A program made the position numbers and the translations under genes. From NCBI GenBank assembly GCA_963693055.1, contig OY843751.1, positions 4,992,001-5,056,000 of the forward strand: a DNA stretch of 64,000 nucleotides, in the 5' to 3' direction. The stretch comes from a bacterium (lineage in GTDB: Bacteria > Zhuqueibacterota > Zhuqueibacteria > Residuimicrobiales > Krinioviventaceae). Shown here piece after piece: positions 1-64,000 of this stretch. Every line of letters starts with the position of its first letter. The first letter of the stretch is position 1. The notes under the pieces are model-generated. The model did not search any database, had not been told where the DNA came from, and saw only the letters and a program-made list of their open reading frames with translations.

Positions 1-520
1 CAGAGAAAATATCAATTAGCTGTTGCAAAGACATCCCTTTTTCCCATACCCCAACATTTTCGTCGCCCTTCCAGGCAACCCCTTTTCCACTCTCTAATAT
101 TAAAAACGAAAATGGTCTCCCCCTACTTTGACCTTTTCGTCGCTGTCGAAATCTCTCGCGTTTAACAAAGGGTCGTCCTTTTTTATCAATATCAATAGCG
201 AGTTCATAAGTAATAGGCCGAGAATTTGCAGTTTGTTTATAATAGATTTCAAATTCAATAGGTTCGTTTACTCCCTGCGATCGAATACGGTCAAAGCCGC
301 CCCGCCCCTTTACATCACAAGCTTCTTCCACACCCAATTTTAAACAATCTGCCAAAAATCCAAAAGCGTCAAATAAAGAGCTTTTACCCACACCATTCTT
401 CCCAATAACCGCTGTCATGGGTGTTAAAGCATCTTTTTCGCGCTGGTTCCAAAGCCTGCCCAAGGTTATTTCTTTTAAAGTTTTATAATTTTTTATTTTA
501 AAACCTTGTATTCCGGCCAT
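1..520 (-). CDS. AAA-family ATPase (AAA_21/SMC-like), partial; runs off the window's left edge
   Basis: Not in ORF track; translated by hand from ATG at 520 (RBS GGAGG): MAGIQGFKIKNYKTLKEITLGRLWNQ...TAVIGKNGVGKSSLFDAF..., Walker A GKNGVGKS. Confidence 0.85.
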   Translation of the reverse strand, partial: MAGIQGFKIKNYKTLKEITLGRLWNQREKDALTPMTAVIGKNGVGKSSLFDAFGFLADCLKLGVEEACDVKGRGGFDRIRSQGVNEPIEFEIYYKQTANSRPITYELAIDIDKKGRPFVKRERFRQRRKGQSRGRPFSFLILESGKGVAWKGDENVGVWEKGMSLQQLIDIFS

Positions 521-610
521 CAAGACCTCCAACAAATCACTGATATTTTATTAAGTAATAAACCAATATAAAAATTTATTTTTATTAAACAAAAATCTTT
601 TCAGCACAAA

Positions 611-643
611 AAAAGCCCTGCAACTTTCAGTCACAGGGCTTTT
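611..643. terminator. Intrinsic terminator downstream of ssrA
   Basis: AAAAGCCCTG...CAGGGCTTTT hairpin; A-tract on + gives a U-tract on the - strand. Confidence 0.8.
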
Positions 644-653
644 ACAATTCTAG

Positions 654-1015
654 TGGAGACGGTGGGAGTTGAACCCACGTCCGAAAACTCGGCCATAGCA
701 GCGTCTACATGCATAGTTTATGGCTTGTATCTCGGTTGTCCCTGCCGCCTTAAACAAAGCCAGAACAACCCAGTTCTGTAAAATTTCACGCTTTACGCCA
801 GAACATCATAAAACGCAAACCCGCAGTAATCGTCGTCCTTTCCGGCCCCCTGCGGGTCCAATTCCGGAAGGACGTTAGCTGTCAATTAAGCAGCTAAAGC
901 GTAATCGTAATTGTCTGCAATTACTTGATTTTCTCGGATGATTAACGAGGTCACCGAGAGGTCCTCGACACGCAGCCACTAACACCATAATTCCCGTCGA
1001 ATCCAAGTCGTCCCC
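654..1015 (-). ncRNA. ssrA: tmRNA (one-piece)
   Basis: 5' GGGGACGACTTGGATTCGAC; 3' GGACGTGGGTTCAACTCCCACCGTCTCCA; acceptor stem with G3-U; tag ORF 918->886 reads ADNYDYALAA*; CCA not encoded. Confidence 0.97.
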
Positions 1016-1120
1016 ATTTCAAAGAGCATCATATAATTTAACACTTTTTCAGCAAAAAACAATTGCTTTTCTATACGTATAACGTAAAATTACCCGCTTT
1101 TGTTCCACGCTAAACAACAA

Positions 1121-1151
1121 ATCCCGCGGTATCTGGTATACACCGCGGGAT
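1121..1151 (-). terminator. Terminator hairpin after secreted protein gene
   Basis: ATCCCGCGGT...ACCGCGGGAT inverted repeat. Confidence 0.65.
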
Positions 1152-1172
1152 GTAATTTTATTCATTTTTTTT

Positions 1173-2972
1173 TTAACGAATCAATGTCATTTTACGGACC
1201 AGGGTGTTTCCGTTGCATTGCATCTTGTAAAAATAAACGCCCGATGCTACCTGCTGGTTCTGAGCATTCATACCATTCCAGGTCAACTGGTAATTACCGG
1301 CCTGACGATATCCCTCATACAGCGTTTGAATGCGTTTTCCGTTAATATCATAAACCACAACTTGCACATCACCGGCCTTATCCAGATTGTACTCGATAGT
1401 GGTTTGCGGATTAAAAGGATTGGGATAATTCTGACCCAGACTGAAAGCAGCAGGAACAGATTCATTTTCCTCAACTCCAACCGGTATGGTGCCTTTGATA
1501 ATACGGGCAACCAGCTCGTTGCCATTTTCTTCATTCGTAGAATCATAAACAGCATAAGCCACAAGAAATTCGTTACGATAACTGTTATGCGCAATACCCA
1601 CCAGGTTTCCACCAGCACTCTTGTATTCGTCAGTATCAATTTCACAATTTTCAGTGCTGGCAACATCATTGGCCCGGTCTAACGTAATCAATGAAACGGA
1701 TGAATCAGGTTCTACATAAACACGTTGTCCGTATTCATCTGTATTGTAATAATCAGTGTTCATGTTCCGCTGATCTTCCCAGTGCAGCATGAATTCATTA
1801 TCATATTCACTCCAGGCAATATCAGGAGCATTCTGCAGCCCGGTTGCATCACTTATGGGAAATGCGGAATGTACTTCAAAATCACCCAGGTTGTTTATAG
1901 CATAGCAGAAAAACAAACTGTCGTCATCCGCAGTCGGTTTTAACCCCATCTTGACCGCTTCCGAATCCGGTACAAAGGCAACCCGTTGTCCATAAATATC
2001 ATTATCCGGATACGCTCCATTCACCCACGTCACCAGACACTCGCAGAATTTACTGCTCTGTGCGGGTTTGTTTAATGAATTGTCATATTCATAATTAAAC
2101 TGCGCACGGGGTTGCAAGGGATCAATGTAATTGCCGGTATCTGTAGCAATAACCATAGGGCCTTCCTGATCATGGCCAATAGCATCGCGCAAAGCACCAT
2201 ACGCGCTTACACGTTGTCCCCAGACTTCAATATTGTTCATATAATTGTCGCTGCCAAAAACAACAAACCATTCATTGATATAATCCGAATAGGTGACAAC
2301 CGGAACATCATGAATATTATTTGTATCACAGATAACAAAATTTTCTGATCGATCTGAAGGGATTAAAAACTCACCATTTGCATTTACAATTTGGCCATAA
2401 ATATCACCATTGTACTCTATTACACCGCGATAATCCGTCCAGACCACCAGAAAGGTTCCTGTCATTGAATTATACGCAACATCCGGATAATGGATTGCTG
2501 ATGAATCCGTACAGATTGAAAAGCAGGTATCAATTTCAGTAAATTCAGTTTCAATGTGTTTACCATCTTTGTCGAGAATTGCAGCATAAACATCGTAATT
2601 ATCATACCAATCATCAATATCTTGAGCATTTCGATTATCAGAAAAAACAATCAAATATCGATTGCTAATGGGGTCAAAATCCAAATGCGGCCACCACTGT
2701 GAAGAAGAGTCGTTGGTAACACAAATATTTTCACCTCGTAGTGTACCATCACCTCTAATAATTTGTCCGTAAATATCAGAGTGTGTGGTTTGATATGTAC
2801 GGTTATCTTCCCAAACCACCAGGTACTCATCCTCAATAGGATTATAAACGGCTTGGGTAAAACTCTGGCAAAATGGCGCCTTGGAAATTTCAATCAGATC
2901 ACCAATGACTCCGGCAGATCCAACAGAACAGAATAATGCAACAAACAGCATTATTACTGAATACTTTTTCAT
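1173..2972 (-). CDS. Secreted repeat (probable beta-propeller) protein with FlgD-Ig/T9SS-type C-terminal domain
   Basis: Signal peptide MKKYSVIML (RBS GGAGG); repeated YLVVWxDxR...DIYGQ motifs; tail LGQNYPNPFNPQTTIEY...ASGVYFYKM. Confidence 0.85.
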   Translation of the reverse strand: MKKYSVIMLFVALFCSVGSAGVIGDLIEISKAPFCQSFTQAVYNPIEDEYLVVWEDNRTYQTTHSDIYGQIIRGDGTLRGENICVTNDSSSQWWPHLDFDPISNRYLIVFSDNRNAQDIDDWYDNYDVYAAILDKDGKHIETEFTEIDTCFSICTDSSAIHYPDVAYNSMTGTFLVVWTDYRGVIEYNGDIYGQIVNANGEFLIPSDRSENFVICDTNNIHDVPVVTYSDYINEWFVVFGSDNYMNNIEVWGQRVSAYGALRDAIGHDQEGPMVIATDTGNYIDPLQPRAQFNYEYDNSLNKPAQSSKFCECLVTWVNGAYPDNDIYGQRVAFVPDSEAVKMGLKPTADDDSLFFCYAINNLGDFEVHSAFPISDATGLQNAPDIAWSEYDNEFMLHWEDQRNMNTDYYNTDEYGQRVYVEPDSSVSLITLDRANDVASTENCEIDTDEYKSAGGNLVGIAHNSYRNEFLVAYAVYDSTNEENGNELVARIIKGTIPVGVEENESVPAAFSLGQNYPNPFNPQTTIEYNLDKAGDVQVVVYDINGKRIQTLYEGYRQAGNYQLTWNGMNAQNQQVASGVYFYKMQCNGNTLVRKMTLIR

Positions 2973-3124
2973 GCAATAACCCTCCAATTTTTATGATATT
3001 GAGTATGTTAATTTATTCGGTAAAAATCAAGAAATATAAAGCTTTTTGGGAAAAAAAAGTGGGAAATAATTGTTTACTTGTTTAACTTAAGACAAGTAGG
3101 AATTGGGTCAAAAAGGGGTAACCC

Positions 3125-5236
3125 ATGCAGTTTCAATATACACCATTTACATTTTTTTTGTTACTTTCGTTCACTATATCATTTTCGATTTTTATCTATA
3201 TTGTTCGAAAAACATCAGCCACCGGCAGAATCCCATTTTCAATTTTTATGGTCAGCTCAGCAGTATGGTCTCTTGCCTACGCGGGTGAACTATCAAGCGC
3301 AAATCTTGAAGCAAAATGGACATGGTTTATGTTACAAGCGGTTGGATTTCTCACTGTACCGGTAGCATATTTATATTTTGCCAAAATATTTATCGATAAA
3401 AAAAGCTTTAATAAATATCTGAATATCATCTTTATTTCAATTCCTGTTATTGTATTTATTTTTGTAATAACCAATTCTTTGCATCACTTATACATAACAC
3501 GTTTGGAGCTGTTTCAAAACAAATCTTACATAGATATGCATATATTCTATGGCCCGGCATTCTGGTTTCAAATTGTCTTTAGCTACAGTACAGCACTATA
3601 CGTCTTTTATAAATTCATACGCGCATATATAATAGGCACCCATTTATATAAAAGACAGGCAATTGCGTTATTATTGGCAGGCACATTGCCGGTTGTTTTC
3701 AGTTCGTTTTCTATTTTAGGATTCAACCCCTATAATGTTGAATATGCTACTTTTGTATTCTCAATCACCGGAATCATTATTATTTTTGGATTATATCAGT
3801 ACCGCTTGTTAGATATCATTCCGGTTGCACGAAACCAGATAGTAGAAATCATGGATGAAGCAGTTCTGGTTTTTGATTCAGAAAAAAGATTAGTTGATTT
3901 CAACACCAAAGCTTCCGAAATATTCAATTTGACTAAAATCAAATCCATTGGAGTTTATTACGAAACAGAATTTGCCCACTGGCCGCCTTTTGTGAATTGC
4001 CTGAAAAAAAACAATTTTACAAGCGGTATTGTGGAATGCAACCGGCATGATAAAGGATCAGGTACTGCCAAATATTATGATATAAAAATATCAAAAATTC
4101 TTACACAATCAGGAAAAATCAATGCATACATCCTGGTAATGCATGATATTACCGAGCGAAAACAGGAATCGCAATTGCTCAAGATATCACAGCAGGAGCT
4201 CAAAAAAATCGTCAAAACCCGAACCAATGCTTTACGGGAGTCAAACAAGGCATTGATTGAAAGTGAAGAAAAAATGTTCCAGTTTATTGATTCTGCCACC
4301 GAAGTATTTATGGTCTGGAATCAGAACTTTGAGCTATTGTTAATTAATCGCCTGGGCATTCAAATTTTTGCACCGGGTGCAAAAAGAATGGATTTTTACA
4401 AAAAATCAATTCACGAAATTTTCTCAAATAAGCTTGATGAAAAGCTGCTCAACAAATACAAAAACGTTCTTGAAACAGGTATCCCCTTTTCATCGGATGA
4501 AACGATTAAAGCAACAAACAACAAAGAATACAACATACAAATCCGGGTTTTTAAAACCGGTTCAGAGCTGGGAATGATACTCATAGACATGACAGAACAC
4601 ATCAAATCCGCTCAAGAGCTAAATAATGCATTACACGAAAAAGAGGTTTTATTAAAAGAAATTCATCACCGGGTAAAAAACAATATGCAGGTTATTTCCA
4701 GCCTCCTAAGTATCCAGGCAGCCAATATTACAGAACCCCATGCTTTGGAAGCATTTGAAGAAAGTAGGAACCGAATCCGATCAATGGCCCTGATCCATGA
4801 ATCTCTGTATCGTTCAGACAATCTTGCGCAAATCCATTTCGGATATTATGTAGACAATCTCGCAAAAAGCCTTTACCGATCAATGCAAACGGATATGTCA
4901 AAAATCAATCTCAAGGTTAATATTACAGATGTCTTTATTGATATTGCATCAGCTATCCCTTGTGGCTTGTTATTGAATGAATTGATCACAAATTCTTTAA
5001 AACACGCTTTTACAAATCTGGACAGTGGTGTCATTGCTATTCATTTTGAGAAACTTGACCATTCTTTCAAACTCGTATATCAGGATGATGGCAAAGGATT
5101 ACCGGAAAATTTAGACATTGAACATTCAAACACCCTGGGTCTGGAGTTAGTACAATCACTAACAAAACAGCTCAAAGGTACACTTGATGTTCGGACAGAA
5201 AACGGAACAATCTATGAATTGACCTTTCCATCATAA
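3125..5236 (+). CDS. Sensor histidine kinase: N-terminal 7TM (HisKA_7TM), PAS domains, HisKA_2/HATPase
   Basis: Hydrophobic N-terminus; EIHHRVKNNMQVISSLL H-box; NELITNSLKHAF, DDGKG, LGLELV boxes. Confidence 0.92.
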   Translation: MQFQYTPFTFFLLLSFTISFSIFIYIVRKTSATGRIPFSIFMVSSAVWSLAYAGELSSANLEAKWTWFMLQAVGFLTVPVAYLYFAKIFIDKKSFNKYLNIIFISIPVIVFIFVITNSLHHLYITRLELFQNKSYIDMHIFYGPAFWFQIVFSYSTALYVFYKFIRAYIIGTHLYKRQAIALLLAGTLPVVFSSFSILGFNPYNVEYATFVFSITGIIIIFGLYQYRLLDIIPVARNQIVEIMDEAVLVFDSEKRLVDFNTKASEIFNLTKIKSIGVYYETEFAHWPPFVNCLKKNNFTSGIVECNRHDKGSGTAKYYDIKISKILTQSGKINAYILVMHDITERKQESQLLKISQQELKKIVKTRTNALRESNKALIESEEKMFQFIDSATEVFMVWNQNFELLLINRLGIQIFAPGAKRMDFYKKSIHEIFSNKLDEKLLNKYKNVLETGIPFSSDETIKATNNKEYNIQIRVFKTGSELGMILIDMTEHIKSAQELNNALHEKEVLLKEIHHRVKNNMQVISSLLSIQAANITEPHALEAFEESRNRIRSMALIHESLYRSDNLAQIHFGYYVDNLAKSLYRSMQTDMSKINLKVNITDVFIDIASAIPCGLLLNELITNSLKHAFTNLDSGVIAIHFEKLDHSFKLVYQDDGKGLPENLDIEHSNTLGLELVQSLTKQLKGTLDVRTENGTIYELTFPS

Positions 5237-5353
5237 TTTTATATCAACCGATCTCTTTGTAAAAATTTTTTCTATCTCTATTTTTTTATATTAATTCTCC
5301 CAATTTTTTATATATTATAATTCCCTTGTAATTCAATATAAAACGAGGTATTC

Positions 5354-7366
5354 ATGAAGCGCTCCACTTTCCTGTTAATAACTTTTCTGCTATTTTCCTG
5401 CTTACACGCCCAAACCCTCATCATCTATGGTGACAATGCCTCTGTTGTAGAAAAAAATGCAATAAATGATCTAAATACCGATATTGCCAAAGTATGTCAA
5501 AACGAATCTGTATTCATTTGCAACGAATCTGATTTTCAAAAACAGACTCAATATACAAAAATCATTCTGGCCGGCACTAAAAAATCGCATTCCATGCTCA
5601 AAGCCCTGTGCGATAGCAGTAAATTGCAATTGCTAATGATGAATGACAATCTTCCCGCAGAGACATTTCTAATTGAAAAAGTACGTTTAACCGCCAAGCC
5701 CAACATTCCCGTTTTGGCCATCATAGGAGCTGATGAACGCGGACTGTTTTATGGCGTATATGAATTTTCAAAACAGGTACTGAATATTGACGCACTCGAA
5801 TTCTGGACAGGCAAAACCCCTCAACCTCAAGATACCCTGCACATACCTGACATAATTGTACGTGTAGACGCCCCAGTCTTCCCTTTACGTGGTTATTTTG
5901 ACAATGATGACGATATGCTGGCAAACTGGAAAGGGCGTAAACTCGTAGTAGAATTTGACATCTGGCAGGAAATGATCAACAGTCTGATGCGCATGCGCTA
6001 TAATTTTATAGACATACATGACCTGCTTGGACGCGCTGAATATTATAAAAGAGATTATTATATCAACATGGTTGAATACCACACCGACCTTGAACTGGTT
6101 GAGCAGGTTATTGATTACGCGCACAGCAAAGGGATGCTGGTTCAGGTTCCCATGTATCTCGGTTGGGAGTTCCACCATATCTCGGATGATCATCTATGCC
6201 TGTCCGAACACATGGACGAGTGGATGAAAATATATCGTTACTATTTAAACAAATCCCCTTTAGGTAAAGCTGACTTGTTTTTGCAACGCCCCCGTCACCC
6301 CTATTGGGACACAGCATATAAATGTCCAAAAGAAAAACAAGCCGGCATTGAAACCGGTCCCCTTATGAACAAAATGTTTCAGGGACTTTACAATATAATC
6401 ATTGAACATAATCCCAATGCCATCCTCTTTTGTGATTTGTGGAGTGAAGGGCGCCCCATGTTCAATAGCGGTTCATTTCAACCAAACCGTAATATCAAAA
6501 TGCTATGGGCTGACCATGGTTTTGCTGAATTTGGTGACTGGCCTGAAGAAACACCGCGCCGTAAATACGACTTTGGCATTTACATTCACGCGGGTGTCTG
6601 GAAGAACCATGTATTACAAGATCCTTATCCCGGTAGAATCAAAGAGGCATCTTTGGAAGCCATGCAGCGGGAAATGACAAGCTGCTATCTGGTAAATGGC
6701 CAGGATTTTAAACATTTCATTCTCAACCTTGAAGCCTGTGCTTTGGCAGCCTGGGACCCGGTTCAATTTGATCCGGAACAATTCTATACTGACTGGACAT
6801 CCCGCTATTTCAGTCACCAGGCATCTGGCTGCATTATTGAAAGTTTAAAACTCTTGCACAAAGCCCATCAACCCGTTGGCGGGTATCGTGACATTACAGC
6901 AATGATTGAAACCATACTCAAAAACCTGGCTGATAAAAAACTTGAAAAAGTATCGTTACCAGAAATCGCGTCTGCAACAGGTTTGGCAGAATTGTCTTTA
7001 CAAACAGCAGAAAACACATTACCGGCTGTACCGGAAACTTGCTTTTTGGTTTATGATGATCAGATTGTATTCCCCGCAAGAATTTATGAAATGAACCTGC
7101 GTTTACTCGAGGCTACGGCACTATATAATAACTTTTTGGTTGAGTTGCAAAACCATCCCAACATGCCCGCAAAAACAGAATTGTACGAGCAATACAGCTA
7201 TGCTTTGCGAATGGCATTAATCTCTATCCGTAACACCCTAACCGAGGGGTCCATGTGGAAAAAATGGGAAGGTTGGACAAAACCCGAACACTTTAGACTC
7301 TACAATCCCATGCCTAAGGTTGAATGGGTTGACGAGATCATTAACACCTGGCGAGAGGAACTCTAA
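5354..7366 (+). CDS. Secreted GH115-like glycoside hydrolase
   Basis: Signal peptide; GADERGLFYGVYEFS and RGYFDNDDD resemble GH115 N-terminal and catalytic motifs. Confidence 0.6.
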   Translation: MKRSTFLLITFLLFSCLHAQTLIIYGDNASVVEKNAINDLNTDIAKVCQNESVFICNESDFQKQTQYTKIILAGTKKSHSMLKALCDSSKLQLLMMNDNLPAETFLIEKVRLTAKPNIPVLAIIGADERGLFYGVYEFSKQVLNIDALEFWTGKTPQPQDTLHIPDIIVRVDAPVFPLRGYFDNDDDMLANWKGRKLVVEFDIWQEMINSLMRMRYNFIDIHDLLGRAEYYKRDYYINMVEYHTDLELVEQVIDYAHSKGMLVQVPMYLGWEFHHISDDHLCLSEHMDEWMKIYRYYLNKSPLGKADLFLQRPRHPYWDTAYKCPKEKQAGIETGPLMNKMFQGLYNIIIEHNPNAILFCDLWSEGRPMFNSGSFQPNRNIKMLWADHGFAEFGDWPEETPRRKYDFGIYIHAGVWKNHVLQDPYPGRIKEASLEAMQREMTSCYLVNGQDFKHFILNLEACALAAWDPVQFDPEQFYTDWTSRYFSHQASGCIIESLKLLHKAHQPVGGYRDITAMIETILKNLADKKLEKVSLPEIASATGLAELSLQTAENTLPAVPETCFLVYDDQIVFPARIYEMNLRLLEATALYNNFLVELQNHPNMPAKTELYEQYSYALRMALISIRNTLTEGSMWKKWEGWTKPEHFRLYNPMPKVEWVDEIINTWREEL

Positions 7367-7375
7367 ACAATTATT

Positions 7376-9559
7376 TTAAAACCAGTGACCTATACTTAGA
7401 TATCCCTGTAAATCCTTTTCACGATTATTGGATGCAATTGAAAATTTTACAGGCCCCAAAGGTGTATCCATCCCATATGAAAGGCTGCCACTCCAAATAC
7501 GGCTGCCGTTTGAAAAAAGTTCCTGATAACGGTCATGGAATATCCCCACAGCTAAACCGGCAGAAAAATACTGCTGCGCAAAGACCTTAAATTGCAGTGC
7601 TGTTCTTCCAATAATCAAATTTCTGGCGGCAATTTCCATATAATCCAGTCCCGCAAAAGGAAACATGTAATTTTCATAGTAATGATATCCACCAAAATAA
7701 AACAACTGTTCAACAGGTACCATATCTCCACTATAGTACCCCGTCACCAGTTCATACCTGAACGCTGACTTTTTTGTCAGTTTCCTTACTCGCTTTAAAT
7801 CCAGGAAATAACGCACAAATGATTTGTCTAATGCTACCGGATCGCTCAGCATATGAAAATATTTACCTTCCGCATGCAATACCATTCCGGATACAGGAAA
7901 AACAGCATGATCAAACGTATCAATATCCAATTCTAAACTGGTATTAAAATAATCATTTGTAATATCTCTAATCGATTTATTGGAAACCACGCTGGGGTCT
8001 AAAACCGTACGCTGACGCTGAATATTTAATCCAATTGCAGAACCATTGGTCAACAATGCTTTCAATTGCAAGCCCAAAGTCATATTAAACAAATTGTACC
8101 GGGCAATGCGCACATGATCTGCAAAATTATCAAAATCGCTTTCTTTTGCCCTCACATCAAATCCAAATCCCACTGCTGGTTTAAATATAGTATGATAAAA
8201 ATAATTCACACCCAGCTCACGGTTATGTCCCAGCTTGTTATCCAGAGACAATTTAGACCCATGCCCCAACAAATTTCGAAAAGTACCATTCAGTAATATA
8301 GTTGCATCATGACGGTTAGAATAATTCAGACCAAAATTCAGCAGATTGGTTGTATTTTCTACAACATACAAAATGAGAATAGTACCATCAGATGTAGACT
8401 TTAACTGATAGGTAACACGTTCAAATAATTGACTACCATACAACCTATCTACCGCCTTTTCAATATCTTCAGGAGTAACCCGGCTGGGAATTTTTAATCC
8501 TATATTAGAGGTAACCACATATTCAGGCACCCGTGACAATCCTGATACTTTGACATCCACAATATCAACAAACTGGATATCAGTGGCCGGTGCAGAAATT
8601 CTAACAGGCTCATTATATTTTTTTAAAGAATCGGCAAGAGCGGTGAGTTGCGGCAAAAACTCCCGTGCTTTCATTTCTCCATAATGGATCAAAGAGTCTG
8701 CTTTAAAAAAATCAAATATAGTATAGCCTTCAATATTCGGATAAATATAGAGATCACACATGGATAATTGTTCATCACGTTTGGCAACCGTTTGAAAATT
8801 TATGGTCTGGTTCAATATTTCAAAAAACGAATCCAGCTCTTTTTGAGAAAACAAGGGATTTGTTACATCTACTGCAATGATATAATCCGCTCCCATATCC
8901 ACAGCTTCCTGAACCGGTAAATTCCGTACAATTCCTCCGTCAACCAGCATTTTCCCTTGAATGCGTACGGGTGTAAAAACCGAAGGGATCGCCATGCTCG
9001 CACGAATTGCTTCGGGTAAATATCCCGATTTAAAAACATAGGGCTTGCCGGTTTCAATGTCTGTTGCCACACACCGAAAAGGTCTGGGAAAATCATCAAA
9101 ATCTTCAACATGATGCATAGACCATGTCAACCGGGACAACATTGCAGAGACTTTTTGACCTACCATCAGTCCGGTAGGTAAACCAACCTTGGTTCCGTAT
9201 ATGGGAAAGCCTCCCACATATCGCGACAACTCTAGTTTTTCCTGAATGGATATTTCATGGCGGGTAATATTATCATTAAAAAGATCTACCCAATTCTGTT
9301 CAAGAATAATCTTTTCAATCATTTCAGCATTGTAGCCAATGGCATACAATCCACCAATAATAGATCCCATACTTGTGCCACTCACAACATCAATAGGAAC
9401 GCCGGCCTCTTCAATAACTTTGAGCACACCAATATGCGCAAAACCCTTTGCACCTCCACCGCTCAAAACCAACCCCACTTTGGGTCGTTCCGATTGGGCA
9501 AAAATCCATAAAGGGCTCAAAAAAACGATTACAAACAACACAAAATATTTATTTTTCAT
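7376..9559 (-). CDS. Patatin-like phospholipase with POTRA and C-terminal beta-barrel (PlpD-like, type Vd)
   Basis: LVLSGGGAKG, GTSMG, DGG motifs; POTRA-like middle; C-terminal YLSIGHWF. Confidence 0.9.
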   Translation of the reverse strand: MKNKYFVLFVIVFLSPLWIFAQSERPKVGLVLSGGGAKGFAHIGVLKVIEEAGVPIDVVSGTSMGSIIGGLYAIGYNAEMIEKIILEQNWVDLFNDNITRHEISIQEKLELSRYVGGFPIYGTKVGLPTGLMVGQKVSAMLSRLTWSMHHVEDFDDFPRPFRCVATDIETGKPYVFKSGYLPEAIRASMAIPSVFTPVRIQGKMLVDGGIVRNLPVQEAVDMGADYIIAVDVTNPLFSQKELDSFFEILNQTINFQTVAKRDEQLSMCDLYIYPNIEGYTIFDFFKADSLIHYGEMKAREFLPQLTALADSLKKYNEPVRISAPATDIQFVDIVDVKVSGLSRVPEYVVTSNIGLKIPSRVTPEDIEKAVDRLYGSQLFERVTYQLKSTSDGTILILYVVENTTNLLNFGLNYSNRHDATILLNGTFRNLLGHGSKLSLDNKLGHNRELGVNYFYHTIFKPAVGFGFDVRAKESDFDNFADHVRIARYNLFNMTLGLQLKALLTNGSAIGLNIQRQRTVLDPSVVSNKSIRDITNDYFNTSLELDIDTFDHAVFPVSGMVLHAEGKYFHMLSDPVALDKSFVRYFLDLKRVRKLTKKSAFRYELVTGYYSGDMVPVEQLFYFGGYHYYENYMFPFAGLDYMEIAARNLIIGRTALQFKVFAQQYFSAGLAVGIFHDRYQELFSNGSRIWSGSLSYGMDTPLGPVKFSIASNNREKDLQGYLSIGHWF

Positions 9560-9692
9560 ACGCTCCCCGGAATTATGATAAATAATACAACCAATTTACA
9601 AGATTATCAAGCATGTTTTGTAAAATTTATTATTTATCTCCATGTTTTTTTCATTTTAATTACTATTTTAAATCAGCTGTTGATTTCATTTA

Positions 9693-11198
9693 ATGCATGG
9701 AATAATTATGAAGCAGACATTCAAAATTCTTTTTTCATTCTTGCTCTTTTCCCTTTGTAACCTCTATGGCGCAGACAGACCGCAATGGGGCGAACAATAC
9801 TCTCGCAATATGGTATCACAAGAAACCCATCTACCAGACCAGTTTGATCCTCTTACAGGTAAAAATATAAAATGGAAAGCCAAACTCGGCAAACAATCCT
9901 ACTCTACACCTGTAGTTAGCGGTGGCAGGGTATTCATTGGTACCAATAACGAGTTTCCTCGCGATCCCCGGCATACCGGAGACAAGAGCATTCTACTCTG
10001 CCTTGATGAAAAAGACGGCAGCCTGCTATGGCAATTGGTCGTACCTAAATTACCTTACGATATCTATTGGGACTGGCCAGGTGGAGGCATCAGCTCACCT
10101 GCCACAGTTGAAGACGATAAAGTCTATCTGGTCAGCAGCCGTGGTGAGGTGCTCTGCATGGATATTCACGGACAGGCAAATGGTAATGACGGCCCATATA
10201 AAGATGAAGCTTCTTTTGTCGTGCCGGAAGAGAGTGCGCCCATACCACCGGGACCGAAAGATGCAGACATTCTCTGGATGTATGACATGGTTCACGAACA
10301 AAACATCCGCCAACATGATGCCGCACATAGCTCTATCCTGATTAAAGACGATTATCTATACATCAATACCAGTAATGGTGTGGACAATACCCACGCAGTT
10401 ATACGCTCGCCACAGGCCCCCAGCCTGATTGTACTGGACAAGCGCACAGGCAAGCTTGCAGCCAGAGACAATGAGGGTATAGGTCCGCGCATCTTTCACA
10501 GTACCTGGTCTTCTCCCACGCTGGGTAACATCAATGGTCAAAACCAGATATTTTTCGGTGGCGGTGATGGAATTCTCTATGCATTTAAAGAAATAACAGC
10601 AACGCTTTCAACTCCCGCAACGCTCGATAAAATCTGGTGGTACGATGGAGATCCTACTGCTCCCAAAGACAGTGTGCACAAGTATCTGAAAAATCGCAAT
10701 ATCAGCCCCAGTAACATCAAAAGCATGCCAGTGTTTCACAATAACAAAATCTATCTCACACTGGGCGGTGATGTCTGGTGGGGTAAAAATCAATCCTGGA
10801 TCCACTGCATAGATGCCACCGGGCAGGGAGATGTGACAGCATCTGCTCAACGCTGGTCCGTGGAACTCGGCAAGCACTGCTGCTCCACTCCATCCATTTA
10901 TAACGGATTGGTATTCGTTGCTGATTGCAGCCGCTATGTCTACTGCCTGAACGCAGAAACCGGGGAATTGTATTGGAAGCATAAAACAGATAGTGACATG
11001 TGGGGATCAACTCTGGTTGCAGATAACAAGGTGTATATCGGAACCAGGCGAGGCAGCGTATGGGTATTTGCCGCAGATAAAAACAAAAAGATCATTCACA
11101 CGGCGGAATTTGACAGCGACATTAATCCCTCTCCGGTAGCCGCAAACGGCACTCTTTATATAGCTACAATGGAGTATCTATACGCAATTTCTGAATAG
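9693..11198 (+). CDS. PQQ-like beta-propeller repeat protein (exported)
   Basis: Signal peptide; repeated S(S/T)P...G+V++G...L+CLD++ G+LLW motifs. Confidence 0.85.
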   Translation: MHGIIMKQTFKILFSFLLFSLCNLYGADRPQWGEQYSRNMVSQETHLPDQFDPLTGKNIKWKAKLGKQSYSTPVVSGGRVFIGTNNEFPRDPRHTGDKSILLCLDEKDGSLLWQLVVPKLPYDIYWDWPGGGISSPATVEDDKVYLVSSRGEVLCMDIHGQANGNDGPYKDEASFVVPEESAPIPPGPKDADILWMYDMVHEQNIRQHDAAHSSILIKDDYLYINTSNGVDNTHAVIRSPQAPSLIVLDKRTGKLAARDNEGIGPRIFHSTWSSPTLGNINGQNQIFFGGGDGILYAFKEITATLSTPATLDKIWWYDGDPTAPKDSVHKYLKNRNISPSNIKSMPVFHNNKIYLTLGGDVWWGKNQSWIHCIDATGQGDVTASAQRWSVELGKHCCSTPSIYNGLVFVADCSRYVYCLNAETGELYWKHKTDSDMWGSTLVADNKVYIGTRRGSVWVFAADKNKKIIHTAEFDSDINPSPVAANGTLYIATMEYLYAISE

Positions 11199-11282
11199 CA
11201 GATAATTCCGGGGGAATATTCATCACTGTGGGGTTAAAAACTCAAACTTTTTACACTTTTTTTATCCGTTTTGAAAAAAAAA

Positions 11283-11333
11283 TGTAACTTTTTAAAATTT
11301 TATTCGTTATATTAGTAGCATGAACTACTAATA
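11283..11333 (+). promoter_or_regulatory. ECF-sigma-like promoter plus palindromic operator upstream of the TrmB gene
   Basis: TGTAAC-N16-CGTTAT followed by TATTAGTAG-catgaa-CTACTAATA (9-bp perfect inverted repeat, 11310-11333). Confidence 0.55.
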
Positions 11334-11346
11334 CGAGGCGCAGTGC

Positions 11347-12237
11347 ATGGATCAGGAAACAGGCATAGTATCATTAATGGATTTGGGTTTTACCCGTTTA
11401 GAAGCGGAAATATATACCTTTTTGGTTCAGAACCCACCTTCCACCGGTTACCGGATCGCACAGGCAATAGGCAAGCCTGCAGCCAATGTATACAAAGCCT
11501 TACAAACCCTGGAACTCAAAGGCGCTTTACTGATCGATGAATCAGAAAACCGCATGTGCCGCGCTGTAGAGTATTCGGAATTGCTTGACCGGATGGAACG
11601 GCAGTTCACAGACAGCAAAAACAAAGCTTCGGCCTCTTTGGCATCTTTGAGAACAGAAGATAATGATGATCGGGTGTACCAGGTCAAAACCCGCGAACAG
11701 GTACTTGAACGCTGTCGCAACATGCTTGAAACCGTTCAGGAAATCATCATTATTGATGCGTACCCGGAAATGCTGGAGACGCTAAAACCGGATATAAACA
11801 AAGCGATCAAACGCGGCGTTAATGTGGCTGTTAACGCGTACCAACCCGTTTCCATCCCGGGAGCAGAACTGTTTGACCGCCCCGATGGTGAGCGCTTTAT
11901 GCGTCGCTGGCCGGGATACTGGATCAACATCATCAAAGACGGTGATGAATACATTATCGCATTTTTCGACCGTAAAGGCCAGGTTGTTCAGGCTGTCTGG
12001 AGCAGCAGTCCCTATTTATCTTGGGTATATTATTCCGCACTGCTCTCCGAACTGCAGCTGGTTGCCTTGAAAAACAATATACTCAGAGGCACAGACTATA
12101 GCCAATTGTTACAGATCATTGACAATTACGATAAATTTTTCACACTCGAGGCATCTGGTTATAAAAAGCTGAAAAAACGATTTGCTGAAATTGCGGGCAT
12201 AGACCCGGATATGGACAACAGCATTTACACATACTGA
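11347..12237 (+). CDS. TrmB-family transcriptional regulator
   Basis: LGFTRLEAEIY...STGYRIAQAIGKPAANVYKALQTLELKG winged HTH; PLD-like effector domain. Confidence 0.9.
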   Translation: MDQETGIVSLMDLGFTRLEAEIYTFLVQNPPSTGYRIAQAIGKPAANVYKALQTLELKGALLIDESENRMCRAVEYSELLDRMERQFTDSKNKASASLASLRTEDNDDRVYQVKTREQVLERCRNMLETVQEIIIIDAYPEMLETLKPDINKAIKRGVNVAVNAYQPVSIPGAELFDRPDGERFMRRWPGYWINIIKDGDEYIIAFFDRKGQVVQAVWSSSPYLSWVYYSALLSELQLVALKNNILRGTDYSQLLQIIDNYDKFFTLEASGYKKLKKRFAEIAGIDPDMDNSIYTY

Positions 12238-12275
12238 ATTTAACACCAACAAAAAAATCACACAACTCTACCAAC

Positions 12276-12318
12276 AAGCGGCTTCCCGGAAACAATCACA
12301 CAACCGGGGAGCCGTTTT
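12276..12318 (+). terminator. Intrinsic terminator
   Basis: AAGCGGCTTCCCGG...CCGGGGAGCCGTTTT. Confidence 0.65.
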
Positions 12319-12333
12319 GCTTAAAAGCTTGCC

Positions 12334-12418
12334 ATAGAACACGAATTGCACGAAAAATACAAATTTGCACATCTTTTATTCGTGAGCACCCGTATCATTT
12401 GTGTTATCAGTGTTCTAT
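12334..12418. repeat. Degenerate inverted repeat with ~9-nt internal periodicity
   Basis: ATAGAACAC...GTGTTCTAT ends; internal CACGAA/TTCGTG-type units. Confidence 0.5.
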
Positions 12419-12575
12419 TGTCCAAATTTAAGAAATCCGTGTTTATCGTAATAAAATATACAATGAAAAAAAATTTACACTTTTATTCATAAAATTCCGT
12501 AAATTGATAGTCTGTAATTGTTATGCTTGAGAACCGGTAAAAATCCGGTAGACATAAAGGAGTTAATACTATATC

Positions 12576-14414
12576 ATGCGTAAAGAAAATTTTAGAAATG
12601 TAGCCATTATTGCACACGTTGACCATGGTAAAACCACCCTGGTTGACGGCATGTTGAAACAGAGTGGCATATTTCACGAAAAACAAGAAGTTGCCGACAG
12701 AGTCATGGATTCCATGGACCTGGAACGTGAGCGCGGTATCACCATTATGGCAAAAAATACTGCTATCTGGTATAATGACATAAAGATCAATATTGTAGAT
12801 ACCCCCGGTCACGCCGACTTTGGCGGCGAGGTGGAGCGCAGTTTGAATCTGGTAGACGGAGCTATCCTACTGGTGGATGCCAGCGAGGGTCCACTGCCCC
12901 AGACTCGCTTTGTGGTTAAAAAAGCCCTGGCTAAAAAGCTACCAATTATTCTGGTAATCAACAAGATTGACCGTCCCGATTCACGCATTCAGGACGTAAT
13001 CAACGAAGTGTATGATCTGTTTATCGATTTGGATGCAACTGAAGACCAGATCGAATTCCCCATTCTCTACACCAACGCCAAAGCAGGTGTTGCGCATCTC
13101 GACCTTGAAGATGGTTCTGAAAACCTCAAACCCATGTTTGAAACCATTGTTAACAATGTTCCCGGACCTAAAGCGGATGACAGCGCCATTCCGCAATTGC
13201 TGGTCACCAACCTGGATTACGATTCTTTTGTAGGCCAAATCGCCGTAGGCCGACTGGAAAACGGTACACTGGAAATGAACAAACAATACACGTTGTGCGG
13301 CGAACATGAAAACCGTACCGGCATTAAATTCTCTGCTTTGTATACCTTTCAAAACCTGGGCAAGAAAAAAGTGGACAAGGTAGTTGCCGGCGACATTATT
13401 GCCCTGGCTGGTGTGGATGGTATTCGCATTGGTGATACTATTTCCGATCTGGAAAATCCACAACCCATGGAACGTATCCACGTGGATGAACCTACGGTAT
13501 CCATGGTATTTTACGTCAACAATAGTCCCTTTGCCGGTCTGGAAGGCAAGTTTCTGACATCACGTCACATCAAAGAACGGCTTGACAAGGAAACTCTGGG
13601 CAACGTGGCTATTGATGTTGAAGAAATGGAACGTACCGACGCATTCAATGTTATGGGTCGTGGTGAACTGCAAATGGCCGTCTTGATTGAAACCATGCGC
13701 CGTGAAGGTTACGAATTTGCTGTTTCCAAACCACAGGTTATTACCAAAGAAATTGATGACAAAACTCACGAACCAGTAGAACATGTTTATATCGATGTGC
13801 CGGAAGAATATGTGGGTGTAGTTACTGAAAAATTGTCTAAACGCCGGGGCAAGCTCAATAATCTGGTGAATCACGGACACGGGCGTGTGAATCTCGAGTT
13901 TCTCATCCCCTCACGCGGTCTCATTGGCTTTCGCAGCCACTTTTTGACAGACACTAAAGGATCAGGCGTGATGAACTCGATCTTTCACGGATACGCACCC
14001 TGGTTTGGAGCCATTCCCCAGCGCGCAAGCGGCGCTCTGGTAGCCGACCGTCCCGGACGTGTAAATACCTATGCCAGCCTTGCTATGGTAGACCGCGGAG
14101 AGCTGTTTATTGAAGTGGGTACCGAAGTATATGAAGGTATGATCATTGGTGAGCGCAACCGCAGCGAAGACCTGGATGTCAATATTACCAAAGAAAAGAA
14201 ACTCACCAATATGCGTAGTTCTACTTCTGAAGCTACAGTGACATTGCGTCCCCCGCGCATGCTCAGCCTTGACCAGTGCATCGAGTTTATTGCAGAAGAT
14301 GAAGTGGTTGAAGTTACTCCCAAGAGCATCCGCATGAGCAAAATGGAACGTGATAAACAAAAACGTGCGTCAATCCGTAAAAAAGAAAAATGGGCTAACA
14401 ACATGGAAGAATAA
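12576..14414 (+). CDS. typA: Translational GTPase TypA/BipA
   Basis: RNVAIIAHVDHGKTTLVD, DTPGHADFGGEVER, GRGELQ, KKLTNMRSS, EVTPKSIR. Confidence 0.99.
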   Translation: MRKENFRNVAIIAHVDHGKTTLVDGMLKQSGIFHEKQEVADRVMDSMDLERERGITIMAKNTAIWYNDIKINIVDTPGHADFGGEVERSLNLVDGAILLVDASEGPLPQTRFVVKKALAKKLPIILVINKIDRPDSRIQDVINEVYDLFIDLDATEDQIEFPILYTNAKAGVAHLDLEDGSENLKPMFETIVNNVPGPKADDSAIPQLLVTNLDYDSFVGQIAVGRLENGTLEMNKQYTLCGEHENRTGIKFSALYTFQNLGKKKVDKVVAGDIIALAGVDGIRIGDTISDLENPQPMERIHVDEPTVSMVFYVNNSPFAGLEGKFLTSRHIKERLDKETLGNVAIDVEEMERTDAFNVMGRGELQMAVLIETMRREGYEFAVSKPQVITKEIDDKTHEPVEHVYIDVPEEYVGVVTEKLSKRRGKLNNLVNHGHGRVNLEFLIPSRGLIGFRSHFLTDTKGSGVMNSIFHGYAPWFGAIPQRASGALVADRPGRVNTYASLAMVDRGELFIEVGTEVYEGMIIGERNRSEDLDVNITKEKKLTNMRSSTSEATVTLRPPRMLSLDQCIEFIAEDEVVEVTPKSIRMSKMERDKQKRASIRKKEKWANNMEE

Positions 14415-14456
14415 GTTTTGCGATATAGCAAACGTTAGATAAAACATAAATTCTGG

Positions 14457-14494
14457 AATACCCGGGAGGTCCATGACTCTCGGGTATTTTTTTT
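14457..14494 (+). terminator. typA terminator
   Basis: AATACCCGGGAG...CTCTCGGGTATT plus T-tract. Confidence 0.85.
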
Positions 14495-14590
14495 GATCCC
14501 ACTCCCGAAAATTCTTTACATACCTATCCTGACTTTTACTCATCCTCACCTTGTTATTGATTCTCTATAAATTATTTTGTATACTAGAAT

Positions 14591-14788
14591 ATGGATAAAT
14601 TTAAATTAGACAAATCCTCATTTTCAATTGCTTCCATTCATGATCAGGGCAAAGATAAAGCGTATTGGCAATCGAAAACGCCCCTGGAAAGACTGGAAGC
14701 CCTGGAATTGATGAGACAGGTGCTTTATGGCTACGATCCGACTACCCTCAGACTCGAAAGAGTTCTTGAGATTGTTGAACGAAAATAA
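14591..14788 (+). CDS. Small antitoxin-like protein of the type usually upstream of a nucleotidyltransferase
   Basis: 65 aa; YWQSKTPLERLEALELMRQ..YGYDP..RLERVLEI pattern recognised from memory of this family. Confidence 0.6.
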   Translation: MDKFKLDKSSFSIASIHDQGKDKAYWQSKTPLERLEALELMRQVLYGYDPTTLRLERVLEIVERK

Positions 14789-14890
14789 TGTCAGATAGTG
14801 GATTTTGAAAACGGTTATAAAATTAAAATCATGGGGACCCGCAAGTTAACTGAATGCCCAACGGGATATAATAAAAAAAGATCGTAAATA

Positions 14891-15130
14891 TCAGTGATTC
14901 AATTTTTGTCTTGACACATATTCATCCAATAGGTTTCGTATCATCTTTTGATATTGCGTACTGTGTTTTTGTGCTATTTCTTTGAAAAAATCGACACTAC
15001 TTTTACTCAAAGATATTGTAATTTTTATAGTTTCTTCTTTAAAAGCCAGTTCTTCCGTTGACGGAAGGAAATCTGTCACAACCTGCACATTATCTATTGG
15101 CTCATCAGTATATTTTATTTTCTTTTTCAT
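14891..15130 (-). CDS. CopG/BrnA-type RHH antitoxin
   Basis: KITISLSKSSVDFFK..A.K....YQKMIRNLLDEY C-terminal RHH. Confidence 0.8.
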   Translation of the reverse strand: MKKKIKYTDEPIDNVQVVTDFLPSTEELAFKEETIKITISLSKSSVDFFKEIAQKHSTQYQKMIRNLLDEYVSRQKLNH

Positions 15131-15287
15131 ATATCTTTTATACTATTTTATTAATTACCGGGTTCAAATGCGCATGATGGGACAACATACCAAAACATTT
15201 GTACTGAATTTTATTAGAATTGATTTTGAAACAAAATCATACAACGACAAACAAAATTATGCAATAATACTTAACCTTTTTTTATCT

Positions 15288-16190
15288 TTATTTAACTAGT
15301 ATTTCTTTAAATAAATGAATTATTAATTGTTCTAACATAACTTCATATTTTTCAATTTCATTTATATCTGTAATTCCCCTCGGGATGAATCCACTGTGCA
15401 TCAATTTATTTCTCTTTGTATTTATTTTTTTTATTTCTTCTTTTGAAGTTTCTAATTTTAATTGATTCTTATCAACAAACCAATCCCATTTATATAAAAA
15501 TGGATAACGATTTAATTCGTCTATTTTTGAATAAACAACTTTCCTATCTCTATCATCATAAAAAACTTTTATTTTTTCATTATTCTTCATAAAGGCCCTG
15601 ATATCCTTTTGAAATTCTTTTTTCACTTTTGTTCTAAATTTTTCAACATCAATAATAAAATCACCATATTCATGATTCCTCGAAAATTGATAATTAATTA
15701 AAGACTCTAACACAATCCATTGTCGTATAAGCTTACGGCCTATGAAAGTATTAATATTTTCTTCAAATGTTAAAGACAATTCAAAAAGTAGGGATTTAAT
15801 AACTCTAAAAAAATCATCCTCAATTTGCTTATTGTTTAAAGCGACTTTTATAAAACTAATAATTTCATCATGTTTATCATTAACCATCGCTGGCTTCGTT
15901 ATTTGCCCAGAATATGTATTAACTGCTCTTTTTAAAATAATATCCCCATCATTGTTAACTTGATAGGTGCCAAACCAAAAAATATATTTTCGTAGACTTA
16001 TTGATAAAAGCAAGCATAAAAAGTCTATAATTTCAGACATATCATTCTCAATCTCACTAATGCTAGTAAAATTAGCAAAATAATAATCTTCATTGTTTTT
16101 TTGTATTCGAACAAGTTTGATATTGTCGAAAGTAATTTCATCAAAAAAGATTATATTAAACAATCTAAAAAATTCTTTACCATTAATCAT
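15288..16190 (-). CDS. HEPN-domain protein (ApeA-like)
   Basis: WIVLESL helix and C-terminal RNKLMH (RxxxxH) motif; AT-rich. Confidence 0.65.
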   Translation of the reverse strand: MINGKEFFRLFNIIFFDEITFDNIKLVRIQKNNEDYYFANFTSISEIENDMSEIIDFLCLLLSISLRKYIFWFGTYQVNNDGDIILKRAVNTYSGQITKPAMVNDKHDEIISFIKVALNNKQIEDDFFRVIKSLLFELSLTFEENINTFIGRKLIRQWIVLESLINYQFSRNHEYGDFIIDVEKFRTKVKKEFQKDIRAFMKNNEKIKVFYDDRDRKVVYSKIDELNRYPFLYKWDWFVDKNQLKLETSKEEIKKINTKRNKLMHSGFIPRGITDINEIEKYEVMLEQLIIHLFKEILVK

Positions 16191-16287
16191 TGCATCACCA
16201 TATATGTTTATTAACTGATTGTTTTTTAAATTTTAATCCTTCAAAGGGTATTGTAAAGAATCAATAACCTTTGACATAATCTACGAA

Positions 16288-17319
16288 TTATTCTTCCTCG
16301 ATAGATTGCACAACTCCTTCCAAATAACATACCCAGAGCCAATGTTGAAGATGAGTTATTTTTGAATGGCTGGTTACACCAAAAAAGTCCTTTAAGGCTA
16401 ATTTCACTTTTTGACTACCAAGCTCAAGTCCAAGATGAGATAATAGTTCTCTTTCTTTCCTGTATAAATGTGGACGAGTATGCCGGTAATCAATTCGAGC
16501 TGAAGCATGTTCAATTCTCCCATCCATTGTCTTTTTGTATTTTGTTTGTAAATAATCTAATATTGCAGGTGCACATTCATTTGGCCAGTCCCAAATAATA
16601 GTCCATTTATTATTCTTGATTCCAAAATCTTTTTTGAAGTTATTATACATAACCGTATAAGATTTTTTGCCAAATCTTTTTTCCCGAGATTCTCCAATTT
16701 TGTTAAACAGTTCAATAATCCTTGATTTTAGCAACGTATCTGCCCCAATGCTAGATGGAGAAGGTAAAATTTTTATTTCAGGAGGTTTATTATTTACAAT
16801 AAAATTTCCACCAACTTGTATGTTATTATTTCCTAAAATCTTTTGATTTATCATCTCGTTTTCAGCTTCTTTTTGTTTACGCTCTTGTGACACTTGGGGG
16901 GATATGTCATGCTTATGACCAGTGACAATACGTTTGATTGATTTTAAAAAAATTTCTCGTCGTGTTTCAGCATCCAAGCCAACTAAATCAATATAAACTA
17001 TAGCTGACAACAAACCTTCTGGTTGACATTCTCTTATTCTAACAGGAATGAGGACTTGCTTACTCCCAATAGGATCTTTTAAAAAAGCTGCTGCCCATTC
17101 TGACTGAGCAAACTTTGAATTAAAATAAGACGGTGAAAAAAGTGCAATAGTTCTTTCACAATTTTTAGTAGCATTCTGCATTTCTAAAATAAAATTAGAG
17201 CCAGCAATAAAATCCATTTTTTGCATAACACAAGTATACTTTTCATCGACAAGCCAATTATAGATTATATTTGCATCAAACTCGTCATCACGGTTGTAAC
17301 TAATAAAAAAATCTACCAT
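16288..17319 (-). CDS. TIR-domain protein with helical ORF6C-like C-terminus
   Basis: DFFISYNRDD...DFIAGSNFILEMQNA...LFSPSYFNSKFAQSEWAAA (catalytic Glu position)...LIPVRI...YIDLVG. Confidence 0.88.
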   Translation of the reverse strand: MVDFFISYNRDDEFDANIIYNWLVDEKYTCVMQKMDFIAGSNFILEMQNATKNCERTIALFSPSYFNSKFAQSEWAAAFLKDPIGSKQVLIPVRIRECQPEGLLSAIVYIDLVGLDAETRREIFLKSIKRIVTGHKHDISPQVSQERKQKEAENEMINQKILGNNNIQVGGNFIVNNKPPEIKILPSPSSIGADTLLKSRIIELFNKIGESREKRFGKKSYTVMYNNFKKDFGIKNNKWTIIWDWPNECAPAILDYLQTKYKKTMDGRIEHASARIDYRHTRPHLYRKERELLSHLGLELGSQKVKLALKDFFGVTSHSKITHLQHWLWVCYLEGVVQSIEEE

Positions 17320-17440
17320 AATGCATTACTCCAATTTTAATCACTTATTACTTTGTTAAAATACTTTAGATAAAGTATTATGCAATTGAAGCTAGGAATT
17401 ATTAAGAATTAAATGTTTTTAAGGTAAAGTACACTAACTA

Positions 17441-17635
17441 TTATCCACCAATATAATGGCTTGGAACAGACTCCCAAGTGCTACATTTGCGACGGATAGC
17501 ACGAATAAATGTATGAAACAATTCATATTCATCCACAGTGACATTACCAATTACTTCGTTAACAGTTTCCTTTAATGCCCCCCTAATCTCGCAGTCCAAA
17601 TATCCAACAATCTCTTCAATCTCTATTTGTGCCAT
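17441..17635 (-). CDS. Small hypothetical protein (64 aa)
   Basis: RBS AGAGG before MAQIEIEEIV; same strand and directly upstream of the TIR gene. Confidence 0.6.
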   Translation of the reverse strand: MAQIEIEEIVGYLDCEIRGALKETVNEVIGNVTVDEYELFHTFIRAIRRKCSTWESVPSHYIGG

Positions 17636-17879
17636 ATTGCATCCTCTTAAATGATATAAAACCATACGTAGAATTTACCATTTCACTATCAATTCCTGAT
17701 ATTGAAATATATGAGACGCTAAAACGCCAATACACTCCTACAATAAACTACCTTAATAAAGCGAGTTTCAATATAAAAATAAAAAAATTCAGAAAAACCG
17801 TCTGCCCCTGAACTCCCCATATCGTATTCATTGCTATAATTAAATAACAATATTCTCACCCATAAATGCAAGAAAATTA

Positions 17880-18545
17880 TTAAAGCCCGACTATCAGGCT
17901 TATCGTATGCAGCCCCATATTAAACTCGATCGCGTCCGGTTGGCGCAACGTGCTGTGTGTATATCGTAAACCGATGGTCATATCCAGCACACTCAACTCC
18001 AACCCGCAAATATATCCTATGGTAGAACTGTCCAAAATCGGTTTTACAATTCCCGGATCTTCGATGGTCTTCACATCAACGTGCCCATGATAATAGCCAT
18101 CGGATTCGTATGGATCAAAAATAGTTTTATGAGAATTGCTTGTAACATTATCGTACACACCAAACATGAGCGAGGGCCCCATATAGAATTTTAATCGGGA
18201 GCGGGTATAAGGGACTGGTAATTTTATCATCAACGGAATTTGAACAAATACCTGTTCTACTTTAAAATCTGCGAGTCTCACATATCCCGGATAGCTTGAC
18301 CTGATTTTATTCCACATTTCAGTTTTACGATAGACCAGGTTAATTTCTGATTCAAGCTTGAGAGACCTGAACAGTCCCCACTCTGCTCCCCAACCCAGTT
18401 CATAACCCATAGGCTGAGATGCGCCCGCCGCATCGATTTTTGAATAATTAACACCTACACTAACACCCAGCGATTTTGCTCCGGACATGTTTGGAACCAG
18501 CAAGTACAAACAAAAAACGAGTACACAACATTTAACTTTAATCAT
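17880..18545 (-). CDS. Outer-membrane beta-barrel (porin family, OMP_b-brl_2-like) protein
   Basis: Signal peptide; GVSVGVNYS, FVQIPLMIK, FYMGP motifs. Confidence 0.75.
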   Translation of the reverse strand: MIKVKCCVLVFCLYLLVPNMSGAKSLGVSVGVNYSKIDAAGASQPMGYELGWGAEWGLFRSLKLESEINLVYRKTEMWNKIRSSYPGYVRLADFKVEQVFVQIPLMIKLPVPYTRSRLKFYMGPSLMFGVYDNVTSNSHKTIFDPYESDGYYHGHVDVKTIEDPGIVKPILDSSTIGYICGLELSVLDMTIGLRYTHSTLRQPDAIEFNMGLHTISLIVGL

Positions 18546-19005
18546 GATATCCCCCAAGTTGAAATGGACATGTTTCACCGTTCTATAATATAAACGCCTA
18601 TCGCAATAAATGCAACAATAAATCTGATTGAAAATCAATAAACCAGGAGCCAAGGGTTGAAAAAATCCATCAAAACCCTTTTCTGTTTTGTAACTTTTTC
18701 ATATATTTGCGTATATTGTATCTCAATGGGATGATACACTATCATTCAAACCATAATCAATTTTTGGAACATTTGTCGCCTTTATGACTATATCTATAAA
18801 TGCAGATTAACACATATTTGATTAACCAGTAATACTGTTGAAAACAGTGTTGTATTGGGGCGGTTTTCATTTATGAAGGCCATATAAACGTATGGCCATA
18901 CCCTAAATCTGTAGGATGTATAATAATCCCCCTTTTCAAGTATTTCCAACAAAATCATAAACCATAATTCACTGTAATTACTGAACAGCACAGGAGAAAT
19001 GTGCC

Positions 19006-19782
19006 ATGACAAATGTACGTTTTGTTAAATCAAAAAAGTATGACGACTATGATACCATTTACGCGCAATGCAGCGGTCCGGGTGGATTGCAGCTTGCCGA
19101 GTTTCTGGCGGAGAAAATGAAACTGCAATCCGGAAAAAAACTGCTGGACGTGGGCTGCAACCGCGGATACCAGTCCTGTTTTCTCGCTAAAGAATATGAT
19201 GTGTTCACCGTGGGAATCGATCCCTGGGACGACCGCGAGCAAGGCAATCCGATGGTTGAACATTTCCTGCAAAACGCTGAACACTGGGGTGTAACGGACA
19301 AGGTGCTGGGGCTCTATCTCGGCGTTCCGGATACTCCCTTTGCGCAAGCGTCTTTTGACTATGCCTATTCAACCACGGCATTAGAGATGGTACGCGTCTC
19401 GCAGGGCACGGACAAGTACCTGGAATGCATCCGCGATATCTACCGGGTGCTGAAACCAGGCGGCATGTTCGGCCTGGGCGAGCCCATGCATCTGGATGTT
19501 GAGGTACCGCCGGATCTTGATCCCTATATCTCGCGCGGAGAATACCCGTGGAAATCCTGTTTTCGCGACCTCAAAAGCACCATCGACGAGGTCAAAGCCG
19601 CGGGATTCGAAATTGTAGAAGCGGATTATGCTCCCGACGCCTGGCAATGGTGGATGGATTTTGCCAAACATGATCCCTTTTGCAAAGCAGACCCGGACGA
19701 TGATCCGCTGACCCTGCAAATCGACAATGGCCGCTGGACGAGTTTCGGCTACATCATTGCCAGAAAGCCGGAGAATGATTAA
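19006..19782 (+). CDS. Class I SAM-dependent methyltransferase
   Basis: LLDVGCNRG motif I; RVLKPGG; RBS AGGAG. Confidence 0.9.
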   Translation: MTNVRFVKSKKYDDYDTIYAQCSGPGGLQLAEFLAEKMKLQSGKKLLDVGCNRGYQSCFLAKEYDVFTVGIDPWDDREQGNPMVEHFLQNAEHWGVTDKVLGLYLGVPDTPFAQASFDYAYSTTALEMVRVSQGTDKYLECIRDIYRVLKPGGMFGLGEPMHLDVEVPPDLDPYISRGEYPWKSCFRDLKSTIDEVKAAGFEIVEADYAPDAWQWWMDFAKHDPFCKADPDDDPLTLQIDNGRWTSFGYIIARKPEND

Positions 19783-19796
19783 TCGTTTATATATCG

Positions 19797-19826
19797 TATC
19801 CCACCCTTCAGTAGTTGGGTGGGATA
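19797..19826. terminator. Hairpin between convergent genes
   Basis: TATCCCACCC...GGGTGGGATA. Confidence 0.6.
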
Positions 19827-19858
19827 TAAATTAAGGCAACTGTTTAAGAAATCGTAAT

Positions 19859-20482
19859 CTAATCGTTCTCTCCGGAACGAGGAATCTGAAGCAATTTAAG
19901 AGAATCACATTCGGGATAGCCCCTTACATCAGCAATAATCTTACCCTCATTATCTCTTTTAATTCCATATGACATAATTTGAGTTGAATAAAATTGTTCA
20001 TGAATGAACCGGGTGCGTTTCCCAACCAGAACCGGAAGATCATTTTCCAGTTTGTAAAAATCACCATAACAAAATGCTAAATCATTTCGATACACCATTC
20101 CATCTAGCCACTTTTTGATCGTGTCGCTTGAGGAATCCGGGAATGATTGAATATAATAGAATTCACCTTCGCCTTTTGGTGATAGGAATATTGTTTCCCT
20201 TTGTATACTAAAATCCTCAATATAGTCGTAAAACTTTTGATCCAGGCGAAACATTATATCATTATTAACCGAGTCAAGAACATCATAACTTTTAACAATA
20301 CCAATCCAATGAATCAACTTGCCTTGATATCGTTCCGGATTTAAACGAACATCTGAAGGCATAACCGTCTTGAGCGCATTAGACATTAAATTTTCTTCCC
20401 AAGGCAAAGGACGATAATTACGTGAACCAGGTAGACAACCAATAACAACCAATACAACAAACAAAACAATGATTTTTTTCAT
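19859..20482 (-). CDS. Hypothetical lipoprotein
   Basis: MKKIIVLFVVLVVIGC lipobox. Confidence 0.7.
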   Translation of the reverse strand: MKKIIVLFVVLVVIGCLPGSRNYRPLPWEENLMSNALKTVMPSDVRLNPERYQGKLIHWIGIVKSYDVLDSVNNDIMFRLDQKFYDYIEDFSIQRETIFLSPKGEGEFYYIQSFPDSSSDTIKKWLDGMVYRNDLAFCYGDFYKLENDLPVLVGKRTRFIHEQFYSTQIMSYGIKRDNEGKIIADVRGYPECDSLKLLQIPRSGEND

Positions 20483-20731
20483 TTGGTGTTCCCCTCATTT
20501 TGTATAAAAAACAAATATGGTTATTATGTATTTTTTCAAGATACAGATAATTTCCCATTTATACAAAAAATAATAAACATATCTATTCAGTCAAATTGTG
20601 ACTGGTCGATAAAAATTATCTATTGCTTTTTAAAAATATATTCTTTATTTCAAGTAATCAATTATCTAAATGCAGGGGATTTCCGGTTATATTTTCATTA
20701 TGCAGACAGCATTCATAAAATGGATAATTAA

Positions 20732-21520
20732 ATGAAAAAATATATCATTTTGCTTATTATCATCTCAACTATGCTTTCATGCCAACAAAACACACCCCAA
20801 CCCAAAGAGCAGGAAACAGCACAGACTGTGACAGAACAGGTAGCAGAATCTGTATTACCAGATACGACTGTAACAAATAAAACGGACACCACCATAGTTA
20901 TAACACCTTTTGGTTCGCTAAAAAAATTGGTTATCGATCAGAGACATCCAATAGTAACATATTACAAACCTGATATCAGCACCGTAATTAATGATTCAAT
21001 TGAAATCGATGGTTTTGAAACAACCAGGGTTATAAAAACTAGAATAAATTCATCGTCAACTCACAATTATATCATTACCTACGATGATTTTCCCAGTGGA
21101 GATCCCGCATTTACATTTTATAAAACTAGCAATGATACCTTGATCAGGATAGAAAGAATACCAGGTACAGAATTATATATCCCCGGCAACAACCAGTTAT
21201 ACGTCAGCGGACACACAAACAACCTGTTTGACCAGAAAAAGAAATATGTTCTGAACGACGACCAAATCACCGAGGTTGAACAGCCCTATAATTATGTGGG
21301 GATCGAATCCAGTCTGGAAACGGATATTATACTTTATCAGGATTTCAGTTTGGAAACTGAACTGGCAAGATTAACAAAAGGTACAACGGTTTCAGTCTTA
21401 GCCGCCAAAGAAAACAATTTCTTGATCAAAACTCCCTTTGGGCTGCTAGGCTGGATTAAAATAGAAAGCAATCTTTACCCGGGAACACCTATCAAAGAAA
21501 TCTATTTTGCTGGTGATTAA
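20732..21520 (+). CDS. Hypothetical lipoprotein with SH3-like C-terminus
   Basis: MLSC lipobox; FLIKTPFGLLGWI. Confidence 0.7.
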   Translation: MKKYIILLIIISTMLSCQQNTPQPKEQETAQTVTEQVAESVLPDTTVTNKTDTTIVITPFGSLKKLVIDQRHPIVTYYKPDISTVINDSIEIDGFETTRVIKTRINSSSTHNYIITYDDFPSGDPAFTFYKTSNDTLIRIERIPGTELYIPGNNQLYVSGHTNNLFDQKKKYVLNDDQITEVEQPYNYVGIESSLETDIILYQDFSLETELARLTKGTTVSVLAAKENNFLIKTPFGLLGWIKIESNLYPGTPIKEIYFAGD

Positions 21521-21543
21521 CAGGACATCTTTTAGGGCGAGCC

Positions 21544-21720
21544 ATGAATTTCAAATCATTGCTATCTTAACTTTAATCTTTTTAGTTATATCCTCCTGTA
21601 ACGAAAAGCCACAGAAGCACACTTGAGCAGTTCCCGCATCAAAATCCGTATATGATCATCACAATTCAACGAGATTCTGCGTCCCTACATCTGGACACTT
21701 TTCAACTGTTGAAATACTAA
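21544..21720 (+). pseudogene. Frameshifted lipoprotein remnant
   Basis: ATG followed, after a 1-nt shift, by IIAILTLIFLVISSCNEKPQK (signal plus lipobox), then a stop and a second shift. Confidence 0.4.
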
Positions 21721-21752
21721 ATCCCAACAATATAATAAACCGTCACATGGTA

Positions 21753-22499
21753 TTAATCGGTTTTATATGTATTGATGGTAAAGATCGTGCTCAGGTTCTC
21801 ATTTTCTTCATCATATACAACCATTAAATATTTTTGCCAGGACTTGAACGGAAAGTACAGCCGCCCGGCAACACTGTAATTGGGTGGCAATGTTGTCTTT
21901 CGCAGCGCAGTGAATTCCCAAATGTCCCGCTCTCCCAAAAGACGAGTAATGACATCGTAATGATAATTTTCATCTTCTATATTGGCAATTTCTCGCTCTT
22001 CGTCCTCTATTTCTTCCTGTACTATTTCTTCATCGGTCCGTGGCGAGGCAATGGTGGCCAAATCACTGAAAAGATCTACAATTGTCAAGAGCCCATTTAT
22101 CCCGGATTCCTGAATATAACGGGAATCCTCTTTGGATATTGCCAGATCCGTATCTAGAAGCATTTCCTCCGGATCAATCGGTTTTTGAACAAAGAATTTG
22201 TCATACTCTTGATTCGCGTTCATATAATATCCATGAAACAATTCGCAGGAGGCCGTCATAGGCTCCGGTCCCAGGTTCACAATTTCAACATCAATCACTG
22301 CCATATTGTCCTCAACTCTATCAAAGGCAATAATCACGTCAACATGGTTTCCCGTCATCTTTATATATTCTTTACCATGAAGCCAGACACGTTCATGCTC
22401 ATCAGACAATGTTTGTAACTTGTAAACTCGGCCCGTTCCAGCCATGCAGGACAACAGGCACAATAACAACAGCATCAAAAAAACAGCATTTTTTCTCAT
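21753..22499 (-). CDS. Hypothetical lipoprotein
   Basis: LLSC lipobox; LRKTTLPPNYSVAGRLYFP. Confidence 0.75.
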   Translation of the reverse strand: MRKNAVFLMLLLLCLLSCMAGTGRVYKLQTLSDEHERVWLHGKEYIKMTGNHVDVIIAFDRVEDNMAVIDVEIVNLGPEPMTASCELFHGYYMNANQEYDKFFVQKPIDPEEMLLDTDLAISKEDSRYIQESGINGLLTIVDLFSDLATIASPRTDEEIVQEEIEDEEREIANIEDENYHYDVITRLLGERDIWEFTALRKTTLPPNYSVAGRLYFPFKSWQKYLMVVYDEENENLSTIFTINTYKTD

Positions 22500-22690
22500 T
22501 GCATACTCCCCGGGATTTACATGAGCTGCAAAACATTACCTGCCAGCAATTGCAGTACAATGAATACAGGTAATCCTCAATATATTATTCATACGCTCAT
22601 AAACGACCCAGGTTGCATTTTAAAAACAATTTTTACTGATAATTTCTCTACAAGTACTGGACCCGCAGGTAAAACGGATAGCGTATTTTA

Positions 22691-22870
22691 AATCAAGGCA
22701 ATCCTTCAATCCTTTAAATCAAGGTCATTTTAAATCAGGGTAATCCTAAAATCCTTATAATCTGAGTTTATGAATCAAGGTTATAACCGTGACGGAGATC
22801 GCTTTGCTTAACTTTGTCACGATCCAATCCTCTAATCCTTATAATCACGGTCAGTTAATCATGGTGATTA
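22691..22870 (+). repeat. Array of 35-bp AATC-periodic repeats, interrupted by a GTGAC palindrome
   Basis: Full units 22691-22725 and 22733-22767, partial units after; palindrome 22788-22821. Confidence 0.8.
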
Positions 22871-22875
22871 AAACC

Positions 22876-22904
22876 TTGCATTCAACATCAAATCCCATTA
22901 CATT
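22876..22904 (+). promoter_or_regulatory. Putative sigma70 promoter
   Basis: TTGCAT-N17-TACATT; same hexamers recur at 24923-24951. Confidence 0.5.
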
Positions 22905-22929
22905 GATTCATTGAAAATCTGAGAAAGTA

Positions 22930-23541
22930 ATGACAAAAAAGAACCTGATATTCACCCTAATTCTGTCCATTTTGATATGTATTCCCCTGTTATTGGAAGA
23001 ATTTCTACCGGGACTGCATAAACTGACCTATACATTATTTGTTTTCATCCCTCTGTTTATGCTGTTTGCTTTGGGAACAGTGGTTTCACTTATTATCATT
23101 CTCTTTAGAAAATTCAAAAAAAAGAAACAGAACCCGCTGTTTTTGTCCACATGCATCATATTTGCGTTCATGCTGGTGTCATCCGCAATCGTATTGCTTG
23201 CTCCAAAATCCGAGTTTCCCACCGGCTCCAATTTAATGGAATTCAATCCGGATGTCTGGAAAACCGAAAAAGCGCAGGTATGGCCCGGAAACGGACCCAG
23301 CACCCGCGAGAAAATGCTAAAAGACCTGGTTAAAAATGTTCTCCCCGGTAAATCCAGAACAGAAATTGAAACGCTGCTGGGACCGTCACTGGAAACAGAC
23401 TATTTCCAATCCATTGATAAAGACCTGATCTACTATATGGGTCCGGAACGCGACAATTACATGGCACTCGATTCAGAATGGCTGCTGATCTGGCTGGATG
23501 AGAATGGAATATTTCAAAGATATAAAATCGTGAACGATTAA
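22930..23541 (+). CDS. Membrane protein with BamE/SmpA-like C-terminal domain
   Basis: Three TM segments; GKSRTEIETLLGP motif. Confidence 0.65.
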   Translation: MTKKNLIFTLILSILICIPLLLEEFLPGLHKLTYTLFVFIPLFMLFALGTVVSLIIILFRKFKKKKQNPLFLSTCIIFAFMLVSSAIVLLAPKSEFPTGSNLMEFNPDVWKTEKAQVWPGNGPSTREKMLKDLVKNVLPGKSRTEIETLLGPSLETDYFQSIDKDLIYYMGPERDNYMALDSEWLLIWLDENGIFQRYKIVND

Positions 23542-23616
23542 TAAAACATCTGTCGTGTTTTAACATTATATATAATACTTACTCACCCCATTTAACCTTA
23601 AACAAGGAGCTTTATA

Positions 23617-24669
23617 ATGAAACGGCATCTATGCTGGTTATATATTCTTTTCTCTACGGTAAATATTTTTGCGCTTTCAGAACCAGCTGTAGAATTCAGC
23701 AAATCCTTTTCAGGATCTGCTGATCCCGGCGAAACGGTAACGCTGACCTTTACCCTGACCAATCCCGAAAATTTTAGCATTAGCGATCTAGCCTTTACCG
23801 ATGATCTGGATGCCTGTCTGAGCGGACTGGTAGCAACAAACACCCCGCTGAATGATATATGCGGTTCAGGTTCACAGCTCACCGGCACGTCTGTTCTTAC
23901 GCTTACCGGAGGAAATCTGGCCGCAAATGGAGGCACAGCGTCCTTTGACGTAACACTGGCTGTACCAGAAGGTGCCGCAGCAGGCACCTATACCAACACG
24001 ACCAGTGAGCTCACCTATTATGGAGTACCTGTATCCGGGCCTATTTCCGCGGATCTGGTTGTCAATGACACTCCTTTACCTGTTCAATTGTATGATTTTC
24101 AGGCAATTTACCAGAATAATAACATACAATTGCATTGGACCGTTCAAAATGAAATCGACATTTTGGGTTATACCGTTGAACGGAAATCCAGCGATTCCCT
24201 TTGGAAACAAATTGCTTCATATCAGAACGACAAGGAACTACAATGCAGTACATCTGATATGCAAAAAAGCTATAACTGGACTGATTATGATATGGATAAT
24301 AAAAGTGACTATACATACCGCCTGTCTCATACAGATTTTCATGGAGAGGTTACAATCTTGAAAACAGTTCAAGCCAATCTTGTTGTGCCCGAACAAACAT
24401 GTATGCACAATGCTTATCCGAATCCATTTAATCCGCAGACTACCATTCAATATCAAATACTAAAAGATGCTCAGGTGGAAATAACAATCTATAATATTCT
24501 GGGCGTTAAAGTAAGACAACTGGTCCGGGGACTACATACAGCCGGCAGTTATCACAAAACCTGGGACGGTACTTCTGATAACGGGACCCCGCTCCCAAGC
24601 GGAGTCTACCTGATCAAAATGCAAACACCGGATTTTCAGCAATTACAAAAAATTGTGCTCACAAAATAA
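23617..24669 (+). CDS. Secreted protein: DUF11-like Ig domain, PLPVQL linker, FlgD-Ig/T9SS-type tail
   Basis: SKSFSG..DPGETVTLTFTLTN..FTDDL; NAYPNPFNPQTTIQY. Confidence 0.8.
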   Translation: MKRHLCWLYILFSTVNIFALSEPAVEFSKSFSGSADPGETVTLTFTLTNPENFSISDLAFTDDLDACLSGLVATNTPLNDICGSGSQLTGTSVLTLTGGNLAANGGTASFDVTLAVPEGAAAGTYTNTTSELTYYGVPVSGPISADLVVNDTPLPVQLYDFQAIYQNNNIQLHWTVQNEIDILGYTVERKSSDSLWKQIASYQNDKELQCSTSDMQKSYNWTDYDMDNKSDYTYRLSHTDFHGEVTILKTVQANLVVPEQTCMHNAYPNPFNPQTTIQYQILKDAQVEITIYNILGVKVRQLVRGLHTAGSYHKTWDGTSDNGTPLPSGVYLIKMQTPDFQQLQKIVLTK

Positions 24670-24684
24670 AATCAATTACCATAT

Positions 24685-24709
24685 TGCCTGGCTCTTAAAT
24701 GTCAGGCAA
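24685..24709 (+). terminator. Possible terminator hairpin
   Basis: TTGCCTGGC...GTCAGGCAA. Confidence 0.45.
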
Positions 24710-24754
24710 CATCCCATTTTATATTCTTTTCTATAAATTCTGATTCAGTATCTT

Positions 24755-24910
24755 AATCATGGCAACCCTCTAATCCTTTCAATCCGGGTTATTCATCATG
24801 GTAATCCCTTAATCCTGGTAATCAAGGTCGCTTTCAATCTGGGTCATTAATAATGGCAATCACTAAATCCTTGTTATCAAGGTCGCTTAAAATCTGGGTT
24901 TATCAGGGTC
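24755..24910 (+). repeat. Array of 35-bp AATC-periodic repeats
   Basis: Units 24755-24789, 24794-24828 and 24849-24883. Confidence 0.8.
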
Positions 24911-24922
24911 CACATTATCCCC

Positions 24923-24951
24923 TTGCATCCAAGTCCGTTTTCTTTTACATT
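24923..24951 (+). promoter_or_regulatory. Putative sigma70 promoter of the GH127 gene
   Basis: TTGCAT-N17-TACATT. Confidence 0.5.
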
Positions 24952-24983
24952 ATACTATCAAATAACAACCGAGGGTAGTACAA

Positions 24984-26900
24984 ATGAAAAAATGGCTCCT
25001 TTTATTCGTTCCAATTCTATTCATCAACTGTTCCAAATCGTTAAAAACTGATTATCCCATACAACCGGTCCTCTTTACGAACGTCCACTTTAACGATTCG
25101 TTCTGGCAGCCGCGACTGGAAACCAACCGCACCGTTACCATACCCTTTGATTTTAAAAAATGCGAGGAAACCGGTCGAATCGACAATTTCGCCATCGCCG
25201 GAGGGCTCAAGGAAGGCAAGCACGAGGGCATGCGTTATAACGATTCCGATGTGTTCAAGATTATCGAGGGCGCCTCGTATTCACTCAGCATGCACCCGGA
25301 TCCCGAGCTGGACAAATATCTGGACGATCTCATATATAAAATAGCGGCCTCTCAGGAAGACGACGGCTATATTTTCACCACCCGCACTATTGATCCCACA
25401 CGCGTTGCGGTACGTTCCGGTGATACGCGGTGGTCGTATGTAGCCATGAGTCACGAATTGTACAACGCCGGTCACATGTACGAGGCCGCTGTTGCGCATT
25501 ACCAGGCTACCGGTAAACGCACATTTCTGGATGTTGCCATTAAAAGCGCGGATTTGATCGAATCCACATTCGGTCCCGGCAAACGCATGGAGCCCCCCGG
25601 CCATCAGGAGATCGAGATCGGGTTAACCAAATTGTACCGGGTAACCGGAGAAAAAAAATATTTAAAGCTGGCAAAATTTTTCCTGGACCAGCGCGGTAAC
25701 AAAGAAAATCACGATCTTTACGGTGAATACAGCCAGGACCACCAGCCGGTTATTGAACAAACATGCCCTACAGGACATGCGGTTCGTGCCGGTTACATGT
25801 ATTCGGCAATGGCAGATGTAGCGGCAATAGAGGGAGATCAGGATTATGTTTACGCCCTGGATACCATCTGGCAAAACACCGTCTATACCCGTCTCTATCT
25901 GACCGGAGGAATTGGCGCAAGATATACCGGTGAAGCCTTTGGCGAAGAATATGAATTGCCCAACATGAGTGCCTATAACGAAACCTGTGCCGCTATTGCC
26001 AACATGTTCTGGAACCAACGCATGTTTCTACTGCACGGCGATGCCAAATATATCGATGTAATGGAACGTACACTTTACAATGGATTTCTATCTGGCGTTT
26101 CTCTGGATGGTAACGAGTTCTTTTACCCCAATCCACTGGAATCTGATGGTTCACACAGCCGCAGTCCCTGGTTCGACTGTGCCTGCTGTCCATGTAACGT
26201 GGTCAGGTTTCTGCCCTCTCTGCCGGGCTACCAGTACGCCGTCAATCACGATACCCTGTACGTCAACCTGTTCATAGGCGGAACTGCAGATATTGAACTG
26301 GATGGGCAATCCATACAGATCGAACAAATAACAAACTATCCCTGGCAAGGTACGATAGAGATCCTGCCACAACCGGCAGACAATAACAAATTCACGCTCT
26401 CTATTCGTATACCCGGTTGGGCCATGAACGCGCCTGTTCCCGGAGACCTGTATCATTTCTTATCCGAATCCAATGCGAAACCAACACTCCGGGTAAACGG
26501 AAAAGCCGTAAACTATACTCTGCGCAAGGGATACGCGGATATCTCACGACAATGGCAAAAAGGCGATATTGTAACGCTGGAACTGCCCATGCCTGTTCGC
26601 AAGGTACTGAGCAATGACAAGGTGGATGAAGACCGCGGCAAGCTGGCCCTGCAGCGCGGACCGCTGGTTTATTGTGCGGAATGGGTGGACAATGACGGAC
26701 ACGCACGCGATCTGCTCGTCCCCCAAAACACAGATTTTACCGTAAACGCTCAACCCGACCTGCTACATGGAATATATACTATCACCGGACCGGTTAAATT
26801 ACAAAACGGACGCAAACAGAAATTAACAGCCATACCCTATTATGCCTGGGCGCACCGCGGCTCTGGCGACATGGCGGTGTGGATGAAATATGAGGATTAA
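24984..26900 (+). CDS. GH127 beta-L-arabinofuranosidase-family glycoside hydrolase
   Basis: DSDVFKIIEG, HELYNAGH, GHAVRAGY, YNETCAAI, CACCPCN, LQRGPLVYCAE. Confidence 0.93.
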   Translation: MKKWLLLFVPILFINCSKSLKTDYPIQPVLFTNVHFNDSFWQPRLETNRTVTIPFDFKKCEETGRIDNFAIAGGLKEGKHEGMRYNDSDVFKIIEGASYSLSMHPDPELDKYLDDLIYKIAASQEDDGYIFTTRTIDPTRVAVRSGDTRWSYVAMSHELYNAGHMYEAAVAHYQATGKRTFLDVAIKSADLIESTFGPGKRMEPPGHQEIEIGLTKLYRVTGEKKYLKLAKFFLDQRGNKENHDLYGEYSQDHQPVIEQTCPTGHAVRAGYMYSAMADVAAIEGDQDYVYALDTIWQNTVYTRLYLTGGIGARYTGEAFGEEYELPNMSAYNETCAAIANMFWNQRMFLLHGDAKYIDVMERTLYNGFLSGVSLDGNEFFYPNPLESDGSHSRSPWFDCACCPCNVVRFLPSLPGYQYAVNHDTLYVNLFIGGTADIELDGQSIQIEQITNYPWQGTIEILPQPADNNKFTLSIRIPGWAMNAPVPGDLYHFLSESNAKPTLRVNGKAVNYTLRKGYADISRQWQKGDIVTLELPMPVRKVLSNDKVDEDRGKLALQRGPLVYCAEWVDNDGHARDLLVPQNTDFTVNAQPDLLHGIYTITGPVKLQNGRKQKLTAIPYYAWAHRGSGDMAVWMKYED

Positions 26901-26907
26901 ATATTCC

Positions 26908-26939
26908 GTGACGGAGAATGCACTGCTAATCTCCGTCAC
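26908..26939. repeat. REP-like palindrome (GTGAC family)
   Basis: GTGACGGAGA-N12-TCTCCGTCAC. Confidence 0.8.
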
Positions 26940-26972
26940 AATCAAAACTATCTACAACGATTTGGAGGGAAT

Positions 26973-27482
26973 ATGAAATACTTTTTATATATAATAGTAT
27001 TAACATTCTCTGTTATTTCCTGTAATGATGATGGTGAACCTCTATCTACTCATACAGCCAATTGGGAAAAGAGAACCCTTGATCATGCTCTGAGCAGCTC
27101 GCTTGAATCCGGATCGTCTTATTTATCCGTTTATTCAGAGATATATAACAGGAGTGAGCATAGAACCTACGACCTGACAGCAACGATCAGCATGAGGAAT
27201 GTAAACAGAGCAGATACCATCTTTATCGAAAAAGCAGAATATTTCGACACGGTCGGCAACTCGATCAGAACCTATTTCAACAAACCGATTTACCTGACAC
27301 CTATGGAAACTGTCGAGATTGTTATTGACGACAAGGACAAAGCAGGCGGCACCGGTGCCAACATTGTTTTTGACTGGAAAATAAAACCCGGATCCAACCC
27401 TCCCCTGTTTGAAGGGGTCATGATATCTACCTATGGTCAACAAGGCTTGTCTTTTACCACACAGGGAATCCGGATCCATTAA
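26973..27482 (+). CDS. DUF3124 lipoprotein
   Basis: YLSVYSEIY, LTATISMRN, GGTGANIVFDW, QQGLSFTTQG. Confidence 0.85.
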   Translation: MKYFLYIIVLTFSVISCNDDGEPLSTHTANWEKRTLDHALSSSLESGSSYLSVYSEIYNRSEHRTYDLTATISMRNVNRADTIFIEKAEYFDTVGNSIRTYFNKPIYLTPMETVEIVIDDKDKAGGTGANIVFDWKIKPGSNPPLFEGVMISTYGQQGLSFTTQGIRIH

Positions 27483-27501
27483 CTATTGGGTTATCTTAAC
27501 G

Positions 27502-27600
27502 CGTGACGGAGAACGCTGCGCTTAATTCCGTCACGATCAATCTAATCAAAAACCGGTTGCTGAGTAGGACGTCCAAAGGACGTACGTATCGAAGCACCGG
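27502..27600. repeat. REP-like palindromes (GTGAC family plus CTGAGTA..TATCGAAG family)
   Basis: CGTGACGGAG...TTCCGTCACGATC; CCGGTTGCTGAGTAGGACGTCCAAAGGACGTACGTATCGAAGCACCGG. Confidence 0.65.
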
Positions 27601-27689
27601 TGAAGTATTCCTATAAAACAAGAGCCTGGGGGTCGAGTAGGTATTACACATAAACAGGGCTTATGCAATCAGTGCCATCAAAAACAGGA

Positions 27690-27986
27690 CAGACTTTGTG
27701 AAAACTAGAAACAATTTTGTTTTTGGAGTGCATCGCGTTTATGCACGTGACCGCCTACCGGCGGTATGCATCGGACCAAAGGTCCGATTTAAACCCGCCT
27801 GCTTTTCAAATATTATAGAATTATTATTGTGATGTAAGTTCAATATTCTTATGCAAATATAGTTGAGTAGAGACCGTCTCCGACGGCCCGCATTACATAA
27901 AGGTAATGCACTCCACGTCTTTTTTAAATTTTGCTCATAAATATAATTTTATTTGTTTAAAATTTAATTCATTTTTACACAGTCTG
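27690..27986. mobile_element. Non-autonomous MITE (IS1182-like ends), 297 bp
   Basis: TIRs CAGACTTTGTGAAAA / TTTTTACACAGTCTG (13/15); AGGA direct repeat at 27686-27689 and 27987-27990; no ORF. Confidence 0.7.
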
Positions 27987-28027
27987 AGGAGTTTTGGACG
28001 GAGTAACAGTGGCGGATCGGACAGATA

Positions 28028-28101
28028 AATCAGGGTAATCCTTTAATCTTATTAATCAGGGTAAATAATCATGGTAATCCTCTAATCCTTAAATTCTGGG
28101 T
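28028..28101 (+). repeat. Two 35-bp AATC-periodic repeats
   Basis: Units 28028-28062 and 28067-28101; the second encodes the C-terminus of the opposite-strand gene. Confidence 0.8.
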
Positions 28102-28785
28102 TTTGCTTTCGCCCATCCCATTTTTCAATACATGCATGTGCAGGGTAAACACATACCAAAGCACTGTACTCATCACAATCAGTTCTCCGGCTTCTTCAAG
28201 AATGGAAGCGCCTCTGACATTTAATACAACCCCGAGAATATCTATACCCACGGCAAAAAACACAAAAACACATAGCAGGTAAAACAGGTATCGGGATGTT
28301 TTTCTCACAAACTCGTTACTGAAATAATAAAATATCAAAAGAATGCTAAATAGAACAATACCAATTAATCCCGCAAAAACGACCTGCCCCAGATCATAAG
28401 CATCTATTGCATTTAAAATTCCCCATTGCGGTAGCCTGCTGCCAATAAAATGACCGCCAACTGTCTCGTGTATACGTGTAGAATCGTCAATCAAAAGATA
28501 GACGAACAAAACCGACCAAAATCCAAACAACCAAGCCCGAAAGCGAATAGCAATATACCCCATGAGTAGAAAAACCCAAAACATTTTAATGTACTGAAAC
28601 AATTCTGAATACCCGCCATCTGTTGCCAAAATCAACATGGGTTCGGCAATCAAACAGGTATGACAATTGATCATATGTAAAAAAATAAACATACAATCGG
28701 TTATTATCAATAATTGCAAGAGTCGTAATAGATGGTTATCGGTAACAAGGTCAGGTTTGAGTTTGGTAATAAAGGTCGCTTTCAT
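28069..28785 (-). CDS. Hypothetical multi-pass membrane protein
   Basis: About 6 TM helices; DGGYSELFQYIK, DDSTRIHE, EEAGEL motifs. Confidence 0.75.
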   Translation of the reverse strand: MKATFITKLKPDLVTDNHLLRLLQLLIITDCMFIFLHMINCHTCLIAEPMLILATDGGYSELFQYIKMFWVFLLMGYIAIRFRAWLFGFWSVLFVYLLIDDSTRIHETVGGHFIGSRLPQWGILNAIDAYDLGQVVFAGLIGIVLFSILLIFYYFSNEFVRKTSRYLFYLLCVFVFFAVGIDILGVVLNVRGASILEEAGELIVMSTVLWYVFTLHMHVLKNGMGESKTQNLRIRGLP

Positions 28786-29096
28786 CTTTCACCTTTATTT
28801 ATTCAACATGGACTAAAAGAGGGCATACTTTATAATAATAAATAGCATCAAATTTGCAAGCAATATTTACAAAATGGTATTGTTTTCTTTTCGTGGATTT
28901 TGTATAATTATAAATCAACCCAAACGCTACTCATACATTCCGGCTCCGGGGTCTATTCGTTCTGAACAATGTACCTATCAAATATAAATTTTGACAGGAG
29001 CATAAACAGTTTGCAAACAATAAAAAGCCAACGCTCTGTTGAAACGTACATATCGGGAACCATACAAACTCCCGGAATTGATTTGATGGTATCATC

Positions 29097-29711
29097 ATGA
29101 CTGCTACAGACCTCTATCAAAATCACTATGCCGCAATTCGGTTTGAAAGGCAGGGACTTTTTCAGCTTGTTCAAAAACAATATGGATGTAAGGAGGCGTT
29201 GTATCCCGGCAGTTCGGTGCATATCACGCCTTCTTTTTATATTCCCCATGTGGTGTATATAGATATAAGTAACGATGCCGCTCAATTTTTCAGTAATCAA
29301 AATGCGGTTATAGAATATATCAATCAGCATAAAAAATACAAACGCCGTGCGTTTTTACAATTTCTCCATCAAGACTATACTCAGGCCTTGCCAATTCAGC
29401 ATCAATTTGATCTGCTCATTGCACTTTTTGCACCCCAGGTGATACACACTAGTACACAATATATTAAAAAAAATGGACTGGTACTGGTCCACACGTTTCA
29501 AAACAACCTACAGGATGCAGTCAATAACCCTGAATTACGTTTAGAATCGGCAGTTCAATTCACCAAAAACCAATATCAAATCATTCCGTCAAATAACACC
29601 GGGATAGATCCTTTCCTCAAATCCAGGCCGTCTAAAAAATATTTAAAACAACACTCAAATTCTGTTGACTATGTTGAAAATGAAATGTATTTTATATTTA
29701 AAAAGATTTAA
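29097..29711 (+). CDS. Hypothetical protein, methyltransferase-like fold
   Basis: LYPGSSVHITPSF..HVVYID...FDLLI. Confidence 0.65.
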   Translation: MTATDLYQNHYAAIRFERQGLFQLVQKQYGCKEALYPGSSVHITPSFYIPHVVYIDISNDAAQFFSNQNAVIEYINQHKKYKRRAFLQFLHQDYTQALPIQHQFDLLIALFAPQVIHTSTQYIKKNGLVLVHTFQNNLQDAVNNPELRLESAVQFTKNQYQIIPSNNTGIDPFLKSRPSKKYLKQHSNSVDYVENEMYFIFKKI

Positions 29712-29814
29712 CGCACCAGCCAGATCTGTCACCACTCCATAGATCTGTTATCCATATTGGGGAGTGACCCAGCAGTATTCATGATTTGTTGAACCAGATT
29801 TGGGGAGTAAACAA

Positions 29815-30810
29815 ATGAATAAAATTTATCTAACTGTTTTGGTCAGTATATTAACACTTTTAGGATGCGATACCAATAAAAACCCTGCCGCACCGTCACC
29901 TTATTATGACTTTTCCATCTATATGCTCAAAGACACAGAACTCGAATTGCAGGATATAGCAAACACCAACATCTACAGGCTTGCCCTGCAAGACAAACCG
30001 TTAATCAGTAAAGATGACATTGTCATGTATGATTTTTCATCACACATGATTTACCTGAATAAAAGCAAAAAAGAAATTTTCAAAGACATCATAGGTGACA
30101 CCCCCATGTTCACGAATTTTTCTACCAAGCCCTTTGTTGTGGTTTGCGGGAACGAACGTATCTATACCGGTGCGTTGTTCAGTACAGCGTCTTCAATTGC
30201 ACATGTTGGAGTAAGTATATTAGACCTTGATGTATTTTTTTTACCGGATGATATGCTGCAAATCAGCAATTCCACACGGTATGATGATCCCATAGATCCC
30301 CGCAACGATGAACGGGTACAACACGCTTTGCAGAATTGCGGTCTTTATCATGCAGGCCTTGAGATAAAGTTACAAAATGTTACCGTTGTTGAAAACGCAG
30401 ATACATCTACCATCAGCTATCAGTTCAAACTGACCAACAATGACAGCCAAACCCTGCTGGTTCCTGATCCTGATAAAATGGGTACCGATCTGTTCCATTA
30501 TTTCGCTACAGGACTTGACTTCAGCAACGACGAAACACAACAATACTTTTATGCGAGTCTAAAAAAGAGCCTCTATCCCGGTCCCTATAACACCTGGGAT
30601 GCCACCTGGTTTACCGAGTTGAAAAGCGGGGCGTCATTGGAACGCTCTGTGGTTATTAAAGGATTTCCCCAAATTCCGCCGGGTGAATATCGCTGCGCAT
30701 TCAATTATTCGGGGCCCCAGGCAATCACCAAAGAGGAACGCTCCATTCAAAATACAAGGTACTGGATTGGAAACATTGCAGCAAATACCAGAAACATTAC
30801 AATCAAATAA
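29815..30810 (+). CDS. Hypothetical lipoprotein
   Basis: LLGC lipobox; RBS GGGGAG. Confidence 0.75.
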   Translation: MNKIYLTVLVSILTLLGCDTNKNPAAPSPYYDFSIYMLKDTELELQDIANTNIYRLALQDKPLISKDDIVMYDFSSHMIYLNKSKKEIFKDIIGDTPMFTNFSTKPFVVVCGNERIYTGALFSTASSIAHVGVSILDLDVFFLPDDMLQISNSTRYDDPIDPRNDERVQHALQNCGLYHAGLEIKLQNVTVVENADTSTISYQFKLTNNDSQTLLVPDPDKMGTDLFHYFATGLDFSNDETQQYFYASLKKSLYPGPYNTWDATWFTELKSGASLERSVVIKGFPQIPPGEYRCAFNYSGPQAITKEERSIQNTRYWIGNIAANTRNITIK

Positions 30811-30840
30811 TTTCAAATACAGAAATCAGCCAGAGGTCGC

Positions 30841-31572
30841 ATGAAAAACCTGAAAACATTGGCCCTGTTACTATTCTTTGTCAATAGTATCTATGCTATT
30901 GATAAAAACCCGCTTGAACATACAGTAAAAAAAATATCCGCTCCGGTTTCAATTGACGCAAATTGGGACAAATCCGTTTGGAATGCAATACCCCCTGTAT
31001 TGATAGAAAATCACATGGGAGAATTACCGAAACACTTTCCAAAGGTGCAGGCAAAACTGGCATACGATGACAGTGCGGTCTATGTCATTTTCAAGGTTAA
31101 CGACAACTATGTGCGCGCCATTGCAGATAAAACTCATGGCAGGGTTTGGGAAGATAGTTGTGTAGAATTCTTTTTCTCTCCCGGAATAGATCTGAATTAT
31201 GCGTATTTCAATCTGGAAACCAATTGCGGCGGCACCATGCTGTTTTCATGGCATGAAAAACCAGGCAAAAGTCAATCTGTTGCGGTAGAGGATTGTGCCG
31301 AAATCACCATTGCCCACTCTTTACCCAAAATCATAGATCCGGAAATCCAACAACCCACAACATGGACACTTGAATATCGGTTACCTTTTGAACTGATACA
31401 AAAATATTGCCCCCATACAGCCAAACCCGCAAAAGGGACGGTCTGGCGCGCCAATCTCTACAAATGCGGCGATGAGACATCACACCCGCACTGGCTTACC
31501 TGGTCATATGTAGATTATCTGGAACCCAAGTTTCATCTACCGGAGTTCTTCGGAACGCTAAAATTCGAATAA
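30841..31572 (+). CDS. CBM9-like domain protein
   Basis: AKLAYDDSAVYVIFKV, VWEDSCVEFF, WRANLYKCGD, FHLPEFFG. Confidence 0.85.
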   Translation: MKNLKTLALLLFFVNSIYAIDKNPLEHTVKKISAPVSIDANWDKSVWNAIPPVLIENHMGELPKHFPKVQAKLAYDDSAVYVIFKVNDNYVRAIADKTHGRVWEDSCVEFFFSPGIDLNYAYFNLETNCGGTMLFSWHEKPGKSQSVAVEDCAEITIAHSLPKIIDPEIQQPTTWTLEYRLPFELIQKYCPHTAKPAKGTVWRANLYKCGDETSHPHWLTWSYVDYLEPKFHLPEFFGTLKFE

Positions 31573-31735
31573 TTTCATTAACCAAAAATAATTCTCTCTG
31601 CGCCCTTGACGAATCCTTTGCTTTCTCTGCGTTTTGCATTTGAAACAAAAAATTTGATTATGCTTCAACTCTACAATTACTAGTAAAATTTTGCTATTTC
31701 TGTCTGAATCAGGCTTTAAATATTTTATTTATAAC

Positions 31736-31804
31736 TTGAAATAATACCTGTTATGCAGTATAATGTAAACTAGTTAACAGGATATAAAACGAAATGGACC
31801 TCAC
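31736..31804 (+). promoter_or_regulatory. sigma70 promoter and 5'UTR, copy 1
   Basis: TTGAAA-N17-TATAAT (31736-31764). Confidence 0.75.
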
Positions 31805-33715
31805 ATGAAAAAACGTTATTACATTTTACTCTTTCTAACTATTTTCACACAAAATCTGTTAAGCAAAGAATTCAAACTCCAATCTCCGGATAAAAATACT
31901 ACCGTTATCATCTCAGAAATCAAGGGACAAATATCTTATAATATAACAAATAATAACAAGGTGCTGGTGTCACCTTCAATACTGGGAATACTGTTTCAGG
32001 AATCCCCCATGGTTGATCTCTGGTACGTTGACAAAGCAAATTCACAAAACGTAGACGAAACATGGGCTCCGGTAATTGGCAAGCGTTCGCTTGTCGTTAA
32101 TAATTATAATGAACTGGAATTGGATTTATTTTCAGAATATCATACCCAAATACATTTAAAACTGATTTTCCGGGCTTATAATGAGGGTATTGCTTTCCGT
32201 TATTTAATTAACTCCGAAATGGACAGTGTTACTATCTCAACTGAACTCTCTGAAATTAACTTTATGGAAGATATGCAATGGTGGAGCTATAGAAAAGAAC
32301 GCCCACCATTGGGTCCCTCCCTGGCATCACAAATTGATACTACCGTCAACTATCCTTTGCTTGCCCATTCAAAATCCGGTAAAAACATTGCAATACTCGA
32401 AGCCCAGCTTGACAATTATCCCTGGGCAATGCCCGCCAGCATTGCCGGGCAATCCGGTTTTTCCTTTGACTATAACAGGCATCTCACCATCCCCGTTCCT
32501 TTCAGCATGCCGTGGCGTGTAATCATGATTGGCGAAACCTATGGTGAATTGATCGACTCGGACCTGATCGCCAACCTGAACCCCAAGGCTGATCCTGAGA
32601 ATTTTTCCTGGGTTAAACCGGGTGTCTCTTTTTGGGACTGGCGTGCCTGGGGATACAAAGCGGATGATGGATTTGTTTACGGATTGGATCTCCCCTCCTG
32701 GAAACGTTTCATCGATCTGGCAGCCGAAACCGGTGTACCTTATTTGTTGCTTGACGCGGACTGGTATGGACCCGAATTTAGTAAAGGTTCGAACCCCCTT
32801 ACCGGAGGAAAATCTCAGGATGTTAAAGCTGCAATAGAATATGGTCGTCAAAAAGGAGTAGGTCTGGTTCTGTACCTGAACCATGTTGCTGCCAAAGCAT
32901 ATGGCGTTGAAAAAATCATTCAAGCCTATGCGGAATGGGGCGCCAAGGGTATCAAATATGGGTTTATGAAAATTGATGATCCTGTTGAAAAGGTAAATTG
33001 GACCCATTATATCGTAAAACTGTGCGCGCAAAACCAACTTTTTGTGAATTTCCACGATGGTCCGGTCCCTCCTACAGGAGAAGAAGCAACGTTCCCTAAT
33101 TTTGTTCATCGCGAATTCATACATGCCCAATCTGACGGCAAACGTGTTTTTGAACCTGGTGATTATATCAAAATGGTGCATGTAAATACGCTTGCAGGTC
33201 CCGTAGATCAAAATAATGGCATGTTTGACATGGTGAATTCACTGCAGCAACGCCCCAAAATGTTCCAACAGCTCAACTCTACTCCTTTGGCAGAAGCAGC
33301 CAGGACCCTTATCACTTATAGCGGAGGAATGACAGTCATCCCGGATGCTGCGGATATGTATCGCAAACACATGAAACTGTTTCGATTTATCAGTGCACAA
33401 AAGCTGCCATGGGCAGAGAGCAAAACACTCGATTCTCAAATGGGGGAATACATCTCTATGATGCGAAAATCAGGAGACACCTATCTGGTAGCATCGGTTA
33501 CAGATGAATCCGCGCGTGAATTAACCATTGACCTTTCGTTTCTTCCCCCGGGTAAAACATTCAAAGCCGAGATTTTTTCAGATACACCAGAGACGCATTA
33601 TATAAACAACCGAATGGATTATAATATATCCCAAAGAAACGTAACATCAACAGATACAATTATTGCTAAAATTGCACCCGGCAGCGGACATTGTATGATC
33701 ATCGAGCCCAATTAA
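31805..33715 (+). CDS. GH97 glycoside hydrolase
   Basis: LQSPD N-terminal domain, FRAYNEGIAFRY, PWRVIMIG, SWVKPG, FIDLAA..G..YLLLDADWY, VNFHD. Confidence 0.88.
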   Translation: MKKRYYILLFLTIFTQNLLSKEFKLQSPDKNTTVIISEIKGQISYNITNNNKVLVSPSILGILFQESPMVDLWYVDKANSQNVDETWAPVIGKRSLVVNNYNELELDLFSEYHTQIHLKLIFRAYNEGIAFRYLINSEMDSVTISTELSEINFMEDMQWWSYRKERPPLGPSLASQIDTTVNYPLLAHSKSGKNIAILEAQLDNYPWAMPASIAGQSGFSFDYNRHLTIPVPFSMPWRVIMIGETYGELIDSDLIANLNPKADPENFSWVKPGVSFWDWRAWGYKADDGFVYGLDLPSWKRFIDLAAETGVPYLLLDADWYGPEFSKGSNPLTGGKSQDVKAAIEYGRQKGVGLVLYLNHVAAKAYGVEKIIQAYAEWGAKGIKYGFMKIDDPVEKVNWTHYIVKLCAQNQLFVNFHDGPVPPTGEEATFPNFVHREFIHAQSDGKRVFEPGDYIKMVHVNTLAGPVDQNNGMFDMVNSLQQRPKMFQQLNSTPLAEAARTLITYSGGMTVIPDAADMYRKHMKLFRFISAQKLPWAESKTLDSQMGEYISMMRKSGDTYLVASVTDESARELTIDLSFLPPGKTFKAEIFSDTPETHYINNRMDYNISQRNVTSTDTIIAKIAPGSGHCMIIEPN

Positions 33716-33779
33716 ATAAACATTGCCGGTGTTTTGCAATATACATTGCTCTCGATCTAAAAATTTTGACATTTTTCAC

Positions 33780-33849
33780 TTGAAATTATACCCGTTGTGC
33801 AGTATAATGTAAACAAATCCACAGGGCATAAAAACGAAAAGGACCAGAC
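33780..33849 (+). promoter_or_regulatory. sigma70 promoter and 5'UTR, copy 2
   Basis: TTGAAA-N17-TATAAT (33780-33808); similar to copy 1 up to the ATG. Confidence 0.75.
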
Positions 33850-34920
33850 ATGAAAAAATTATTTATCTCATTAATTTTGATTACAGCTGTCAGCCTCTTT
33901 GCGCAAAGCTATAATGTTGAAACCTACCGGGTTTTCGGTCCCGAACATCCGGGAAAATACAAACACCCGGCCTCTATTACCCAGCTCGACAATGGAGATC
34001 TCTATATATCTTATTACGGTGGTTCTGGTGAATATGGCGATGATACCGCGGTATACGGGTCACGTCTCAAGGTCGGTTCAACACAATGGACTGCCCCCAA
34101 AGTGATTGCAGATACTCCCAACCGCGGTGAGGGCAATCCTGTAGTATGGCAGGCCCCTGACGGTAAAGTCTGGTTGTTTTATGTAAACCGTTATGGCGAT
34201 ACCTGGTCTAACGCGCGCGTCAAAGTTAAAATTTCTGAGGATGGTGCCGAAAACTGGTCCGATTCTTTTATGATCAATTTTGAAGAAGGCACCATGGCCC
34301 GCAGTCAACCCATCGTTTTGAACAATGGTGACTATTTGCTGCCCATGTATCACGAGACTGGTGGTGACCGCGAAATGTCTGCAGCGTCTACCAGCTCGTA
34401 TTTTTTGCGTTACAACCCCAAAACCAAAGAATGGACCGAGACCAACCGCATCAAATCTCCTGAAGGTAACCTGCAGGCACAGGTTGTACAGATCTCTGAT
34501 GATTATCTCATCGCCTATATCCGTCGCGGCGGCGATTTTCTGCCAACCGACCATGGTTACACCCTGCGTGCCGAGTCCCGCGATGGCGGTTATACTTGGA
34601 CCGATGCTGTGGATTCACAGTTCCCGAATCCCAATTCCGCAGTAGATTTTATCAAATTGCAGAACGGCCATCTGCTGTTGGTTTATAATGACAACATGAA
34701 CGACCGTACCCCGCTGACCGTTGCCGTTTCAACAGACAATGACAAGACCTGGCCCTACAAACGCAACATTGGCGGCGGCGACAATACCTTTGCCTACCCA
34801 TACGCCATTCAGTCCAAAGACGGCAAGATCCACATTGTTTATACCACCAACAACCGTACAACCATCATGCACGCTGTATTTGATGAAGAGGCCATTATTG
34901 GTTCACCCCCCGAGTTTTAA
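33850..34920 (+). CDS. BNR/Asp-box sialidase-family protein
   Basis: SEDGAENW, SRDGGYTW, STDNDKTW Asp-boxes; PNPNS; YPY. Confidence 0.88.
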   Translation: MKKLFISLILITAVSLFAQSYNVETYRVFGPEHPGKYKHPASITQLDNGDLYISYYGGSGEYGDDTAVYGSRLKVGSTQWTAPKVIADTPNRGEGNPVVWQAPDGKVWLFYVNRYGDTWSNARVKVKISEDGAENWSDSFMINFEEGTMARSQPIVLNNGDYLLPMYHETGGDREMSAASTSSYFLRYNPKTKEWTETNRIKSPEGNLQAQVVQISDDYLIAYIRRGGDFLPTDHGYTLRAESRDGGYTWTDAVDSQFPNPNSAVDFIKLQNGHLLLVYNDNMNDRTPLTVAVSTDNDKTWPYKRNIGGGDNTFAYPYAIQSKDGKIHIVYTTNNRTTIMHAVFDEEAIIGSPPEF

Positions 34921-34975
34921 AGTTGGATTTATAATTAAATTTTAAGATTGTACTCGTATATTCTATATTTAAGGG

Positions 34976-35488
34976 ATGATTATGAGAACTATAAAGATAT
35001 CAGAAGAAGTGTGGAATGAAATTGCTAAAAGAGGAAAATTTGGCGAAACAGAAGATGATGTATTGAAAAGAATTTTCAACATTATAAATACTGAAGATTC
35101 TAATACTTTTAATTTGTCTGATTTATTATCTAAAGACCTAAATAAATCCAAACCAATTTTCTTAATTATTGAAAACATGAAACAAAATGTAAAATCATGG
35201 ACACACCTTTGTGAAGTCTTTGTTAATTATATGATTGAAAAAAAATATTTAACAAAAGAAAACATACCCGTTCTCTCATATTCAAAGAAGAATAAATATT
35301 TCATTAATACAAAAAAAGAACATTCCAACCCAGATTTAGATGCAGAATGGCGAAAAGTTCAAAACTATTATATTGATACAAAATATAATTCAAAATGTCA
35401 TGTGAAAAACTTGAAAGCAACATTAGAACAATTGAATATACCTGACCTATCTGTAAAAATTAAAATTAAATTTCACAAATACGATTAA
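34976..35488 (+). CDS. Hypothetical DNA-binding protein, SeqA-like architecture
   Basis: N-terminal RHH MRTIKISEEVWNEIAKRGKFGETEDDVLKRIF; AT-rich. Confidence 0.55.
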   Translation: MIMRTIKISEEVWNEIAKRGKFGETEDDVLKRIFNIINTEDSNTFNLSDLLSKDLNKSKPIFLIIENMKQNVKSWTHLCEVFVNYMIEKKYLTKENIPVLSYSKKNKYFINTKKEHSNPDLDAEWRKVQNYYIDTKYNSKCHVKNLKATLEQLNIPDLSVKIKIKFHKYD

Positions 35489-35639
35489 TTAAATAAGCAA
35501 GTTCTATCAGTGTTCAGAAATGTCAGATTGTGTCAAGTAATATTCCTAAAAATGTTCAAAACGTAACCTTTGCGGTTAATAATCTTTTTGCTATTATTTG
35601 GGTTTTTCCCGACACAGCCCAAGCTACAAAAGGGATAAT

Positions 35640-36131
35640 ATGCATTTGGATAAAAAAAATCTTTTCCCTCAATACAACGCAGCAATCGACATGCTCGCAA
35701 ATGCCGTCTCCGCATGTCCTGATGATCTCTGGCACCGGGATAAAGAATTTCAGGATTTTTGGTATATTGCGTATCACACTACGTTCTGGCTGGATTTTTA
35801 TCTCACACCTTCGCCCGATGATTTTACCCCCTTGGCACCGTTCGGGCTTTACGAACTGGATCCCGAGGGAATTCTTCCGGAACGAGTCTATACTCAGCAT
35901 GAAATATCAAGTTATATTGAGCACGGTAAACAGAAATGCGAAACTGTACTCGGCGCATTCACAGCGCATACCGCGGAACTGCCTTACCATTTCGGCTCCA
36001 TAGACATGACTTTTGGCGAACTGTTGCTTTACAATATGCGTCACGTGCAGCATCATACCGGACAACTCGGCTTGCTGCTTCGACAAAATATCGATTCAGC
36101 CCCCGCCTGGATAAAAAGATCAAATCGTTAA
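35640..36131 (+). CDS. DinB-family protein
   Basis: FWYIAYHTTFWLDFYL; YNMRHVQHHTGQL. Confidence 0.85.
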   Translation: MHLDKKNLFPQYNAAIDMLANAVSACPDDLWHRDKEFQDFWYIAYHTTFWLDFYLTPSPDDFTPLAPFGLYELDPEGILPERVYTQHEISSYIEHGKQKCETVLGAFTAHTAELPYHFGSIDMTFGELLLYNMRHVQHHTGQLGLLLRQNIDSAPAWIKRSNR

Positions 36132-37595
36132 TCAGTCCATCTGTTCCACATTACTGCAATTCTCAAAAATAAAGGACTCATCGGTTTTTGCGTTACAGTT
36201 CACATTGTATAACTTGAGTCTGTCAACCCAATTGAATACCATTCCTTTATCAGCAGTCATATTTACGTTTTTCAATACCAGGTTCCGTACGGGCATGGCT
36301 TCCACACTCTGGATGGATACGGCTGTGCCCGCTCCATCACAGTCAATATCATGGATCATGATATTACGAAAAACCGGATACGCATCCGCGTTTTCTGCTG
36401 CCAGCCAGGCTCCGTAATGGGTGTTGATACGTATGGCCTCGTTACGAATATTGCGCATGCTTATATCGCGGTAAAATATATTCTCAACCACTCCCCCGCG
36501 AGCAGCATTAGACTTTAACCGAATTCCGCGATCTGATCCGTCAAACACACAGTCATAACACAATACGTTTCTCACTCCTCCGGACATTTCACTGCCAATC
36601 ACAATGCCGCCGTGACTGCTCAACGCGGTAATATTGCGCACAACAATATTTTCGGTGGGCCTTGCAACCCGCCAGCCATCTTCATTTACCCCGGATTTCA
36701 AACATACCGCATCATCCCCAACATCCAACCGGCAATGCTCAACCAAAACATTACTGCTCGAATCTAAATTGATACCGTCGGTATTGGGGCCGCCTTTGGT
36801 ATGTACCTCCAGATCACGCACAATCACATTATCACAATACGCTATGTGGACCGTCCAGAACGGACCGGGATTGGCAATAGTAAAGCCTTCCAACAATACA
36901 TTCCTGCAATTGATAGGATTTATCATTTGCGGGCGCAACCCGGCTTCCGGTGTGCCGAAAATCCTTTTCTCAGGTCCAATACCTTTTAACACCATAGTAT
37001 TATACATATCAGTAGCGGTACTGCTTTGCTTTTCAGACCAGGGCCACCAGGATTCCCCGTTTCCATAAATCTTTCCGGGACCCGTAACCGCAATATTCAC
37101 ACATTCCCATGCATAGATCAGGGGAGAATAATTATAACATTCAAATCCTGCCCAGCGGGTAAAAACTGCAGGTAGAAAATCATTTGGATCATTACTGAAA
37201 TGGATTTCCGCGCCTTTTAAAAGATGCAAATTCACATTACTGAGCAGATGAATCGCCCCGGTCAGCCATTTGCCTTCCGGAACAATCACCTTTCCCCCGC
37301 CTGCCTCATTACAAGCCACAATGGCTTCTCGTATCGCTTTTGTGTTCAGTACTACACTGTCTCCTACGGCACCATAATCTACAATATTAAATGTACGATC
37401 CATAAATACGGGACGTTTAGGTTGATTCATCTCAAAAGGCGTCATCACAGGAGCAATCTCGTATGGAGGCTTTTCAAGCGCTCCTCGTGATGCTGGCACC
37501 CAGTGCCGGCAGCCAAGATTATTCAATAATAAAATCAATAAAACAAGCAGACAGAATCGAACAGCAATTAAAATCGGCCAGGTGTATTTGCGCAC
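36132..37595 (-). CDS. GH28 polygalacturonase-family hydrolase
   Basis: NTDG, GDD, HGG, RLKS motifs. Confidence 0.93.
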   Translation of the reverse strand: MRKYTWPILIAVRFCLLVLLILLLNNLGCRHWVPASRGALEKPPYEIAPVMTPFEMNQPKRPVFMDRTFNIVDYGAVGDSVVLNTKAIREAIVACNEAGGGKVIVPEGKWLTGAIHLLSNVNLHLLKGAEIHFSNDPNDFLPAVFTRWAGFECYNYSPLIYAWECVNIAVTGPGKIYGNGESWWPWSEKQSSTATDMYNTMVLKGIGPEKRIFGTPEAGLRPQMINPINCRNVLLEGFTIANPGPFWTVHIAYCDNVIVRDLEVHTKGGPNTDGINLDSSSNVLVEHCRLDVGDDAVCLKSGVNEDGWRVARPTENIVVRNITALSSHGGIVIGSEMSGGVRNVLCYDCVFDGSDRGIRLKSNAARGGVVENIFYRDISMRNIRNEAIRINTHYGAWLAAENADAYPVFRNIMIHDIDCDGAGTAVSIQSVEAMPVRNLVLKNVNMTADKGMVFNWVDRLKLYNVNCNAKTDESFIFENCSNVEQMD

Positions 37596-37597
37596 GT

Positions 37598-39376
37598 TTA
37601 TTCTCCTTCCGGTGAAATAAATGGATAATCAAAGGGAGCCGCGGATTCCAGAACCAATGCACCAAATACATCGGTACAATAAACCTGGTTGGGTGATACC
37701 GTAAGGCTTTGCTTCTTACCTCCCCATTCCAGTGTAACCTGTTGTGTTTCCGGGCTAATGCCCACAATTTTAATCAGGTTACCCTCCATATCGGTAACAA
37801 CCCGCACATTGGCTGAACAGGTAAATATCTTTTTCCCGTCTATTGAACCGTCAAACCGGCCATCCTGCAATTGCAGTGTAAAAGCGTGTTTGTCCCATTG
37901 TTGTGTATAGGTGTGTTCTGCCTGTTTATATGCCATTCCGCTGAACCAGACCTCATTATGCTCGGCAGAAAACTCGATGCCATATAAATGGGCAATGTAT
38001 TGCAATACCGCAAGCGCAGTGGGACCATAAGAAGATGTCCGTTGCCCCTGGGGTATATTGGGCTTACCTGTGGTGGGATCAAACTGCTGGGTAAAGATCC
38101 GTTCTTCTCCCACTGCCGGCAGCAATTTATTCGCTATCAGAGTCACTTCAGCACAATGTCCGTAGTTCTCCAATGCCCTTACAGCACGCTGAAATGTCAG
38201 TCCCTGCGGTTGACCGCTCCAGTTGTTCCAGGGCACACTTTTAAATTTGGGATCATTAGCCGCAATGGAAACCAGCGGCATGGGTGTCCAGAACTCGTCC
38301 GGATTCAATAAATGATTTTTAATAAACGCATCAGCCATGTGCTGGGTAAAAACACCATGATACATACATCGTAAATTGTTGTGAATCAGTACATCCATAA
38401 ATTCGTTATCCGGTCCGCGATCATAACAGGCATGCTTTGCCGGAATCCACAGGTAATCGATCAATTTGCGCCGGGTGGTTTCAGACTTTTTCATCCAAAA
38501 ATCAGCTTTACCGTTCTTCAGCTCTGCCGAGATCTGGGCCATAATCCGTTCACCATTGTACGCATAAGACATGACATCCATGGATTCATAATACGCGGGA
38601 AGTTTACTACGGTCCTCTGGCCAGCGTGTGCAGCCATCCTCTCCCGTATCCAGAAACGAGAGCGCCTCCAGGCAGCCGTTATTGTCACTGTCCCGACTCT
38701 TCCACAAAAACGCTTCATGGCGTTCAAACGCATTGTACAAAAGCTCGAGATAGTTTTTATCCTTTTTTAACAAAAAATAGAGCTCCCATGCAGGAGTAGG
38801 AAAGCAATACCCCTGCAATCCTCCAAATTTACGCGAATCCGTATTGATTCGATATGCGATCTGACCATCATCTCCCTGGTTCAAAATAAAGATCATCTGG
38901 TTATTACGGGCGATTTGCAGATTACGTTTGCCCCACATGTATCCACCCATGGGTTGGGTCTCTATCCATGCACCTATATAACCACTACCTTCAATCAATA
39001 TATCCATGTCGAGTGGAGGAGGATAATGCGCTTCATTGTTATAACAAACGGCTTCCGCAGCATTGTACAATCCCATCAGAAACGTATCGCTTACAGTAAA
39101 AATTACTCCGGTTTCAGGGACATCACCCAGCGGAACTGATAGCAGAGGGAATTCTTCCGGCAGAGGTTCAACCCGGCTGCTGCCCGGTATTCTTTTTCCG
39201 TCAGGTTGTCGACGCCGTTCGGGCCTTTGAGTAAGAGTTGCATCATCCGCAGGTTTTTGGATCTGCTCCTCAGGCTTGTTTTCCTGAGCTGTAACTGGGG
39301 ATTGAATTAAAAACACAGGACACATTACCAAAATAAGAATAATGATTAAAACCGGTGTAAATTTCGATGGCAGCAT
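37598..39376 (-). CDS. MGH1-like six-hairpin glycoside hydrolase
   Basis: Signal peptide; DTGED, ESMDVMSY, EFWTPMPLVSIAANDP, NNWSGQ. Confidence 0.75.
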   Translation of the reverse strand: MLPSKFTPVLIIILILVMCPVFLIQSPVTAQENKPEEQIQKPADDATLTQRPERRRQPDGKRIPGSSRVEPLPEEFPLLSVPLGDVPETGVIFTVSDTFLMGLYNAAEAVCYNNEAHYPPPLDMDILIEGSGYIGAWIETQPMGGYMWGKRNLQIARNNQMIFILNQGDDGQIAYRINTDSRKFGGLQGYCFPTPAWELYFLLKKDKNYLELLYNAFERHEAFLWKSRDSDNNGCLEALSFLDTGEDGCTRWPEDRSKLPAYYESMDVMSYAYNGERIMAQISAELKNGKADFWMKKSETTRRKLIDYLWIPAKHACYDRGPDNEFMDVLIHNNLRCMYHGVFTQHMADAFIKNHLLNPDEFWTPMPLVSIAANDPKFKSVPWNNWSGQPQGLTFQRAVRALENYGHCAEVTLIANKLLPAVGEERIFTQQFDPTTGKPNIPQGQRTSSYGPTALAVLQYIAHLYGIEFSAEHNEVWFSGMAYKQAEHTYTQQWDKHAFTLQLQDGRFDGSIDGKKIFTCSANVRVVTDMEGNLIKIVGISPETQQVTLEWGGKKQSLTVSPNQVYCTDVFGALVLESAAPFDYPFISPEGE

Positions 39377-39629
39377 AGGTTACCTCCACTGAACTTTTGG
39401 GGTATGTTTAACAATACTGTTTTTTGTCAATTGTAGAACAATCAATTCTTGAATAGAGGCTGTTTCGTATCATACAAATTTCCGGAAATTTTATCAACCC
39501 TTTTTTCCAGACATTCAATTGCACTGCATTTTAGGGGAGAAAATCACATTTATACCATTGCAGGATTTTTTTCGGTAACAAATGCTGTTTATTTATATAT
39601 AATAGAACGTTAAAAAACAAGGAGACAAC

Positions 39630-40169
39630 ATGAAAAAATCATTAATTAGAACCGTTGCATTGTTAATTATAATCAGTTTTATATCATTATCACTGCCGGG
39701 TTGCTATGGCAAGTTCCAGCTGTCTCGCAATCTCTATAAATGGAACGGTCAGGTGGGAGATAAAGCTGCCAACACCGTTGTCATGTGGATCATGATTGTT
39801 ATACCTGTTTATGAGGTTGTTGGCGCCGTAGACTTTTTCATCCTCAATACCATTGAATACTGGACCGGAGAAAACCCGGTTAATATGAGTGCAAATGAAT
39901 CTCAAGTCCGGGTTGTTAACATGGATGGTGTAGATTACGAGATCACAGCAACGCAAAACCGTTTTGACATTCGGTCCCTGAATGAGGACAAACACATCAG
40001 CCTGGTATATCACGACGAAAGCCGCTCCTGGTTTGTACAGGATGATTCCGGCAATATCACCCAGGTCGCGCAACTGGATGATGTGGACCAAAACCTGCTG
40101 CATCTCATCAAACCCGATGGGCAACTCATGGATGTGGATTTGGAGACTAATCAACTCGCTATAAAATAA
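39630..40169 (+). CDS. DUF3332 lipoprotein
   Basis: GCYGKFQLSR.LYKWN...PVY...DFFILNTIEYWTGENP. Confidence 0.88.
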   Translation: MKKSLIRTVALLIIISFISLSLPGCYGKFQLSRNLYKWNGQVGDKAANTVVMWIMIVIPVYEVVGAVDFFILNTIEYWTGENPVNMSANESQVRVVNMDGVDYEITATQNRFDIRSLNEDKHISLVYHDESRSWFVQDDSGNITQVAQLDDVDQNLLHLIKPDGQLMDVDLETNQLAIK

Positions 40170-40188
40170 ATTCTATATCAATCAAAGA

Positions 40189-40221
40189 GTAGCGGGGAAA
40201 AACTATCCCCGTTGCTTTTTA
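40189..40221 (+). terminator. Intrinsic terminator
   Basis: GTAGCGGGGA...TCCCCGTTGC plus T-tract. Confidence 0.7.
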
Positions 40222-40414
40222 TATCCTCATCTTTCTGTTTGGCTTATAAATTGCAACCCTGTTTTTATATCATTTCTTACCCGAACTGATACTGACACAT
40301 TAAAAACATTAAAATCAAACACTTGAAGAGAGAATTCATTCTCACTGGATCTCCTTATTCGATCTTGTACAAGATAAAAAGTACAATTGGGAGATAAATT
40401 TCGGACAATTTCAT

Positions 40415-41449
40415 ATGATGAAAAATAAATACCTGCATTTCTGGATGGCTGCCGTGCTTCTCTGTCTATGGGGATTGGCCTTCCCCTTTTTCAGACAATC
40501 CTTTACACAGGATTTTTACTATATGCCCTTTTTGGGTGTTATTGCAGCCACAGTTGCCAACACAACTCCCGCGGCAGCAGGCATTGTCTACTTTCCTATT
40601 TTAACTCGATTGCAAATTGCACCATTGGCTGCAGTCCAGTTTAATATGCTTATACAGGCATATGGTATGGGACTAGGTACCGTCAAGTGGTTCATGGTTA
40701 ACAAGCGTCTTTTTATAACCAATGTTTTACCGGTTTGTCTGGTTGGGGGCTTTATTGGGGTATTTACAGGTATCGTTTTGCTCCCGCTTCAAGACCCTAA
40801 AATATTGACCCTGGTATTCAATTTTATTGCATTTGCACTGACGCAGTTTATCTTTTTCTCTATACTTGCCCGGCACAAATACCCCAAATTATCCGTTGTT
40901 CTGAATCCCAAAAATATTGCAATTCTATTTATTTTTTCTTTTGCAGGAGGCTTGATGACGGGATGGATTGGTTTTGGCATTGATACTATATTTTACTTTG
41001 TACTGACGGTTATCTTTCAGATTAATCCTGCCGCATCTATCATCACCAGTATAACACTCATGGCTGCAATGTCCGTATTTGGCAGCCTGTTAAACATCCT
41101 GCTGCACAGTGTACCCATTTCACTATGGTATTCTGCAATACCGGGTGTTACTATTGCGGGTTTGTTTCTTGCCACATTTATCGCCATGAAACTGGGACCG
41201 AAAAACGTGCTATTGCTCTTTACCATGCTGTTGAGCGTGGACTTTTTTGTAACATTCTGGACCCAACAGACTTTACCCATGACTCAGGTTCTGCGTGTTT
41301 TAATCACGTATGCGCTTGTAGCATATATTGTATTTATCCACATCAAAGTATTTAAAAAAGGATACAACGATATGGAAAACATGCTTGGTACATTCAAAGA
41401 ACAAAATGAACCTGTTATGGAAGCAGAAAAAGTACTGGAATACAATTAA
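40415..41449 (+). CDS. TauE/SafE-family (sulfite exporter-like) membrane protein
   Basis: ATVANTTPAAAGIVYFP; GGLMTGWIGFGID; many TM helices. Confidence 0.8.
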   Translation: MMKNKYLHFWMAAVLLCLWGLAFPFFRQSFTQDFYYMPFLGVIAATVANTTPAAAGIVYFPILTRLQIAPLAAVQFNMLIQAYGMGLGTVKWFMVNKRLFITNVLPVCLVGGFIGVFTGIVLLPLQDPKILTLVFNFIAFALTQFIFFSILARHKYPKLSVVLNPKNIAILFIFSFAGGLMTGWIGFGIDTIFYFVLTVIFQINPAASIITSITLMAAMSVFGSLLNILLHSVPISLWYSAIPGVTIAGLFLATFIAMKLGPKNVLLLFTMLLSVDFFVTFWTQQTLPMTQVLRVLITYALVAYIVFIHIKVFKKGYNDMENMLGTFKEQNEPVMEAEKVLEYN

Positions 41450-41721
41450 ATCATATTTATAAATGTAAAATGATCAATTGTTAGAGTCAACTTTATATTT
41501 TTAGTAAAAACAAATTAGAATCTCCTATAAATTCTTTCCTTCCCCAAAATGCTGATTACAACCTATGAATCATTCTGTTACTATTCAATCTTGTAAACCC
41601 AAACATTCCCATATATCTGTGATTAGAAAACCAACTTTATCAGCAAAATTTTAATATTGCTTTTAAACTTTTTTAGCGGTAAAATATTCGTTTTTAAATT
41701 TGAATAATCACAGGAGCCTTT

Positions 41722-43293
41722 ATGAAAAAATTTGTTACAATTGCTTTTTTAATCATGATGCAGGGTGTGGTTTGGGGACAGTTTAACGGTGGTGACGGCT
41801 CTTCCTCAGCTCCTTACCAGGTTGCTACAGCAACACAGTTGAACAATGTTAGAAATTACTTGTCCGCTTATTTTATTCAGACTGCGGATATTGATCTAAA
41901 TATTTCACCCTATAATACCGGTAGCGGATGGGTACCCATCGGTGATGGTGCAACCAAATTCACCGGAAATTATGACGGTAACGGTCATATCATCAGCAAT
42001 CTCTTAATTGATTCTTACAGCAGCTATATGGGGCTATTCGGCTATACCAACGGTGCGGTTATTTCAAAGCTGGGTCTGGTCAATGTTGACATTACCGGCT
42101 CTGGCAATCTAGGCGCCCTGGCGGGTCAATTAACCGGAGGTTCCGTCAGCCAATGTTACAGCACCGGTTCTGTGACCAATATCGACGCTGGTGAAGTTGC
42201 TGGCGGCCTGGCGGGTGGTGCCACAACCTGCATTATATCCAACTGTTATAGTCGGGCAAATGTGTCAGGTGAAACGCTCGGTGGCGGATTAATAGGCCAA
42301 ATCGGAACATCCTCTTCCTTGACCAACTGTTACAGTGCCGGAACTGTGACCAATGACGCTGAAGACGGATATTCGGGTCTGATCGACCTGAATTTTTCTT
42401 CATCAAATACTTTTGTTGTCAATTGTTTTTGGGACACAGAATCTTCCGGAGAAATTGATAGCGACGGCGGTAATGGCAACGGCGGTACAGGTAAAACCAC
42501 GGTTGCAATGAAAACCCTGGCAACCTTTACCGATATCACTACAACCGGACTCACAACTGCGTGGGATTTTGAGACCAATCCCAATGACGATACCGCGGAT
42601 GACGATATCTGGGACATTGACCTCTCCGGTACCATTAACAACGGCTATCCCTATCTTGCATGGCAGGATGGCGGCGAACGGTCACTGCCGGTGGAATTAT
42701 CATCATTCACCGCAGTGATGGAACACAACAGCGTTCTCCTGCAATGGCAGACCGAAAGCGAAACCGATAACCTCGGTTTTATTCTGGAAAGAAAAGAGGC
42801 ATCCGCTAAAGCATGGTCAGTTATCGCGGATTACAGAAAAACTGCCGATCTACAGGGCAAAGATAATTCTTCTTCTATAAGCCAATATTCCTACACGGAC
42901 AAAAATATTACCACCGGTAGCAGCTATGAATACCGGCTTTCCGATGTAAATATTGAGGGTAAAACTAACATACTGAAATCTGTCAATATCACTACAACTT
43001 TGATTGTACCAGAAAAGACGACTTTATTACCTGCGTACCCCAATCCATTTAATCCCGAAACCCGCATCACCTGGCATCTGGCAGAAAGCGCAAATGTAAA
43101 CATCACAGTAGTCGATCTGCTGGGTCGAACAGTTTCCCGAATACTGACAGACCAGCATCAGGAGAGTGGTGTCTATAACACAACCTGGCATGGTCGTGAC
43201 GATCTGGGCCTGAATTGCCCGTCAGGAATTTATCTTGTCGTGCTCAGAGCCGGCAACTATACTGCTGCTCAAAAAGTCATGCTTGTCAGATAA
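41722..43293 (+). CDS. Secreted GLUG-motif protein with FlgD-Ig/T9SS-type tail
   Basis: GGDGSSSAPYQVAT, FTGNYDGNGH.ISNL, GGLAG repeats; SLPVELSSF; AYPNPFNP. Confidence 0.88.
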   Translation: MKKFVTIAFLIMMQGVVWGQFNGGDGSSSAPYQVATATQLNNVRNYLSAYFIQTADIDLNISPYNTGSGWVPIGDGATKFTGNYDGNGHIISNLLIDSYSSYMGLFGYTNGAVISKLGLVNVDITGSGNLGALAGQLTGGSVSQCYSTGSVTNIDAGEVAGGLAGGATTCIISNCYSRANVSGETLGGGLIGQIGTSSSLTNCYSAGTVTNDAEDGYSGLIDLNFSSSNTFVVNCFWDTESSGEIDSDGGNGNGGTGKTTVAMKTLATFTDITTTGLTTAWDFETNPNDDTADDDIWDIDLSGTINNGYPYLAWQDGGERSLPVELSSFTAVMEHNSVLLQWQTESETDNLGFILERKEASAKAWSVIADYRKTADLQGKDNSSSISQYSYTDKNITTGSSYEYRLSDVNIEGKTNILKSVNITTTLIVPEKTTLLPAYPNPFNPETRITWHLAESANVNITVVDLLGRTVSRILTDQHQESGVYNTTWHGRDDLGLNCPSGIYLVVLRAGNYTAAQKVMLVR

Positions 43294-43444
43294 ATCATTA
43301 ACAACCAAAATCCTGGCAGCGTGCACCTATCTAACAATCTTGATTCTAGCTTTACTTTATTAACACGATTTTAAATAATCAGGCGCCCCATAAAAGCGCC
43401 TGACTATTTAAAAACAATTACTTCCACTAGCCCGGAACAACAAT

Positions 43445-43918
43445 TTACAACACCAAAATCAATACAGATGCTGCAATTCCAAAGGATGTTAAAAACATAC
43501 CTCGCTTAAAATGTTTTGTATTAGGCTTGAACATCCACAATGATGAAAGTGCCAGGAACAGCAGCAGAATTCCATAAATCATGCTGAACCAATGGACCAG
43601 ATTCTTGTCGTTCTGTTTATGCAATTGGATCAACTTGTCCACTATTGCCGGATATTGGGTAATCGTATAATTCACAATTCCGGTTGATTTTTCATATGTT
43701 CCGGAATCAAATTGAATCACCTCATCATCTCTGATAACATGAAATTTGCGCATATGTAATGTATTACCAAGCTCATCCGCTGTTAATCCGGATTCAAGTG
43801 TTTTGCTAACTGTCTGCTCTGTTTTCAACAAACCTGTCTCACGACAAATGAGTAAAATTCCACTCAAACCATAAATCAGGGTAAGGCCAATAAGGGAAAA
43901 TCCAATATCCCTATGCAA
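43445..43918 (-). CDS. PepSY-associated TM helix protein (5' end disturbed)
   Basis: LHRDIGF...YGLSGILL; LHK; SSLWMF. Confidence 0.75.
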   Translation of the reverse strand: MHRDIGFSLIGLTLIYGLSGILLICRETGLLKTEQTVSKTLESGLTADELGNTLHMRKFHVIRDDEVIQFDSGTYEKSTGIVNYTITQYPAIVDKLIQLHKQNDKNLVHWFSMIYGILLLFLALSSLWMFKPNTKHFKRGMFLTSFGIAASVLILVL

Positions 43919-43928
43919 TGCACGAATT

Positions 43929-43988
43929 AATTGTGATTTATCTTAGAATTGTGATTTATCTTAGAATTGTGATTTATCTTAGAATTGT
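43929..43988. repeat. 18-bp perfect tandem repeat x3
   Basis: (AATTGTGATTTATCTTAG)3 AATTGT. Confidence 0.95.
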
Positions 43989-44498
43989 TTTCATTTCTGT
44001 ACTCCTTAATAATATCACGCTGTATATACGTCTCTTTCGTCCTAATATTGACATATTAACACATCAATCGAGCGTTTCAAACATTTCACTTGTGGATTGC
44101 TATCCTGATCAGTTGCCTGTCACTTTACTCTTACTTTTAGAAAGCAACAGTTTTTGAAGAGTTTTTACTCGAATCACATGTCATCCATTCAAGAGTTAAA
44201 ACCGACATGTTGGTTCAAATAACGGGGGGCATTGCAAAAAGTTTTAAAAAATATAAATTCATCAGAAATATAATATTTATTAACAAAAATCACTTATCCA
44301 CAAACAATTAAATAATCAGTATTTAACAATTTTTACAAATATTCCAAAAAAAATGATTGTTACAGAGAACATATGCTTGAACCGTACGTTATTCATAAAA
44401 ACGATCAATTGTGAATAGAACTAGAACAATCCAAGCGCTTGCCCCGATATCGGCAGAAACCGTCAATCACTTGCCCTCAACCATTTGGAGGATTCCAC

Positions 44499-46607
44499 AT
44501 GAATGGGAAAAGAGCTACCGCATTAATCATTTTAACATTATTCATCAGTACAATTACCTGGTCACAGGGTTCTTACACCTTTCAACCCCAAATTGACGCA
44601 CGTATGACTGAATTGCTGCACCAGGATGGAATGGTTTTCAAAGATTTGAACAAAAACGGCAAACTGGATATTTATGAAGACTGGCGTAAACCCGTGAGTA
44701 CAAGAGTGAATGATCTGGTCAGTCAAATGACACCAGAGGAAAAAGCCGGCATGCTTTTAATCAACACCATGAACGCAGATACAAAAGGTCGTCTACCCGA
44801 GATCGCCAATCGCTATATTTTCCAGGAAAACATGACTCGCTTTATTTTCAGAAACAATGTAGCAGAAAGGACCGCCAACAATCGGAGCGAAAGACGTGGA
44901 GGTGGTTTCAGACGTACGGAACCTATCAGTCCTTACGAAGCAGCACAGTTTATGAATTCAGTACAAGAACTGGCAGAATCTACACGTCTGGGTATTCCAG
45001 TGCTGTTTAAATCCAACGGTAGAAATCATTATACTCACTCGGCACAGTTGGGCATTGATGTAAGCGCGGGATCTTTTTCCGCATTTCCCAAAGAAGCAGG
45101 CCTCGCCGCGGCAGCACTGGGCGAAGGTAACATGGATGTGATCAAAACATTTTCCAAAATCATGGCTATGGAATGGTCATCCATTGGTTTGCGCGGCATG
45201 TACGGTTACATGGCAGATCTGTGCACCGAACCCAGATGGAACCGTTTTTCCGGCTGCTTTACCGAAGACGCGGACCTGAATTCAGAAATCATGGCAACCC
45301 TGGTTACCTACCTGCAGAGAAAAGATGTATGGCATAACAATGTCTATTTAACTATGAAGCACTTTCCCGGTGGCGGCCCCCAATTAGATGGATTTGACGC
45401 ACATTATAGATATGGCAAGGACCAGGTATACCCCGCCAACATGTTTGATTATCACTGGAAACCCTTCAAAGCCGCTATTGATGCGGGTCTGTCAGCAATT
45501 ATGCCCTACTATGGTGTTCCGGTAGGTGGCCCCTATAAACCCAATGATGTGGGTATGTCTTATTCGAAAGGTATTGTCACGGATCTGTTGAGAGTAAAAT
45601 TAGGATTCAAAGGAGTGGTCAATTCCGATACAGGCATTATGCAGAACATGCCCTGGGGTGTTGAAGACAAATCCATTGATGAACGGGTTGTCATGTCGGT
45701 CAATGCCGGTGTGGATGTGTTGTCCGGATTTGATAACAATGCCCAGGTACTGGGCATGATTGGTAATGGAATTACAGAGGAACGGATTGACGAATCCTGT
45801 AAACGCATGCTGACCGTACAGTTTGAACTGGGACTGTTTGAAAATCCCTATGTCGATCCGGTTCGTGCGAGCACGGTAGTTGGACGTACCACGCATACAC
45901 AAGCAGCCTTTGAAGCGCAAAAAAAATCTATTGTGTTACTGCAAAACAAAGACATTCTCCCACTTCCTGCACCCACTAAAGAAAATCCGATTACAATCCT
46001 CACCATGGGAATGAATGCAGATATACTATCCAAATACAGCAACGCTCAGGATGAAGGTGGTTTTGGTTTTGGGCGCAGAGGTAGAGATGAAACACCTACC
46101 TATACCGTAGTAGACGGTAACGACAGCACCCTGAATATTTCTACGGTTGATGCTGATTACGCCATTATCCGTGTAACCGCAAGGTATAGCGGTGGGACCG
46201 TGTGGTTTGTACCCTGGGACCAGCAAAATCCTGGCAACGGTTATGGTATGCTATCCCTCTCGTCAATGGATGAAACAGACTGGGAACTGAGTCCATCATT
46301 AACAGATATTCAGACCGCGATGAAGCAAGTGGGAGCAAAAAATACAATAATCTCCATCTATTTCAGTCAGCCCTTTGTTTTAGACGAACAATGCGGCATT
46401 CGCAATGCCGGTGCCATTCTGGCGACTTTTGGAGTAAGGGATGATGCACTGCTGCAAGTTCTGACAGGCGCCTTTAATCCACAGGGTAAAATGCCTTTTG
46501 CGCTGGCAAAAAGCCAGGCTGCTATTGAAGCTCAGGATGAAGATGCTCCTGGCTATCCCGAAAAAGACACACTTTTCCCATTCGGATTTGGATTATCCTA
46601 TAAATAA
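44499..46607 (+). CDS. GH3 beta-glucosidase-family hydrolase (exported)
   Basis: FKDLNKNGKLDIYEDWR, TRLGIP, KHFPGGGP, MPYY, LGFKGVVNSD; RBS GGAGG. Confidence 0.92.
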   Translation: MNGKRATALIILTLFISTITWSQGSYTFQPQIDARMTELLHQDGMVFKDLNKNGKLDIYEDWRKPVSTRVNDLVSQMTPEEKAGMLLINTMNADTKGRLPEIANRYIFQENMTRFIFRNNVAERTANNRSERRGGGFRRTEPISPYEAAQFMNSVQELAESTRLGIPVLFKSNGRNHYTHSAQLGIDVSAGSFSAFPKEAGLAAAALGEGNMDVIKTFSKIMAMEWSSIGLRGMYGYMADLCTEPRWNRFSGCFTEDADLNSEIMATLVTYLQRKDVWHNNVYLTMKHFPGGGPQLDGFDAHYRYGKDQVYPANMFDYHWKPFKAAIDAGLSAIMPYYGVPVGGPYKPNDVGMSYSKGIVTDLLRVKLGFKGVVNSDTGIMQNMPWGVEDKSIDERVVMSVNAGVDVLSGFDNNAQVLGMIGNGITEERIDESCKRMLTVQFELGLFENPYVDPVRASTVVGRTTHTQAAFEAQKKSIVLLQNKDILPLPAPTKENPITILTMGMNADILSKYSNAQDEGGFGFGRRGRDETPTYTVVDGNDSTLNISTVDADYAIIRVTARYSGGTVWFVPWDQQNPGNGYGMLSLSSMDETDWELSPSLTDIQTAMKQVGAKNTIISIYFSQPFVLDEQCGIRNAGAILATFGVRDDALLQVLTGAFNPQGKMPFALAKSQAAIEAQDEDAPGYPEKDTLFPFGFGLSYK

Positions 46608-46611
46608 TCAA

Positions 46612-46896
46612 TTCACCACCGGGAGGTCTGGACCTCCCGGTGGTGAAAAAATGATCGCGATGCAGATGTCTGCATCGCGCATATTTTTAAGGGACATTCG
46701 TCCCGTACAATAACATCAATATCAGGACAAATGTCCTGAAAATAGTTCAGCGCGGCATGAATATGCCGCGCGATCAAGTTTCCATTCCATATATACCAAC
46801 AGTTTCCAATTATTTGGGTCACATTACCGACTCGCTTTAATTACTGCGTCCAAAATGAAATTTTGGACGCAAATTATACGCGAAACTCTGTTTCGC
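46612..46896. repeat. Mosaic of seven palindromes (BIME-like)
   Basis: Hairpins at 46612-46647, 46653-46679, 46691-46705, 46722-46739, 46750-46775, 46845-46871, 46880-46896. Confidence 0.8.
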
Positions 46897-47063
46897 AAGG
46901 TTTTCAATCCATTTCTATCGATTGACATAAACCATCAAATGTTCAAGTCTAAATCCACCATAAAAAATTTTAAAAATTGATTAGAATTTCTATACGTTTA
47001 TTTGTAGATTGGTTCTATAACCCAAACACAAATAACCAAACAATCAACAATCGGATAATAATC

Positions 47064-47660
47064 ATGGATACACGTATCACATTACCCGCTCCGCAAACAG
47101 ATCTGAATTTTTCGCTCATGCAGGCCCTCGCCGAAAGACGGACCCTGCGCAAATGGAAAGACGAGCCGATTTCGGAGCAGGATTTATCCAATTTGCTATG
47201 GGCTGCCTGCGGTATTACCAAAGAACCAAAAGGCAAGACCAAATGCAAACGAACAGCGCCATCCGCTTGTAACTCGCAAGAGATACGGGTTTATACCCTG
47301 CTTGAAAAGGGTGTGTTTTTATACCATGAAACGGCCCACGAACTCGTGCAAATCATCCCGGACGATATTCGGGAGCATGTCGGCACGCAAAAAATGATGA
47401 AATCCGCTCCCCTGGGACTCGTGTATGTAGCGGACCTATCCAGAATGAACAGTCCGTTTTTAAAAAGCTATGAGGCAAAAAAATTCTCTGCCTGGGTAGA
47501 CACGGGATTCGTCAGCGAAAACGTATATCTCTATTGCGCGGCCGCAAACATGGCATCCGCCGTACTGTCACTGGTAAAGCGCGACAACCTCGAACAACTC
47601 ATGCAACTCCAGGAACATGAAAAGGTGGTATTGACGCAGGTGGTGGGGTATAGAGTGTAA
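47064..47660 (+). CDS. SagB/ThcOx-type nitroreductase-family protein
   Basis: ALAERRTLR, LSNLLWAACGI, RTAPSA, DTGFVSENVYL. Confidence 0.9.
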   Translation: MDTRITLPAPQTDLNFSLMQALAERRTLRKWKDEPISEQDLSNLLWAACGITKEPKGKTKCKRTAPSACNSQEIRVYTLLEKGVFLYHETAHELVQIIPDDIREHVGTQKMMKSAPLGLVYVADLSRMNSPFLKSYEAKKFSAWVDTGFVSENVYLYCAAANMASAVLSLVKRDNLEQLMQLQEHEKVVLTQVVGYRV

Positions 47661-47686
47661 TGCAATATTTTTTTGTTTTCCCACTA

Positions 47687-47750
47687 CTCGTTCCCAATCC
47701 GCCGGCTGACGGATTGGGAACGCAATGACATGGATAAACTCTGATTATCC
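47687..47750. repeat. REP-like double hairpin
   Basis: CGTTCCCAATCCG...CGGATTGGGAACG then GGATAAactctgaTTATCC; same layout as 46845-46896. Confidence 0.65.
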
Positions 47751-48300
47751 AATATATAATCGTAAATAATTGTTTAAATTATAATAAAAAATATATAAAT
47801 TAATTTTTATAATATGTAATCATTACTAAGGGGAAAAAGAATGAACGGAATAAATATAAAAGATGCTACAGAATTACTAAGTTATGCAGCTTCACATGTT
47901 ATTGGATGGAATCCTTATGAAACATGGCATTTATTAAAAAAATATGCTTCAAAATTAAATAAAGATGAAAAGTGGCTTGATTGGATCTTAGATAGCTGGC
48001 CACTACAATATTATAATGAGATCGAAAGCACAATAAAAATAAATCTGTATAAAAAAGAAATAATTTTACCACAAGTAATAATTTATGATAATACCCTTGA
48101 AAATGAATCACTCGATAAGTTTAAAATAAAAATTAACAATAAACAAAAAGAATATATTGTTCCTATTGAATATTCAGAAAGAAATAATGGAGTCATAGTT
48201 TATTATGAAAAATTAAAAAGAACCCTGTTTCAAAATGGAAATGTGAAGTTATTTGATGGGGCATGTGCAAGATTGTATGATTTTGAAGAAACCACTAAAA

Positions 48301-49727
48301 GAGACTGTAAACTTTTTTGTGTAAATGAATAGTAGTGCTATATTTGGATTTTCATCCTGTCTTTAAATATAATAGAAAATTGAGAAACAACAAAGGCCCA
48401 GTTTCTGATGGGCTGCGACCATTTTTTAGCAATATCCCTGTAGGCCAGAAACAGCATTTTTTTCAACGCATCATCGTGGGGGAACAGAGATTTGGTTTTA
48501 GTGACTTTGCGAAGCTGCCGGTGCAGAGCCTCTACACTATTTGTGGTATAGATCATTCGCCGAATTTCTTCGGGATATTTAAAATAGTTGGACAGGTTGT
48601 CCCAGTTTTTTCTCCAGGAATTGATAACAATGGGATATTTGGGTCCCCATTTTTGTTCAAGGCGATCCAGTTGCAGTTCAGCGTTTTCTTTAGTTGTGCT
48701 TTGATAAACCAGCTTCAGATCTTTGATAAATTCTTTTTGATGTTTTGATGCAACATAACGAAGCGAGTTACGGATTTGATGGATGATACAAAGCTGGACT
48801 TCAGTATCGGGAAAAATGCTGGCAATAGCATCCGGAAAGCCTTTCAGCCCATCTACGCATGCAATCAGAATATCTTCAACCCCACGGTTTCGTATATCGG
48901 TTAGAACAGACAGCCAGAAATTGGCGCCCTCGGACTGGTCGATCCAAATACCAAGTAAATCCTTAAAGCCTTCACCATTGATCCCCAGTACAGTATAAGC
49001 GGCCTTGTTTATAATACGCCCTTCGTCACGTATTTTATAGTGGATAGCATCCAAATAAACAATAGGATAAACACTATCCAACGGTCTTGACTGCCATTCA
49101 ACGACAAGCTCGCGTACCCGTTCGGTAACATTGGAAATAAATGTTGGGGAAGCGTCCAGGCCGTAGAGTGTTTCCAGATGGTCTTTGATGTCTCTTGTAC
49201 TCAGACCTTTGGCATATAAGGCAACGATGATTTCATCTATTTTGCCCAGATCACGCTGGTGCTTTTTGACAAGTACCGGGTCAAATTCTCCATTCCGATC
49301 ACGGGGGATTTTGATGTCAATTTCACCAAAATCTGTCTTCACTGTTTTGCTGCTGTGACCGTTTCTACTATTACCACTGTTATCACCTTCTGAAGAATGT
49401 CTCTCATAGCCCAAGTGCTGGGTCATTTCAGCTTCCATAATTTGGTCTGATATGCCCCTAATCAAATTCTTGACCAGACTATTTTTGCCCAGCAGATCGT
49501 CTGCTGTCTTGCAGTTTTCAAAATCTTTTTCAAGTTGTTTAATAATTTCAGGTGTAAGTTTCATTGGTAAATTCTCCTGTATTTAATAAAATGTAATATT
49601 TGTTTTTAAAACACAAGCGAATTTACAGTCCCTTGGAAAAGTGTGTGCAAATCAAAACTCGAAATTCAATAACCCTACGGGTTATTGAACCCTTGTTCAT
49701 GATTTACACAAAAATCTTTACACTTCC
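48301..49727 (-). mobile_element. IS256-family insertion sequence, 1427 bp
   Basis: Imperfect IRs GAGACTGTAAACTTTTTTGTGTAAAT / ATTTACACAAAAATCTTTACACTTCC; 8-bp TSD CACTAAAA at 48293-48300 and 49728-49735. Confidence 0.95.
48338..49564 (-). CDS. IS256-family (Mutator-like) transposase
   Basis: EAEMTQHLGY, RNG, PRDRNGEF, YPIVYLDA, DGLKGF, QLCIIHQIRNS, IYTTNSVE. Confidence 0.97.
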   Translation of the reverse strand: MKLTPEIIKQLEKDFENCKTADDLLGKNSLVKNLIRGISDQIMEAEMTQHLGYERHSSEGDNSGNSRNGHSSKTVKTDFGEIDIKIPRDRNGEFDPVLVKKHQRDLGKIDEIIVALYAKGLSTRDIKDHLETLYGLDASPTFISNVTERVRELVVEWQSRPLDSVYPIVYLDAIHYKIRDEGRIINKAAYTVLGINGEGFKDLLGIWIDQSEGANFWLSVLTDIRNRGVEDILIACVDGLKGFPDAIASIFPDTEVQLCIIHQIRNSLRYVASKHQKEFIKDLKLVYQSTTKENAELQLDRLEQKWGPKYPIVINSWRKNWDNLSNYFKYPEEIRRMIYTTNSVEALHRQLRKVTKTKSLFPHDDALKKMLFLAYRDIAKKWSQPIRNWAFVVSQFSIIFKDRMKIQI

Positions 49728-50495
49728 CACTAAAACTTTTGTTTTCCAAAAATCTTATTACTTTGATTACTTAAAAACCAACTGTGCTATGGATAATCCC
49801 AATGCAGCTAAAACATTGCGAGAAGAGTTACATGGTACTGGACATAAGTTACTATCATTAAAATCATCACCATTAGTAAATCATTTGGGATTTAATATAC
49901 TTATATTCTCAAAAGGTGGTGACCTTATCGTACAACGTAGAACCAAGAATGTACTAGTCAGACCGGATGAATTGTGTTCATCAGGTTCGGGTGCGATTAA
50001 CTTTAATGATGTTGAAAACAATTCATTAAAACAAAAAAGTTTTGATCAAATCCATATAACCAGAGAAGTAGAAGAAGAGCTTGGTTGGGAAGTTGCAGAT
50101 AGTATTAAAGGGAAGTTAAAACTATTGGGTTTAACAAGAGAATTGATCAGAGGGGGGAAACCGGAACTTTTTTTTAGTGCAATTTCTACCCTTAACACTA
50201 ATGAAATACAAAAATGCTACAAAAAATCAGAAGGAAAAAAGCAACAACTTGAAAGTAAAGAATTGATTACATTTAATATCAGTCCTTACCATTATAAAAA
50301 AAATCCAGAATTAGAGAATAAAAGTAAATCAGGTGAATTCAAAGAATCATTCACAATTCTTTTGAATAATATTGGGAAAACTGGTAAAATCTCTATCCCC
50401 TTATTAACTAACTTGGTATTATGGTATAAATACAAAGTCAATGGGAATATATAAAAGATTTATATTTTTTTCTTGAGTCCACCTGACGGTGAACA

Positions 50496-50676
50496 ATCCC
50501 ATTAAAATGGGATCTACAAGTAGAACGAAATTCATCTTGATAATGGTGACGGAGAGTATCTCCGTCACCATCGAATCCTATAATCCTTAAATCCTATAAA
50601 TCTTAATTCAGACAAAAATCACCGGGACAAATGTCCCGCAAGAACATTCCGAGATGCAGACATCTGCATCTCGATC
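50496..50676. repeat. Mosaic of REP-like palindromes and AATCC-periodic repeat
   Basis: GTAG-footed hairpin 50496-50517 (- strand), GTGAC hairpin 50543-50571, AATCC run 50574-50615, hairpins 50623-50638 and 50650-50676. Confidence 0.8.
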
Positions 50677-50684
50677 CAAATCCT

Positions 50685-51641
50685 CTACACCACCACTTGC
50701 TCCCAATCCTGTGAGGTGACCGAGCGTTCAAGCGCTTCCAGTACGGCTACGCAGGCGAGAATGCTCTCGTGGCTGCGCGGCTCTTTGCCAGTACGGAACA
50801 TTTCCACCATATCAACATAATTTTTAGCGGGATCACCCTTGGGCACATCCGAGGCGAGTTTGATGCCTTTTTCCGGTGTAACCACAGTTGTGCTCCAACC
50901 ATGCCCACCCCGTATGAACGCCAGACTGGCAAACAATCCCGATTTGAACACCACATCCGCAAAGGCATCATCGCCATGCAGGGTCATGCGCACACGATCA
51001 ATATCGTCGCCAAACATGTACATCAACGGCTGAATAACATGCACACCATAGAAAAAGATACCGCCGTATTTGGAATCCACTTCTGCGGGACCATGACGGT
51101 ACACATGTTTAATATCTTTAATATCTTTTAACTGACGGATAATGTCAAAGGTCTCTTCGCTCTGCGCAATAGAGCTGAACGAGGTTACCGGTGTGCCTTT
51201 TTCACGCGCGATTCTCAAAAACTCTTTACCCTCATCCACACGGTAACAAAAGGGCTTGTCCACAAACGTGGGGATTCCCTCTTTAACAAAGGGCAATGCC
51301 GCTTCCAGATGATATTTTGCATGGCGATGGTCAACAATCAGCGCGTCGATTTTGCCCATCATTTCCGCAGGGTCCTTGACGATATTGGGAATCGATCCCT
51401 TTTCCGCGGCACGTTTGGCAAATGCATCGGTTTCGCCCCATACATATTTCACCTCACATCCGGGGAACTGTTTTTTCTCGTTAAAGATGCGCCCAAAACC
51501 AATGGTATGCGAATTCTCGGCACCAATAATACCAATACGGATCTTTTTCTCATCAGCCATGAGCGGACTCGTTACAGATGCGGCCGCCAAAACGGCTGCT
51601 CCTTGTACTGTTTTTTCAATAAATTCTCTGCGTGTTTGCAT
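50685..51641 (-). CDS. Gfo/Idh/MocA oxidoreductase, TAT-exported
   Basis: TRREFI; IGIIGAENSH; FVDKP; YGVH; RBS AGGAG. Confidence 0.9.
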   Translation of the reverse strand: MQTRREFIEKTVQGAAVLAAASVTSPLMADEKKIRIGIIGAENSHTIGFGRIFNEKKQFPGCEVKYVWGETDAFAKRAAEKGSIPNIVKDPAEMMGKIDALIVDHRHAKYHLEAALPFVKEGIPTFVDKPFCYRVDEGKEFLRIAREKGTPVTSFSSIAQSEETFDIIRQLKDIKDIKHVYRHGPAEVDSKYGGIFFYGVHVIQPLMYMFGDDIDRVRMTLHGDDAFADVVFKSGLFASLAFIRGGHGWSTTVVTPEKGIKLASDVPKGDPAKNYVDMVEMFRTGKEPRSHESILACVAVLEALERSVTSQDWEQVVV

Positions 51642-51667
51642 TTGTATATGATCTCCTGTAAATTTCA

Positions 51668-53026
51668 TTATACGGTTTCGGGTAAAACATAGGGATACCG
51701 ATAGCGGCGTGTCAGATACGAGTTTGCCTCGTCATCATTTATGAATCGTTCCGCGCGCCCGTCAAAATGCAGGGTCCTGCCAGTACGATAGGCAATATTG
51801 CCCAGGTGCATGACCGAAGTGGAAAAGTGCCCCTCTAAAATATCCGCGTTCAGGTCCTGCCAGCGACCGGTGCGCACGCAATCGATAAAATTTCCCATGT
51901 GCGGCCCGTCTGTGCCCTTGAATTCCTGTATCATCTTCTTATCCGTCGGAACCGTCATGTCTTTGCTGTTCATTGCGGGCCCCGGTTCATTGTCCTTGCC
52001 CAAAAACGTTTTGAACGAGGTATGGGTAATGTGCATCCAGCCTTTGGAGCCGTAAATAAACTCGCCGCCCTTTTCTCCATCTTCAGAATTATTGTACAGA
52101 CTGCGCACATCCACCTGGATAGTTTTGCCGTCCGCGTATTCAAACGCACCCAACTGAACATTGGGGATCTCCTGGTCCGAGTCCCAGATGTGGAACCCGC
52201 CCATACACTGGATTTTAGCGGGGTGCTCGCGCTTGTTCATGGCCCAGCGGATCACGTCCACGCCGTGGGTACCATTATTGCCAAACTCGCTGGTGCTGGT
52301 GTCCCAGAACCAGTGCCATTTGTAATGAAAGCGGTTCTCGTTAAAGGGACGGTATGGCGCCGGTCCCAGAAACAGGTCCCAGTTGACGCCTTTAGGGATT
52401 TCACTGTCCGCAACTCTGCCAATGTTGGGGCGAAACCCGAACACAATCGCGCGGCCCATATAGATCTCGCCAATCACACCTTCTCTCAGCAACCGGATGG
52501 CCTCGTGCACAATGGAACTGCTTCGGCTCTGGGTGCCCACCTGTACAACACGATTGTACTTGCGCGCCGCTTCTACCATCTTGCGGCCTTCCTGCAGGGT
52601 ATAGGAAACGGGCTTTTCGATATAAACATCCTTGCCGGTCTGACATGCCCAAATGGTTTGCAGCGCGTGCCAGTGGTCCGGGGATGCTATAGAGATAGCG
52701 TCCAGATGTTTTTCATCCAGTAATTGCCGAAAATCGGTTACCGTCTTTACTTTTTTAGCGTCCTTTTCCTCCAGTTCTTTTAGCCCTTTGGGGAACAGAC
52801 GTTCGTCAATGTCGCACAAGTGGGTGATGCGCACATTGGGCATTTCCGCGTAACGACGGATATGCGCAATGCCTCGGCCATGCAGTCCCACAACAGCGAT
52901 ATTTATGGTATCGTTCGCATTGGATTTTGCGTATAGAGGATGGATCAATGGTGCGGACATGAGCGCTCCGGCTGTGGTCATGCCGGATGTTTTGATAAAC
53001 TCACGACGATTGGTAACACTCATCAT
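51668..53026 (-). CDS. Gfo/Idh/MocA oxidoreductase, TAT-exported
   Basis: NRREFIK; ASPDHWH; GKDVYIEKP; QVGTQSRS; WDLFLGPAP. Confidence 0.93.
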   Translation of the reverse strand: MMSVTNRREFIKTSGMTTAGALMSAPLIHPLYAKSNANDTINIAVVGLHGRGIAHIRRYAEMPNVRITHLCDIDERLFPKGLKELEEKDAKKVKTVTDFRQLLDEKHLDAISIASPDHWHALQTIWACQTGKDVYIEKPVSYTLQEGRKMVEAARKYNRVVQVGTQSRSSSIVHEAIRLLREGVIGEIYMGRAIVFGFRPNIGRVADSEIPKGVNWDLFLGPAPYRPFNENRFHYKWHWFWDTSTSEFGNNGTHGVDVIRWAMNKREHPAKIQCMGGFHIWDSDQEIPNVQLGAFEYADGKTIQVDVRSLYNNSEDGEKGGEFIYGSKGWMHITHTSFKTFLGKDNEPGPAMNSKDMTVPTDKKMIQEFKGTDGPHMGNFIDCVRTGRWQDLNADILEGHFSTSVMHLGNIAYRTGRTLHFDGRAERFINDDEANSYLTRRYRYPYVLPETV

Positions 53027-53193
53027 GACCTCCTGAAAATGGATTGATTTGGATCTTTATGAAATATATAAAGTCAGGCAATGAAAAACAATCGGAAAAT
53101 CAAACCCCAATAGAGGGATTTTCAATCAGGTCAAGCCTCCATCCCCAATTGGCATTCAATAAAGTTCAAGTACCTTACTAAGGCCATCCCCCC

Positions 53194-54900
53194 TCACACC
53201 TGCAATAACGCCTCGATGATCTCATCTACCGAGGTTTTATGCACATCCAAAACAACAGGATTTGTGATGCGCCAGCGGATGCATACATCCTGAATGATCC
53301 GGTTTCTTACAATCCACAACATGGGTTTTGAATACGCATGCACGAACGCATCCAGTGCGTCTGCCCATCCTTCGCCGCGCAGTTCCAGGGGTCCCACTTC
53401 GTCCACCACAACCACATCCGGGTTAGCGTCAACTGCCATCAAAATAGCCTGACTTCCAAAGCTCATCCCCTTTTCTAAAAAATGAAACGGTCCCATTTCA
53501 ATTCCGCTGCCCTGTATCTCTGTTCTGCACAAGGGTTCCTGCACACCATCCTGAATGCGTACCACATCAAAACCGGAGCGTTTGTTATTCTGCCAGTACC
53601 CCGCGGAATAGATGCCCCCGGTGGTCAAGCCCAGCTCGGTTAACCGTCGTAATAATTTTTGCACCAGGGTGGTTTTGCCCTCACCGGACCTGCCGGTTAA
53701 AAATACGATCCGTTTAACGGGCACATGCTCGTTCTGGTATTCCAGCAACCATTGTTTCGAATAATACAGCATCTGCGGCAGGACTTGTCCGAGTCGTTTC
53801 CAAAGCTGCTTTTGTGCGGATAAGACCGACATGAACCGCGGCAGAGTCTCAAAAGCAACACCCAACGCGCGGGGGAAATCCTGCATGCTGTGCTTGATGA
53901 ACCAGTCCAGTATTTTCGGGTTCCGCAGTTCAATGCTCACGGCTGAAAATCCCACCAGAATTACAATGGCCCGCAGGCTCATACGCGTTCCAATTACCAC
54001 CCCATTGAGCGTAAAAAACTCGCGTCTTTGCAGTCCGTCCAAAAAGATTGCAGATAAAAGAATCACCGAGATCAACATGATCCACAATCCCGGTTTCTTT
54101 AAGCGGTTCAACGAACGCCGGTACTGATAAAAATTAAACGCAATAAACAACAAACAATAGATTGTCGCAATCCATAAGGGATAAAAACTCAGCAGCAGCA
54201 GGCCGGCAACAATCCCCACACTGATCAATATCAGCAAAATCAAAGAAAATTGCTGCGTAGGGTCCAATCCGAATGACATGGCGTGTCTGCCTTCTTCCAT
54301 AATCGGCATTTGCTCGTCATCCAACCGTATCGCTTTTTTCCCGATGCGTACCGCAATAATGGCGACAATAACTCCAAATAGCATTTGAATCAACCAGAAC
54401 GCCAGCACCAAATCAAACGGCCCAAAGGAGGAAACGCCCAAATTTTTAGCCGCAAAGAAATAAAGGTTCTCATAGAGGTCCACAAAATACAGTCCGAATG
54501 TAATCACCAGTCCGATTATCTTTTGCACAAAACTCCACGATACTGCAAGCGCGCCACCTAAAAGATAGGCGAACAGATTTCTGCCCAGTAACAAAACAGC
54601 CAGCTCTAACAATACCCCTTCCATAAAGATCCCGATCATGGGGCCCATGATTACCGCACTGGGCGAAATGGACTTCATCACCGCGCAGATCAATCCCGAG
54701 CGCCAGAACAATCCTTTTTCCGGCCACAACTGGTGTCCGCTGATCATGATCAAAGCGCCGATTGCGGAAAGCAGCGTGCCCGACATGGGGATTTTTAAAT
54801 TATGCAGCATACTGCCCAAAATGATCTCGCTGGATGCCCACAAACTGCCCAATACCGCGGCCTTGAGCCAGATGTGTGATATTTCTGATGTTTGCTTCAT
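53194..54900 (-). CDS. Multi-pass membrane protein fused to THEP1/NTPase_1-type P-loop NTPase
   Basis: About 9-10 TM segments; C-terminal FLTGRSGEGKTT, GGIYS, RSGFDVV, VVVVDEVGPLE. Confidence 0.85.
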   Translation of the reverse strand: MKQTSEISHIWLKAAVLGSLWASSEIILGSMLHNLKIPMSGTLLSAIGALIMISGHQLWPEKGLFWRSGLICAVMKSISPSAVIMGPMIGIFMEGVLLELAVLLLGRNLFAYLLGGALAVSWSFVQKIIGLVITFGLYFVDLYENLYFFAAKNLGVSSFGPFDLVLAFWLIQMLFGVIVAIIAVRIGKKAIRLDDEQMPIMEEGRHAMSFGLDPTQQFSLILLILISVGIVAGLLLLSFYPLWIATIYCLLFIAFNFYQYRRSLNRLKKPGLWIMLISVILLSAIFLDGLQRREFFTLNGVVIGTRMSLRAIVILVGFSAVSIELRNPKILDWFIKHSMQDFPRALGVAFETLPRFMSVLSAQKQLWKRLGQVLPQMLYYSKQWLLEYQNEHVPVKRIVFLTGRSGEGKTTLVQKLLRRLTELGLTTGGIYSAGYWQNNKRSGFDVVRIQDGVQEPLCRTEIQGSGIEMGPFHFLEKGMSFGSQAILMAVDANPDVVVVDEVGPLELRGEGWADALDAFVHAYSKPMLWIVRNRIIQDVCIRWRITNPVVLDVHKTSVDEIIEALLQV

Positions 54901-54901
54901 A

Positions 54902-55753
54902 TTAAATGATCGGATCCTGATTTACTGACCACAACATGCCTCCCACAGTGCCCTTGTGCACCTGGGTGATTTGTCCGTTTTGCTGTTTATCATTGAGATA
55001 GGTTTCAATCTTTTGTTTCAACACGTCATATGGCATATTAACAATCCTGCTGAAAAATCGCGTATAATACTCGACCGTTTCCCCAAATGGCTGCGACTTT
55101 GACCATGCCTGCGTATCAAACCGGATCTCGGGATAGATCCCCATAGAATATAAAAGATTCAATGCATATTGAAAATGCCGGCTCTTGCGATTTTCTCCAA
55201 GCAGCTCCACAAACAGATCGTCCATGGGCTGGTTCTCCCGGTCACCGGCCCATCCCGCCAGATAACACCACCCCCGCGAGCGTTTCATCATACGAAGCAA
55301 ATCATCCGCGCAATTGATGGCAGGTGTCATATGCGCAAAAACCAGATCGTACTGTTTTGCGATTTTTGCTTCAATCTCCGGCACCCGCCAGTCGCCTTGC
55401 ACAAGGTGTAAAGCGGAAAGCAATTCCTGTGGTGCCCGTTGAGATATCTGGTCAAGCATCCCCTGCGATACATCAACGCAGGTGACTTTGGCGCCATATT
55501 CCGCAAAAGGGATTGCAAATGTGCCGGGCCCCGAACCGATATCCAGTACCGTTGCACCGGGACGAATAATTTCATTCTCTTTTAAATGGTTAATCAAACA
55601 ACGGTTGCGTTCTGCCGAATCACCTTTTTCTTTATGATAATCGGGTGCCTTTTCATCCCAGAATCCTGCATTTTTAAAGCCGTCTCCCTGCCGGTTCTCG
55701 CTATCAAAGGCATTCCACTGTTCTATCCAATAGTCTTTTGACCCAATATCCAT
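54902..55753 (-). CDS. Class I SAM-dependent methyltransferase
   Basis: FWDEKAPDY; VLDIGSGPGTFAIPFA; YDLVFAHMTPAI. Confidence 0.9.
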   Translation of the reverse strand: MDIGSKDYWIEQWNAFDSENRQGDGFKNAGFWDEKAPDYHKEKGDSAERNRCLINHLKENEIIRPGATVLDIGSGPGTFAIPFAEYGAKVTCVDVSQGMLDQISQRAPQELLSALHLVQGDWRVPEIEAKIAKQYDLVFAHMTPAINCADDLLRMMKRSRGWCYLAGWAGDRENQPMDDLFVELLGENRKSRHFQYALNLLYSMGIYPEIRFDTQAWSKSQPFGETVEYYTRFFSRIVNMPYDVLKQKIETYLNDKQQNGQITQVHKGTVGGMLWSVNQDPII

Positions 55754-55761
55754 TTTTTCAC

Positions 55762-58053
55762 TCAGAATTTTGCTTCAAATTGTACAATCACTGAACGTCC
55801 TGGCTGCCAGGTATGGTGCCACAATCTGTACTCGGTATCACTCAGGTTTTTGATATGCAGCGAAACCCTGTAGTACCCTGCCAACCCAAGGCCGATGGAT
55901 GCTTCCTGCAAAGCAAACGCAGTGTACGGATTAACCTCGTAATCAAAGAAATATCCGTCACCCGTATAATCATATCGCCATGCAAGGTCTATAATAACCA
56001 GGTTGATCTGTTTTTCGTAATACAATCCCACATTATAGCGATGCCGGCTGGTCTGGAATGTAAAATCACCGGGATCCAGTAAAGTATATGCACCATTCAC
56101 ACTCAGGCCGCGGAGCGGTTGAAATTTAAACGCCACTTCCACTCCCTGTGGAGTATAATCTCCGCGGTTGGTACGACGATCAAAATACAGCGTATCTGTC
56201 CCAATCGTATTGGGCATGAGCACATATTGTCCCCAGCCGGTTGAGCCTTGCTTATCACTCACCATCAGGTTCTCAACCTGCATCCGGAATGCGGATACAC
56301 TCACAAATCCCCAATCCTCCAGACGCTGGATGACGCCTACATCCACATTTGCGGTTTTTTCCGGCTGCATATCCGGATCGCCATAGCTACTCAGGGAACA
56401 TGAATACAGGTCGATCATGGTTGGTGCGCGGAAGCCTTTAGCATAATTCAGTTTCAAATGGGTTGTGGAATTATTTATCCTGAGCAAGCGATAAGCTAAT
56501 CCCACATTGGGATTCACAATACTGCCAAATTCCGAATGCATGTCCAGTCTTGCTCCCAGTACCGCATGCAGTTTGCTGCCTACATTCTGCTGATATTGCA
56601 TATACAATGCAGTATTGTGCAATTGATAATCCTGCCGGGTACTGCCGTATTCCCCGGTGTACAGATCCACAGGTAGAGTAGAATACAATCCAGATTGCCG
56701 GCTATAAATATCAATCTCTTGCACACCCACATAAGCAAGATTGTCAATAACCTGCTCATAATCCACATCTGCATTATCAACAATCCCTTCAAATCCAAAC
56801 TGCAGCAGGGCCTCATTCCAAGGCAGATACAGGGCATAGTTACTCATCAATCCGGTTCTGAGGGCGGTATATCCGGTTGCAATATCACTCACCAGACTGG
56901 TTTCATCATCCTGGTTGAGGTTTACAAACACTCGAGAATCCCACACACCCCGACGACCATTGTATTGAACATGCACGTCTGCACCCGCATAGTAATAATC
57001 ATTTTTCACTGGGGGCCGGGCTGCCGGTTTGTCCCAGGAATTGTTATGAAAATCAACATGAACAGTGGCTTGCAGTTGTTCATTATATTGGCGCTTATAT
57101 TTATATTTCAGATCTGTATTGTTCCATTCATTATTATTCGGCACGCGATAATCTTGCAGTGAACTGCGCAACCCCAACGAGACAAAATGACTGCTCCTTT
57201 CATTGCGATACGAACCGGTCCATTGCAGCGTATTGGCTTCAACAATAGGACGACTGTATCCGTCCGCATTGGGATCACCAATAATATCAGATGCATCCAG
57301 TTCTTTGGAAGCGGAAACCCAGGTGTGCCAGCCCGGTTCAGGGACTTTGGTCAGCACGTTCACCACACCCGCTGTTGCCTGAGAGCCATACAATGCAGAA
57401 CCTGCTCCCTTGACTACTTCAATCCGGTCCACAATCTCCATGGGGATGGTATTAAAATTCACCCCTCCGTTCCAACCATTATTCATTGGGCGTCCGTCAA
57501 CAAGCACCAGCGTCTTGTTGGAATACCCTCCACCGTTCAAAGAACGGATCGACAGACCATAATCCGCACCAACCGTGGAGCCATCCCGAATCACTCTCAC
57601 ACCGGGCAACTGATCAAGGGCCTGGCCGGCATTATACTGGTATTGCTGTTGTAAATCTTTTGGAGACAATTGAGAAATAGATTGCGGCGCTTTATCCGTA
57701 TTCAAGATATTCCGGGTGGCGGTGACGGTTATTTCATTAAAGTTTATTGTGCGTATTTTTTCAAATTGCAGTAATATGGGCCCAGTGTCGTTTTCACCAA
57801 TTCGGACAGTTTTTGTTATCGGGATAAATTGTATATGGGATGCGGTAAGTTTATATTTCCCTGGTTCGGGGACTTTGAACGCAAATGAACCATCCGCAAG
57901 GCTGACAGCCCCTGTTTTTTGAGTTTCCAGAATAATATTTGCGTTTACAATTGCCTGGCCTTCAGAGCCCAGCACATATCCGGATACAGGGATTTCGGCA
58001 AAGGATACACCGGCAAAAAAAATTATGCAGATCCAAATCTTTTTCATGATCAC
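55762..58053 (-). CDS. TonB-dependent receptor with N-terminal CarboxypepD_reg-like domain
   Basis: EITVTATR; LVLVDGRP; RIEVVKGAGSALYGSQATAGVVNV plug; GFRAP; QPEK; C-terminal Phe. Confidence 0.95.
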   Translation of the reverse strand: MIMKKIWICIIFFAGVSFAEIPVSGYVLGSEGQAIVNANIILETQKTGAVSLADGSFAFKVPEPGKYKLTASHIQFIPITKTVRIGENDTGPILLQFEKIRTINFNEITVTATRNILNTDKAPQSISQLSPKDLQQQYQYNAGQALDQLPGVRVIRDGSTVGADYGLSIRSLNGGGYSNKTLVLVDGRPMNNGWNGGVNFNTIPMEIVDRIEVVKGAGSALYGSQATAGVVNVLTKVPEPGWHTWVSASKELDASDIIGDPNADGYSRPIVEANTLQWTGSYRNERSSHFVSLGLRSSLQDYRVPNNNEWNNTDLKYKYKRQYNEQLQATVHVDFHNNSWDKPAARPPVKNDYYYAGADVHVQYNGRRGVWDSRVFVNLNQDDETSLVSDIATGYTALRTGLMSNYALYLPWNEALLQFGFEGIVDNADVDYEQVIDNLAYVGVQEIDIYSRQSGLYSTLPVDLYTGEYGSTRQDYQLHNTALYMQYQQNVGSKLHAVLGARLDMHSEFGSIVNPNVGLAYRLLRINNSTTHLKLNYAKGFRAPTMIDLYSCSLSSYGDPDMQPEKTANVDVGVIQRLEDWGFVSVSAFRMQVENLMVSDKQGSTGWGQYVLMPNTIGTDTLYFDRRTNRGDYTPQGVEVAFKFQPLRGLSVNGAYTLLDPGDFTFQTSRHRYNVGLYYEKQINLVIIDLAWRYDYTGDGYFFDYEVNPYTAFALQEASIGLGLAGYYRVSLHIKNLSDTEYRLWHHTWQPGRSVIVQFEAKF

Positions 58054-58282
58054 ACCCTGGGATTTTGTAACACGAATTTTAACATAGGATATTTGTAAAA
58101 AAAAATCAATCAGTATTTGATATTTAATCGCAACAGATATCCATTCCTGTTAATTTCCTTTTGACTATAAAAACAGAAAAACATCATAAACACTTGGAAA
58201 TTTGGAATTTTCAGTATGATATATTGTTACAAAAAACAAATTACAAATCATAATATAATACTCTAACAATTCAGGGGTTACT

Positions 58283-59098
58283 ATGGAAAATATGAACATC
58301 TATGTCGAAAAAGGCATAGAAATGATCATGGAGTATGGTCCCAAATTATTATTGGCAATTATCACGCTAATTATCGGTTTGATGGTGATCAAGGCTTTTG
58401 CCAAAGGGATAAGCAGAACCATGGCGAAAAGCAATACGGATGAATCTCTGCGACGCTTTTTAACAAGCCTGGCAAGAGTTGGATTAAAAGTATTACTGTT
58501 CATCAGTGTGGCGTCTATGGTCGGTATTCAAATGACATCCTTTATTGCCATTTTGGGTGCTGCGGGACTCGCTGTAGGCCTGGCTTTACAGGGAAGCCTG
58601 GCAAACTTTGCCGGTGGTGTGCTGATACTGCTATTCCGTCCTTACAAGATTGGTGATTTTATAGATGCTGCCGGTCACATGGGAACCGTCCGCGATATTC
58701 AGATATTTAACACCATCTTGAAAACACCGGACAATAAAACCATCATCATCCCCAATGGTGTATTGTCAAACGGCAGTATAACCAATTTTTCTACCGAGCC
58801 CACCCGCCGTGTGGATATGGTTTTCGGCATTGGGTATGGAGACGATATCAAAAAAACCAAAGACCTGCTAAGTTCAATAGTTAACAGTGATGAGCGTGTG
58901 CTCAAAGATCCGGAACCGTTGGTGGTTGTTTCCAGTCTGGGAGACAGCTCGGTCAATTTCACCGTACGTGTCTGGTGCAACAGCGGCGATTACTGGGGCC
59001 TGTTTTTCGATATGCAGGAAAAAGTAAAACTCGAGTTTGACAATGCTGGTATATCCATCCCCTTTCCCCAACGCGATGTACATGTGTTTAATCAATAA
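58283..59098 (+). CDS. mscS: Small-conductance mechanosensitive channel
   Basis: GAAGLAVGLALQGSLANFAGG, RPYKIGD, ITNFS..PTRRVD, GISIPFPQRDV. Confidence 0.93.
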   Translation: MENMNIYVEKGIEMIMEYGPKLLLAIITLIIGLMVIKAFAKGISRTMAKSNTDESLRRFLTSLARVGLKVLLFISVASMVGIQMTSFIAILGAAGLAVGLALQGSLANFAGGVLILLFRPYKIGDFIDAAGHMGTVRDIQIFNTILKTPDNKTIIIPNGVLSNGSITNFSTEPTRRVDMVFGIGYGDDIKKTKDLLSSIVNSDERVLKDPEPLVVVSSLGDSSVNFTVRVWCNSGDYWGLFFDMQEKVKLEFDNAGISIPFPQRDVHVFNQ

Positions 59099-59107
59099 AT
59101 GAAAACG

Positions 59108-59144
59108 TTTCCTCCCGAGGGCTAAAGTCCCTTGGGAGGGGAAA
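59108..59144. terminator. Bidirectional terminator
   Basis: TTTCCTCCCGAGGG...CCCTTGGGAGGGGAAA between convergent genes. Confidence 0.7.
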
Positions 59145-59159
59145 TATGTCAATTAAAAC

Positions 59160-60137
59160 TCATACCAAATGCAATACAACAAACAAGCTGCTAATCGACA
59201 ATACTACAAAAACCAATACACCTGTCATCAAGGCACCCATCCCCTGTTTGATTTGTGAAAAATGGACTGACAATCCCATTGCGGTCATGGCCATTAATAC
59301 AAATAATGAACCAGCGCTGGCGAATATATGAGATATGGATTGGGGTAAAATCCCCAACGAATTCACAATACCCGCGATTAAGAAATACAACACATACATG
59401 GGGAACTTTGCTTTTTCAACATTACCGTCACGTTTATTATAAACAAAACTCAGCGCCAAAGATACGGGTACAAGCATCATCACCCGGGTCATTTTCACAA
59501 AGGTACCAATTTCTCCGGATTCACTGCCTTTGGCATATGCGGCTGCAATTGCATGGGCCACTCCGTGCAACGACAATCCTGCCCATGTGCCATATTGAAC
59601 AGGTGTCATCACAAATCCACTAACCGCAATCGCCGAATAGACAATAACACCAATCGCGCCTAAAAAACTGACAATGGATACCGCCAGCACCGAATCTTTA
59701 TCATTTGCCCGAATACAGGGGGCCACGGCAAGCACCGCCGAAGCGCCGCAAATGCAGGAACCAATACCTATTAACGTTGCAAGCCGGGTATTTAAATTGA
59801 AAAATCTGCCCAATAGATTAGATATCATCAAGGCGATCAATACATAAAACACAACCAGGATTAAAAACCGGGGTCCCAGTTTTAAAAGCACATGAGAATC
59901 AATCCTAAACCCCATAAGAATAATCCCCAGTTTTAAAATATTTTTCAATGACAAAGAGATCCCCGGTTTAAAACGTGCCTGGGTGCCAACAGTATTATTA
60001 TAAAACATACCAATTATTATAGCAATTGTCAGCGCTTCCAGATTGATAAATTTGATAGATTGATTTAAAAAAAATGATAATAGTGAAATGATGAGAACCA
60101 GAACCAGTCCGGGAATGTAATTTTTAATATTTTTCAT
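59160..60137 (-). CDS. YeiH-family (putative sulfate exporter) membrane protein
   Basis: LKLGIILMG; GSCICGASA..A.AP; YGTWAG; VKMTRV; AMGLSV. Confidence 0.92.
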   Translation of the reverse strand: MKNIKNYIPGLVLVLIISLLSFFLNQSIKFINLEALTIAIIIGMFYNNTVGTQARFKPGISLSLKNILKLGIILMGFRIDSHVLLKLGPRFLILVVFYVLIALMISNLLGRFFNLNTRLATLIGIGSCICGASAVLAVAPCIRANDKDSVLAVSIVSFLGAIGVIVYSAIAVSGFVMTPVQYGTWAGLSLHGVAHAIAAAYAKGSESGEIGTFVKMTRVMMLVPVSLALSFVYNKRDGNVEKAKFPMYVLYFLIAGIVNSLGILPQSISHIFASAGSLFVLMAMTAMGLSVHFSQIKQGMGALMTGVLVFVVLSISSLFVVLHLV

Positions 60138-60180
60138 TATACTTGCTCCATATTAGTTTACAAGTATAATGCATTTTATG

Positions 60181-60197
60181 TATAATTAAAAATTATA
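60181..60197. promoter_or_regulatory. Putative LysR-type operator upstream of yeiH-like gene
   Basis: TATAATT-aaa-AATTATA perfect inverted repeat containing T-N11-A. Confidence 0.5.
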
Positions 60198-60223
60198 GTT
60201 TTTTATATTACCATAACAATATA

Positions 60224-61108
60224 TTATAATCTATATTTTTGACAAAATGAGATAAAAGGACCCATAAATTCATCGTCACGGTCAAAATAAATAAAATTAA
60301 ATTCCCTGAAAATACCAAAATCCTGAATGGGCACATGCACCAGGCTGCCCGATTTCAGATGCTCCCGTACAGCTTCACGGGAGATTATGGTACACCCCAG
60401 GTTAGATTCGACCAGAGAAACAAGCGCATTGATATTCCCAATTTCCATATAAATCATATCATCTGTGAGATGGTATCCCTTGCTCACCAGTTCGTTTTCA
60501 AAGACCATTCGTGTTCCAGAACCTTTTTCCCTCAGGATCAATTTATCTTCCAGCACCTCTTCAATACTCACTTTTGATTTTAGTGCAAATTCATGCTCAG
60601 GAGACACGACCAATATCAGCTCATCATCTTTGAATTTGGTGAATTGAAACTGGGTCCGGTCAAAGGGGCCCTCTACAATTCCCATCAACATATCCCCCGT
60701 TATCAGGTGCTTTATGACCGTTTCCGTATTTTCAACAGCCAGCATGATCTCTATATTGGGGTGCTCTTGTTTATAACGCCCCAGAATCTCCGGTATTACG
60801 TACCCGCCAATGGTTAATGTTGCGCCAATATTGTATTTTTTTACAAATTCCGCTCTATTTTCAAGATCGTTCTTAACTGCATTCGCCAAGCGATTAACCT
60901 CAATCGCATATTCATATAACCGCTGGCCTTCCAGTGTAAGCTCTATTGATTTTTTCTTTATATTGAATAACTTTACATTATAATATGCTTCCAGACTCTT
61001 GATATGTTGAGATACACCGGGTTGGGTAATATGCAGCAATTCCGCGGTTTTGGTATAATTGTGGGTTTTGACCACAGATAAAAATGTCAGTATTTTATTA
61101 TCAATCAT
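60224..61108 (-). CDS. LysR-family regulator (CysL/YeiE-like)
   Basis: NYTKTAELLHITQPGVSQHIKSLE; GATLTIGGY; REKGSGTR; RBS AGGAGA before 61108. Confidence 0.93.
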   Translation of the reverse strand: MIDNKILTFLSVVKTHNYTKTAELLHITQPGVSQHIKSLEAYYNVKLFNIKKKSIELTLEGQRLYEYAIEVNRLANAVKNDLENRAEFVKKYNIGATLTIGGYVIPEILGRYKQEHPNIEIMLAVENTETVIKHLITGDMLMGIVEGPFDRTQFQFTKFKDDELILVVSPEHEFALKSKVSIEEVLEDKLILREKGSGTRMVFENELVSKGYHLTDDMIYMEIGNINALVSLVESNLGCTIISREAVREHLKSGSLVHVPIQDFGIFREFNFIYFDRDDEFMGPFISFCQKYRL

Positions 61109-61348
61109 GACAAATCTCCTTTCCCTGTAAATGTGAGAATATAATCTCAAAAATCCAAATTCTGTTTTGGGGATCTTGAATGAAACCGATCCCGCTAAAA
61201 TTACCTGCACCTTTTTCAAGAGTTGATGCATTTAGACACCATCACCCAACAATACAGGCAAAAAAATTTGTTTGCCTCTCTACGCTTTCCATAGTATATT
61301 ATATAACAATCCGACGAAAAAGCAGTTAACATATATCCCAGAGGTGTT

Positions 61349-62689
61349 ATGTCTGAAAACAAAATATCCCGTAGAAGTATGTTGAAAACCACATCCGCCG
61401 CTGCATTGGCAACAAGCATTCCCACAATTATCCCTGCAACAGCATTGGGCAGCAACGGCAAAGCCCCGGCAAGTGATCGGGTAAATATTGGAATGATTGG
61501 ATGCGGTAACCGGTCAGGTGTTACAAAAGCATATCAGAATTATGAAAAATCACAGATCGTGGCGGTTTGTGATCCCATCAAAGAAAGGCGACTCGCCAGA
61601 AAAGAACAATATGGGAATTGTGCGGATTTTGTTGATTTTCGAGATCTGCTGGCCCAATCAGATATTGATGCGGTACATATTGCTACTCCGGACCATTGGC
61701 ATGTGCCTATCTCTCTGGCTGCCGCCCGCGCCGGAAAAGACATGTATACCGAAAAACCTTTGGGGATCAGTGTTGATCAGTGTGTTGCCGCACACGAGAT
61801 CATTGACAAACACAAACGTATTTTCCAATACGGCACGCAAAATCGATCTATGGCGCAGGTACGCATGGGAATTGAACTGGTTTTGAACGGCCACATTGGA
61901 GACGTTAAAAAAGTGCATGTATGGTGTCCGCAAAGCGAGTATGGCGGTTCTACCCAGACCATGCCCATTCCGGAAGGATTCGATTACGATATGTGGCTGG
62001 GGCCAGCACCGGAAGCGCCGTTTAGTCAGGACCGCTGCCTGAACCAGGGACAACGAAACGGGATTTTCCATATTTATGATTACGCTATTGGATTTATTGC
62101 AGGATGGGGCGCGCACCCCATGGACCAGTTGCAATGGTGGGCCGATCAAATGGGACTCGGAATTCCGGTTCACTATAAAGGCTGTGGAACCCTGCCGGCA
62201 AATGGATTGTTTGATACCATCACCCATTGGGATGTTACCGCCACCTATGCAAACGGATTGCAAATGCGATTCATGGATACCGCTACCGCACGCTTTAAAC
62301 AAAGTGATGATGTAATACCCTACATGAACGAAGCACCTTTTTCTCACGGTACCTTGTTTGAAGGAACAGATGGCTGGGTAGCCGTAACCCGAAGCGGTTG
62401 GAAAGTATTTCCCGAAACGCTGTACCAAAAAGCTAAAAATCCGGGCAAAATCCGACTCATTGAAAATTCACACCATCAAACCCATTTTGTGGATTGTGTA
62501 CTGGACCGCAAACAACCCATCAGCGATCTAAAATCGGCAATCAATTCAGACACCATTTGCCATCTCTCGGATATCTGCATCCGTACCGGACGAGAAGTGA
62601 CCTGGGACCCGCAGAACAATACCATTAAAGGCGACCGCGAGCTAAAAAAACGCATGCACCGCGACATGCGCGCACCGTGGACGTTGTAA
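61349..62689 (+). CDS. Gfo/Idh/MocA oxidoreductase, TAT-exported
   Basis: SRRSMLK; IGCGNR; ATPDHWH; GKDMYTEKP; WGAHPMD. Confidence 0.93.
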   Translation: MSENKISRRSMLKTTSAAALATSIPTIIPATALGSNGKAPASDRVNIGMIGCGNRSGVTKAYQNYEKSQIVAVCDPIKERRLARKEQYGNCADFVDFRDLLAQSDIDAVHIATPDHWHVPISLAAARAGKDMYTEKPLGISVDQCVAAHEIIDKHKRIFQYGTQNRSMAQVRMGIELVLNGHIGDVKKVHVWCPQSEYGGSTQTMPIPEGFDYDMWLGPAPEAPFSQDRCLNQGQRNGIFHIYDYAIGFIAGWGAHPMDQLQWWADQMGLGIPVHYKGCGTLPANGLFDTITHWDVTATYANGLQMRFMDTATARFKQSDDVIPYMNEAPFSHGTLFEGTDGWVAVTRSGWKVFPETLYQKAKNPGKIRLIENSHHQTHFVDCVLDRKQPISDLKSAINSDTICHLSDICIRTGREVTWDPQNNTIKGDRELKKRMHRDMRAPWTL

Positions 62690-62699
62690 ATAAAAACGT

Positions 62700-62884
62700 G
62701 ATTGCAATGCAGGGATCTGCATTACTGAGCATTTAGCATAGTTGCCCGCCACTTTGGACGTGTCGGGCAATTTTTATATTATTAAAAGATGAACGATGTA
62801 GAATGAAATTCATTTCGTTAGTCTGCTTGTTGTGCAGATTTCTTCTTAGAACTTGCCGTGACAGAGACAATCTCTGTCACGATC
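62700..62884. repeat. Mosaic of palindromes
   Basis: GATTGCAATGCAG..CTGCATTAC; TTGCCCG..CGGGCAA (terminator-like); GTAG-AATGAAAT..ATTTCGTT; CGTGACAGAGA-caa-TCTCTGTCACGATC. Confidence 0.75.
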
Positions 62885-62891
62885 GTTTTTT

Positions 62892-63764
62892 TTATTGCTT
62901 ATCTTTTTCTTTAAACAGCTCTCCCACACCGGCAATACTTCCCAAAATACCGCTGACTTCCATGGGCAAAAAGACCTTGGTTGCGTTGCCGTTAGCCACT
63001 TTTTCTAACGCTTCCAAATACTTGATGGCAATCAGATCATTCGTTGGGTTTCCGTCGTGGATCGCTTTATAAACAATAGAAATCGCTTCAGATTCACCAT
63101 TGGCAATAGCAATTTTTTCATACTTGTTTGCATCCGCAACCTGCCTGATTGCCTCAGCTTCACCTTCTGATTTCAATACTGCAGATTTTTTTGCCCCTTC
63201 CGCTTCAAGGATCATGGCGCGGCGTTCACGCTCAGCTTTCATCTGACGGTGCATGGCCTCGGTAACGTCTACAGGCGGTTCAATACGCTGCAGTTCCACG
63301 CGGGTCACTTTGACACCCCATTTATCTGTTGCGTCATCCAATATCTGACGCAATTGGGTATTAATGGCTTCACGGGATGTTAAAGATTCATCCAAAGCCA
63401 TATCACCCACCAGGTTTCTGAGGTTGGTTTGTGCCAGCTTGGTTACTGCCAGCCAGAAATTGGTAACGTTATAGGTCACCTTGACAGGATCGGTAACTTC
63501 GTAATACACAACCGCGTCAACTTCAACAACCACGTTATCTTTGGTAATTACACTTTGTGGAGGTATGTCAACAACATTTTCGCGCATATCTACTTTGGTC
63601 ATATTTTCCAGAAAGGGTAGTATAAAGGAAAGACCACTGTCTGCAATACGCTGGTAACGTCCCAATCTTTCAATCAATCCCTTTTGCCACGGACGAACAA
63701 TTTTCAATCCACTTGCGGCAATAATAAATACAACGATGGCAATAATAATTAACAGAATATCCAT
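62892..63764 (-). CDS. SPFH/band-7 (QmcA/paraslipin-like) protein
   Basis: ERLGRY; VITKDNV; TNLRNLVG; DDATDKWGVKV; QMKAERERRA.ILEAEG. Confidence 0.95.
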   Translation of the reverse strand: MDILLIIIAIVVFIIAASGLKIVRPWQKGLIERLGRYQRIADSGLSFILPFLENMTKVDMRENVVDIPPQSVITKDNVVVEVDAVVYYEVTDPVKVTYNVTNFWLAVTKLAQTNLRNLVGDMALDESLTSREAINTQLRQILDDATDKWGVKVTRVELQRIEPPVDVTEAMHRQMKAERERRAMILEAEGAKKSAVLKSEGEAEAIRQVADANKYEKIAIANGESEAISIVYKAIHDGNPTNDLIAIKYLEALEKVANGNATKVFLPMEVSGILGSIAGVGELFKEKDKQ

Positions 63765-63765
63765 G

Positions 63766-64000
63766 TTATTCTCCCTCTTCTACAGGTGATACAATTAAAT
63801 GGGTCCCCTCAACTTGGGTCACTTTGACCCTGGTACCCTGCGGAATTATAATACCTTGTTCGCTCGAGGCCCGCCATTCTTCGCGGTCCATTCTCACACT
63901 TCCGGTATTGGAAAAATTATCAATATCTTCTAAAACGATCGCTTCCTTGCCTACAAACCGGTCCGCACCAATGCCGGGAGGTTGCGGCTTTGTGACCTTG
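63766..64000 (-). CDS. NfeD-family protein, 5' partial
   Basis: Hand translation ...GIGADRFVGKEAIVLEDI...GSVRMDREEWRA...VKVTQVEGTHLIVSP; directly upstream of the SPFH gene. Confidence 0.85.
   Translation of the reverse strand, partial: KVTKPQPPGIGADRFVGKEAIVLEDIDNFSNTGSVRMDREEWRASSEQGIIIPQGTRVKVTQVEGTHLIVSPVEEGE

Follow-up and report, generated by a model that had tools for sequence, protein, structure and literature searches.

A prophage-shared helical module in a bacterial TIR fusion protein, a candidate one-gene anti-phage sensor-effector

The window, that is, the whole 64,000-nucleotide stretch of bacterial DNA analysed here, carries a gene (P0002) in which a TIR domain is joined to a mobile two-lobed helical module (Table 1). 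The same module occurs as a stand-alone gene behind prophage repressors and fused to other toxic enzymes, and P0002 may therefore well be a one-gene anti-phage protein with the module as its sensor. To this reading in full, with the prophage-shared module sensing infection and the TIR domain depleting NAD+, we assign a probability of about 0.5; that the TIR fusion is a defence effector is, taken by itself, probable. The three-gene locus in which it lies is, as such, an ordinary stack of accessory genes. According to two reports, how infection is recognised by most defence proteins is largely an open question, and so is the origin of their sensor domains (10.64898/2026.01.26.701840, 10.64898/2026.02.22.705581). 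With a single 158-aa module serving both as a prophage gene and as the common component in effector fusions of four kinds, a compact test set is available on the possible origin of an immune sensor from a phage protein. The module also gives a first handle on ORF6C/GemA-like domains, and its fold match supplies candidate triggers.

The existence of a low-GC three-gene locus at this place, as put forward in the original prediction, was confirmed with respect to open reading frames, motifs and coordinates. All three genes lie co-oriented on the minus strand, and their transcription is directed at typA, from which they are separated by a 65-aa open reading frame and the brnA-like gene. Positions 15288–17635 have a GC content of 29.3%, whereas the genome averages 39.4 ± 3.6%; 23 of the 2783 genome tiles of equal size have a value this low, and those of the single genes are 25, 33 and 39%. 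A promoter scan remained at chance level (26 versus 20.4 ± 4.1). Comparison with a same-genus genome (G001) delimits a variable slot with flanks that are 93–94% identical and with a different filling in G001, namely 1.4 kb comprising a brnT toxin gene and a 312-aa open reading frame. The suggestion of an accessory hotspot is supported. A brnT partner of the brnA-like gene was not found in the genome under study and is present in G001. In three runs of a single sample, possibly the source of the window, one contig spans positions 14400–18400 without difference.

Table 1. Coordinates of the variable slot and of the genes, domains and motifs discussed in the text (positions within the window)
Feature	Position	Strand	Remarks
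Variable slot (2.66 kb)	15140..17803	.	comparison with same-genus genome G001
brnA-like antitoxin gene, slot edge	14891..15130	-	Pfam E 7e-4, below cut-off
P0001, 300-aa HEPN protein	15288..16190	-	likely short ApeA-like form
HEPN motif RNKLMH, R260-H265	15396..15413	-	
P0002, 343-aa TIR fusion	16288..17319	-	
Two-lobed helical module, 158 aa, aa 186-343	16291..16764	-	mobile
Lobe 2, aa 281-342	16294..16479	-	near-neutral predicted three-helix bundle, Red-beta-CTD-like
Lobe 1, aa 193-264	16528..16743	-	basic, remotely ORF6C-like, predicted Orf/NinB-like fold
Linker, aa 158-171, NQKILGNNNIQVGG	16807..16848	-	low confidence in model
TIR domain, aa 4-118	16966..17310	-	TIR_2 match, conserved E74
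P0003, 64-aa protein	17441..17635	-	no assigned function

Judged from its sequence, the N-terminal part of P0002 is a TIR domain with the Glu position intact, as had been proposed: TIR_2 scores 86.5 bits against a Pfam gathering cut-off of 28, and the segment AQSEW (residues 71–75) contains, within its EW motif, E74, the position that we take to be catalytic in TIR NADases. A Glu of this type is kept in all 9 TIR-A groups defined below. In agreement with the original prediction, no Thoeris or cyclase partner is present among the neighbouring genes scanned; the Thoeris models of PADLOC and NCBIfam had no match in four neighbouring open reading frames, and ThcB4 scored 18.1 bits on P0002, against a cut-off of 220. 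Relatives of P0002 were not detected in viral contigs searched with single-sequence patterns, nor did the gene have a match in 5,426 Escherichia coli genomes compared at the DNA level. Fused or stand-alone, copies of the C-terminal module come with the NQxIxGNNNIQVGG linker.

The two lobes of the module differ in charge (family mean of +4.7 for lobe 1; near zero for lobe 2) and have distinct predicted likenesses. Predicted lobe 2 superposes on the C-terminal domain (CTD) of lambda Red-beta (6m9k_D; Z 8.5, rmsd 2.1, 61 of 67 residues aligned) and on 8tfu_A (Z 8.2), with the next unrelated row at 5.7, and predicted lobe 1 on lambda Orf/NinB (1pc6_B; Z 6.1), although at 7–12% identity the Z-scores of 8.5 and 6.1 are reachable by small helical bundles through shared arrangement alone. 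Foldseek of PDB produced no match at E 0.001 and did not recover the Red-beta and Orf matches, and sequence searches of PDB yielded nothing useful. The Red-beta CTD and Orf are reported to be structurally homologous and to interact with SSB or exonuclease; no binding of the SSB tail peptide by the isolated Red-beta CTD was seen, and the pocket of Orf is partly plugged (PMC6393309). What the module may share with the two proteins is superposable predicted three-helix bundles, whereas it has two lobes per chain and is joined to toxic enzymes or follows a repressor instead of residing in a recombination operon.

ORF6C is a domain of phage regulators. The resemblance to it that had been noticed in the C-terminal region of P0002 probably holds, as a remote one: two paralogous TIR fusions (P0043 and P0048) exceed the ORF6C cut-off, hhalign aligns the module with these ORF6C-positive paralogues over 116 columns at a probability of 68%, the top Foldseek match among viral structures is an ORF6C protein (weak, E 0.04), and an Atlas lead to ORF6C stands at 0.85, whereas neither P0002 nor its module is matched by the Pfam model (PF10552). 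GemA (PF06252) was matched weakly by 3 of 41 module members (best E 0.034). The module itself stays below the cut-off of either family. The possible duplication within the same region is without sequence support, and a recent internal duplication was rejected, since profile comparison of the two lobes gave a probability of 0.4%. No model in PADLOC, NCBIfam or PHROG covers the module, and we found no description of it in titles and abstracts of the literature; the supplements of large defence catalogues may list such proteins.

Module copies grouped at 90% identity form 68 non-redundant groups, of which 43 are fused to enzymes, namely SEFIR (13), Mrr-like (11), TIR-A (9), TIR-B (5) and HNH (5), with the rest standing alone (20), joined to a repressor-type HTH (2; P0041 and L057) or partial (3). 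The fused TIR, SEFIR, Mrr-like and HNH domains retain catalytic-type motifs. Prophage and effector-fused copies of the module are 50–70% identical, and the module of P0002 is 62–63% identical to two stand-alone copies, on a par with most TIR-fused ones. In a quick, unrooted and poorly resolved tree of the module (13 of 62 branches starred), which therefore gives no prophage-to-host direction, the effector labels require 17 changes, against a minimum of 6; a TIR-B copy has an HNH copy as its sister (SH-aLRT 99), and a TIR-B clade includes one HNH copy (support 100). Searches for the module gave no match in 50,697 phage records and, among 167 genomes of the host phylum, a match only in that of the window; ORF6C was found in none of these 167. 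PADLOC models match partners of the module over the effector part only (bSEFIR on the fused SEFIR, E 6e-46; ThsB on the fused TIR-B, E 1e-58).

Stand-alone and enzyme-fused copies have different neighbourhoods. Of 12 stand-alone loci, 11 have a repressor gene directly upstream and 7 a Mu-type transposase nearby; none of 25 enzyme-fused loci has a repressor gene in that position. Conversely, a restriction-modification gene lies no more than 3 open reading frames away in 10 of the 25 fused loci versus 0 of the 12 stand-alone ones, a comparison made with prophage copies only, on contigs that are often short and with kin that are not independent. Such a neighbour is absent from the other 15 fused loci and from the window. 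All four TIR-A loci with context are placed directly behind type IIG restriction-modification genes. No antitoxin-like partner of the fused module is recurrent.

In the mechanism that we propose for P0002, the module would bind a product of phage DNA replication or recombination, which could be SSB-associated DNA or else an exonuclease or annealase of the phage; P0002 would gather in several copies and their TIR domains assemble, and the assembled TIR domains would deplete NAD+, so that the infected cell is killed or stalled. The HEPN gene would encode a second, independent RNase effector. A trigger tied to phage replication or recombination is a tentative proposal with the odds against it. 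A bolder version appears improbable: bacteria would, on repeated occasions, have taken up a lysogeny protein of Mu-like prophages, made of two Red-beta-CTD/Orf-like bundles, as an integrated decoy that binds SSB-coated phage DNA or a recombination exonuclease and fires the attached TIR, SEFIR, Mrr-like or HNH killer. If true, it would define an undescribed sensor family with prophage ancestors still beside the captured forms.

Proteins of comparable organisation are known. Bacillus subtilis is defended by a single SEFIR protein, bSEFIR (10.1101/2022.05.11.491447). The module-SEFIR fusion P0044 matches the bSEFIR model at positions 40–189 of 412 only, the rest being unmatched, with the module as the C-terminal part of P0044; P0002 itself has TIR_2, not SEFIR. 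The likeness to Thoeris consists in a TIR domain with the conserved Glu and in the match of a TIR-B fusion (P0020) to ThsB over its TIR part, whereas P0002 has no ThsA-type effector among the scanned neighbours. In E. coli, according to the accessible part of one study, single-protein TIR systems provide defence for which the TIR active site is required, with 12 of the 32 TIR candidates tested being defensive; TIR-II, V, VI and IX resemble P0002 in being single TIR proteins with a non-TIR part of unknown role, and the extra domains given there are TM, AAA, TPR and DUF4238, not the module (PMC11350192).

Other readings of the fusions have to be weighed against a module that senses phage replication or recombination. 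The fusion could be defensive with the module serving as a lysis-lysogeny decoy that binds the repressor, the antirepressor or the operator of an incoming temperate phage. The position of stand-alone copies behind repressors, the two groups in which it is fused to the repressor and the basic, ORF6C-like lobe 1 speak for such a decoy; yet recombination proteins, not regulators, give the best structural matches, and in a transposable phage, genes sharing the repressor transcript may serve in exclusion instead of regulation (PMC9936078), and we regard it as unlikely. It is also unlikely that the module is a mere DNA tether or autoregulator, or that mobile DNA carries the fusions as toxin-like or neutral cargo without an anti-phage role. 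Such a reading would suit a slot set among toxin-antitoxin genes, several fused copies (L031, L036, L037, L043 and L055) whose surroundings are toxin-antitoxin pairs, conjugative elements or flanking housekeeping genes, and the modest fraction of E. coli TIR candidates that were defensive in the study cited above, but catalytic-type motifs are kept in four unrelated kinds of effector bearing the same module, and both the lack of a recurrent antitoxin-like partner and the position of TIR-A fusions behind type IIG genes argue against it.

A further alternative, signalling from the TIR fusion to the HEPN gene, bears on whether the three genes form one system. Relatives of P0001 or P0003 were detected by tblastn at none of 53 module loci; family HMMs of the two proteins gave no match on 54 module loci (best E 0.06 and 0.53, respectively), and neither family was matched in 18 module-bearing genomes (mostly MAGs, with no positive control). 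The module, in turn, is absent within ~1.5 kb at three loci of the HEPN family and two of the P0003 family, and genes of the P0001 family are found without a TIR fusion. On these grounds of linkage we rejected both the three-gene system and the TIR-to-HEPN signalling pair that had been envisaged; the pair is unlikely. The separate occurrence of relatives favours the other option originally offered, stacked stand-alone genes, and the three genes, which also differ from one another in GC content, are very probably independent. A looser scheme, in which a nucleotide signal made by the TIR domain activates a neighbouring HEPN RNase and the HEPN partner is exchanged between families, gains something from the adjacency of the two genes (co-oriented, 97 bp apart), from the fact that ApeA proteins are switched on by small nucleotides in a pocket, with some ligands unknown (10.64898/2026.01.26.701840), and from genes of unrelated HEPN or HEPN-like type in the vicinity of the module (L025, L036, L049, L056, L072 and L073). 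Against it, only one of four TIR-A loci (L049) has a HEPN-like gene directly adjacent, one without kinship to P0001, 14 of 231 open reading frames of module loci contain the RNx3-4H motif, and the same module is also joined to nucleases that need no partner; with the absence of P0001-family genes from module loci and genomes, and their existence apart from TIR fusions, we consider this scheme very unlikely.

P0001, for its part, is likely a separate RNase effector of a short ApeA-like type. The prediction of a HEPN domain with an RxxxxH motif is upheld by residues R260, N261, L263 and H265, which are invariant in all eight aligned family members, and by the predicted HEPN fold. In the model (pLDDT 69), a region of ~120 aa with alpha/beta structure accompanies the HEPN domain, and the best structural matches include AbiA (Z 8.9) and the HEPN toxins 7ae2 (8.5), 4nqf (8.1), 5yep (7.5) and 8xdj (7.4), as well as Csm6 and sacsin HEPN. 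The ApeA models of Pfam and PADLOC do not match P0001; two of the eight family members match HEPN_Apea weakly (E 0.054 or worse) and three match HEPN_RiboL-PSP, and Atlas neighbours of P0001 carry ApeA families (0.92–0.93, shares of 18–34%). No close relatives were present among 1,573 candidates and a profile search returned the family's own members only, while a full HMMER scan added four distant relatives. P0001 resembles ApeA in being a HEPN protein encoded by one gene and in having an alpha/beta region ahead of an insertion-bearing HEPN domain, whereas it lacks the three-domain N-terminal/Mid/HEPN layout of ~580 aa, exemplified by Ec2ApeA (583 aa; domains 1–198, 199–309 and 335–583; 10.64898/2026.01.26.701840), and also the extra N-terminal region of its own 415–486-aa relatives.

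The smallest gene, P0003, is likely a passenger. Relatives were found neither in plasmids nor, with single-sequence patterns, in viral contigs. An open reading frame caller offers an alternative form of 74 aa starting at 17665; the ATG at 17635 is preceded by a ribosome-binding-like AAGAGG, and the same start is used in two homologues. Homologues occur in two other genomes, in unrelated contexts.

The three minus-strand genes of the original prediction are present as open reading frames separated by gaps of 121 and 97 bp, and in three runs of a single sample, from which the window may come, one contig covers positions 14400-18400 without change. The described AT-richness holds, with 29.3% GC for the stretch compared with 39.4 ± 3.6% for the genome, in which 23 of 2783 tiles are equally low; gene by gene, GC is unequal (25, 33 and 39%). 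P0002 carries the expected TIR domain (aa 4-118; Pfam TIR_2, 86.5 bits) with its Glu position intact (E74 within AQSEW), and P0001 has the HEPN motif (RNKLMH, residues 260-265). PADLOC, NCBIfam and PHROGs provided no name for any of the three proteins except for weak TIR matches. The observation is confirmed, and its interpretation as a candidate anti-phage system is partly supported.

Features of the variable slot and its surroundings
Feature	Window position	Strand	Position in G001 (locus L015)
65-aa ORF	14591-14788
58-bp end segment of the 65-aa ORF	14727-14784		5733-5790 (second copy)
brnA-like gene	14891-15139		5354-5644 (brnA/brnT site)
Segment replaced in G001	15140-17803
P0001, HEPN protein, 300 aa	15288-16190	minus
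P0002, TIR fusion, 343 aa	16288-17319	minus
P0003, 64 aa	17441-17635	minus

The site of the three genes is a variable slot. In the same-genus genome G001, the flanks are 93-94% identical and the intervening segment is exchanged for 1.4 kb with a 312-aa ORF and the toxin gene brnT (Pfam, E = 2e-21). Identity stops at the start of the brnA-like antitoxin gene, which the window retains without the brnT partner that is intact at the same G001 site; brnT was not found in the window's own genome. The 65-aa ORF past the typA terminator is kept in G001 and has no match in four profile libraries; the second copy of its 58-bp end, 95% identical, lies inside the G001 version of the slot.

The main finding of our analysis is the C-terminal module of P0002 (aa 186-343). 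A homologue search yielded 83 matches among 1,384 candidates, many aligning only to aa 155-343, and 53 loci encoding the module were fetched (19 genome, 2 viral and 32 metagenome). When 41 proteins were pooled with the 53 locus proteins and grouped at 90% identity, 68 groups resulted, of which 20 are stand-alone, 13 SEFIR, 11 Mrr-like, 9 TIR-A (the clade of P0002), 5 TIR-B (a second TIR clade), 5 HNH, 2 HTH and 3 partial. Labelling followed the motifs; four labels were corrected manually, the three partial groups were put aside, and examples were confirmed by Pfam. The catalytic-type motifs are kept in 9/9 TIR-A (EW) and 13/13 SEFIR (WE) groups, the Mrr-like motif G[IV]D..QCK in 10/11 (the remaining copy is cut at its start) and the HNH pattern in 5/5. 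On a quick tree of 65 rows, excluding the partial groups, 17 label changes are needed, where 6 would be the minimum and shuffled labels average 39.7; a TIR-B copy has an HNH copy as its sister (SH-aLRT 99), one HNH copy falls within a TIR-B clade (100), and a group with a support of 94 unites two TIR-A with six stand-alone copies. The tree, which has no root and weak resolution, makes repeated swapping of the module among effectors likely and gives it no direction. Judging by sequence identity, both halves of P0002 are shuffled, since its module is 62-63% identical to the stand-alone P0014 and P0016, whereas for its TIR domain the identity is 57-59% to paralogues whose C-terminus is far more distant. 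The TIR fusion represents a family of effector fusions built on a prophage module that has apparently not been described, although supplements of large defence catalogues may list such proteins. The sister TIR fusions P0043 and P0045-P0049, one named from Gracilimonas, have a more distant, ORF6C-positive C-terminus (PHROG 17822, E = 2.5e-16). The module and the prophage repressor also occur as a single fused protein (P0041; L057, 532-1785). GNNNIQ-type linkers recur in small ORFs adjoining stand-alone module genes (L030, 6717-6887 and 7510-7989; L052, 7573-7968), alongside weak Gp5_C repeat matches in 2 of 41 members.

The module is predicted to form two helical lobes (pLDDT 85, pTM 0.57, 41 sequences). 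Compared against 48,161 chains, the lobe 2 model (aa 281-342) resembles the C-terminal domain of lambda Red-beta (6m9k_D, Z 8.5, rmsd 2.1, 61 aligned; 8tfu_A, Z 8.2) and that of lobe 1 (aa 193-264) lambda Orf/NinB (1pc6_B, Z 6.1, rmsd 3.5 over 75 aligned residues), with Z 5.7 for the row that follows; taken alone, such Z scores are within reach of helical bundles by arrangement, and a Foldseek search missed both matches. The fold match is worth taking seriously because both lobes independently select members of one small family: PMC6393309 describes the two lambda proteins as structural homologues and reports that lambda exonuclease is bound by the Red-beta domain, which SSB binding also requires, the isolated domain not binding the SSB peptide. 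The proposed resemblance to ORF6C survives as possible remote kinship, to which paralogues passing the Pfam cut-off, a 68% profile match to these paralogues, the top viral structure match (E = 0.04) and an Atlas lead (0.85) point. The region is predicted to be helical, as described, with a basic lobe 1 (mean +4.7) and a neutral lobe 2; the suspected internal duplication is unsupported by sequence comparison, and an ancient duplication behind the lobes is possible.

Our preferred reading, to which we assign a probability of about 0.5, is that P0002 is a one-gene sensor-effector in defence, whose module would engage phage replication or recombination intermediates and cluster the TIR domains. 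Clustered TIR would deplete NAD+, as we infer because TIR enzymes are presented in PMC11350192 as assembly-activated NADases. That such intermediates are the trigger is a more tentative proposal, and a rather doubtful one; other systems have known SSB-linked triggers (10.64898/2026.02.22.705581). Four SSB-family genes of the host genome (L084-L087) pass the Pfam cut-off.

Neighbourhoods were scanned at 39 of the 53 loci (left out were near-duplicates, L033, L041, L048 and the L075-like short extras L076 and L077), namely 12 stand-alone and 25 enzyme-fused loci, plus one HTH fusion and one partial copy that were not counted. Directly upstream, 11/12 stand-alone versus 0/25 fused loci have an HTH gene of repressor type (nine called by Pfam, two by an HMM of those nine), with a 56-aa ORF intervening at L030. 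Mu-type transposases are nearby in 7 of the 12; the other five comprise one locus with a primase, one viral contig and three contigs of <2.6 kb. The catabolic plasmid pCAR1 shows the same arrangement, a prophage-like regulatory remnant consisting of a divergent small DNA-binding gene, an HTH gene and a stand-alone module homologue (L088, 4933-6471). A role of the module as decoy of the lysogeny switch, which this repressor context would favour, is unlikely. Restriction-modification genes are found within three ORFs of 10/25 fused versus 0/12 stand-alone loci (Fisher p 0.015, a significance exaggerated by kinship and relating to stand-alone copies, not to the genome-wide background). The view of the fusions as non-defence cargo is slightly less likely still than the decoy. 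A type IIG (Eco57I-like) gene directly precedes all four TIR-A loci (L025, L028, L049 and L051), and guarding of the adjoining enzyme by these fusions is possible; none precedes P0002 in the window. SEFIR and TIR-B fusions match the PADLOC models of bSEFIR and Thoeris ThsB, respectively, over the effector part only. A recurrent companion of SEFIR fusions is a DUF4238 gene on the upstream side or, downstream, a DUF6035/DUF7830 gene (L032, L033, L061, L065; L035, L071), and such sets may be small multi-gene systems.

Conserved linkage, either TIR-HEPN or of all three genes, was not recovered. No relatives of P0001 or P0003 were detected by tblastn in the 53 module loci, nor their families by HMMs in 54 (best E 0.06 and 0.53); neither family was detected in 18 module-bearing genomes (mostly MAGs, searched without a positive control), nor does the module occur within the ~1.5 kb fetched around three other HEPN-family and two other 64-aa loci. 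Among 167 genomes of the host phylum, the module is present in one (the window's own), the HEPN family in four and the 64-aa family in two, all three co-occurring only in the window's genome. At L025, L036, L049, L056, L072 and L073, the module does have unrelated HEPN or HEPN-like genes nearby, which counts against independence; the motif used to detect them is present in 14/231 ORFs of module loci, and only one of four TIR-A loci has a directly adjoining HEPN-like gene. TIR-to-HEPN signalling is, on balance, improbable. The families do not travel together, and the accessory genes stacked at this locus are most likely independent of one another, in agreement with the other option originally offered, stand-alone genes in a hotspot. 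Homologues of the 64-aa protein (L094, 270-2449; L079, 1064-2054) share the motif CxxWExV; one sits between genes that we take to encode a HicB-like protein and a GIY-YIG-like nuclease, another behind an esterase-like gene.

For P0001, no close relative was found; distant ones comprise four at 25-29% identity from a full scan and three from related genomes. R260, N261, L263 and H265 are invariant in 8/8 family members. The model (pLDDT 69) has ~120 aa of alpha/beta structure followed by a helical domain, the best matches of which are mostly HEPN proteins (AbiA, Z 8.9; 7ae2, 8.5; 4nqf, 8.1). Atlas neighbours bear ApeA families at low shares, and Pfam HEPN_Apea is matched by 2/8 members at E 0.054 or worse. 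P0001 is half the size of Ec2ApeA and is probably not truncated, because its relative P0086 (329 aa) has the same short form. These features suggest a short HEPN protein working in an ApeA-like manner, which we do not class as ApeA. At L081 (1117-3735), a 458-aa relative of P0001 lies immediately beside a candidate gene for the PADLOC system PDC-S26 (E = 6e-146).
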